A stretch of DNA of 63,670 nucleotides, the filler included, from Stramenopiles sp. TOSAG23-6 (taxonomy: Eukaryota), in the NCBI GenBank assembly GCA_900128565.1. It is 41 parts of 41 records of this genome, joined end to end, with 100 filler letters (N's around TTAATTAATTAA, not from the genome) between each part and the next. Parts side by side here need not be neighbours in the genome. Positions count along the whole stretch, not along the records: positions 60,690 to 62,130 come from LT639053.1; 40 more parts are not named here. One strand, 5' to 3'. Positions 1 through 63,670 of this stretch are shown here, one piece after another. The notes beneath the pieces are model-generated. The model saw only the letters and a program-made list of their open reading frames with translations. It made no database searches and had not been told where the DNA came from. Every line of letters begins with the position of its first letter. Positions within the stretch are counted from its first letter, which is position 1. The translations under genes and the position numbers were made by a program.

Positions 1-12620: not shown

Positions 12621-13347
12621 CATGAACGTGAAGTACAATATCACTACACATTTTATTTCGTGTTATTGAGTTTTGAAGACCAATTGAATGTTTGATGCTC
12701 CGTTCTGATCGATAGTTTACTTCCGTTTTCGTGTTTTTCGTGTTTTTCATGTTTTTTGTATGTTTTGTATTTTTTTGAAAATCATGAGGAATAAAAAGTT
12801 GTGTATTTGTTGTATTTGTTGTATTTGATGAATTTGTTGTATTCAAATGTTCAATATGTTGTTGTTGTATACCAGCACTTTTTGTTTGTTCTTTATGTTG
12901 AATTTGTATTTGATTCACTTTATTAAGGTTAAGATTAACGTTAGGGTTAGGGTTATTCGCTTGATTTTCATTTTTTTTTAATTCTTGAATTGTTCGTAAA
13001 CTCAATTGTCTCTGGAAAGCAGTAGCAAGTTCAGTTCCAGGACTTAAACCAGTTGCGTTTTGTAAAATTGCATTCTCTGATCCATTATATTTTGTTTTGT
13101 ATCGTGTGCGACTTTGAGTTTTCTTTGGATTAAAAAGTAGCTGATCAAGTTCATTCTCGAGAGAAGTCTTTAGTTTTTCATTGTCTTCTTGTGGAGTTTT
13201 TGTTGGACTATTTTTGGACGGTGAGATTTTGAGTTTATATTTGACAGACGAAGGAAACTCTCCATGTACTTTCTTTCCTAATGATTCTTCAATTAATATA
13301 AAAGGGTCTTCGCGTAACGCAGCTACATTAACATTTCTAACTTGCAT
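12621..13347 (-). CDS. First exon of an unknown protein
   Basis: ATG ORF ending at a family donor (CAT|GTACG). Confidence 0.55.
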
Positions 13348-13948
13348 GTTTATCGTGAATTTACTTTCCGTATATATGTATAAGATTCACGTTTTTCTAC
13401 TACAGAAAAACGTATCACACAATAGATTGTTCCAGAAACTTATTGTTTTATCCAACACAGATGTTTACTCAGAGTATTGTTATGATAAATAGTAATGGCA
13501 TGCATTAAATATATACGTAGTAATAAGTATTCTATAATACAAAATTCTATATATTACGTACTATTGCGGTATACTTAGAGAGACCAAACTGATTTGATTG
13601 GTTGGTCAAAAAAGACTGGTATAAAAAAAAACAACATTTCGTGTAATTTCATGTGAAAAAAAAAAAAAAAAAAAATTTAATTTTTTTTTTATTTATTTAT
13701 TTTTTTTTATTTTGGACATTTCGACAAACACTTGATTAGTATAATAACCCTAACCCTACTATAAAGTTTATTGAATCATATGACCCATTCGTAACATTTT
13801 AGTATGAACATAATCTTTAGCTAAACCATCTTGGAGAGGAATTATACAAGGAATTCGTTCAGTTACCTATTTTGTGAAAAATACAATTAAAATTTGATAA
13901 TTTTTTTGTTAGGTACAAAATTTACTACGAAAAAAAAATTTCAAAATT

Positions 13949-13991
<43 letters not shown>

Positions 13992-14156
13992 GTAAAAATT
14001 TTCTTTTAAAAAAAAAANNNNNNNNNNNNNNNNNNNNNNNNNNNNNNNNNNNNNNNNNNNNTTAATTAATTAANNNNNNNNNNNNNNNNNNNNNNNNNNN
14101 NNNNNNNNNNNNNNNNNAAATTTTTTTTTTTTTTTTTTTTTTCTTTGGGAAAAAAA

Positions 14157-14199
<43 letters not shown>

Positions 14200-14214
14200 T
14201 TTTGTACAATATAG

Positions 14215-15336
14215 GGTAGTAGTGGTTATACTAGTGTTATTCATTCAGGCTATGCTTCATTAAATGATTCACAGGCCCCATCAAGACAATTATCTGGTAT
14301 TGGTTCACCAACAATGATGATGTCATCACGTCCATTAAGTTCAAGTAGTAGTCATCAGAACCCTAACCCTACTGGGCGATCTTCATCGACTAACCCTAAC
14401 CCTAACTCAATGTCATTTCGCCCCATTTTGAATTTATCTACTGGAAATACTCCTTCTATTGCATCATCTGATTCAAGACAATTATCACCAACATTGTTTA
14501 TGGGTACATCTACATTGAATACAGCAGTTGGGACACGAAAAAATAGTATTTCAAGTTCAACTGGGGTAGGGTTAGGGCTCAATTTGATAGGAAGTGGAAT
14601 TCAAACACCAATACATGAAAAGATACCCGGTACCGATCAAAATAATGATCATACCATCATGGCAGCTGAACTCGCTGATGCTTTGCGTAATTTACCTTCA
14701 GATGGATTGTCATCTAGTGATGAAGGAAAAAATAAAATGACAATGGCCGCTGCCTTTGCTGATGATCTGTTGCAATTAGATGATGATGATGATGAAAGTG
14801 ATGATGATGGTGAAAGTGATGATGATGATAAAAAAGATGATATATATAGTAAAGATAATGATGATTTCTTGGATCAGAGAGATGGTGGAATCTTGGATAA
14901 TATCAGTAGTAATACACTAAAAAATGATGAAAATGATGATGAAAATGAAGAAGATGGTGAAAGTGATGATGATGAAAGTGATGATGATGAAAGTGATGAT
15001 GATGAAAGTGATGATGATGAAAATGATGATGAAAATGATGATGAAAGTGATGATGAAAGTGATGATGATGATGATGATGATGAAAATGATGATGATGAAA
15101 ATGATGATGAAAGTGAAAATGATGAAAATTCAACTGATGATGAAGAAAAAAATAAACGACAATCACAAAAAATAATTCTGCAAACTCAAGTGGATGAATT
15201 AAATGACCGAATCAATAAATTAGAAAAAAGAATAGAAAATACAAGTAATGCAACAATGCGTATGAGAAGGGAAAAACAATTAGAAGAACAGAAAAAAAAT
15301 CGTGAAGATTTAATTAGAAAAATGAATGATTTTTGA
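14215..15336 (+). CDS. Last exon, Ser-rich then Asp/Glu-rich acidic protein with coiled-coil end
   Basis: 340-aa ORF with GATGAT/GAAAGT microsatellite-coded acidic tract. Confidence 0.65.
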   Translation, partial: GSSGYTSVIHSGYASLNDSQAPSRQLSGIGSPTMMMSSRPLSSSSSHQNPNPTGRSSSTNPNPNSMSFRPILNLSTGNTPSIASSDSRQLSPTLFMGTSTLNTAVGTRKNSISSSTGVGLGLNLIGSGIQTPIHEKIPGTDQNNDHTIMAAELADALRNLPSDGLSSSDEGKNKMTMAAAFADDLLQLDDDDDESDDDGESDDDDKKDDIYSKDNDDFLDQRDGGILDNISSNTLKNDENDDENEEDGESDDDESDDDESDDDESDDDENDDENDDESDDESDDDDDDDENDDDENDDESENDENSTDDEEKNKRQSQKIILQTQVDELNDRINKLEKRIENTSNATMRMRREKQLEEQKKNREDLIRKMNDF

Positions 15337-15680
15337 AAAAAATAAAAAAAAAATTTTAAAATTAGAAAAATATATGATTTTTGAAAAAAATAAAAAAATA
15401 AAAAAAATATAAATTTTTAAATACTCTTTTTCTTTTTAAAATCAAACCAATAAATAAATTTATTAGAAATCATTTATACACATGTAATTATTGTAATACA
15501 ATGAATAATGATTATGTGCACATTCTACATTCAAACATCATCATATAATTGAGAAATTAGCATTTATTTTTTAAATACATNNNNNNNNNNNNNNNNNNNN
15601 NNNNNNNNNNNNNNNNNNNNNNNNTTAATTAATTAANNNNNNNNNNNNNNNNNNNNNNNNNNNNNNNNNNNNNNNNNNNN

Positions 15681-15719
15681 AAATTTTTTTTTTTTTTTTT
15701 TTTTTCTTTGGGAAAAAAA

Positions 15720-15762
<43 letters not shown>

Positions 15763-17143
15763 TTTTGTACAATATAGGGTAGTAGTGGTTATACTAGTGT
15801 TATTCATTCAGGCTATGCTTCATTAAATGATTCACAGGCCCCATCAAGACAATTATCTGGTATTGGTTCACCAACAATGATGATGTCATCACGTCCATTA
15901 AGTTCAAGTAGTAGTCATCAGAACCCTAACCCTACTGGGCGATCTTCATCGACTAACCCTAACCCTAACTCAATGTCATTTCGCCCCATTTTGAATTTAT
16001 CTACTGGAAATACTCCTTCTATTGCATCATCTGATTCAAGACAATTATCACCAACATTGTTTATGGGTACATCTACATTGAATACAGCAGTTGGGACACG
16101 AAAAAATAGTATTTCAAGTTCAACTGGGGTAGGGTTAGGGCTCAATTTGATAGGAAGTGGAATTCAAACACCAATACATGAAAAGATACCCGGTACCGAT
16201 CAAAATAATGATCATACCATCATGGCAGCTGAACTCGCTGATGCTTTGCGTAATTTACCTTCAGATGGATTGTCATCTAGTGATGAAGGAAAAAATAAAA
16301 TGACAATGGCCGCTGCCTTTGCTGATGATCTGTTGCAATTAGATGATGATGATGATGAAAGTGATGATGATGGTGAAAGTGATGATGATGATAAAAAAGA
16401 TGATATATATAGTAAAGATAATGATGATTTCTTGGATCAGAGAGATGGTGGAATCTTGGATAATATCAGTAGTAATACACTAAAAAATGATGAAAATGAT
16501 GATGAAAATGAAGAAGATGGTGAAAGTGATGATGATGAAAGTGATGATGATGAAAGTGATGATGATGAAAGTGATGATGATGAAAATGATGATGAAAATG
16601 ATGATGAAAGTGATGATGAAAGTGATGATGATGATGATGATGATGAAAATGATGATGATGAAAATGATGATGAAAGTGAAAATGATGAAAATTCAACTGA
16701 TGATGAAGAAAAAAATAAACGACAATCACAAAAAATAATTCTGCAAACTCAAGTGGATGAATTAAATGACCGAATCAATAAATTAGAAAAAAGAATAGAA
16801 AATACAAGTAATGCAACAATGCGTATGAGAAGGGAAAAACAATTAGAAGAACAGAAAAAAAATCGTGAAGATTTAATTAGAAAAATGAATGATTTTTGAA
16901 AAAAATAAAAAAAAAATTTTAAAATTAGAAAAATATATGATTTTTGAAAAAAATAAAAAAATAAAAAAAATATAAATTTTTAAATACTCTTTTTCTTTTT
17001 AAAATCAAACCAATAAATAAATTTATTAGAAATCATTTATACACATGTAATTATTGTAATACAATGAATAATGATTATGTGCACATTCTACATTCAAACA
17101 TCATCATATAATTGAGAAATTAGCATTTATTTTTTAAATACAT
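15681..17143. repeat. Exact duplicate of contig 14118-15580 (redundant contig)
   Basis: Identical sequence and identical ends. Confidence 0.95.
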
Positions 17144-17245
17144 NNNNNNNNNNNNNNNNNNNNNNNNNNNNNNNNNNNNNNNNNNNNTTAATTAATTAAN
17201 NNNNNNNNNNNNNNNNNNNNNNNNNNNNNNNNNNNNNNNNNNNAT

Positions 17246-17278
<33 letters not shown>

Positions 17279-17313
17279 GTTAGGTACAAAATTTCATACT
17301 AAAAAAAACATAC

Positions 17314-17985
17314 CAGCTGGTTTTGATAAATCTCTATAAATTTTAGGATTTCTTAAATCTAATTCTTTTGAAGTATAATCACATAAAACCCATGGAAAAA
17401 TAGGATATTGTGCTAAATCATTATATGTTCTACCGGCATAATAGTTAATACGTAATAAAAATTCAAAATTTGAGATTTCACGTTTTTTCCATTTTGATAA
17501 AACTTTAGAAGCTGCAAATCGTTGAGCAGCTGTTGTGTTTTCTGAGCACCACTCTGAAATTTTAGGTATTTTACAAGATCGAAATCGTCGATACATTTTA
17601 TCACGCATTTTTCGTGTTTTCATATTGAAAAAACATGTATTTTTGGAAAATATTTTTTAGAATTTCAAAACAATTCGGGTGAGTACTATGAAAAAAAAAA
17701 TTTTTGAAATTAAAAAAAAAAACTTTTTGAAATTAAAAAAAAAAATTTTTAAATTAAAAAAAAAAAAAAAAGTTAAAGTGACAATTATTCGATACACGCA
17801 GATTTTTCAGAACCAGCCCAAAACAATTCTAAAGCACATTGTTGCATTTGATACCGTCGTAATTCAACTGCAACAAGTGATTTAAGATACCATTGATCTG
17901 CTCCCATTGATTGTAGTAATAACGATTTAAATTTAGATTTATATTTGTTTTTCTTTTCAAAAGGGTTTGCATTTCCTGCAGGGTT

Positions 17986-18025
<40 letters not shown>

Positions 18026-18653
18026 AAGACAGGTACAGGATCTGGAATAAACCGAAGCCGCTTATATCCAAGAAGTAATCGTCCAGGTGTTGATTGCATT
18101 GGTGTAATCCATTCACATTCAGCTTCAAATAAGATGTATTTTGGAAAAATATTTCAAAATTTTCTAAAAAAAAATTTGTTAGGTACAAAATTTTTATAAA
18201 AAAAAAAATCGATTTTTTTTTTTTTTCGGTAAAAAAAAAAATAAATAAAACATACATATTTTGTACAGTTGATGTTGGTTCCTCTGTTTTGGAGTGAGAG
18301 TCTCCATTGAATTGATCAATACTTTTACGATTTGTACTTAAATTTGTACCAAAATTTGTACCTAAAAGTGAATTCGAATTTGCAGCTTCAGATTCGCCAC
18401 CAACACCTTTTTCACGACGAGCCATCAAAGTTTTTTTCAAAATCATCCAAAAGACCAATCATTTTTGTATTTTTTATATTTTTATCATTTTTTTCAAAAT
18501 CATCCAAAAGACCAATCATTTTTGTATTTTTTATGTTTTTATCATTTTTTTCAAAATCATTATTTTCATTAGGGTTAGGGTTATGATTACGTTTTTTAGT
18601 CCAGATACTAGCTTCTGTATATTTTTGACCCGCCCAATTTCTATCAAGAAGAA
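17314..18653 (-). CDS. PH-BEACH domain protein fragment; introns 18134-18255, 17635-17795
   Basis: [45 protein letters not shown]...LDL....YRDLSKP; contains a polyQ tract. Confidence 0.92.
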
Positions 18654-18864
18654 TGTATTTTGGAAAAATATTTGAAAAAAAAAAACTTAAATTTGTTAGG
18701 TACAAANNNNNNNNNNNNNNNNNNNNNNNNNNNNNNNNNNNNNNNNNNNNTTAATTAATTAANNNNNNNNNNNNNNNNNNNNNNNNNNNNNNNNNNNNNN
18801 NNNNNNCGAAATTTTGTACCTAACAATTTTTTTTTTTTTTTTGAAATATTTTTCCAAAATACAT

Positions 18865-19174
18865 GGATCACGCAATGACTAATATTACATCAATATTAAA
18901 ATCTATGCAAGGAGTTCAAATTAGTGCAATTGAAAGACGTGGATTTTTGACTGTGTCATACTCCAAAATTTCCATGACATTGACCATCTTTTCCAGTGAA
19001 GAAGAGTTGTTACTTGATACATCTCAAGTATTGGAATTACATTGGACTGGAGGGACTGATTCATCTGCATGGATACGTTTTATTATAGACATCCGTGAGT
19101 TAATTAAGAGTATTGGTCATCGGAAAGTAAGGCAACGTTCTTCATCAAATAAACGACAACTCTCCACGTCATGA
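18865..19174 (+). CDS. Last exon, possible KA1-like kinase C-terminal domain
   Basis: Follows a family acceptor; VLEL.W.GG.D...W..F pattern. Confidence 0.4.
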
Positions 19175-19303
19175 TAAAAAAAATGCTTACTGATAGATTA
19201 ATAAATTTTTCAATAATTGTAGCGTTTATTTAAATTGAGTTATACATATACATTTGTATTTTTTTTTTTCGTACGCAATTTTGTACCTAACAAATTTTTT
19301 TTG

Positions 19304-20215
19304 TCAAGTCAAAGGTTCTCCACCAGCTAGGCGGCCTGATAGTTGAAGCATTTCTTCAATGTATAATTTTCCAAATTTTGCTTTTAGCCAAATGACAATT
19401 TTACCCCATAACTTTTCTCGTGCTTTCGTTGCCAGGACAAATTCCTTCTTGTCATTTTTTAATGAAGGAATTTGTGGGACACCCGTGATATGTGGACTCA
19501 GTGATGTATATTGTCGACGTTTCGGATCCCAGATGCGTAATTCTTCCACATAATGAGGAAGGGGATATGAAAGAGAATCATTATCTATACTTAAACTATT
19601 TTCACATTCTTTGGTATCTCTCCTATCATCTATTTTGATATCTATATCTTCAGGAAATACTTTGGATCCAAACAAACCACTTGGAAGTCCTTGCTTCAAC
19701 ATACTTCTAAAAGCCATCGATCTCGCACCTGTATCGCTCGTTCCAGCAGAAGGATTTGCATACTGTAATAAGAGATGTCGCCACTCTGAAAATGCTTTAG
19801 ATCTCATATTTTCTAATGCATCTAAACAAACAGTACTTAATCGCCATGTTGACGAATCTCCCTTTTCTTGACCGAAATTATTTCTTCTATGTTTTCTTTT
19901 AGATTTTAAGCCTTCTTTTCTATATACATGCGATTTTGATGCAAAACGATACTCTACTAACAAAGAAGGAGATACTCGATGACCAGCCTTACACATACTA
20001 CTTCCGGAGCAAGTACCCCATAGAGGTTTAATATCAATATCTTTTTTATTTTTCGATTTCATTCCCTCTACAACGATAAATTCACCCAGGGAAATTCCCA
20101 AAGGAGTAGAATTTTCATAATGAACTTCGACCGAAAGTATCCGCTGTGATGCTTTATTTGTATTGAATAATTTGGGGAATGCTCTTCTCCAAATACCAAC
20201 TCTTCTCTCAGTCAC
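19304..20215 (-). CDS. Last exon of an unknown protein (~300 aa)
   Basis: Long ORF starting at a family acceptor (CAATACAT). Confidence 0.65.
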   Translation of the reverse strand: MTERRVGIWRRAFPKLFNTNKASQRILSVEVHYENSTPLGISLGEFIVVEGMKSKNKKDIDIKPLWGTCSGSSMCKAGHRVSPSLLVEYRFASKSHVYRKEGLKSKRKHRRNNFGQEKGDSSTWRLSTVCLDALENMRSKAFSEWRHLLLQYANPSAGTSDTGARSMAFRSMLKQGLPSGLFGSKVFPEDIDIKIDDRRDTKECENSLSIDNDSLSYPLPHYVEELRIWDPKRRQYTSLSPHITGVPQIPSLKNDKKEFVLATKAREKLWGKIVIWLKAKFGKLYIEEMLQLSGRLAGGEPLT

Positions 20216-20367
20216 ATGTATTGTAAAAAAAATTAAATTCGAAATTTGTTAGGTACAAAATTTCGTANNNNNNNNNNNNNNNNNNNNNNNNNNNNNNNNN
20301 NNNNNNNNNNNTTAATTAATTAANNNNNNNNNNNNNNNNNNNNNNNNNNNNNNNNNNNNNNNNNNNN

Positions 20368-20707
20368 TCTTAAAAAGTTGAAAAAAAAAAAGAAGAAAAA
20401 AAAAAAGAAGAATGAAAAAAAATCTGAAGGAAAATCTGAAACGGAAGACGATGCGACGGCTCCGAATGATTCTGAAGACTCTACTGAAAAGGCTAATGGA
20501 GAGGAGACAAAAAATGATGAAGAAGAGTCAAAGAACGAAAATAATGTTGATCAAGATGATGAAAATAATGTTGATCAAGATGATGAAAATAATGTTGATC
20601 AAGATGACGAATCAACAGCCGATGAAAGTGATGACGATTCTAATACTGACAAAGATGAAAAAAACAGTGATGAACAAGATAATAGTGTTGAGAAAGAAGA
20701 CCTTTAA
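20368..20707 (+). CDS. Acidic C-terminus of an ER-resident protein ending KEDL
   Basis: Asp/Glu-rich tail with a KDEL-like signal before TAA; 24-bp ENNVDQDD repeats. Confidence 0.6.
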
Positions 20708-21345
20708 AATTTTTAATTTTTTTTATTTTTGTTAGTTTTTGTTACCATTAAAAATTTGATTACGAAATTCTTGAATTTTTGACCGTTTCGACTTTTTCAT
20801 TTCTTTTTGGTGCAGAATCGCATCAATGGTACCTTATAGCGTATATTCTGGGCTAGAACAATAATTTGGAAAATTGCGAAATTAGGGTAAGGGTTAATTC
20901 TTATGACCATGTAAGGTCCAAAAGTGGTTATTTATGTGTACGAGTTGAAGACCCAAAATGGAAAACCAGAGGTCAGAATGAGTCAATTCTCAAAAAAACA
21001 ATAAACAATTAGAACAGCTGCAATATTTTCTAGATGGAATTTTAAATCGAAATTGATATGTTTTTTAGGTATATAAAATTTTGTACCGAAAAAGAATTTA
21101 ATAAAAATGTAGTGTGAATCTTTTGTAAAAGTATTTTTATAGTAATGACTTGAAAATATTCGAAAATATTCTACAGACCTTGCGAATAATTAGTAAATAA
21201 ATAAAAATAGTGATACACATAGAAACATATGTCAGTCTTGGATTGGATATGCAATAAATATTTTTACATATTTTTTTGACCCTCATCGATGGTCCTATGA
21301 AATCTAGAATCATTTAGATCAAAATCACCCGGTTGATAAGTAACA

Positions 21346-21807
21346 TCACGAGAATCGCGAAAGTATTGATCGTAAAAGTAACCCCAATCCTACTAATCCA
21401 CTCAATGCTAAAATTGCTATTGAGGGTAAGAACGTACTATCTCTGCCAGTTTCTGTATCAACTTCTTCCGTGTCAGTTTCTTCTTCTTTCTCTGAGCTGG
21501 TGGCAGTAGCAACAGCACGAAATTTGCCATGTTTGGGTTTTTCAACTAACTGGCTCAACACCAGCTGATTCACCGGATACAACCTTGACAAATAATCCAA
21601 TACTCGCTCGGTTTCAAGAGCTGATTTGTACTTGCGTTCTAGCTCCAGGGTTGGATCCAGCGGTGGTTCAGGTCCCAGGGTCGGCCAATTATCTCCATTA
21701 GTTGCAACATACAAACTGTTTAAAGCATCCCTTTCTTCGCTAGGTACTGCACCCTCAGCGCAATAAGTGTTAGATACCATCAATAGTACAAGTAATTTCA
21801 TCATCAT
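21346..21807 (-). CDS. Small type-I membrane protein: signal peptide, LRR N-cap motif, C-terminal TM
   Basis: EERDALNSLYVATNGDNW motif; hydrophobic N- and C-termini. Confidence 0.55.
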   Translation of the reverse strand: MMMKLLVLLMVSNTYCAEGAVPSEERDALNSLYVATNGDNWPTLGPEPPLDPTLELERKYKSALETERVLDYLSRLYPVNQLVLSQLVEKPKHGKFRAVATATSSEKEEETDTEEVDTETGRDSTFLPSIAILALSGLVGLGLLLRSILSRFS

Positions 21808-21982
21808 TTTTTATGTATAGGTACTATANNNNNNNNNNNNNNNNNNNNNNNNNNNNNNNNNNNNNNNNNNNNTTAATTAATTAANNNNNNNNNNNNNNNN
21901 NNNNNNNNNNNNNNNNNNNNNNNNNNNNGTACGAAATTTTGTACCTAACGATTTTTTTTTGAAATATTTTTCCAAAATACAT

Positions 21983-23303
21983 GATTACAGTTTTGTGAGA
22001 GGATTTGACATATCTTCTGTAATCAATGCCATGACATTGCACCCAGAAATAATGAAATACGTTACATTATTGCATCGATCTACGGAGCATGTATGTTTTA
22101 TTATTTTTTTTCAATTTCGAATTTATTTTTCATACGAAATTTCGTACCTAACGAATTTAATTTTGAAATATTTTTCCAAAATACATTATGAATATCAATT
22201 CATGTCAAAATATGGTATTGATGTTGGTAGAAATACCACAATGATTCCAAAAAATGTTGGTATATTCATACCTCTCCCTTTTTTTTATGACAAGACACAT
22301 ATTGCACGTGTTGATTTCTATGAAAATTTTGTCTTTTCCCCTGAAAATAGTGGATGTACATTAAAACGAGGTGATTTTATTGAAGACAAATTCGGTCAAA
22401 TGCAGCTTAAAGATTGTATTAAAAATGGCATGTATGTTTTATTTTTTTTTTAAACAAAAAAATCGATTTTTTTTTTATAAAAATTTTGTACCTAACAAAT
22501 TTAAGTTTTTTTTTTTTCAAATATTTTTCCAAAATACATGTCAGCCCATCGAAAATATGGCACTTGGATATTTGATGACTCAGGAGACCCCAGTGACTCA
22601 ACTGGTTTGACTATTAGTATGTTTTATTTTTTTCAATTTCGAGTTTTTTTTTCGTACGAAATTTTGTACCTAACAAAAATATTACAAAAAAAAAATATTT
22701 TTCAAAATATATGTGGAGCTCAACGATCGTCTGATCCAGTCATAACCCATTTACATGTACATTTTCATCATTAATTTCAAATTTATTTATTTTACTGTGA
22801 AAATTCTGCACCTAACAAAAAAAACAATCTTTACTATTTTTTCACCTTATATGGACGTATATTTATGACTTGTAAAGTTGGAAATAAGAGTGTAAGACAA
22901 CCTCAACTAGGGGAATCCTTTTCTAAAAATTGTGAGATAGACCATCACATGCTAATGAGTGAAATTATAAAAAACCCTAACCCTAATAGTCCAAAAATAA
23001 ATGCAGGTATTTCACGCGCTACAAAGATTCGCAATGATATGTTCGCAGTTGAAACGTTTTATGCAAATGTGATAAAAAACGAAGCTCTAAGTTTTCGCTC
23101 AGTTTTACCCAAACGCCTTCCAAGGACATTTGCCCCAAAAATCAAGAGGTTAATTAATCTAGCGACTCCATTGCCAAGCTTACAAATTGAGTTACAAGAA
23201 ATACAAAAGATTTTCGGAAGTAGTCTCTTACGTAAAACTGCTTCAGCATCTGCACGTTTATCTGAGACCGCGAAAAAAGTAAGAGCACGGCGACAAACTT
23301 TGA
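21983..23303 (+). CDS. Unknown protein fragment with four complete GT-AT introns (22091-22186, 22432-22539, 22617-22712, 22757-22852)
   Basis: One open frame is obtained when all four elements are removed at GT..AT. Confidence 0.75.
22091..22186 (+). mobile_element. Near-consensus family intron with AT direct repeat at both junctions
   Basis: CAT|GTATGTTTT...CATACGAAATTTCGTACCTAAC...GAAATATTTTTCCAAAATACAT|TAT. Confidence 0.88.
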
Positions 23304-23489
23304 TGTATGTTTTAATTTTTTTTTGCCTATTTTGTTTTCGTACGAAATTTTGTACCTAACGATTTTTTTTGAAATATTTTTCCAAAATANNNNNNNNNNN
23401 NNNNNNNNNNNNNNNNNNNNNNNNNNNNNNNNNTTAATTAATTAANNNNNNNNNNNNNNNNNNNNNNNNNNNNNNNNNNNNNNNNNNNN

Positions 23490-24950
23490 CTCAACTTTAT
23501 CTAGGGAAGCGTACAAGGCAGACGCATTACTTGCTTTGTTCAGAATTTTTTTCTGTGCTGAAAGTGAAGCTTTCTCATCATCATCAACCGGGCAATCTAA
23601 ATCCCAATGAACCTGATTAGCTTTATGTACGGCATACACTTGAAAATACATGGAAGCTTTATCGATGAGAGAAGAATATAATGCTGGCGTTAAATTTGTC
23701 TTTGTAACAAATGTATAACCAAATACAGGTGCTCCGCATTTTTCTCTGACTGTAGATGTTTTATACTTATATGGAATATGCGAGTAACCTGGTTGAGTTG
23801 AATCATGCTTATCCACAGAAAAGGGGTCAGTGTGCTCTACCCATACACTATCTAGTTTCGGACGATCAACACCAGATAAAGCAGTTGCAGATAAAATAGA
23901 TAAAGTTATTTGAACAGGGTGTCCTAAAAACCGTGAAGCTGTCATAGATATATCCTTGCGATTTTGTCGGTCAATATACGCTTTTTGTTGGTCAATATAT
24001 GTTTTATGCCATGTACTATCATTCATTTCGCGCGCAACAAAGGTCATTTCACTAGTTTTACGGTGTATATTAGGAGTCCAGTCTATAGCAAACAACTCTC
24101 TAGCACGAAAATGACGGATCACATTCCAGTCTGCTGAAGAATTTGATACTCTATTTAAATTATTAATGCATCGATTTGCCAAGTCAATTCGAAACCTTTC
24201 GGGATTTCTCCATGTTGCCTTTCCCAGGCGCCTATTATAATAATATTTTGGTGCTGCATCCATAGTTACATGTGTTGAATTATAAGATACCCAATGAGAA
24301 TCTTGCAAATGAGTACTCTCTTTACACAGTCAATCTTTATTTTACATCTTCGCTGTTCCAATGATTTTCGAATTAAATGATTACCTTGATACTTTTCGTG
24401 GGTTCTCAAAAGTAAAACATTTTGCGAAAGTGAAGAATTTAATTCATCGATAATACTCGCATGCTCTTGAGTGTTTGCTTTTACAATAAGATTACGAAAT
24501 TCTTCTAAAGATATATTAAGCAAGGATGCCGAATACTCTGCAATTAATATACCAATTGCTTGAAGTCTAAATAAACATTGATTAAATTGAGATATTCTAT
24601 TAGAATCCAATCTGAAACAAACAGATTTGTGAACTGTTTTGATAACATCAATGTTTTGCAATAAATTATCTTTTCGATTATTCAAATTTTTTACCGCATG
24701 GGAAGTGAAAAAGATGAGTCTTCGGCAGAGATAGCTGCGTAGTAACTTTTGTATTTTTGTTGCAGCGATAGTTTTTTCACAATATAATGAATTTTGACCC
24801 CAAATGAAATTTGCTCTCTCTATTTCATCTTCAGTCATTCTTTGGAACCCAAATATCTTTTTTGAATTAGTTATTGCGATACACTGCACCACAATACTAT
24901 GAAAACTACAGTATTGGACAACATGTCCATCAATAGAAACAAGTCTCCAG
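23490..24950 (-). CDS. IQ, WW and C2-like domain protein fragment; frameshift near 24300
   Basis: AATKIQKLLRSYLCR; YYYN...GKATW..P; ITLSILSATAL...PVF. Confidence 0.65.
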
Positions 24951-25050
24951 NNNNNNNNNNNNNNNNNNNNNNNNNNNNNNNNNNNNNNNNNNNNTTAATT
25001 AATTAANNNNNNNNNNNNNNNNNNNNNNNNNNNNNNNNNNNNNNNNNNNN

Positions 25051-26509
25051 CACCCATCGTCACAGACTTTGCATTGATCACAGTTGTTCTCACAGGATGA
25101 AAACCAGGTGTCTTGAATTCTTTGCATAGTGATGTTTTGGCTCGTTGAAGAGTTTTCCAGGCTGTAGATTTACCAGCTAGTGTAGAACCAACAAGCATAT
25201 TACAATGACGGAGCGCCTTTGATTCGAATACTTGGACAGTTTTAAATTTAATAAAGTCTAGGACTTGAAGCCCCTGGCGCTCTAATTCGCGCTCTATAGC
25301 AGCCATTAATTGACCATAATCAACAACGGGCAATTCAAGCCCAGGAAATAAATCACCAAGAAGCAAAAGAAATAATTCGAAGTCTGCAGTGACATAAAGT
25401 TCCACAACATCCAAGTACCGCCTTCAAAGAACGCATACCATAATCGTAGTGAGATTGTTTTGACAATTGCTGAACCATAAGTTCATATAGAGTTACGGCC
25501 TTCTTGGCCAATATACGGGCTTCTCTAAACCCTTCTGCCATTAGCATTACCTCCGCAATCTGAGCAAGATCTGGGGCCATCATAGCAACAGGTCTCATGA
25601 GACTCTTCAGATTATCTGGAAGCTCTGTACGACCTGCATACCCAGGATTCATCGTAACAAATATACCACAAGACCAACGGCATGCAATCATTTGACCTTC
25701 AAACAAAAATTTTCTCTTTCGAGCTGCAATTGCATTCATAATGGACAAAATCTGACCGGCAATTACAGAAAGTACCTCGATTTCGATACGATTAAATTCA
25801 TCAAAACAACCCCAACCACCTGACTGAACCAACCCTGAAAACATTCTGCCAACACTCTTATAATCAAGACCATCAGAACAATTGAATACAACAACATACT
25901 TGGCAAGATTCTTACCTAAATCTTTTACAGTCTCTGTTTTACCTGTACCTGCAGGTCCAAGTGGATTGCCCCCACGCTGTAGACAGAGTGCCGTTGTCAA
26001 TGTAAGGACACACCTATCAGTCAAAGGAGTTACTACGAGTCGACCATTGTTACCCTGGTATTCATAACCAAACTCTAGTTCCGTGTTGGTCTGTTTTACT
26101 CGACAACGACCAAACCCATTATCACCTTCATCTTTCATAAAGTAAAATCGCTGTTGAGATAGCCACACAAAATCAGTCACCCTTGTTGCATTCTGTTTCA
26201 CCATTCTTTCCATAACATCTCGACTATGAATTTCCATTGTAATAAGAGCGACCAATTTTTTCCGCTCAATCTTGCTCAATTTGCCTCTAACAAAGTCAGA
26301 GCATTCATTGAGGTATTTAACTTGCTTCTTCTTCAGTTTCTTTACGGCGCCTTTATTTCCTTTCGTAACTGCCTCTAACGCGCGTGTGCACGCAGATGTC
26401 CACATAATTTTACCTGCAATAATCAGAAGCTGTCCTTGCCATTCTTTGATCCATTTAAGTTTTTTCTCTTTATTCGCTTTAGGATAATTTTTCAATGTCA
26501 AACATAAAA
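25051..26509 (-). CDS. Axonemal dynein heavy chain, AAA1-AAA2 fragment; apparent deletion/frameshift near 25395
   Basis: GPAGTGKTETVKDL, FNCSD, WGCFDEFNRI, TMNPGYAGRTELPDNLK, QLSKQSHYDYGMR, GSTLAGKS. Confidence 0.97.
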
Positions 26510-26609
26510 NNNNNNNNNNNNNNNNNNNNNNNNNNNNNNNNNNNNNNNNNNNNTTAATTAATTAANNNNNNNNNNNNNNNNNNNNNNNNNNNNNNNNNNN
26601 NNNNNNNNN

Positions 26610-27181
26610 AAAATCGTTTTAAAAAATTATGTCCCAAAACAGCATCAATACTAGATAACATTGAACCATTATTATATTCAACTCCTTTTGATTTTACGTT
26701 CTTTTCCATTCTAAGAGGAAAAAGTAAAATTGCTTCCCATTATGGACCTCACAATCTTCGACTTAGAGTCCATTTTCCTCTAATAGTACCGAGGAAATCA
26801 AAAGTGAATGGTAAAGCANNNNNNNNNNNNNNNNNNNNNNNNNNNNNNNNNNNNNNNNNNNNNNNNNNNNNNNNNNNNNNNNNNNNNNNNNNNNNNNNNN
26901 NNNNNNNNNNNNNNNNNNNNNNNNNNNNNNNNNNNNNNNNNNNNNNNNNNNNNNNNNNNNNNNNNNNNNAAAATCGTTTTAAAAAATTATGTCCCAAAAC
27001 AGCATCAATACTAGATAACATTGAACCATTATTATATTCAACTCCTTTTGATTTTACGTTCTTTTCCATTCTAAGAGGAAAAAGTAAAATTGCTTCCCAT
27101 TATGGACCTCACAATCTTCGACTTAGAGTCCATTTTCCTCTAATAGTACCGAGGAAATCAAAAGTGAATGGTAAAGCATAA
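26610..27181 (+). CDS. Aspartyl/asparaginyl beta-hydroxylase-like fragment, duplicated across a gap
   Basis: CPKT...FFS.L...S.I..H.GP.NLRLRVH.PLIVP. Confidence 0.7.
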
Positions 27182-27270
27182 AAAGGACGGATTGTTCAAA
27201 AAATAGGAAAATAAAGTATTAGACTTGTTATTATAATAAACAAACAATTTTATCTATAAAAATTTTTTGA

Positions 27271-28068
27271 TTACCAACATCCATGTGGAGCAGATAATCC
27301 ATTATGGACTGATTTGTGCTGACCTGCCTCGCGATCACGAAAGTTAACTCCATCTTTCTTTAAATCTGATATTCCAACCATTGCACCGCCAAGATTCTCG
27401 CTGAGTTCAGCCAACATTTTTGGATTATTGTAGTGTGTTACAGCTTGTACAATCGCATTTGCGCGTTTCCGAGGATTTTCAGATTTGAAAATACCTGAAC
27501 CAACAAACACGCCATCCAAACCCAACTGCATCATCAACGCAGCATCAGCTGGTGTAGCCACACCACCAGCAGCAAAATTAACAACTGGTAAACGACCGNN
27601 NNNNNNNNNNNNNNNNNNNNNNNNNNNNNNNNNNNNNNNNNNNNNNNNNNNNNNNNNNNNNNNTACAACTCCACGTCGTCCATATTTTTCAATCGACGAA
27701 CTTCACTGTTTACAGCACGAGCGTGACGAACGGCTTCAACGATATTTCCCGTACCAGCCTCACCTTTAGTTCGCATCATAGCAGCACCTTCGCTAATACG
27801 ACGAAGAGCTTCGCCAAGATTCCGGCATCCACAAACAAAAGGAACTTTGAAAGTCGTTTTCTCCAAGTGATTATCCTCGTCAGCCATAGTGAGAACTTCA
27901 CTTTCATCTATGAAGTCTACTTCAATTGCTTCGAGTATTTGAGCTTCTACAAAGTGTCCAATACGAGCTTTTGCCATGACAGGAATTGTCACAGCATTTT
28001 TGATCGCTTTGATCATCTGAGGATCACTCATTCGGGCAACACCACCGTCTCTCCGAATGTCAGTCGGG
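27271..28068 (-). CDS. PDX1: Pyridoxal 5'-phosphate synthase subunit
   Basis: [67 protein letters not shown]. Confidence 0.97.
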
Positions 28069-28414
28069 NNNNNNNNNNNNNNNNNNNNNNNNNNNNNNNN
28101 NNNNNNNNNNNNTTAATTAATTAANNNNNNNNNNNNNNNNNNNNNNNNNNNNNNNNNNNNNNNNNNNNACTTCAAATACTTTCTCTTCAGATATTATATT
28201 ATTCTTCTCAATACAGAAACGTAACCAGAGTGAAGAGCTACACACACGAACGAGTAAATTTCTCGGCCGAATCCAGCTAAAAGCACGTAGTAAGGGTATT
28301 AGACAGCCTCAACCGAATAAGGGAAGTATCAGCTGTACTAATGTTCTTGATAAGTACAACAATGTTCTTGAAAGAACATCCACTGTATCACTTGAGTTAG
28401 GAATTGCTCACGAA

Positions 28415-29224
28415 GTGACTGCTGACTTAGATACAAAATTATTTGAAGCGAAGAAAGATTTAGAAACTGTAATTAAAAAACGAATAGCTTTGGAAATACA
28501 GCTTGAAGAAAATAAAAAGATTTTGCATACTTATGGTGGATTACTACTCTTAGAACAAGAAAGGAGTAAAGAGTGTAACCATGATTTTCAACAAAAAGTG
28601 TACGATGAAAAATACAAAACACTATCGGTATATTATGAAAATCTTCTATCACGTTTTGATGCACAGCGAGATTTAATCAATGAAGCTGGAGCTTTACATG
28701 CTGATATGACTCATAGGAATCGCCAACTTTCGGATATGTTTGAAGCTCTTAGAGAGGCAAAGAATGGAAATTTACATAAATTAATAAATTGTAAGATAGC
28801 TGAAGCCTATGCTGATAAAAATAGTCACATAAATGTTGTATCCCACATACAAAAAGAGTTAACGTATGCTACTATGAATATTGATAAGTTGCAAGCGGAG
28901 AGAAATGTTCTTATTTCTGAAATTGCTAGACTTCAAGCAGAAAAAACGAATTCTAAAAAAGTACAGTTAGAACAAAAAATAATGAATTGTTGTAAAAAGT
29001 ATATTGAGAAGAATAATATAATATCTGAAGAGAAAGTATTTGAAGTAGTAGAAACAAAACAAAATAAAGTTGAATCAAAAGAGAATATGATTTCAAAAGA
29101 ACAGAGAGAACATATTCATCGAGAAACTGAAGCTCTATTACATTATACGTATAATCTTGAAATGCAGCTCAGTAAAAAAAAAGCTAAATTTTCAAGTAGT
29201 AGAGATCAAAGTGTATATAAGTAA
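28415..29224 (+). CDS. Coiled-coil protein fragment
   Basis: 269-aa helical ORF. Confidence 0.55.
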   Translation: MTADLDTKLFEAKKDLETVIKKRIALEIQLEENKKILHTYGGLLLLEQERSKECNHDFQQKVYDEKYKTLSVYYENLLSRFDAQRDLINEAGALHADMTHRNRQLSDMFEALREAKNGNLHKLINCKIAEAYADKNSHINVVSHIQKELTYATMNIDKLQAERNVLISEIARLQAEKTNSKKVQLEQKIMNCCKKYIEKNNIISEEKVFEVVETKQNKVESKENMISKEQREHIHRETEALLHYTYNLEMQLSKKKAKFSSSRDQSVYK

Positions 29225-29960
29225 AATGCATAATACTCTACTAATATACACACAATAATCTAGAGGCTATTTTTTTATAGTATATTATAATATCATATTC
29301 GAAAAAAATATAGATAAATCTACTTGAAGAGAATCCTCGAGAGAATGGGATCTTTGGATTCCGTACCATTTTTTTGTACCTAACGCACTAAATGGGTCAT
29401 ACATACTATCATATTTCATTTTGATTCAATTTCTTCTTTTGTAAAACCAATTTGATATTTCATGTCTGATGTAAAATGTATCGGTTTTGGTATAGTAAAA
29501 CGTTGCTTACTTTCTTTTGTAATATGTTGAAAAGATTCATGTATTTTAGAAAATTATTTCAAAAAAAATCTAAAAAAAATTGTTAGGTACAAATTTTCGT
29601 ACGAAAAATAAATTCGAAATTGAAAANNNNNNNNNNNNNNNNNNNNNNNNNNNNNNNNNNNNNNNNNNNNTTAATTAATTAANNNNNNNNNNNNNNNNNN
29701 NNNNNNNNNNNNNNNNNNNNNNNNNNGACATAGGTTGTGTGTAGCATTTTTATCATTTTTCTTATTATTTCGTGTAGCTAAACAAAAGAATGGGCAGGTT
29801 TGTTCACGGATTCAAAATTTCAAAAATGCGCACTTCGTAATTGAAATTCAAATATAACTAGATCTCCAATCTAATCTGAAAATAAATCCTGTGCACCGTG
29901 TGTAGTGGGCGTCGTTCAAAATTCGAATTAGTAGAAAAGGTTCAATCCATACGATAAATA

Positions 29961-30788
29961 ATGATGAAAGATATTACATTCATTATATTTCTAGGATTCT
30001 TCTTATTCACTGATGCCTTGAAAATTGCACAAAGACTTCGCACTAAAACAGGAGTAAAGACATCAATAGAGGCAGGTACAAAATGGCGTTTTGGAAGTAA
30101 CTACGTCCCTCAGCACTACGGCAATTGGCGCTGGAAAACAGATAAAAATGGTTCAACAAATGAAGGCGATTCTGGACATTGGAATTTTGGTAATGACAAA
30201 CGAATTGAATGTGAAGCATGTGGATATAATATGTATTTTCTCGTTGATAGAATTGGGGATAATTTCAACGCTTTAACAGTTCAAAACGAAATGGATATGA
30301 TGTGTGATAGAGTTCAATGGGTGTTTAGATCTGCTTGTCAACATTTTATTAAATCCCCAGATAGAGAAAGAATTGTAGAAGCCGTTATGAGGTTAACAGA
30401 ACCAGAAGATCTGTGTAAACAATTGCAATACTGTGCCCCTGACTTTTTCGATTCTCAAATGGCAGGTGGCGCACCGGGTATGGCTCCGGGAGTTTTCCCT
30501 GCTGGAGGAATGGGATTACCCGGAGGAAGTATCATTCCCGGTATGACACCAAATGGAAGTGCAATAGCACAGGAAACACCAGGACTTGGTTTTTCAGGTC
30601 ATGGAAATGGAGGATATGGAATTTATCCAGCTCCTGGGTCTCGACCTATGAATGCAAAATCACCATATAGTCCGTATAGTTTTGGTGGTTATGATAATTT
30701 TGGATTTCCGAATACTTTACCAGGTGTTCCTTCATCAACACCTTCACCACCAATAATACCTGAAACAAAAGAAGGGGAAGGTGGATAA
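29961..30788 (+). CDS. Secreted saposin-B domain protein with Gly/Pro-rich tail
   Basis: Signal peptide; six-Cys saposin pattern CEAC...C..........C...LC..LQYC. Confidence 0.8.
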   Translation: MMKDITFIIFLGFFLFTDALKIAQRLRTKTGVKTSIEAGTKWRFGSNYVPQHYGNWRWKTDKNGSTNEGDSGHWNFGNDKRIECEACGYNMYFLVDRIGDNFNALTVQNEMDMMCDRVQWVFRSACQHFIKSPDRERIVEAVMRLTEPEDLCKQLQYCAPDFFDSQMAGGAPGMAPGVFPAGGMGLPGGSIIPGMTPNGSAIAQETPGLGFSGHGNGGYGIYPAPGSRPMNAKSPYSPYSFGGYDNFGFPNTLPGVPSSTPSPPIIPETKEGEGG

Positions 30789-31579
30789 TTAATTGTATAT
30801 AATATATATACGCATATATATAGGTGTATGAATAAAATATAATTAATTGTATATAATATGTATATGTGTATGAATAAAATATGTATACTGAAAGAGATCT
30901 TTTTCATTCGTTTTTGAATATGACAGTTTTATCGATTTTTATGACTAAGATTTTGGAAATATTATTTATCCAATTGTTAATGGAGAAGACGTATCGATAA
31001 TCTATCTAAGGCTGGAGAAGCAATTTATAAATGAAAGAAAACAAGAAAGAAAGTGAAAAAAAAAACTACATCAGCAGGCTTGGAGCAGGTTTGTTTTGAA
31101 GAAAATTTCAAATTTCAAAAAAACGAGTAGCGCAGCACCACCACCACCAAAGTATTATTTTACTCATTATATATAGCACGTAANNNNNNNNNNNNNNNNN
31201 NNNNNNNNNNNNNNNNNNNNNNNNNNNTTAATTAATTAANNNNNNNNNNNNNNNNNNNNNNNNNNNNNNNNNNNNNNNNNNNNGGTATTTTGTATGTTTT
31301 CATTATGAATTTTTACCTAATTTGTTTTCGTTTTCATCATGCATTTCAAATTTAATTATTTTGAACCTTTTTCAAACGTTTCAAATTTTACAATTTGATT
31401 TTGTACCTAACAATTTTTGAATTTCTAAAATTTTTTTTACAATACTAAAATTGGGGTATTGAAATGCGTAAAATTGGAGGTCTTTATCCAATTGTAAATA
31501 GAGATCTCTTGAGACAAGATGAACACGCAGCGTGGGCTGGAGAAGCAATTTATAAGTGGAAAAGTTGTATGAATGATTC

Positions 31580-31613
31580 CCCTAAACCCTAACTAACCCC
31601 TAACCCTAACCCT
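31580..31613 (+). repeat. Interstitial telomeric insert flanked by 33-bp direct repeats (31547-31579 and 31614-31646)
   Basis: AATTTATAAGTGGAAAAGTTGTATGAATGATTC occurs on both sides of a CCCTAA-type tract. Confidence 0.85.
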
Positions 31614-32101
31614 AATTTATAAGTGGAAAAGTTGTATGAATGATTCAAACNNNNNNNNNNNNNNNNNNNNNNNNNNNNNNNNNNNNNNNNNNNNNNNNNN
31701 NNNNNNNNNNNNNNNNNNNNNAAATCAATAGCAAGAATCTTTGATGAAAGCGCAATTATTAGCAATTTATTAGTAAAAAATTTAAAACGATTGAAAATCC
31801 TCCCTTTTTTTTTACTTTTTTTTTTACAATGTTCAAAAATCGTTTAATGAAGCAGGTTTGTTTCATTGAGATTCGACTTCGGAATTCGTCGTTGATCCTG
31901 GCAGCAGCGTATCTATTTTTTGTTTATATTATATAAGGTAGTGCCGCCGCCATGTCTTTANNNNNNNNNNNNNNNNNNNNNNNNNNNNNNNNNNNNNNNN
32001 NNNNNNNNNNNNNNNNNNNNNNNNNNNNNNNNNNNNNNNNNNNNNNNNNNNNNNNNNNNNNNNNNNNNNNNNNNNNNNNNNNNNNNNNNNNNNNNNNNNN
32101 N

Positions 32102-32687
32102 TATCCGAAGAAAATACTGACGTGGGAGAGGTAGAATCAAAATCATCTACTTCTGATGTGGTACAAGAAACCAAAACTTCCACAGACACAACATCATCAT
32201 CAATTGCGAGTAATGTTAGCTCTAGGGAGCAGACTGAAACAAATTCATTTTTTGGCTTGAAAATGGGGAATAAGATTGAAGTTCTATGGGATATAGCTGA
32301 AAATGGTACTTCTGTTTCAAAATGGTGGCCATGTACTTTTCGAGGAAAATCAAGTTCCCAAAGTGTGACTAGTGATTGCCTTTCTGATTCTGCTTCGAAA
32401 AGATTTGAAGTAGCTCCTCAGGGAAAGCTCTCGTACGTAGCTTTTTTACAATTCCCCCCTTGTGATACGATAGCTTCTTTTATTGGAGATCACGTGTTAG
32501 TCGATTCTGCTGCAGATGGTGAACCTTTATTTTGGAGAACTGCTGGAAGTGAGTGGCAGCCAAGTGAAATGGATCGCAATGCACTTGGCGATATGACAAA
32601 GGAAGCTGTTGAAGTTGATGGATGGGGTGATCCGATTGCTCAACCCAAGGCCTCCTATGATATGACGGCACTTTTATCTGATCAAAT
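32102..32687 (+). CDS. Unknown protein exon ending at a family donor
   Basis: Open frame; G.KIEV.W...WWP motif; AT|GTATG donor at 32688. Confidence 0.55.
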
Positions 32688-32839
32688 GTATGTTTTATTT
32701 TTTTTTTAACAAAAAAATCGATTTTTTTTTCGTACGAAANNNNNNNNNNNNNNNNNNNNNNNNNNNNNNNNNNNNNNNNNNNNTTAATTAATTAANNNNN
32801 NNNNNNNNNNNNNNNNNNNNNNNNNNNNNNNNNNNNNNN

Positions 32840-34293
32840 TTTGTCGCTTTTGTCATCATGTTTTGTATCACTTTTACGACTACTTAATGTCTTATTTGTT
32901 TTTGATAAGGATACGTCTCCATGCATTGTGAAAAAAAATAAAAAAATCGTTAGGTACAAAATTTGGTACGAAAACAAAATAATTTCGAAATTTAATTTTT
33001 TTAAATCGTACCATGTCATATTTGCCAACCTTTTTTGTCGCGTCGTATAGGTTGTTGGTCATTGAAGCTTGCTGTTTCTGCAAAAAAGAAACAGTTTTGT
33101 TACGATTATAAATTGAATCATTGTGCTTTACTCCATGTGACGTCATTTTTGTAGTAGAATTCGTGTGAAAATCCGTAAAATTATTTTCTGGCAAAATTAC
33201 TGGGAAAAATGAAGGAGGAATTTGTTGATTATTTTTGTCATTATCAGGACGTTGAAATCGCATAAAATCGATATTATTATGATTAATATTAAGTGGTATT
33301 GGTACATCATCATCAACTTTTCCACTAGGGAAGACAGCGCCAACATCAGGTAAGTATGGAAATTTGTATTGTTTTGTAGGATTTGTAGGTTGTGTAGGAT
33401 TTGTCTCGGTATTTATATTCTTTGTATTTTTTGTATTTTTTGTATTTTTTGTATTTTTTGTATTTGTGTCGATATTTTCACCATCTTTTCTTTCTAGAAC
33501 TTTTTTTTTTGAATCAGTAAAAGCAATTTTGTGCTCTTCTTTAAAACGTCCTGCAAGGAAAGGACTTGGTGTTGCGACAGAACTGCTCTGTTGCTGATAT
33601 GGAAACTTTGAATTTTCAAGTGGGTTAAACAAAGGATTAGGTGGAGGTGGTANNNNNNNNNNNNNNNNNNNNNNNNNNNNNNNNNNNNNNNNNNNNNNNN
33701 NNNNNNNNNNNTTATGAATTTATGAATGTATACATTTGAAATATCTTTGAAATAAATCATACGTGGTGGAGGATGTTTAAATTGTGAGGGTGTATATTTA
33801 TACCCAATTCCTCCAAAAGGATATTTGCCAGACATTGGAAACGCTTGATTTTGTGTTGCGGCACGTTGACCCAAGTACTATGAAAAATATTTTTTTTTTT
33901 AATAAAAAAAATTCGTTAGGTACAAAATTTCGTACGAAAAAAAAACGAAAATGNNNNNNNNNNNNNNNNNNNNNNNNNNNNNNNNNNNNNNNNNNNNNNN
34001 NNNNNNNNNNNNNNNNNNNNNNNNNNNNNNNNNNNNNTTATCAAGGAGTCTCGCAGCGTCACGCAGCTCAGAAAATCGATTAGCGCCAAAAAAACGATCT
34101 GAAATTTTCCCTTGTCCTCCAACCTTTTTCATAACGTTATATCGCTCCCGAGGTGACATCAATTGTGTTTCCGAATCCAATTTGTTTGTATTTGCAGCCA
34201 CAGGCGGAAACCAAGCAGGTCTTTTTGAAGCGAAGCGAAAGTCGCTCATCTTTGGTCTTGGATTGACAAGTGAATTGGGAGTCATTGTCATAG
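32840..34293 (-). CDS. Low-complexity unknown protein fragment with family introns
   Basis: Open exons between elements. Confidence 0.45.
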
Positions 34294-34393
34294 NNNNNNN
34301 NNNNNNNNNNNNNNNNNNNNNNNNNNNNNNNNNNNNNTTAATTAATTAANNNNNNNNNNNNNNNNNNNNNNNNNNNNNNNNNNNNNNNNNNNN

Positions 34394-35846
34394 TTTTTTT
34401 TTTTTTTGTAAAATTTGTTAGGTACGAAATTTCGTATGAAAAAAAATTATAAATATATTTTTTTTTTTAATCCTATATAGTATGTACATATGAGCTCGCT
34501 TCAAGTCATGTAAACTTTTTACGTATTTTTTACTACGCGTACGTGGAGTTGATTGAAACATAATTTTGATTTCTCTACCTAATTTTTGTGTGTTTGAATT
34601 TTTGTTTTTTGTACTTAATTTTTGTGTGTTTGAATTTTGTAACTGTAAACACTCTTTCAACTCAATCGCACAAATTTTATTCTCATATAAAGTTACCTGG
34701 TACTGTGCATGTATATTTTTGAAATATGCAATACATGTATTTACTTTTGTTAGATAAAAAAGTGAACTACAAACAAAATAGTTACACAATATATAAATGT
34801 TCTATAAAAAAAATATTTAAAAAAAAAAAAATCGAAATTGAAAAAAAAAAAATTGAAATGAGTAATACAATAATAATGGTAAAATACATGACGGATATTT
34901 TCATCAAGGATAGGCAAATGATTACTCTTGGTATTTTTTATCAAATGACTCATGTTATTATACTGTTTATCTATAGAATGATTTTCGGACATTTTCTCTA
35001 GTGTCTCGATTTCTTGCAGTGCAACTAATTTTGCTATTTCTTGTTGTCGTCTATTTAATGTGAACGATATATATATATATATATTTGTTAGGTACAAAAT
35101 TTCGTATAAAAAAAAAAATAAAAAAAAATAAAAATAAAAAAAATAACTTATCTTTCTCAATTTTTGTAACTCTTTTTTCTGTAACGCTGACAAACATCTC
35201 TTCATTGGATTAGGGTTAGGGTTCTTCATTGGGTTTGGGCTACTTTGTGTACTATCCTGTAGACCATGTATTTTGGAAAAATATTTCAAAAAAAAATTTT
35301 AAAATTTGTTAGGTACGAAATTTCGTACGAAAAAAAAAATCGAATTTGAAAAAAAATAAAACATACATGTATATCATTCTGTTCTTTGTGTTGATTCATT
35401 TCATCAGAATTATCTTTTGTATTGGAATGATAAATACTTGACTCAATTGTTCCATGATGTTTGCTAATCGAATGCACTCCTGTAACATTACTTTCTTTAG
35501 TGTTATGTTCAATATTATGTAAAGCTTTGTTGATTTTATGAACTTCTGCCTCAACGGCATGTTCAATATTATGTTCAATATTATGTATTTCATTCATAGC
35601 TTTATGAGCTTCTGCTGCAACAGCATGTTCAATATTTTGTAAGTCATTCTTAAGTTTATGAGCTTCTGCTCCAACGGCATGTTTAATATTATGTTCAATA
35701 TTATTTAACTCATTATTGATTTTATGTGCTTCTGCTCCAACAGCATGTTCAATATTATGTTCAGTATTATGTATTTCATTCTTAAGTTTATGAGCTTCTG
35801 CTCCAACAGCATGTTCAATATTATGTAACTCATTCTTAGCTTTATG
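34394..35846 (-). CDS. His-rich repetitive protein fragment (IEHNIEHAVxAExHK repeats) with at least 4 family introns
   Basis: Tandem coding repeats at 35500-35846; elements on the minus strand. Confidence 0.55.
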
Positions 35847-35946
35847 NNNNNNNNNNNNNNNNNNNNNNNNNNNNNNNNNNNNNNNNNNNNTTAATTAATT
35901 AANNNNNNNNNNNNNNNNNNNNNNNNNNNNNNNNNNNNNNNNNNNN

Positions 35947-37399
35947 CAACAAAATTTGGTAAATAAATGTCAAAAGTGTCTCCTACTGCACATTGTACTC
36001 CAGGTATTGTTGGAAGTTTAAACTGAATGTCTACCATAGTCTTTTCACCTGCGTACGCACCAGCGATAGGATCAAACGCTAAAGCAGTTTCTAATAATTC
36101 ACCTTTATATAAATCTGGCAAATGTTTCGGAATCTTTTTAACTTTTGTAGTAGACCCAGTGATTTTCGTGTAAAAATTAACATCGGAACTTTGTATTGAC
36201 ACAGATGGAAGTTTAAAAAGATTCGCAGTTNNNNNNNNNNNNNNNNNNNNNNNNNNNNNNNNNNNNNNNNNNNNNNNNNNNNNNNNNNNNNNNNNNNNNN
36301 NNNNNNNNNNNNNNNNNNNNNNNNNNNNNNNNNNNNNNNNNNNNNNNNNNNNNNGCATCAAATTTAGCATTATCAGTTGTAATAGTAGCTTCAGAACAAA
36401 TGAAACCAGGTAATGCAATGTCTATTTGATCATTTTTTACCAAATCTTCAGAATAACCATTTGATGCATCAAATTCAATGTTTGCCATTCCACCTAATTT
36501 GTTAGGATTAAATAGCAACCTTGTTTCATCATTCACAAATTCACCAACCTTGATATCTGGTGATATAGTAGGAGTCTCCTTGGGTGCAAAATTTGATCCA
36601 GTTGCTCCAATTTTTACTGCATGCCCAGCGGATAACAGAGATGTAGTAGGCAATTGAATACCATCNNNNNNNNNNNNNNNNNNNNNNNNNNNNNNNNNNN
36701 NNNNNNNNTACCTGTTTTATCAAATTTTGAGGCAGAAGTGCCTGTAAAGTCAAATAATGTGATACTTTGTCCAGATGCAGATGAAAATCCTGGTAAGGAA
36801 ATATTGATTCTATCATGTAAAACCAAGTCTTTATCTAAACTTCCAGTAACAGTGAATGAAACAGCGGCACCAGCTTCCAAGGGACCAGAAGAACTTTTGA
36901 AAAAAGTAATTTTTGGATTTGCAAAATCAGCTTCAATAACCTTAGAGACAGTTTCCAATGAAAGATCTGTAGTAATATTATTACTCAAATCATTCTTAAT
37001 TGCAGTTGCTGCAGCACCACTGTCCTCTCTAGGTAGATTAAAAGTAAATGTAAGCGAAGATTCGAATTGTTCAAGTCGACGCCGACTTGACTTCAAAGCT
37101 GCGCCTGATAGAACAATATATTGCCAGTCTCCATTTGCTGTATTACACGCTGCGATTGTATTACAAATAGACTTTTTTAAAGCTTCCTGTTGTGCTATTG
37201 TTAAGAAGTTGTCATTCTGCTCTGTAAATTTAATAGTACCACTTAGATCTTGGTATACAACAATCTTTTCACTAGAGGCAATCTGTGCTGATAGGGCTGT
37301 TGTAGTACCGACAACTCTAATTGTAAGGTCAGGAGAATCTGCCGGAAGTCCACCAGATGGTAGTATAATTCCAGCACTTTTAGATATCGTCAGAGTTAT
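35947..37399 (-). CDS. Large repetitive surface/extracellular protein fragment
   Basis: Repeated D.I.I.LPGF units; RRRL motif. Confidence 0.55.
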
Positions 37400-37605
37400 N
37401 NNNNNNNNNNNNNNNNNNNNNNNNNNNNNNNNNNNNNNNNNNNTTAATTAATTAANNNNNNNNNNNNNNNNNNNNNNNNNNNNNNNNNNNNNNNNNNNNT
37501 TTTTTTTTTTTTTTTTTTTTTTGTTAAAATTTTTTTCCCAAACATTTTTTTTTTTTTCGGTAAAAAAAAAAAAAAAAAAAAAAAAAATATTTTTTCACAA
37601 TACAT

Positions 37606-38843
37606 GCTTCTTCATTGGGCTAATGTAGAAAAAAATTATAGTGCACCACAAACAATGTGTAGTTCTGTAGAAAAACGGTGTACGTCATTTTTAAACAAAA
37701 TTTGTTGTCAGTTAGAAAAATATCAAATACGAGAACAAGAAGCACAAAAACTTTCAGCTGGGTATGTATGTTTTATTTTTTTTTTTTTTCCGGTAAAAAA
37801 AAATCGAATTTATTTTTCGTACGAAATTTCGTACCTAACAAATTTTTTAGAATTTTTTTGAAATATTTTTCCAAAATACACACTGCAAAAATTGCGAGTA
37901 TTGATGCTAAACTTTTAGCATTTGCATCAGAATCAAATTCTAGTTTATGTAACCCTAACCCTAAGAATCACACACAACATTTACAGCCAGGTACAAGAGT
38001 AATAGCAAAATGGCAGGATAAAAATGTATGTGTTATTTTTTTTTTTTTTTGTATGAATTTTTTTTTTCGTACGAAATTTTGTACCTAACAAATTTTTTTA
38101 GATTTTTTGTGAAATATTTTTCCAAAAAACATGCGTTTTATGAAGGGATTGTTAAAACGACACGAGAGGATGGGACATGTCATGTTCTTTTCGACGATGG
38201 TGATGAACAAACGCATGTGCGTTTTTTTTTTTTAAATTTTTTATAGTAAATTTCGTACCTAACAATGTTTTTTGTACCAAATTTTATATCTAACAAGTAG
38301 TAAAAAATATATATTCATTTCATCGTACATGTACCTTGGTGTAACATACGTATAGCTACAAATGAATCAGTTTTCTCGCCACAGACATTTAAACCAAAAA
38401 AAACAAAAAAAAATACTTTTATAGTAGTAGATTCAAAATCAGATGATTCGAGTGATCAAAACAGTTCCGAAGTAACAATGTCAGATGCATCAGTCTCCAC
38501 CACTACATCTTTTCAAATCAATCAGAACAATCCATACAAACAAAGATCATTAAACACGACAACCAATCAATCATCTTTAGCGTATGATCCAGCGTCGGCT
38601 TCAATTATTTTCAATATGCTTCAAGATACCGTCATGATTGATGCGTCAGAATCTAACTCTGAGAAGAATGTCAAGATGGACGTGCGTGAAAACGGAAAAT
38701 TAAGAAGTCAACTACGTAGTGAAATGAGCGAAAGAGGTAAATTAAGAGTGCTGTATCGTAATTCAAAAAGAAGTTTAGTGAATTCTAGATTGCATTGTGC
38801 AACACTGAGAGCTATGAGAGAACTATCTGTGTCAATAATGTAT

Positions 38844-38859
<16 letters not shown>
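37606..38859 (+). CDS. Tudor-domain protein fragment; introns 37766-37881, 38026-38132, 38217-38330
   Basis: Spliced: GTRVIAKWQDKN-AFYEGIV....DGTCHVLFDDGDEQTH-VPWCNIR. Confidence 0.8.
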
Positions 38860-38884
<25 letters not shown>

Positions 38885-38898
38885 AAAAATTTTTTTCC

Positions 38899-38944
<46 letters not shown>

Positions 38945-39446
38945 TTTTTTTNNNNNNNNNNNNNNNNNNNNNNNNNNNNNNNNNNNNNNNNNNNNTTAAT
39001 TAATTAANNNNNNNNNNNNNNNNNNNNNNNNNNNNNNNNNNNNNNNNNNNNATTTTTAAAAAAAAAATTTTAAAAAAAAAAATTTTTAAAAAAAAAAAAA
39101 AATTTTTAAAAAAATTTGCTTAGGTACAAAANTNACTANGAAAAAAAAAACATACATAAAACAACGTCACTCCAAAGTTTTGTTTCCAAATCTGGTCTAT
39201 ATTTTTGTTGTTCTGAATAATCCTTGACACAACTCATATATTTTCGAAAAATATTTCANAAAACAAAATCTAAAANTTTTTTGTTAGGTACGAAATTTCG
39301 TATGAAAAAATAAATTTAATTTCAAATTNAAAAAAAAAAATATTTCAAAAAAAAAAATCTAAAAAATTTGTTAGGTACGAAATTTCGTATGAAACCAAAA
39401 AAAAATAAATTCAATTTCAAATTAAAAAAAAAAAAAAAAAACATAC

Positions 39447-39826
39447 ATATAATTGATTTGATATTTACCTTTAACACCATGTTCATTTGATACAATAGAA
39501 CCCATTTGATGAGCAACTTCGTCTTCATCAGATGAGTCTGGATCTATTGTATAACCACGGTCTTTTTTGCGCCTCGATCTAGAAAAATCTTGGTCAAAAT
39601 CTTGGTCATGTTTAACAACTTCTTCATTTTGATCAACTTTACCAACTGAACTTTTGTCCCATCTAAAATTGGGTTTTTGACTTGTAGTATTGTTTTTTGA
39701 AGTANTCCATCTAAAATTAGGTTTGTTAGTTGTAGTTGTTGAACGAGTATACCTTACGTTGTTCTNTTTTTGTATGGAGTCAACGTCAACTTTTGACTTT
39801 GAGGANTTGGAGAAACAAATTCCCAT
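39447..39826 (-). CDS. First exon of a putative N-myristoylated/palmitoylated protein
   Basis: Starts MGICFS; ends at a family donor. Confidence 0.55.
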
Positions 39827-40680
39827 TTAAATCTAACGCACTAAGGTTGTACAACTAAAAAAGCTTTTTTTGTTTAATTTCTTTTGTATAATATACCATG
39901 CTATCTACAAACATATGTATGATGTCTATCTAGATATATCTTTTTTATAACATTGTTATTATGTCATTGAAACTAACTATATGAATGAAGTAGTAAGTAG
40001 GTAGTAGATGTTTGTGTTGGCTTATTATTTTGTCGCTTATTTATTTGTATTTATAGTCCAAAACAAAAAGAAAGTTGAAACTGTAAAATCTCCGACAATA
40101 TAAGCTAGGGTTAGGGTATTAGGTACCCTACTAAATACAATATAGAACGGTTTAAAATGATGTTGTGTACTATTTGAAATCAAATCGTTGTTTGAGTTAG
40201 GATGTCAATGATTGATTATAGGATGGTAATGTACCCTAATTATATTTACCATAGTAGTAAAACTGAAATCTTTAAAGTTAAACCTGTCACTTTGTTGTTG
40301 TTTTTGATATATTTGTTATTCAAGATTGTTTCTTAGGGTTAGGGGTTTGAACGTGTTTCATATATATACTGTGAGAAGTAAAGTGTTATACGTATATATT
40401 TTCTAAAGTTCCGTACTATTTTTTCGTACCTAAATTATTTGTTTTTAAGGTACAAAACAATGGCATGGAATCTCACAGCTGAGATGTTTTTGATTTTGAT
40501 GGNNNNNNNNNNNNNNNNNNNNNNNNNNNNNNNNNNNNNNNNNNNNTTAATTAATTAANNNNNNNNNNNNNNNNNNNNNNNNNNNNNNNNNNNNNNNNNN
40601 NNTCGNTTTTTTTTTTCGTACGAAATTTTGTACCTAACAAATTTAAGTATTTTTTTTTGAAATATTTTTACAAAACACAT

Positions 40681-40785
40681 GACTTAGCTGTAGAGCAAGA
40701 CTACCACGAAGCGGCACATCTCATACAAAATCAATCAAATAGAAATGAAAAACATTCTTCAAGGCAATATAGAAGTCGCTTATAG
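40681..40785 (+). CDS. Short last exon, ankyrin-like end
   Basis: DLAVEQDYHEAAHLIQ after an AAACACAT acceptor. Confidence 0.4.
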   Translation, partial: DLAVEQDYHEAAHLIQNQSNRNEKHSSRQYRSRL

Positions 40786-40883
40786 TTAGTATATACATAA
40801 AATATTCTACCAAAAGTTATATAAATTTGTTTTATTTTTTTTTTAGATATTTCGTATTTTTTTTAGTTAGGGTTAGGGTTAGT

Positions 40884-41995
40884 TTATCCCAACCAGGGTG
40901 ATAAAGTTCTACAAAATGATTCACTGCCATTTTCTTTGAATGTTTCTGTTAAAACTTCATATCTAATTTGCAACAATCGAAACACAGCGGCAGAGCGTTG
41001 TAACTGTTCAACACTTGCATTAGGCCCTTGCTTATCCGGATGGCAAATACGTAGAGCAAATTGATAGCCACATATATTGTGAAAAAAAAAAATTTTACCA
41101 AAAAAAAAAAATCGTTAGGTACGAAATTTCGTACGAAAAAAAAAAATTTAAAAAAAAATTAGAAATTCATATAAAATGTACGCCGAATGTCACGAAGTGT
41201 GACGAGTTCCCCAACCTCTGGACCTTTAAAGTGAATTTGTTTTCCTTGATTTTGTAAAGCATAAAATATGAACAAATAAATAAAAAATAATTTTACAAAA
41301 TTTTGTATGAAAAAAAAATTAAAATTCATGAGAGAGATTTTGTATGAAAAAAAATAAATTCAAATTCATTAGGTACAAAATTTTGTATGAAAAAAATAAA
41401 TTAAAATCTATGAGAGAGTGACATACAGAAAAACCAAATATAGGAATATGGATATTTTCGATAAGGGATAGAAAATCAAGCCCAGAAGACCAAAGTCGAA
41501 TTTTATCATCTATTGTTTGTGTATTATCATTTGAAGAAGAATTGTACATATATTGTGAAATTTTTTTTTNTGTAAAATTTGTTAGGTACAAAATTTCGTA
41601 CGAAAAAAAAATTATAAAAAAAAATTAAAAAATAAAACATACAAGCGATACGACACCGGGCAATCCTTCCATACGAAGCATCGTTTGAAGTATTGGTATT
41701 AATTTGACACCATTATTTGGAGATATTGTACAAATTACACAACAGCATGTGCTTTTGTACAAATATTTCAAAAAAAAATTGAACTGTTTTGTTAGATACA
41801 AAATTTTCAAAAAAAAAAAAAAAGAAAAAAAAATATTGTTGTTTGTTAGGTACAAAATTTACTATGAAAAAATAAGAAAGATAAAACATACATGATGCGC
41901 GTGAAAGAAGCAGAGCTGACCAGTTCAAATGGTCAACTGAAGCAGACCATTCAAGTCGTTCCTTCATTTCAGGAAATAGTCGGTTGTTTGATTTA
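40884..41995 (-). CDS. Protein with C-terminal J-domain-like (auxilin-type) segment; ~5 family introns
   Basis: Y..ALRICHPDK...AVF..L...YE. Confidence 0.6.
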
Positions 41996-42298
41996 TATAT
42001 TTTGGAAAAATATTTAAAAAAAAAATCGTTAGGTACAAAATTTCGTACGAAANNNNNNNNNNNNNNNNNNNNNNNNNNNNNNNNNNNNNNNNNNNNTTAA
42101 TTAATTAANNNNNNNNNNNNNNNNNNNNNNNNNNNNNNNNNNNNNNNNNNNNCAATTCAATTCCGAGATTTTTTTTTTTTTTTTTTTTTTTCATACGAAA
42201 TTTCATACCTAACAAAAATTATATTTTTTTTTTTTTTCGTCTTTACCCTAACCCTAACCTAAAACATTTTTTCTACAAAAATATTTTTTCACAATATA

Positions 42299-43477
42299 TT
42301 GTTATTGGACCACCAAATTCGCGAGAATCCTCATTCACACCGAAATTTACAATAAAAGCAGCAAATATGTTACGAAAATCAGGTTTATTAGTCTCTGTAT
42401 CTAAATTGAAATATATACCGATTCATTGTCGTGTATGTTACAGTTTTTTTTCCAAATTTATTTTTCATACAAAATTTTGTACCTAACGAATTAAAAAAAA
42501 AAAAAAAATTGAAATATTTCTTCACAGTGCATGCCATTGAAGTATTAGAATGGTTAAACGAAATCTGTGATTATCATCCATCTCTAAAAACGATAATTGC
42601 AATTTCACTTTGCCGCCATATTTCAAAAAATAAATTCGAAATTCGTCGTCGACGGTGTAGTAGTCAAGTATGTTGTATATGAATTTTTAATTTTTTTTTT
42701 TTTTGGTTTTCATACGAAATTTCGTACCTAACGATTTTTTTTTATATGAATTTTTAATTTATTTATTTTTTTTGGTTTCATACGAAATTTCGTACCTAAA
42801 CAATTTTTTTTTTTGATATATTGTTTAAAAGTACAAGGTTCTCTATTGGATCGATTATTATTTGGTTCACCAGAAAAGACAAATGTAAAAAACCCTAACC
42901 CTAGACAAAAAAAAATAATCCAAAATGAAACACAAAATAAAAAACAAAATAAAAAACAAAATAATGAAAAACAAAACTCATTAATACAGTCATCAACCAA
43001 TATGAATATGAGTGCATCATTTGATGTTACAACTACCAATATTGATAATATTCATAATTTTGATGATGAAATCGAATCAAAATCAAATGGAATGGAAAGA
43101 GAAACAAAAACTTCAGACATTGGACATTCAACTAACCCTAACCCTAACCCTAATGATTCTACTTCAAATATTCGTGAAGATTCTTCTAATAATCATCATA
43201 CAATAGTTGACGATAACTCTAATAAGAACGTTCAATCAACAAGCCATACGTGGAGTTTACCAGGCGTAAATACTGTATTAAATGTTTTTTCAAGATTGAA
43301 CTCGGCTTCATCAGGGAACAGACCTGTTGCTAATCGTACTAACCCTAACCCTAATACTACTGCATCTGATGAGGTACCTTTTGTGGAAAACACGAATTCT
43401 GAAAATATACAGTCCAATGGTGAGACAGATGAAATTATCGAAGGAATTATCGAAGAATCTGGTTTATTAGAAGATAT
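42299..43477 (+). CDS. Possible UBR-type E3 ligase N-terminal region fragment
   Basis: GLLVSV...AIEVLEWLNEIC....L..II...SLLDRLL pattern across family introns. Confidence 0.45.
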
Positions 43478-43541
43478 GTACATTTTCATCATGATTTTTT
43501 TTTTTTTTTTTTCATTTTTTTTTGTATGAAATTTTGTACCT

Positions 43542-43572
<31 letters not shown>

Positions 43573-43701
43573 TTTTTTTTTTTTTTTTTTTTTCTTTTTT
43601 TNNNNNNNNNNNNNNNNNNNNNNNNNNNNNNNNNNNNNNNNNNNNTTAATTAATTAANNNNNNNNNNNNNNNNNNNNNNNNNNNNNNNNNNNNNNNNNNN
43701 N

Positions 43702-45150
43702 GCGAAGACTTTGGAAAAATCTGGAAATTAAAAATTCGTCATAAAAAATTGCCAAAAAATTCGTCATAAAAAAATTGCCAAAAAATTCGATATAGTATTA
43801 GTATTAGGGTTTATAAATAAGAGCAATTTTATTAATTATAACCAGAGCCAGCGCCGTCAGAGCGTTATAGATTGATCTGGGTTAGAAGCATTATTCGGGT
43901 ATTATTGCGTACATATGTCGAAGCAATAGGGTTAGGGTATTATTGCGTACATATGATAAAGCATAAGCAATACATCCGCAATAACATGCGGTCGGATGTT
44001 GGCTTTTAGCACCGTTGTAACAACGGCTACTCTTTTTCTACAATGGTTTCTACTACATATAAACATATAGAACATTGTGAACTAGATGAATCTCCGTTAA
44101 ACTACATTAAACTGCAACATGATTCCCAGAGGCTTGAAAGGAATCTCTGCATAAGAGATCTAAATATTCTGAATCTCTCGGATCTAAAACAACGTCGGCA
44201 TACAGATGTTGGAGACGTTGTCGTGGGGTCATCTTCTCATATCCGCTTATTCTTTCTAACATTTCGGATTTCATTTGTCTGTTAAATTGCATGTCTTGTT
44301 TTTGTCGTTTATGAAGACGAGAAACACACTTAAGGCCACGCTGCTTACAGTAGATGCAATACCTGTCCCATGGGTTAAGAAACCTACAAGCTTTATGTTT
44401 TTTATAACACTCTTCGCACGTCGCTCTTTTTTCAAACACAGTACTAGGCATCCTCCCTCCTAAGCTTGAAATTATCATAATGTCATCATATAATCCGCGT
44501 TTTACGCCGAGTTTGAAGGATATGACAGAAATTGTGTTCTCTTTTTACACGAGAGGAGCTAACGCGTGTGACACTACACGAGCGTGTTTGTCGTTTTTGT
44601 CTTTCGAATTCACGTGCACAGCACGTGCACGAAATTTTCTGCAGCCATTCGTTCTTCTTCATCAGATTCTAAAAAAATAAATTCGAAATTGAAAAAAAAA
44701 AATGAAATTTCAAATTTGTTTTGGTTTATTTAATTTATTTTGGTTCCATTTTGGTTTATTTTTTTTTGGTTAAAACTTTTTTTATAAACCCTAACCCTAA
44801 CAATTTTTTCTCATGAGTCATGACCAAAGCTCAGATACATACCGACCATCAAATTCCAAAGATGAAATATACTCTTTTGCATTGTTTTGTGATAAATTAC
44901 CAAATTGCATAGCGATGTTCTCAAATGTAGAATGGACAGACCTGCCCATAGATGTACCACCACAAACAAATATTGAACCACCACATTCCTTTATCATGTA
45001 ACAATACACAAAAAAGTCATAACACTAAGTTTTACATTTTTTCACAAAAAAAAATAAAAAAAAAAAAAAGTATGAAATTTCACAAAAAAAAATAAAATAA
45101 AAAAAAAAAAAGTATGAAATTTAAAAAAAAAAAAAAAAAAATAAAAAAAT
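43702..45150. repeat. Near-identical to contig 49891-51334 (allele or dispersed element); short tandem repeats at the left end
   Basis: Right ~1 kb identical; left ~430 bp differs by SNPs and indels. Confidence 0.9.
44107..44451 (-). CDS. Small Zn(II)2Cys6 (Gal4-type) cluster protein
   Basis: CEECYKKHKACRFLNPWDRYCIYCKQRGLKC = C-x2-C-x6-C-x9-C-x2-C-x6-C. Confidence 0.7.
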   Translation of the reverse strand: MPSTVFEKRATCEECYKKHKACRFLNPWDRYCIYCKQRGLKCVSRLHKRQKQDMQFNRQMKSEMLERISGYEKMTPRQRLQHLYADVVLDPRDSEYLDLLCRDSFQASGNHVAV

Positions 45151-45831
45151 NNNNNNNNNNNNNNNNNNNNNNNNNNNNNNNNNNNNNNNNNNNNTTAATT
45201 AATTAANNNNNNNNNNNNNNNNNNNNNNNNNNNNNNNNNNNNNNNNNNNNCGAATGTTTGTTTTCTTTTTTCCTTTTTTTTTTTCAATTTTTTTTTTTTT
45301 TTTTTTTCAAATTTTTTTTTTCATACGAAATTTCATACCTAAAAAAAAAAAAAAATTCCATTTTTTTGTTTTTGTGTTTCCATTTTTTTATTATTTTATA
45401 TCTAAATTATAACAAATTTCAAATTGGATATATTCTTTTACAATACATGGTTGGACGTGAGCATTCAAGACCTACAAAAAGTACGAAAAGTACAAAACGT
45501 AGTAACAAGTATAATAAAAATAGTCAAGAAGAAAAATCATCAAAATTCAGTGGAACATCAATGATGATTACAATGCCAAAGAGATAAAAAATCATCAAAA
45601 TTCAGTGGAACATCAATGATGATTACAATGCCAAGGAGATAGTTTTTTTAAATTATATATAACATTATTATATAGATATATGATAGTTGACAGATTGTAG
45701 TAAACAATATTAGATTTATTATTGTTATTTTTTCTTTTTATTTGATAAAACAAAATTATTAACATTTTTATATTTTTTTTTTTTTTCAAAAAATATTTGT
45801 AGTAAAATTTGTACCTAACAATTTTTTTTTT

Positions 45832-46625
45832 TTACAAAACCCAAACTTCAACGGAAACAACTCTAAAATCTTCTGCATGAGCCAAACAACGATTGTTAAA
45901 AGTTGGTGATATTCCACTTGATCCTTGTTGAAAAGATGCATCAAACCATAAACCAAACGTTCCACCACCACCAAACCCAAGGCAATCATGAATTTTGGAA
46001 AAATAATTCAAAAAAAATCTACAAAAAAATGTTAGGTACAAAATTTCCTATAAAAACCAAAAAAATATTTTTTGAAAAAAAAAAAAAAAATTCAATTTCA
46101 AAATTAAAAAATTAAAACGCACATGTCGGCTTAATAAAAGTTGAGAATTTGCACCACTCCACTGAAAGACTTCAAATGTCGGTGCAACTGTAAAAAGAAA
46201 ACATTTACTTTGAAAAATATATTTTTTTTTTTCAGATTTTTTTTTTTCGTTAGGTATGAAATTTCGTATGAAAACCAAAAAAAAAATACATATATATTTG
46301 ATTTTTTTTTTAAACATACATTCGCCGGAACCATAAAAGCCTGCACCTGTATCTCCACCACTGTTACACCTCCATTGATGAGTCGCAAATCCACCAAATA
46401 TATACCCTGACTCATCAGATGCAACCAATATAAATATTGTGAAAAATATTTTTTTTTTTTTTTTTTTTTTTTTTATGAAAATTTCGTATGAAATAAAAAA
46501 AAAAAAATATCATGGAAATGTTTTAAAATCAACGTATCGATGGACCACGATGCCTACTTGCATTTCGATACATTGTGTCAATGCTATAACCATGTAATTC
46601 AGTAGAATAGATGAGCTTCCAATCA
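45832..46625 (-). CDS. TLDc-domain protein (OXR1/NCOA7-like) C-terminus; introns 46432-46537, 46203-46319, 45988-46122
   Basis: WKLIYSTELHGYS; IFGGF; FYGSGECFLF; GFGGGG.FGLW.D; S.TF.N..L; VEVW. Confidence 0.92.
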
Positions 46626-46799
46626 TGTACATGTTGTGAAGAAATATTGTAGAAAAAAAAAATTGTTTGAAAAAATGTTTTTTTTTTACAAAAAAAAATN
46701 NNNNNNNNNNNNNNNNNNNNNNNNNNNNNNNNNNNNNNNNNNNTTAATTAATTAANNNNNNNNNNNNNNNNNNNNNNNNNNNNNNNNNNNNNNNNNNNN

Positions 46800-47528
46800 C
46801 AATCTGCATGTGGTGGTCGGTTCAGTGTAGCTAAACCTAAATCTGATGTGGATATATTAGTACGTTTGTCGTCTCAGTTACCCGGACCTGCCACATATAG
46901 TCCACGGTCAAAGAATGAATGGGGGAAAAATGGATTTTCTATCTACGGGAAAGTTAAATATGGTAATCATCAGACAACTATACCTAATGCTGTACAATAT
47001 GAATCAAATACTTTACCTGCGTCTCCTGCTTCAACATATCGTAGAGATTCGTCATGCTCGAGGCAAATTCTTTCTTCAAAGCCATCTTCTCCAAGCTGTC
47101 GTTTCTCAGGTAAATCTGATCCATTTCGCAATAGAAGTTACAACGGTAGTCAAAATCAATTGCATAAAAATAATAATCGTGCAAATGCTATCAATTTACT
47201 TCGTGGTAGTACCAAGTCTAATAGAAAATCAAGTAAAAATATTCGCACAAATAGAGAAAAGAGACATGATGCAGTAATGTCAAAGGAAATATTATTTTCA
47301 AGATTTTATGGGTATGTGCCTTCAACAATTTTCGATAAGAAAAAAAAAAAAAAAGACAAACAAAAAAACTCACCACGAACGATACGAAGACCTATAACAC
47401 AACGCTCTATTTTACGTTCAAAGCGGATAGATCCAAGGAAAATTAAAAAAGAGATTCTACCAAGTCCTTGTGATTATGATGTCATAAAAGCTTTGTCACA
47501 TTCTTCAAAATTTCATGGATTTGGTTAA
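46800..47528 (+). CDS. SHIPPO/STPG-repeat flagellar protein fragment
   Basis: PGPATY and PSPCDY repeats. Confidence 0.6.
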   Translation, partial: QSACGGRFSVAKPKSDVDILVRLSSQLPGPATYSPRSKNEWGKNGFSIYGKVKYGNHQTTIPNAVQYESNTLPASPASTYRRDSSCSRQILSSKPSSPSCRFSGKSDPFRNRSYNGSQNQLHKNNNRANAINLLRGSTKSNRKSSKNIRTNREKRHDAVMSKEILFSRFYGYVPSTIFDKKKKKKDKQKNSPRTIRRPITQRSILRSKRIDPRKIKKEILPSPCDYDVIKALSHSSKFHGFG

Positions 47529-47573
47529 AATAAATTATGATGTGTAAAAGTTTATTTAATTTGATCTAGTGGA

Positions 47574-48246
47574 TTAAATACACACTGGAACTTTTATTTT
47601 TTCAGCAGATCTAACAATAAAGATTTCATATTTCANNNNNNNNNNNNNNTTTTGTCTAATTAATTTTTGGGTGAAAATATTCGACCATCCTGCAGGTGGT
47701 GCAACAACGAATTTAGTAAAATCCTTACCTAGAAAAGTTAACAATTCACGCCAACTTCCATGACAACCTGTTTTCGAAGCTAATACTAATGCTTCATTTG
47801 CTAACCGACCATATATTCCATTTGTTTCTCGTTTTCTTATTTTGAAACGACCACCATGTAACTCATTCTTTTCTACTTGATTATATTGAGAGGAGTGATT
47901 CTTTATNNNNNNNNNNNNNNNNNNNNNNNNNNNNNNNNNNNNNNNNNNNNNNNNNNNNNNNNNNNNNNNNNNNNNNNNNNNNNNNNNNNNNNNNNNNNNN
48001 NNTCTCTCCACCCCATCTATGTGTCGCTGCAAATACTTTATTACCGTGAGATGGATATAAAACTTTATCTACTGCAAGAAATTCAAAAAAACGCAAATAT
48101 TTTTCATTATCTATTGTTAGCTCAATGATATATTCAGCCAACTTTTCCATACTATCATAATCACTAATATGTATCATCGCAGGATGTACTCCAGCAGCTA
48201 AACCTGGATCCCAATCATGACTATTAGGAGTACCCATATATATTGG
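47574..48246 (-). CDS. GT10 alpha-1,3-fucosyltransferase-like C-terminal fragment
   Basis: PIYMG.PN...IHI.DY.S...LA.YI..L......Y..FF. Confidence 0.7.
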
Positions 48247-48346
48247 NNNNNNNNNNNNNNNNNNNNNNNNNNNNNNNNNNNNNNNNNNNNTTAATTAATT
48301 AANNNNNNNNNNNNNNNNNNNNNNNNNNNNNNNNNNNNNNNNNNNN

Positions 48347-48506
48347 ACCCACAGCACTGCCACCCATCGGGACAATTCTGGTAGGCGCAGCAGGAAAAGC
48401 ATTTGTCGTCTTCTGTTTGGGCAACTGTCGTCAGGCCCAGCACTGCAGGTGCTAGCAAAACGCACGCCGGCACCAGGAATAGAAATAATTTCAAGAGCGA
48501 CACCAT
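48347..48506 (-). CDS. Secreted Cys-rich peptide/protein N-terminus
   Basis: Signal peptide then CFSCCAYQNCPDGWQCCG. Confidence 0.55.
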
Positions 48507-49644
48507 ATTTGTACAGACTATTATAATAATTACTCAAAATTGCGTCAAAGAATCACGAAAATTTAAAGCGCAGACGAAAGAAAACGAGCAGACTTAGGAA
48601 CCTTCTGTTCACTGTCGGAACGAAAAGTCAGCCACCTGGTGTCTGTTTTTTCACAATTGCTTCCACTTCGAGAGGTCGTTCGTGGCTTGGTACGAACAAA
48701 ACGTTTCAATACCCGTACCTATCGCTTATGTAAGTATAAGAAAAGGGACAGATTCGGAATGATACAAATCAACTTATACGTATGTAGGAAACTCAAGGAA
48801 ACCATTCTCTAAAATAATACATGTCATATATTACGAATATCCGGAAGAATACAAAAAATAATGGGGTCTGTGTTTCTTCTTTCTCTTTGGTCTTGTTAGT
48901 GTACTACAACGGGGTGTCCCCGGTATAATAAAAATTAATTAATTAGTAGCGGCGGAGCAAAACAATAATAAAATGGAAAAAAAATAATAGAAGAGAAGAA
49001 GTAAAAAAAATATCAAAAAAACAATGGTATTCTTATGTTATAATAAATTACTGAATCTTCTTCTTCCTGTTTCTTTTTTCTTCTTTTTTCTTCTTCTGGA
49101 AGAAGAACGAATCATAAATTAAATATATTTATTACTAATATATCCAAATATATCTACGTTATATTTCTTTATATATATATATTTATAAATAAGCTTTTCT
49201 ATATATTTAACATTTTTATCAATCTACCCTGTTTTCAACTGTCAGTCAGTACACACCATCCACCAAATCCAAAATAAAAAAGAAATTGGACACACTCCAC
49301 TCCTAAATTTCCTTCCTATGTAAACATGCTAGACTAAGAATACTATTAATTAAAATATTCTTCCTTCCTATATTTTAAATTTATAATTATTATAATTAGA
49401 TACGAGTAGTCAAGTCGTCTAGACAACGAGAAGACATTTTGATTGCCTTGTTTGAAATGATTGGTTATTCCTGTGTCCTTGTTATAAAATATTTATATTT
49501 TATTACTATAGGACTATAAAATATTTATTATATTTCTTCCATTCTTCTTCTAGATATATTTAGTTACTATTATATTCCGTTATTAATAGTAAAAAGTAAA
49601 AAAAGGGTTGGAATCCCATCACGATTTCAATTTTATTTGTTTTG

Positions 49645-49790
49645 CTCTTCTTCTTTTTCTTCTTCTTTCTTCTTCTTCTTCTCTTCTTCTTCTCTTCTTC
49701 TTCTTCTTCTTCTCTTCTTCTTCTTCTTCTTCTTCTTCTTCTTCTTCTTCTTCTTCTTTCTTCTTCTTCTTCTTCTTCTTCTTCTTCTTC
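49645..49790. repeat. (CTT)n microsatellite
   Basis: Direct inspection. Confidence 0.95.
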
Positions 49791-50290
49791 NNNNNNNNNN
49801 NNNNNNNNNNNNNNNNNNNNNNNNNNNNNNNNNNTTAATTAATTAANNNNNNNNNNNNNNNNNNNNNNNNNNNNNNNNNNNNNNNNNNNNCTTTGGAAAA
49901 ATCTGGAAATTAAAAATTCGTCATAAAAAATTGCCAAAAAATTCGACATAAAAAATTGTCAAAAAATTCGTCATAAAAAATTACCAAAAAATTCGTCATA
50001 TTATTAGTATTATTATAAATAAGAGCAATTTTATTAATTACACCCAGAGCCAGCGCCGTCAGAGCGTTACAGATTGATCTGGGTTACAAGCATTATTCGG
50101 GTATTATTGCGTACATATGTCGAAGCAATAGGGTTAGGGTATTATTTCGAAGCAATATATCCGCAATACATGCGGTCGGATGTTGACTTTTAGCACCGTT
50201 TTAACAATGGCTACTCTTTTTCTACAATGGTTTCTATTACATATAAACATATAGAACAGTGTGAACTAGATGTCTCTCCGTTAAACTACA

Positions 50291-50635
50291 TTAAACTGCA
50301 ACATGATACCCAGAGGCTTGAAAGGAATCTCTGCATAAGAGATCTAAATATTCTGAATCTCTCGGATCTAAAACAACGTCGGCATACAGATGTTGGAGAC
50401 GTTGTCGTGGGGTCATCTTCTCATATCCGCTTATTCTTTCTAACATTTCGGATTTCATTTGTCTGTTAAATTGCATGTCTTGTTTTTGTCGTTTATGAAG
50501 ACGAGAAACACACTTAAGGCCACGCTGCTTACAGTAGATGCAATACCTGTCCCATGGGTTAAGAAACCTACAAGCTTTATGTTTTTTATAACACTCTTCG
50601 CACGTCGCTCTTTTTTCAAACACAGTACTAGGCAT
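50291..50635 (-). CDS. Second copy/allele of the Zn2Cys6 ORF (N>Y near the C-terminus)
   Basis: Translation differs from 44107-44451 at one residue. Confidence 0.7.
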   Translation of the reverse strand: MPSTVFEKRATCEECYKKHKACRFLNPWDRYCIYCKQRGLKCVSRLHKRQKQDMQFNRQMKSEMLERISGYEKMTPRQRLQHLYADVVLDPRDSEYLDLLCRDSFQASGYHVAV

Positions 50636-51477
50636 CCTCCCTCCTAAGCTTGAAATTATCATAATGTCATCATATAATCCGCGTTTTACGCCGAGTTTGA
50701 AGGATATGACAGAAATTGTGTTCTCTTTTTACACGAGAGGAGCTAACGCGTGTGACACTACACGAGCGTGTTTGTCGTTTTTGTCTTTCGAATTCACGTG
50801 CACAGCACGTGCACGAAATTTTCTGCAGCCATTCGTTCTTCTTCATCAGATTCTAAAAAAATAAATTCGAAATTGAAAAAAAAAAATGAAATTTCAAATT
50901 TGTTTTGGTTTATTTAATTTATTTTGGTTCCATTTTGGTTTATTTTTTTTTGGTTAAAACTTTTTTTATAAACCCTAACCCTAACAATTTTTTCTCATGA
51001 GTCATGACCAAAGCTCAGATACATACCGACCATCAAATTCCAAAGATGAAATATACTCTTTTGCATTGTTTTGTGATAAATTACCAAATTGCATAGCGAT
51101 GTTCTCAAATGTAGAATGGACAGACCTGCCCATAGATGTACCACCACAAACAAATATTGAACCACCACATTCCTTTATCATGTAACAATACACAAAAAAG
51201 TCATAACACTAAGTTTTACATTTTTTCACAAAAAAAAATAAAAAAAAAAAAAAGTATGAAATTTCACAAAAAAAAATAAAATAAAAAAAAAAAAAGTATG
51301 AAATTTAAAAAAAAAAAAAAAAAAATAAAAAAATNNNNNNNNNNNNNNNNNNNNNNNNNNNNNNNNNNNNNNNNNNNNTTAATTAATTAANNNNNNNNNN
51401 NNNNNNNNNNNNNNNNNNNNNNNNNNNNNNNNNNATACATCTTACTAAAACTTACTGTATTTTTTTGCCTTTTTCAG

Positions 51478-51936
51478 CGAAGCGTTGGAGATGAAGAAGT
51501 TGACAATCGACTAAAGCAGGGAACAGAGTTGTTTGACGGGGAAGTTCCTTGGATACCGAGGATGAAAACTAAAGCTCAATATAGCTCTTCTTTAAAAAAT
51601 GGCAATGTATACCCTTGCTCAAATGATGCGAAGGCTTTAAAAATACTAGATATGACTGCTGAAAAATTTAGTAGTCTGGCAAATGGGACAAATTTCGATA
51701 CGGAGATTGCACCTCAAGAAGATAGTACTCAAAATGAACGTAAAAAAGATAGTACTTCAAATGCACGTAAAGAAGATAGTACTCCAAATGCACGTAAAGA
51801 AGATAGTACTCAAAATGAACGTAAAAAAGATAGTACTAAAAATGCACGCTTTCGTAAAGGTGTAATCGGAAATAATCTTCAATTACAGCCAAATCAAAAA
51901 ATCCAACCGAAAACAACTTTTCCTAGCGATTGCTAA
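51478..51936 (+). CDS. Last exon of an unknown protein with 30-bp repeats, preceded by a canonical AG acceptor
   Basis: CTTACTAA...polypyrimidine-CAG ending 51477; DST.N.RK repeats. Confidence 0.5.
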   Translation, partial: RSVGDEEVDNRLKQGTELFDGEVPWIPRMKTKAQYSSSLKNGNVYPCSNDAKALKILDMTAEKFSSLANGTNFDTEIAPQEDSTQNERKKDSTSNARKEDSTPNARKEDSTQNERKKDSTKNARFRKGVIGNNLQLQPNQKIQPKTTFPSDC

Positions 51937-52524
51937 AATTATTGAATTTATTTTCAAACCTTTATTTTTCTCCAGAGGCATAAAAGTCAACGTTGGGTTA
52001 ATATAATTTTTGTGTGATATAAAAATATTATCATAGTTTATTTTTGTGAAAGATTAATATGCCATGTAACTGGTCAATCAATCTTTTACGTTGCTTCTAT
52101 AATTGATACTTGGTTTATTCACTCTCACACCAAATATATTAATCATGAGAAACCCTAACCCTAACCTTGATTGGTTGGCCAATCAAAATGGCCAATCACA
52201 CACACTCGCGCAGCCCACGGTTAGTGAAAAAGAGCAAAGGTGTTTCTCTAAAGTGTAAGCTCAGCTCACAAGTCCATTTAATTAGTTTGGTAATATGTCA
52301 AAAGATAACAGATTGGCGAAATCTTCACCTTCAAAAGTTTGGTGGAGAACGTTTGATTCATACTTTCTGCTTTCATTTTGTCAAGGTCTAGCGTTCGGCC
52401 TTGGTCAACATGGTAGTAAATTATTCTACGATCTTATCTGGCAACGCTATAAACCTGCCAAATAGTATCAAAATAAAGTAATATTATNNNNNNNNNNNNN
52501 NNNNNNNNNNNNNNNNNNNNNNNN

Positions 52525-52878
52525 TGGAACGAAATAGCTGCGGTGTTGTGGCATGAGTTTCATCATTATCATCTACAATCAAATTACCGAATTGAATGAC
52601 TTCGTTAAACACTGTGCGTACTATTGTAGTACTTTCACTAGTAGTTATTTCAACAACGTATTTTTCCCTTAGTGAAACGATTTCAGTCGGCTCTAATTTA
52701 TTCAGACTCCTACTACCATGACCAAGTTGGCCCGATTGACCAGAACCCCATGTAAAGATTTCGCCAGTGGAGGTTAGAGCTACAGAGTGCATGAGGGCAC
52801 ACGAAATCTGTACCACAAATTTACCCTCTAGTATAGAAACTCCTTTTGGAATTATTTGATTTTCTTCCTCGCCGTGAC
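52525..52878 (-). CDS. RCC1-repeat protein fragment
   Basis: VQISC...HSVALT..GEIFTWG.G..GQLGHG. Confidence 0.88.
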
Positions 52879-53075
52879 NNNNNNNNNNNNNNNNNNNNNN
52901 NNNNNNNNNNNNNNNNNNNNNNTTAATTAATTAANNNNNNNNNNNNNNNNNNNNNNNNNNNNNNNNNNNNNNNNNNNNAAAATATTTTTTAAAATTTTTT
53001 TGTAATTTGTTTTGTTAGGTACAAAATTTCGTACGAAAAAAAAATAAATTTGAAATTTAAAAAAATAAAACATAC

Positions 53076-54131
53076 GTGCAATGCAGGTTGACAATTTTCG
53101 AAACTATTTATCATTGCGACAAAGACTAATACGATAATAGACACAATAAAATGAAAACTACGCCAAATTTTTGGACTACGAGCAGGCCAACCACCAATTG
53201 CTTTGACTAACTCAGGAGTCTTATATAGCGAGTAAACCCTCCAAAATATATATATATTGATAAAAAATATATCAAATTTGAAATTCGTTAGGTATAGAAT
53301 TTTTTTAACNAAAAAAAAAAAAAATACTTTCGTTAGGTACAAAATTTCGTACGAAAACTATTAAAAAAAAAATTAAAATTGTTTGTACAGGTGAAAACAT
53401 ANAAGCCGCTATAAGCAAAGTAGATAAAATAGATAGAACAAAGCCAACTGTATTCATATTCTCCTTTGTAATACCACTTGAATTTAAAAGAGTACTCACT
53501 TGACCATTTCCTGTTCCAGTCGCATGTATTGTGAAAAAATACTTTCAAAAAAAATCGTTAGGTACAAAATTTTCATAGTAAAAAAATAAATTTGAAATTT
53601 ATGATAAAAACGTACAAGAATTGTAATGTCAGCACAATTATAATAATTCTGATCACCGTCCCAGAACCACTGAAGAACACAATTATCGCATGTAGCTGTA
53701 GATGGTATTGTAACTTGCTTGGTTTCTGTTCCTTGAGCAGCACCACAGTTGAAAGATCCAGTGAGGTCAAATGTATCAGGAGACGTTGCATCAAGAACTC
53801 CTTGGTTGTTTACAGTGTATTCCGCATCGTCATTTTCTCCTGGTGCAATGGACTTTGTAGTCAAGCTTATTCGACAAGTGCCACCATGTGGAATAGTAAT
53901 TTGATGTGTTACTGTCATGGTTTGACCTGCCTCAAAGACTGCTGAAGGAGCACCCTTTATTTGCTGGTTTTCATCACCACAAGGACCAACCCCAGCTCCA
54001 CCTTTGTTGTTTCCTGCGTCACTGACACCAGTTCTAGGTTGAGGTACCGTCAGAAGTCCATGACCATATACTAAAGGCTGCGACACAAGCAAAACTAAAA
54101 TATGTGCCGTAGTGGATAATAAAGAATACAT
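53076..54131 (-). CDS. Secreted LPMO-like (histidine-brace) domain followed by transmembrane segments; introns 53524-53615 and ~53248-53402
   Basis: Signal peptide VYG|HG; P.PR; PCG; IPHGG; C..C.LQW; YYNCAD. Spliced continuation has at least 2 hydrophobic helices. Confidence 0.8.
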
Positions 54132-54521
54132 TTCAATGAAATCTTTTTATAAGCACAAAGATATATTATATTTTATGTCGAGATAAATCACGATTCAAAC
54201 GATTCAAAGTCGAAGACGCTAAAAAACGCGCCAACCCCAACCCTAACCAAAGGTATATAGATACCTTTGACCCTATAACCGCTAGCCTAAAATAATTAAT
54301 GAATCTTATTTTTATGCATATGAGAGAGAGAGAGAGAGAGAGGGTACCGTTTCACATTTTGCATATATAAATTCAAAATTGAGTAATATATATATATATA
54401 AATGAAAGATTATTCATATTTNNNNNNNNNNNNNNNNNNNNNNNNNNNNNNNNNNNNNNNNNNNNTTAATTAATTAANNNNNNNNNNNNNNNNNNNNNNN
54501 NNNNNNNNNNNNNNNNNNNNN

Positions 54522-55964
54522 AAAATATTTTTTAAAATTTTTTTGTAATTTGTTTTGTTAGGTACAAAATTTCGTACGAAAAAAAAATAAATTTGAAATT
54601 TAAAAAAATAAAACATACGTGCAATGCAGGTTGACAATTTTCGAAACTATTTATCATTGCGACAAAGACTAATACGATAATAGACACAATAAAATGAAAA
54701 CTACGCCAAATTTTTGGACTACGAGCAGGCCAACCACCAATTGCTTTGACTAACTCAGGAGTCTTATATAGCGAGTAAACCCTCCAAAATATATATATAT
54801 TGATAAAAAATATATCAAATTTGAAATTCGTTAGGTATAGAATTTTTTTAACGAAAAAAAAAAAAAATACTTTCGTTAGGTACAAAATTTCGTACGAAAA
54901 CTATTAAAAAAAAAATTAAAATTGTTTGTACAGGTGAAAACATANAAGCCGCTATAAGCAAAGTAGATAAAATAGATAGAACAAAGCCAACTGTATTCAT
55001 ATTCTCCTTTGTAATACCACTTGAATTTAAAAGAGTACTCACTTGACCATTTCCTGTTCCAGTCGCATGTATTGTGAAAAAATACTTTCAAAAAAAATCG
55101 TTAGGTACAAAATTTTCATAGTAAAAAAATAAATTTGAAATTTATGATAAAAACGTACAAGAATTGTAATGTCAGCACAATTATAATAATTCTGATCACC
55201 GTCCCAGAACCACTGAAGAACACAATTATCGCATGTAGCTGTAGATGGTATTGTAACTTGCTTGGTTTCTGTTCCTTGAGCAGCACCACAGTTGAAAGAT
55301 CCAGTGAGGTCAAATGTATCAGGAGACGTTGCATCAAGAACTCCTTGGTTGTTTACAGTGTATTCCGCATCGTCATTTTCTCCTGGTGCAATGGACTTTG
55401 TAGTCAAGCTTATTCGACAAGTGCCACCATGTGGAATAGTAATTTGATGTGTTACTGTCATGGTTTGACCTGCCTCAAAGACTGCTGAAGGAGCACCCTT
55501 TATTTGCTGGTTTTCATCACCACAAGGACCAACCCCAGCTCCACCTTTGTTGTTTCCTGCGTCACTGACACCAGTTCTAGGTTGAGGTACCGTCAGAAGT
55601 CCATGACCATATACTAAAGGCTGCGACACAAGCAAAACTAAAATATGTGCCGTAGTGGATAATAAAGAATACATTTCAATGAAATCTTTTTATAAGCACA
55701 AAGATATATTATATTTTATGTCGAGATAAATCACGATTCAAACGATTCAAAGTCGAAGACGCTAAAAAACGCGCCAACCCCAACCCTAACCAAAGGTATA
55801 TAGATACCTTTGACCCTATAACCGCTAGCCTAAAATAATTAATGAATCTTATTTTTATGCATATGAGAGAGAGAGAGAGAGAGAGGGTACCGTTTCACAT
55901 TTTGCATATATAAATTCAAAATTGAGTAATATATATATATATAAATGAAAGATTATTCATATTT
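54522..55964. repeat. Duplicate of contig 52979-54421 (redundant contig)
   Basis: Identical apart from one N. Confidence 0.95.
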
Positions 55965-56064
55965 NNNNNNNNNNNNNNNNNNNNNNNNNNNNNNNNNNNN
56001 NNNNNNNNTTAATTAATTAANNNNNNNNNNNNNNNNNNNNNNNNNNNNNNNNNNNNNNNNNNNN

Positions 56065-57506
56065 ATGATATTTCATCTAATACAACTTCGGATGATCCAA
56101 TATGTTTGACGAATAATTTATCAGATGAAATTACTGAGGTTAATGTACGTTTTCATCATGAATTTCAATTTTATTTGTTTTTTCGTATGAAATTTCATAC
56201 GTAACGAATTTGAAACTTTAAAATATTTTTTCTATTATATGAAGATACTGAATCTTCTGTGATGCAAAGTTCTTCTAGTACGGATAGTATTGTTGTAGTG
56301 ATCGATGAATCAATAGGAAAAAAGAATAATAGAATTCACCATGAAATAAAACAAAAATTGTTGAATATCAATGAAAGTACATCGGACAATTCAAAAGAAG
56401 AAACAACATCTACTATACCCGAAATTCCAATAAATCCAAAACAAATATTTGAAGAAATAAAAGAATTAAAAACTGCAAAACGTCATCAAATGCGCGATTC
56501 AGAGCATGTATGTTTTAGTTTTTTTCAATGTTTTATGTACAGTTTTTTTTTCGTACGAAATTTCGTACCTAACGATTTTATTTTGTGATTTCGTGTTTTT
56601 TCACAATACATGTCACTACAAGAATGAGAGATGACGTAATTGAACTACTCAAAATAATGGGTATTCCATATGTATTGAGTCCTTCTGAGGCTGAAGCTCA
56701 ATGTGCTGAATTAGAAATGAAAGGTCTTGTATATGGGACAATCACTGATGATAGTGATATATTTTTATTTGGAGGAAAACGAGTATTTCGAAATATTTTT
56801 GCAGATAATAAATTTGTTGAAGAATATAAAATGTCAGATATTGAAAAAGGTTTAGGTTTATCTAGGAAAGATCTTATACATATTGCTTTATTATTAGGCT
56901 CAGATTATACAGACGGTGTTAAAGGTATTGGAATTGTTAATGCATGTGAAGTTGTCTCTGCTTTTCCTAATGTAACAAGTGTAAAAACATCTGGTGATTT
57001 TAACCCTAACCCTAATTCGAACCCCAACCCTCAACTAAATTCTTCTTCTAGTGAGTCTAATTTATCTGGTTTAGAAAAATTTGGTCATTGGGCAAATGCT
57101 TTGCAAGATCCTTTACATTCAATTATGAAAGGTAAAAAAACATTATCTAAATCAATTCTATCGAAATTAACTCCAACTCAACATTTTATGTATAATCATC
57201 GGAAACAACGGCGTGTACGTTTTTCATCATGAATTTCTAATTTGTTTTTTTTTTTCATAGAAAATTTTGTACCTCACAAATTTGAATTTTTTTTTTTGAA
57301 ATATTTTTTTCACGATACATAAATGGTTAGTACCTAAAGACTTTCCTAACCCTCAAGTCATTACTGCGTACATGTCTCCTGTGACAGAAAAAAGTGATGA
57401 AATCTTTCAGTACGTTTTTCATTATGAATTTCAAATTTATTTTTTTTTTCTTACGAAATTTTGTACCTAACAAATTTCGAATTTAATTTTTTTTACAATA
57501 CATGTG
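56065..57506 (+). CDS. ERCC5: XPG/Rad2 endonuclease I-domain fragment; GT-AT introns 56145-56240, 56508-56611, 57215-57320, 57410-57503
   Basis: [54 protein letters not shown]. Confidence 0.92.
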
Positions 57507-57692
57507 NNNNNNNNNNNNNNNNNNNNNNNNNNNNNNNNNNNNNNNNNNNNTTAATTAATTAANNNNNNNNNNNNNNNNNNNNNNNNNNNNNNNNNNNNNN
57601 NNNNNNTTTCAAAATTTTTTTTAAAATTTTTTTCAAAATTTTTTTTAAAATTTTTCAAAAAAAAAATAAAAAATAATATGATTAAAACGAAC

Positions 57693-58800
57693 TTCAGATG
57701 CTAAAATTGCAGTTTTAAATGAACCTGATGTAGCTTGTGCACTTGATCCACATAATCCTCTATAAATACCAATCATTTGAACACGATCACCAGGTTTACA
57801 TTTATCAACAAGATCATTATCATGTATTGTAAAAAAATATTTATGAAATTTCGTACGAAAAAAAAATTTTAAATTAAAAAAAAAAAATAAAAAAAATAAC
57901 GTACAAGAACAACATCAACAGCACATGGTAATTGACCCATTGGTGCATGTTCAGGCATTTCTTGTATAACTAATGTTTGATGATCTTTATAAGATGACCA
58001 ACCAAATTCTGTTTCAATGTTTTGTATAAAAATATAATTTTTTTTTAAATTTGAAATGTTTCGTTAGGTATGAAATTTCATATAAAAAAAAAAAAAAATT
58101 GAAAAAAAAAAAAAAAAAAATTTGAAAAAAAAAAAACACAGGGGATTTCCTTCATCATCTTTAGTTGGATAGACACTTCCTGTAGGTAATCCAGATGTTG
58201 ATGTTGCATCACGATATTCACGTTGAATACTTTTTCCTGTTTTTGGACAATAATGTACACTACGTACAACTTTAGGTCGTACAAGAGACACTTTATATAT
58301 TTTTGAAAAATATTTTTTAAAATTTAATTTTTTTTTTCTTAGGTACAAAATTGACTACGAAAAAAAATTGAAAAAAAAAAAATTGAAAAAAAAAAATTGA
58401 AAAAAAAAAAATACAGTCGCGATTCTAAAAAGTTACTTAATAAACTACGTGGTGTTACATGATGACGGCCAAAACTACCCATAAAACCAATATGAAATTC
58501 AACATCTTCTTGGTTTTTACCATAGGATGGATCAATATGTAATACAACATCTTTTAAAGCACTTTCAAAAGCAGGAACAAAAGCTAATGGTGTTTGTAAG
58601 ACACGGGAACATAAATCAGCATCGAAGGCACGTAAATCATCTAAATCTAAAAGGAAACGTGTTTTTTTATCATCAAGCATTGATTGAACCTTTTTCATAT
58701 TGACATTATCCATATCATCAGCGTCAAGGAAATCCTGAAATCTACGCTTGTTTGCGTTATACTCCTCGTCGTCTTCACCCATGCCTCCAATACCTGACAT
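57693..58800 (-). CDS. MCM3: DNA replication licensing factor MCM3, N-terminal part; GT-AT introns 58295-58414, 58017-58139, 57822-57904
   Basis: [43 protein letters not shown]...IQEMPE.AP.GQLP; DLVD..KPGDRV. Confidence 0.95.
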
Positions 58801-59202
58801 TATTGTTTTGTATATATTTAACGTGTCGTGCTGTACAACTTTGTCGCTGTAGCAATTTCTTTGTTTAAAGTATCGTATTCAAAAGTAAAGTAGTTTAACT
58901 ATTACTTGATTAGACAATGCACAAATGTATCAGATTATAATGTTGTTGAAAATGATAAAGTAAGAAATATGAAACACTGTGTTCTATTCTATATGAAAAT
59001 AATATGAAAATCTTTCTTTTTTTTTTTTTTTTTTTTTTTTAATTTTTTNNNNNNNNNNNNNNNNNNNNNNNNNNNNNNNNNNNNNNNNNNNNTTAATTAA
59101 TTAANNNNNNNNNNNNNNNNNNNNNNNNNNNNNNNNNNNNNNNNNNNNGTACGAAATTTTGTACCTAACGATTTTTTTTTGAAATATTTTTCCAAAATAC
59201 AT

Positions 59203-60508
59203 GGGATCAAATGTCAAAAGCAAAGAAGAGAAGATTGCGTAAAATTGCACATCAACAAAAAGAAGAAGCAGCTGCTGCTATAATTGCTCAGAAAGAATGC
59301 GAAGAACGCAAATTAAAGGAAAACATGGTCAAAACTATCAAGGCTCGTATGCATCCCATGTACGTTTTCATCATTCTTTTCAAATTTATTTTTTTTGTAT
59401 GAAAATTCCGTATCTAATGATTTTTTTTACAAACAAAAAAAAAATATTTTTCACTATACATGTATAAAAGGTTTCACTTTAACTTGATGAATCTTAATCA
59501 ACCTATTGAAAAAGTACGTAGTGAAATGAAAGCGAAGTTTTTAGATTTGAGTGTGATTGATGGTAGTCGATGGGAAGAGCAAATTCCTCTACGTGGTCAA
59601 GGTACTCATCCAGATGCACCATGTATGTTTTATTTTTTTTCAATATCGATTTTTTTTCGTACGTAATTTTGTACCTAAGGGTTTTTTTTTTGAAATATTT
59701 TTCCAAAATACATCAAAATCATCAAAACGTCGAGATAGAATTAAAAGAGCCAAAATAAAATTAAGGCGAAATGCACCAATTGAAGAAAGATCATGTTGGC
59801 ATGAAGTGGGTAAAACAAATCCGCATTCGTTTGAATCAAAAAATAATCCAAAAAAAAAGACAAAAAAGAAAACTGTGGTTAAAATTGACAAACAAAAAAC
59901 TGTATTTATTTCTGGTTTGCCTCACCATGTTGGAATGAANAATGTCAGAAAATATTTTAAGCAATGTGGTGCTATAGCATTTATTACACTACCAAAGTTT
60001 GAAGATACAGGCCTTTCTAGAGGCATTGCTCAGGTGTATATTTTCATTATGAATTTCGATTTTTTTTTGTATGAAAATTTTTTTTATACGAAATTTTGTA
60101 CCTAACAAAAAAATAATTTGAAATATTTTTTCACAATACATTACTTTTACCAGGAAGGCTAGTGCAATGAGAGCCTTAGAACTAAATGGAGAATATTGGG
60201 GCTCTCGATATTTGGAAATTACACCACATGATGGAGGAGATCAGTGGCAACCAACGATGGACAAACCTGTTGGGTGTAAAACTATATTTGTAGGTAATTT
60301 AAGTTATGAAGTAGAAGAAGAAATTTTAAAGGAAGCATTTAAAGAAAGTGGTGAAATTCAATCACTTCGTTGGGGCACTGAAAAAGAATCTGGCGATTTT
60401 CGTGGATTTGCTCATATTACATTTTATAAGGAAGAAAGTGTTGGAAAAGCTGTAAAAATGGCTGGATCTATATTCTTAGGAAGACCTTTAAAAATTGACT
60501 ATGCTAAT
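59203..60508 (+). CDS. Two-RRM RNA-binding protein (nucleolin-like) fragment; introns 59360-59461, 59623-59713, 60036-60141
   Basis: TVFISGLP...RGIAQVTF; TIFVGNLSY...FRGFAHITF. Confidence 0.88.
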
Positions 60509-60689
60509 GTATGTTTTTTTTTTTTCAATTTCGAGTTTTTTTTTTCGTACGAAATTTTGTACCTAACGATTTTTTTTTGAAATATTTTTNNNNNNNNNNN
60601 NNNNNNNNNNNNNNNNNNNNNNNNNNNNNNNNNTTAATTAATTAANNNNNNNNNNNNNNNNNNNNNNNNNNNNNNNNNNNNNNNNNNNN

Positions 60690-62130
60690 TCTTTTTGGTG
60701 AAGGTATGTTTTTTTTTTTCAATTTCGAATTTATTTTTCTTTTCGTACGAAATTTCGTACCTAACAATTTTTAAAAAAATATATTTTTTCACAATATATG
60801 TTTAATCAAAGTTTTATTTGCTACAGAAACTTTTGCAATGGGTATCAATATGCCTGCCAAAACTGTTGTTTTTACTGCTGCTCGTAAATTTGATGGTACA
60901 GATACGCGATATATAACTGCTGGTGAATATATACAAATGTCTGGANNNNNNNNNNNNNNNNNNNNNNNNNNNNNNNNNNNNNNNNNNNNNNNNNNNNNAT
61001 GTCTGGACGAGCTGGTCGTACGTTTTCATCATAACCCTAACCCTAACGTTTTCATCATTCATTTCAATTTTTTTTTTTTTTTTAGTATGAAATTTCGTAC
61101 CTAATAATTTGTTTTTTAAAACATATTTTTTCATAATACATGTCGTGGGTTAGATGATCGTGGTATAGTTATACAAATGATTGATGAAAAAATGGAACCT
61201 GGTGCAGCACGTCAAATATTAAAAGGAGTTGCAGATCCTCTAAATTCATCCTTTCATTTAGGTTATAATATGTTATTAAATTTATTACGTGTGGAAGAAG
61301 CAAATCCAGAGGATGTATGTTTTATTTTTTTTATGATTCGCCAGTCTTTTCTTCAGTTTCAGACAGCTTCAATTTGTCCAAAGCTTAGAGAAGAGATTTT
61401 AAATTGTACAGAAAAAAGAGATTTAATTAATGTTCGAGATGAATCTTCTGTATCTTCATATTTTAAATTGACTGAACAAATGTCATATGAAGCACACAGT
61501 ATGATGAGACATATGTTTCAACCACAATATATTTTACCTTTTATGCAGCCTGGTCGTCTTGTCAAGATTAGAGATGATCATGGACAGGATTGGGGTTGGG
61601 GTGTAGTGATTAATTTCAGTAGGACACGGGGACGAAAAAGTAATGACAATGCACGTAAAAATGGGACGTCTACAAATATTACTGGTACTGAAGAGGAGGA
61701 TACATACGTCGCTGAATGTTTACTTCATGCTGCTAGTCGGCCAACTGGATCTATGGCCAAGGCGACACCATTTGTGGATTTGAAAGAAGACGAAAAACAC
61801 TTACAAAAAGATAAAAAAATGTCTACACATAAAAAACAGAAAAAGTCAAATAATCAAAATACCATTGTAAAAGATAGTGGTGAGATGGTCATTTTGCCAT
61901 TACTTCTTACCCAATTAGAAGCTGTGAGTACGGTACGTATTTTTGTACCTAAAGATCTTCGTATGCGTGAAAAACGAGACAGTGTTAGACGGTCTATTGA
62001 AGAAGTTCAACGGCGTTTTCCCAATGGACTTCCATTGTTAGATCCCTTGGAAGATTTGGGTATCGAAGACAAAGTAAGTTATTTTTTTCATTTTTTTTAT
62101 TTTTTTCATTTCTTTTATTTTTTCCTAGAT
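60690..62130 (+). CDS. MTR4: Exosome RNA helicase MTR4 fragment; GT-AT introns 60704-60799, 61018-61141; canonical GT-AG intron 62074-62128
   Basis: [64 protein letters not shown]. Confidence 0.95.
61018..61141 (+). mobile_element. Representative non-canonical GT-AT intron (introner-like family) splitting helicase motif VI
   Basis: GGT C|GTACG...TAATACAT|GT CGT restores GRAGRRG; there is no usable AG. Confidence 0.9.
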
Positions 62131-62230
62131 NNNNNNNNNNNNNNNNNNNNNNNNNNNNNNNNNNNNNNNNNNNNTTAATTAATTAANNNNNNNNNNNNNN
62201 NNNNNNNNNNNNNNNNNNNNNNNNNNNNNN

Positions 62231-62861
62231 ACCTCACGTACAATTTCACTTAAGAAAGTTTGTGGAGTCATTTCTTTTTCAATACGATAATTCAAGCAAT
62301 GATCATTTTTTTGGTTTTTGTGAGTACCAATAAAATAATTTGTCGGGCCATGCTTTGAAGAAACATCAATGAGCGGAATGAAAACAGTGAGACAATGAGG
62401 AGGGAGAGAATTCGTGTTTTTATCGTTGAGCTCTGAAAAAAGAATTTCTCCATCTCGATGAGTATGTATTTTGGAAAAATATTTTTTTTTTTTTCGTAAA
62501 AAAAAAATCATTAGGGACAAAATTTCGTACGAAAAAATAAAACATATATCTTGAACAGTACTACCTGGCATTGAAATGACTACCCCGGTCTTCACAAGAT
62601 AGCAAGCTGGACCAAGAAGACTTTTTATAATAGATCGCCAGCTAGAATTCCAACGAAGTTGCTTGAAAGGTGACTCATTCGTGTATTCAAAAAAATATAT
62701 CAAATTTGAAATTCGTTAAGTACGGAATTTCGTATGAAAAAAGTTGGAGGTAAAAAAATCATGATGAAAACGTACATATCAAGTATAACATCAAAACGAA
62801 GTGGACTTCTACACACAATTTCACCGCATTGTCCTCCTTGAATATGAACGATTTCTCTCAT
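62231..62861 (-). CDS. PhyH-like 2OG-Fe(II) dioxygenase fragment whose first 13 codons match the beta-tubulin N-terminus; introns 62681-62775, 62464-62547
   Basis: GVVISMPGS..Q..H.DG; LTVFIPL.DV....GPT....GTH; N-terminus MREIVHIQGGQCG. Confidence 0.75.
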
Positions 62862-63670
62862 GTTTATCTTACCTACGTTAGTAATTTATATGCAATTATA
62901 AATATAATGAGTCGTTAGTGAAAAGGTGGAAATGGGGAGACGAACTTTGAGATTTGCTTTGAAGTTTTCAAAACGTACTTTGTTATATAGGCTTTATATG
63001 TAAACAGGAAGAGTTATTACCGGCTGCTTACGAACGAAAACACAAATTTTCGTTTATGATTTCAATCCTTTTGAAGTTGATGTCCCATCAAAAATGAAAC
63101 GCTATTTTTACAATTTTTCAATTTTCGTAGTTAAATGGTACGGAAGAGAAATAAATTAGAAATTCAGTCTGCTTGCGCCGTGGTGGACAAAACTATTCGA
63201 AAGGCATTCGAAAGATTTTTTTCAAACTTGAAATTGGAATCATAATATTTTAATATAGCTACAAAAAAAGANNNNNNNNNNNNNNNNNNNNNNNNNNNNN
63301 NNNNNNNNNNNNNNNNNNNNNNNNNNNNNNNNNNNNNNNNNNNNNNTGGAAAAAAGTGATATTAGTACTACGGACAGTAATAATGATTCCGATGCAGAGC
63401 GTAAGAGGCGTCAGTTTCTCCAAAAATTTTGGTTCAAGGCATTAAAAGCAAAACATGTCGCGTATAAAAGAGAGAAGCTAGGAAAGTCTCAAAGTGAACT
63501 CGTGTCAAATACAACAATAACACATCTTCCAAAAAATCCAGTTTTAAGCCTTCGATTCTTGTTAACACAAGAAGAGAGGGAAAATCGAATAAGTGTGTCG
63601 AATAAAGAAGCTGCAGTGAATGCACTACTCCAGCACGGTGTTTGCTGTTTAGACGGGGCTGTCAAAAAAA

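What the first reader, a model, noticed from the sequence alone, without database searches (positions are those of the whole stretch)
60704..62128. Canonical GT-AG and GT-AT introns coexist in one gene
SEEN: MTR4 has two GT-AT family introns and a 55-nt GTAAGT...CTAG intron (62074-62128) that lacks the family motif. Canonical acceptors also occur at 51477 and ~62874 (TACTAACGTAG, minus strand). INFERENCE: one organism processes both classes, through a permissive spliceosome or two machineries. The non-canonical class is far more common in this window.
Basis: partly seen in the sequence, partly recalled or inferred. Interest (0 to 1): 0.6.

Follow-up and report, generated by a model that had tools for sequence, protein, structure and literature searches.

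The report
One ordinary-looking intron among GT-AT introns
A helicase gene fragment of an uncultured marine protist carries copies of a repeated intron that ends in AT instead of AG, plus the start of an unrelated intron with a textbook beginning, but the sequence stops before that intron ends, so it cannot show that normal and unusual introns are spliced side by side.

Summary
The window is not one locus. It is 41 scaffolds of about 1.45 kb joined by artificial linkers. The MTR4 fragment is one scaffold (60690-62130).

Confirmed:
- Two members of a repeated intron family lie at 60704-60799 and 61018-61141.
- Protein homologs fix both junctions to the residue.
- GT...AT is the one register that also fits the other family copies.
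- A third copy is probably collapsed to 18 nt at 61315-61332.
- Homology to MTR4 stops exactly at 62073. GTAAGT follows, and an 82%-identical relative also breaks after the same residue. So a non-family intron really starts at 62074.

Not confirmed:
- The 55-nt length and the CTAG acceptor. Only 2 nt follow before the scaffold ends. The implied next residue (I or M) occurs in 0 of 93 homologs.
- The other two "canonical acceptors". One is 43 nt from a scaffold start. The other is in a 5' leader.
- I found no complete non-family GT-AG intron in the window.
- No RNA contig bridges any junction.

Best reading: one U2-type spliceosome anchored on a strong donor and branch site, lax about the last intron base. 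A rival is a minor-spliceosome-like machinery, which is known to accept GT-AT.

The coexistence claim stays open. The GT-AT family itself is the interesting part.

The parts
60690..60703 (+). MTR4 exon a (scaffold starts inside it): ...LFGE plus the first base of the G codon
   Evidence: Translation and homolog alignment
60704..60799 (+). Family intron 1, 96 nt, GTATGT...ATAT, branch-like TACCTAAC at 60757-60764. The register can shift by +1 or +2 because GT follows it
   Evidence: nhmmer 46.3 bits, model positions 1-103. The homolog alignment starts at L 60802 and the G codon is split G|GT
60800..61017 (+). MTR4 exon b ([11 protein letters not shown]...EYIQMSGRAGR), interrupted by the assembly gap 60946-60998. 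The gap's flanks repeat ATGTCTGGA, so the gap is spurious and no residue is missing
   Evidence: homologs read MSGRAGRRGLDD without a break
61018..61141 (+). Family intron 2, 124 nt, GTACGT...ACAT. It carries a 15-nt telomere-like insert (61033-61047) flanked by an 11-nt direct repeat (61022-61032 and 61048-61058)
   Evidence: nhmmer 38.1 bits. The junction GRAGR|RGLDD is exact in the 5 homologs that span it (P0001, P0005, P0008, P0010, P0024; P0013 leaves the same small gap) and in 7 of the 9 short relatives read. Insert read
61142..62073 (+). MTR4 exon c (RGLDDRG...GIEDK; stalk and beta-barrel domains)
   Evidence: Pfam. tblastn HSPs end at 62073 in 4 of 8 homologs and between 62019 and 62070 in 4 others
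61315..61332 (+). 18-nt in-frame insert (VCFIFF) equal to the first 18 nt of the family consensus. Probably a third family intron collapsed by the assembly, or mostly deleted
   Evidence: A 6-residue gap in the three homolog alignments printed. Absent in the 84% relative P0122. Independent DNA contigs of run X1 both break at 61332 and carry 5 and 24 letters there that do not fit the window (table 8, records 7 and 8)
62074..62130 (+). 5' part of a non-family intron: GTAAGT, then T-rich sequence, up to the scaffold end.
   Evidence: Homology stops at 62073. The relative P0121 reads ...GIEDK, then V and 36 unrelated residues. No family-model hit. Scaffold end

Best explanation
The stretch is one 1.44-kb scaffold holding the middle of an MTR4/DOB1 RNA-helicase gene of an uncultured, AT-rich marine protist. 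The gene is interrupted by two, and probably three, copies of a dispersed ~100-nt intron family. The family looks transposon-derived. It starts GTATGT or GTACGT, carries a branch-like TACCTAAC about 35-49 nt before its end, and ends in AT. A further, unrelated intron starts with the consensus donor GTAAGT at 62074. This last intron sits at a position shared with an 82%-identical relative, so it is probably an older, ordinary intron. Its 3' end lies at or beyond the scaffold end and is unknown. The CTAG two bases before the scaffold end is only a candidate. Most likely mechanism (inferred, not shown): a single U2-type spliceosome removes both kinds. It is anchored by yeast-like strong donor and branch-site signals. 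It does not require G as the last intron base. It does not scan for the first AG. Shown here: gene identity, exact exon junctions of the two family introns at the protein level, the exon end at 62073, and the non-family nature of the 57 nt that follow. Inferred: removal at the RNA level, GT..AT as the cut sites, and one machinery.
For: Junctions: homologs align without gap or insertion across both family introns. Register: of 20 distinct copies with both ends placed by the family model, 16 had open flanks of 25 codons or more, and in 14 of those 16 the GT..A[T/C] register gave the best frame continuity (binomial p = 1.2e-5 against 1/3). Ends: 37 of 41 distinct 3' ends are AT. The 5' hexamers are GTATGT 18, GTACGT 10 and GTACAT 1 of 29. 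These match the yeast-type U2 donor consensus and not the U12 consensus [G/A]TATCCTT quoted in 10.1101/2020.10.12.336362. AG is not the cue: in 14 of 41 copies an AG lies between the branch-like motif and the 3' end, and the first AG is in frame in only 17 of 41. Donor at 62074: 4 homolog HSPs end exactly at 62073. The relative P0121 breaks after the same K, and its next codon is V, i.e. GTN. An independent DNA contig (X1 record 8, 774 nt aligned, 3 differences) and an RNA-library contig (X7 record 32) both carry exon c joined to the GTAAGT stretch, so the exon-intron boundary is not an assembly artefact. Non-family: no model hit at E 1000, whereas 27 of 29 true family 5' 57-mers score 6 bits or more (17 of them had been used to build the model).
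Against: No RNA junction was seen for any of the introns. The X7 RNA-library contig runs unspliced from 61873 to 62123, though the same library carries family-intron sequence at DNA-like depth. The set of termini seen in the family (GT-AT, AT-AT, GT-AC) is the set known to be tolerated by the minor (U12-type) spliceosome (passages of PMC1557818; Physarum preprint). That favours a second machinery. The assembly is poor: a spurious gap, an 18-nt intron remnant, and elsewhere introns that are out of frame with conserved residues missing. So single-copy details deserve caution. In 2 of 16 usable family copies the GT..AT register was not the best frame. Truncated at 57 nt, 2 of 29 true family members escape the model, so a family member with a long 5' arm is not excluded.
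Confidence: 0.55

Rival explanations
1. Two machineries. The family introns are removed by a minor (U12-type-like) spliceosome that has expanded through a transposon, as in Physarum. The GTAAGT intron is removed by the major spliceosome. Coexistence in one gene would then be the ordinary U2/U12 situation, with an unusual ratio.
For: The U12-type machinery is reported to splice GT-AT and AT-AN productively (passage of PMC1557818). [quoted passage not shown] The family here shows GT-AT (37 of 41), one AC end and an AT-starting member at 62464-62555 on the minus strand. Its donor GTATGTTTT differs from the Physarum U12 donor [G/A]TATC[C/T]TTT at one position. AGs after the branch motif are skipped, as expected if the 3' site is not AG-defined.
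Against: The donor is GTATGT or GTACGT in 28 of 29 copies, which is the strong U2-type form. The branch-like motif lies mostly 33-49 nt from the 3' end, with a mode of 35. U12-type branch sites normally lie about 10-20 nt from the end (recalled; the preprint uses a search window of up to about 45). No minor-spliceosome snRNA is in the window (Rfam gathering scan), but 64 kb is far too little to judge.
Confidence: 0.2
2. One reading: 62074-62128 is a complete 55-nt canonical GT-AG intron, and the next exon starts at 62129.
For: GTAAGT at a homology-defined exon end. T-rich tract followed by CCTAG. A TTTAT branch candidate 12 nt upstream of the AG (read).
Against: Only AT follows before the scaffold ends, so nothing tests frame or homology. 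Phase 0 plus AT. would give I or M, whereas the residue at that place in 93 homologs is E 23, S 21, D 17, A 17, G 7, other 8, and never I or M. All listed laid pieces stop at 62123 or earlier, and one X7 contig carries other letters after 62123 (tables 5c and 8). So the last 7 nt have no independent support.
Confidence: 0.2
3. The third intron is a diverged relative of the family, or another AT-ending intron, with a long T-rich 5' arm. Its core and its ...AT end lie beyond the scaffold end. The gene would then hold no canonical intron at all.
For: Its first 14 nt after the G (TAAGTTATTTTTTT) recur exactly once elsewhere in the window, at 35137-35150 on the minus strand. There they open an intron that does contain the family core. 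2 of 29 true family members, truncated at 57 nt, also escape the model. Nearly every intron-like AT-rich stretch in the window is family-related.
Against: 0 of 29 family 5' ends read GTAAGT. No model hit at E 1000. The position is shared with a relative, whereas family intron 2 and the collapsed copy are absent at their positions in the 84% relative P0122.
Confidence: 0.15
4. The interruptions are not spliced from RNA at all. They would be assembly or amplification artefacts, insertions in dead gene copies, or DNA removed from a somatic genome.
For: The assembly shows collapses and spurious gaps. No RNA junction was obtained.
Against: Independent metagenome DNA contigs (X1 records 6 and 7) carry the intron-exon junctions of introns 1 and 2. 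The flanking exons keep conserved residues and frame. 14 of 16 copies restore the frame exactly, which random insertions in pseudogenes would not.
Confidence: 0.05

Closest known systems
Introner elements / transposon-derived introns (Micromonas, Aureococcus, dinoflagellates and others). Review PMC11282704, passages read; 10.1101/2022.06.06.494994 and PMC12130899, listing and passages
   Same: Many near-identical short introns in unrelated genes. Short inverted ends (ATGTAT/ATACAT). A junction duplication: AT precedes the donor in 17 of 27 copies, and G follows the end in 25 of 37.
   Different: Published introners were curated as using GT/GC/GA/AT donors and AG or AC acceptors (PMC12130899 passage). 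This family ends in AT. RNA proof is lacking here.
Non-canonical introns and introners of Amoebophrya (PMC7789003, abstract and passages)
   Same: A marine protist in which canonical and non-canonical introns coexist in one genome, with repeated, mobile-looking members. This is the closest precedent for the coexistence idea.
   Different: Amoebophrya shows no dominant terminal dinucleotide pair, and its ends form 8-20-nt hairpins. Here one pair (GT-AT) dominates, and donor and branch signals look conventional.
Non-canonical U2-type introns of Fritillaria borealis (abstract of 10.1101/2025.08.15.670264; passages of PMC11282704 and PMC12621601)
   Same: A major spliceosome thought to have shifted its specificity so that most introns escape GT/AG, with a MITE origin proposed. 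It is a model for 'one permissive machinery'.
   Different: In Fritillaria both ends are highly diverse. Here the donor stays GT and only the last base differs. U2AF or snRNA changes are untested here.
U12-type introns with non-canonical termini, and the Physarum expansion (PMC1557818 passages; 10.1101/2020.10.12.336362 passages)
   Same: GT-AT and AT-AT are documented, spliceable U12-type termini. They coexist with U2-type introns in the same genes. In Physarum they spread with transposon-like ends.
   Different: The donor and the branch-site distance here do not fit the U12 consensus. No minor-spliceosome parts could be looked for.
Nonconventional introns of euglenids and hemistasiid diplonemids (PMC12621601 abstract and two sections; PMC6221363 passages)
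   Same: They coexist with conventional introns, and their ends can pair.
   Different: Those lack GT and U1 complementarity and have variable borders. The family here keeps a GT donor and a branch motif. The 6-nt end complementarity shows no compensating changes: the 5' ends and the full copies show GTACGT copies keeping ...ATACAT.

Membership tests
Canonical U2-type GT-AG intron (claimed for 62074-62128) | GT donor with U1-type consensus at a true exon end | tested here: met
   GTAAGT directly after the last homologous residue. The relative P0121 breaks at the same residue.
Canonical U2-type GT-AG intron (claimed for 62074-62128) | AG acceptor joined in frame to a downstream exon that continues the protein | not testable with these tools
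   The scaffold ends 2 nt after the AG. No genome is held. No relative locus was found. A weak counter-hint: I or M is predicted, against 0 of 93 homologs.
Canonical U2-type GT-AG intron (claimed for 62074-62128) | Removal from RNA at these sites | tested here: inconclusive
   No joint at 62073 in any of the 4 runs. One RNA-library contig is unspliced to 62123.
GT..AT intron family of this genome (for 62074-62130) | Similarity to the family model, including the core TTCGTACGAAATTTYGTACCTAA | tested here: not met
   No nhmmer hit at E 1000. 27 of 29 truncated true members score 6 bits or more. The region beyond 62130 is unseen.
GT..AT intron family (for 60704-60799 and 61018-61141) | Family model match over the full length and a junction that restores the protein exactly | tested here: met
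   46.3 and 38.1 bits. Exact junctions.
Introner elements | Many similar copies at unrelated intron positions in unrelated genes | tested here: met
   78 model hits, in MTR4, MCM, RRM, XPG, lipin/LNS2, BEACH and other genes.
Introner elements | Transposon signature (target duplication, inverted ends) | tested here: inconclusive
   AT precedes 17 of 27 donors and G follows 25 of 37 ends. The inverted ends are only 6 nt. Both MTR4 copies lack the upstream AT.
Introner elements | Precise splicing shown by RNA | tested here: inconclusive
   No bridging RNA contig. Frame restoration in 14 of 16 copies is indirect.
U12-type (minor) introns | Donor [G/A]TATCCTT and branch site TTCCTT[G/A]AC close to the 3' end | tested here: not met
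   The donor is GTATGT or GTACGT in 28 of 29 copies. The branch-like TACCTAAC mostly lies 33-49 nt from the end. Consensus as quoted.
U12-type (minor) introns | Presence of U11, U12, U4atac and U6atac and specific proteins in the organism | not testable with these tools
   Only 64 kb is held. The Rfam scan found one tRNA only.

The most novel reading that the evidence does not exclude
In this protist a single spliceosome uses AG-ending old introns and AT-ending new introns side by side in the same pre-mRNA. It fixes the 3' cut by something other than the AG, since in 14 of 41 family copies an AG downstream of the branch motif is passed over. MTR4 would then be a compact natural test gene, with three AT-ending family introns and one consensus GTAAGT...AG intron within 1.5 kb. 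It could show how the second catalytic step tolerates U in place of G at the last intron position.
Probability: 0.3. Interest if true: 0.7.

Novelty: new variant of a known kind. Interest (0 to 1): 0.4.

Why it matters
If confirmed by cDNA, a genome whose commonest introns end in AT would be a rare natural exception to the GT-AG rule in which only one base of the rule is changed. A gene that mixes AG and AT acceptors would allow a direct test of whether one spliceosome reads both. It also matters in practice. Gene finders that insist on AG will mis-model most genes of this organism, and the short-read assembly visibly collapses neighbouring intron copies. The specific claim of this finding, a canonical intron in the same gene, adds little until the acceptor is seen. 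Coexistence of canonical and non-canonical introns as such is already known in Amoebophrya, euglenids, hemistasiid diplonemids and Fritillaria.

Tried and rejected
1. RNA evidence. One search (look-up of sequencing runs) found only small-share RNA runs. No RNA contig joins across any intron. RNA cover is limited to 61696-61947 (X6), 61873-62123 (X7) and 61740-61915 (X10).
   - The polyA run X10 has no cover on the family core of intron 1, while the DNA run X1 and the 'RNA other' runs X6 and X7 have very high summed depth there. This is absence of cover and I do not count it as evidence.
   - Likewise no listed piece covers 62124-62130.
   - The many joints to 61313 are cross-matches between family copies.
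2. Extending the gene. No genome is held. The search for related loci in metagenome contigs gave 12 loci, all distant (27-52%, plus one GC-rich locus with a short 81% segment), and none from this organism. Exact-pattern scans of genome contigs and viral contigs for the family core found 0. No other scaffold of the window holds the MTR4 C-terminus.
3. Looking for any complete canonical intron.
   - A GT..YAG scan with 45 or more open codons on both sides gave 48 candidates. All were in-exon AGs behind family introns or implausible.
   - All GTAAG[TA] sites with 30 or more open codons upstream were checked. 1836 is a TAA stop, and 6164 is again at a scaffold end.
   - 62 AT-rich stretches lie outside family hits. 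They are mostly degenerate family copies or intergenic.
   - The dynein gene break at about 25356-25423 lacks about 25 profile positions and looks like a deletion or misassembly, not an intron.
4. Family copies that seem to end in AG (14214/15777, 13873, 42837, 35051). Their upstream exon is missing or several registers fit, so they are unresolved.
5. AG use. The first AG after each MTR4 family intron happens to be in frame, but it would delete GLIK and RRGLD, including part of helicase motif VI. Across the family the first AG is in frame in 17 of 41.
6. Taxon. I considered marine diplonemids. Gawryluk et al. 2016 is recalled and not held; it is described in passages of PMC12621601, PMC6221363 and PMC6792441. 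I also considered MAST-4 (PMC5269757 passages). Left open.
7. Literature. Searches found no paper describing a GT-AT-dominated intron family. Supplements were not opened.
8. Earlier notes of this scan read the same family as GT..AT. They are not independent evidence.

Full report
WHAT THE WINDOW IS. The 63,670 bases are not one locus. Forty copies of the linker N44+TTAATTAATTAA+N44 cut it into 41 scaffolds of 1440-1471 bp, sorted by length. Neighbouring scaffolds are therefore unrelated. Some are near-duplicates of each other. No whole genome is held. The finding lies in one scaffold, 60690-62130, which has an inner N gap at 60946-60998. GC content is about 30%. The stretch is held by seawater metagenomes and by small 2015 runs of an unnamed 'organism A', so the source is a marine protist. 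I did not place it further.

THE GENE. ORF 61120-62130 matches Pfam MTR4_beta-barrel (3.2e-41) and MTR4-like_stalk (1.5e-10). Eight homologs were aligned to the window by tblastn.
- One block covers 60802-60945 ([11 protein letters not shown]...EYIQMSG, 73-79% identity in the four homologs that cover all of it, 69-78% in the two that start at 60838-60841).
- A second block covers 61144-62073 (RGLDDRG...GIEDK).
- The few residues between the blocks (RAGR) are encoded at 61005-61017.
- The N gap is spurious. Its flanks repeat ATGTCTGGA and no residue is missing.

THE TWO FAMILY INTRONS. A core motif occurs 58 times at 3 or fewer mismatches, against 0.00 expected. I built a profile from 17 complete copies, and it finds 78 hits in the window, about one per 800 bp. 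Hits lie in MTR4, an MCM gene, an RRM protein, an XPG-family nuclease, a lipin, a BEACH protein and others.
- In MTR4 the profile covers 60704-60798 (46.3 bits) and 61019-61141 (38.1 bits).
- Homologs read LFGEG|LIKVLF and SGRAGR|RGLDD with nothing missing or added. Seven of the nine short relatives I read, at up to 79% identity, carry MSGRAGRRGLDD, or that string changed at one residue, uninterrupted. The closest one (P0122, 84%) reads RAGRRGLDD behind a different start, and one fragment begins after the junction.
- Because GT follows each intron, three registers give the same mRNA: GT..AT, TA..TG, and AT..GT or AC..GT.
- Other copies exclude the shifted registers. At 60036-60141 the RNP1 octamer of the RRM fixes the junction and allows only GT..AT or TG..CA. 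GT..AT is the one register common to all.

FAMILY-WIDE CHECKS.
- Twenty distinct copies had both ends placed by the profile, and 16 of them had at least 25 open codons on both sides. In 14 of those 16 the predicted register gave the best frame continuity (p = 1.2e-5 against 1/3). The two MTR4 copies fell in the 'flanks too short' group and rest on homology.
- Of 41 distinct complete 3' ends, 37 are AT and 1 is AC. Three are probably misplaced.
- Tail tetramers: ACAT 27, ATAT 10, GCAT 3, TCAT 1, ACAC 1, ATAG 2 (one locus on duplicate scaffolds), ACAA 1.
- The 5' hexamers: GTATGT 18, GTACGT 10, GTACAT 1 of 29.
- AT precedes the donor in 17 of 27 copies, and G follows the end in 25 of 37. That is a transposon-like or insertion-site signature.
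- An AG lies between the branch-like TACCTAAC and the end in 14 of 41 copies. The first AG is in frame in 17 of 41. So AG is not what sets the cut.

A PROBABLE THIRD FAMILY INTRON. Every homolog alignment I printed shows a 6-residue gap opposite VCFIFF (61315-61332). The 84% relative P0122 also lacks it. These 18 nt equal the first 18 nt of the family consensus. Independent DNA contigs of run X1 both break at 61332 and carry 5 and 24 letters there that do not fit the window (records 7 and 8). The simplest reading is a full family intron at 61314/61333 that this assembly collapsed. Similar trouble is visible in the MCM gene, where one 'intron' is out of frame and 7 conserved residues are missing.

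THE THIRD INTRON, THE HEART OF THE FINDING. Four of eight homolog alignments end exactly at 62073 (GIEDK). The others end a few residues earlier. What follows (VSYFFHFF...) is not MTR4.
- A protein of an 82%-identical relative (P0121) reads ...[12 protein letters not shown], then V and 36 unrelated residues. That relative is therefore interrupted at the same place by something starting GTN. So an intron starts at 62074, at a position older than the split of the two organisms.
- By contrast, at the places of family intron 2 and of the collapsed copy, the 84% relative P0122 reads straight through.
- The donor GTAAGT is found in 0 of 29 family copies.
- The 57 nt available give no hit to the family profile even at E 1000. 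Among true members truncated to 57 nt, 27 of 29 score 6 bits or more (most were training sequences).
- The exon-intron boundary is confirmed by independent contigs: X1 record 8 (DNA) and X7 record 32 (RNA library).

WHAT CANNOT BE SHOWN. The scaffold ends at 62130, two bases after the CTAG. There is no downstream exon.
- With phase 0 the next codon would be AT., giving I or M. At that place 93 homologs have E 23, S 21, D 17, A 17, G 7 and others 8, and never I or M. This is a mild argument against 62128 as the acceptor.
- The first 14 nt after the G recur exactly once, at 35137-35150 on the minus strand. There they open an intron that does contain the family core and starts with A instead of G. 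A diverged family member with a long 5' arm is therefore not excluded.
- The two other 'canonical acceptors' do not help. The one at 51477 is 43 nt from the start of another scaffold and is preceded by ATACAT. The TACTAACGTAG near 62874 on the minus strand is 11 nt before the ATG of a dioxygenase-like gene, with only 5 nt from branch A to AG.
- Three scans for any complete non-family GT-AG intron found none that is convincing.

MECHANISM. The family has the look of strong U2-type introns: a yeast-like donor, a TACTAAC-like branch motif, and a T-rich tract. Only its last base deviates. I therefore favour one U2-type spliceosome that does not need a terminal G (inferred).
- The main rival is a minor-spliceosome-like machinery. 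GT-AT and AT-AN are reported as productive U12-type termini (PMC1557818). GT-AT and AT-AT are frequent among Physarum's expanded, transposon-like U12-type introns.
- Against that rival, the donor and the branch distance (mode 35 nt) do not fit the U12 consensus.
- Precedents for one altered major spliceosome exist in Fritillaria (abstract). Precedents for coexistence of canonical and non-canonical introns exist in Amoebophrya, euglenids and hemistasiid diplonemids.

VERDICT. The claim of a complete canonical GT-AG intron, and with it the coexistence argument, cannot be decided from this scaffold. My literature searches found no description of a GT-AT-dominated intron family. Nine earlier notes of this scan on the same genome read the family the same way, also without RNA proof.

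Noticed in passing
whole window; e.g. 61033-61047, 35196-35210 (-), 42893-42904: 32 short telomere-like tracts (CCCTAACCCTA, mostly 12 nt, three of 18 nt) lie in exons, introns and spacers, against 0 in 50 shuffles. At least two are flanked by direct repeats (11 nt at 61022/61048; 9 nt CCAATGAAG around 35210), like small insertions with target duplication.
   Followed up: partly
61315-61332: An 18-nt in-frame insert (VCFIFF) in MTR4 equals the first 18 nt of the intron family. Independent DNA contigs break here and carry other letters. It is probably a family intron collapsed by the assembly.
   Followed up: partly
58300-58425 (-), MCM gene 57607-59048: One family 'intron' is out of frame and about 7 conserved residues of the MCM N-terminal domain are missing. 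This suggests two neighbouring introns and a micro-exon merged by the assembly. Two other introns of the gene restore conserved residues exactly (NPL|ETE, VDVVL|DND).
   Followed up: partly
62464-62555 (-): A family intron in a phytanoyl-CoA-dioxygenase-like gene starts ATATGT instead of GTATGT and still restores the frame (..VQD|THRDGE..), i.e. AT..AT.
   Followed up: partly
35051-35152 (-): An intron with the family core opens (A)TAAGTTATTTTTTT, the same 14-mer as the MTR4 third intron. Several registers (GA..AG, AT..AT) keep the frame.
   Followed up: partly
25356-25423 (-): A dynein heavy-chain AAA1 region loses about 25 profile positions and shifts frame over about 50 nt, with no intron-like sequence. 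It is probably a deletion or an amplification chimera.
   Followed up: no
14118-15580 = 15681-17143; 52979-54421 ~ 54522-55964; 43702-45150 ~ 49891-51334: Pairs of near-identical scaffolds, so counts of introns in the window include duplicates unless they are removed.
   Followed up: partly
53499-54146 (-) and 55042-55689 (-): An ORF with an LPMO_10 (AA10 lytic polysaccharide mono-oxygenase) domain (1.6e-10), interrupted by family introns. That makes it a gene of the protist, not of a bacterial contaminant.
   Followed up: no
homolog fragments, e.g. P0008, P0015, P0017, P0023: Many metagenome gene calls of MTR4 from other organisms end in ..KLLRV plus unrelated residues, 8-9 residues after the position of the third intron here. 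This hints at a widely shared intron position just downstream.
   Followed up: no
2843-2917 (-): A tRNA-Arg(ACG) gene, the only Rfam or ARAGORN hit in the window.
   Followed up: no
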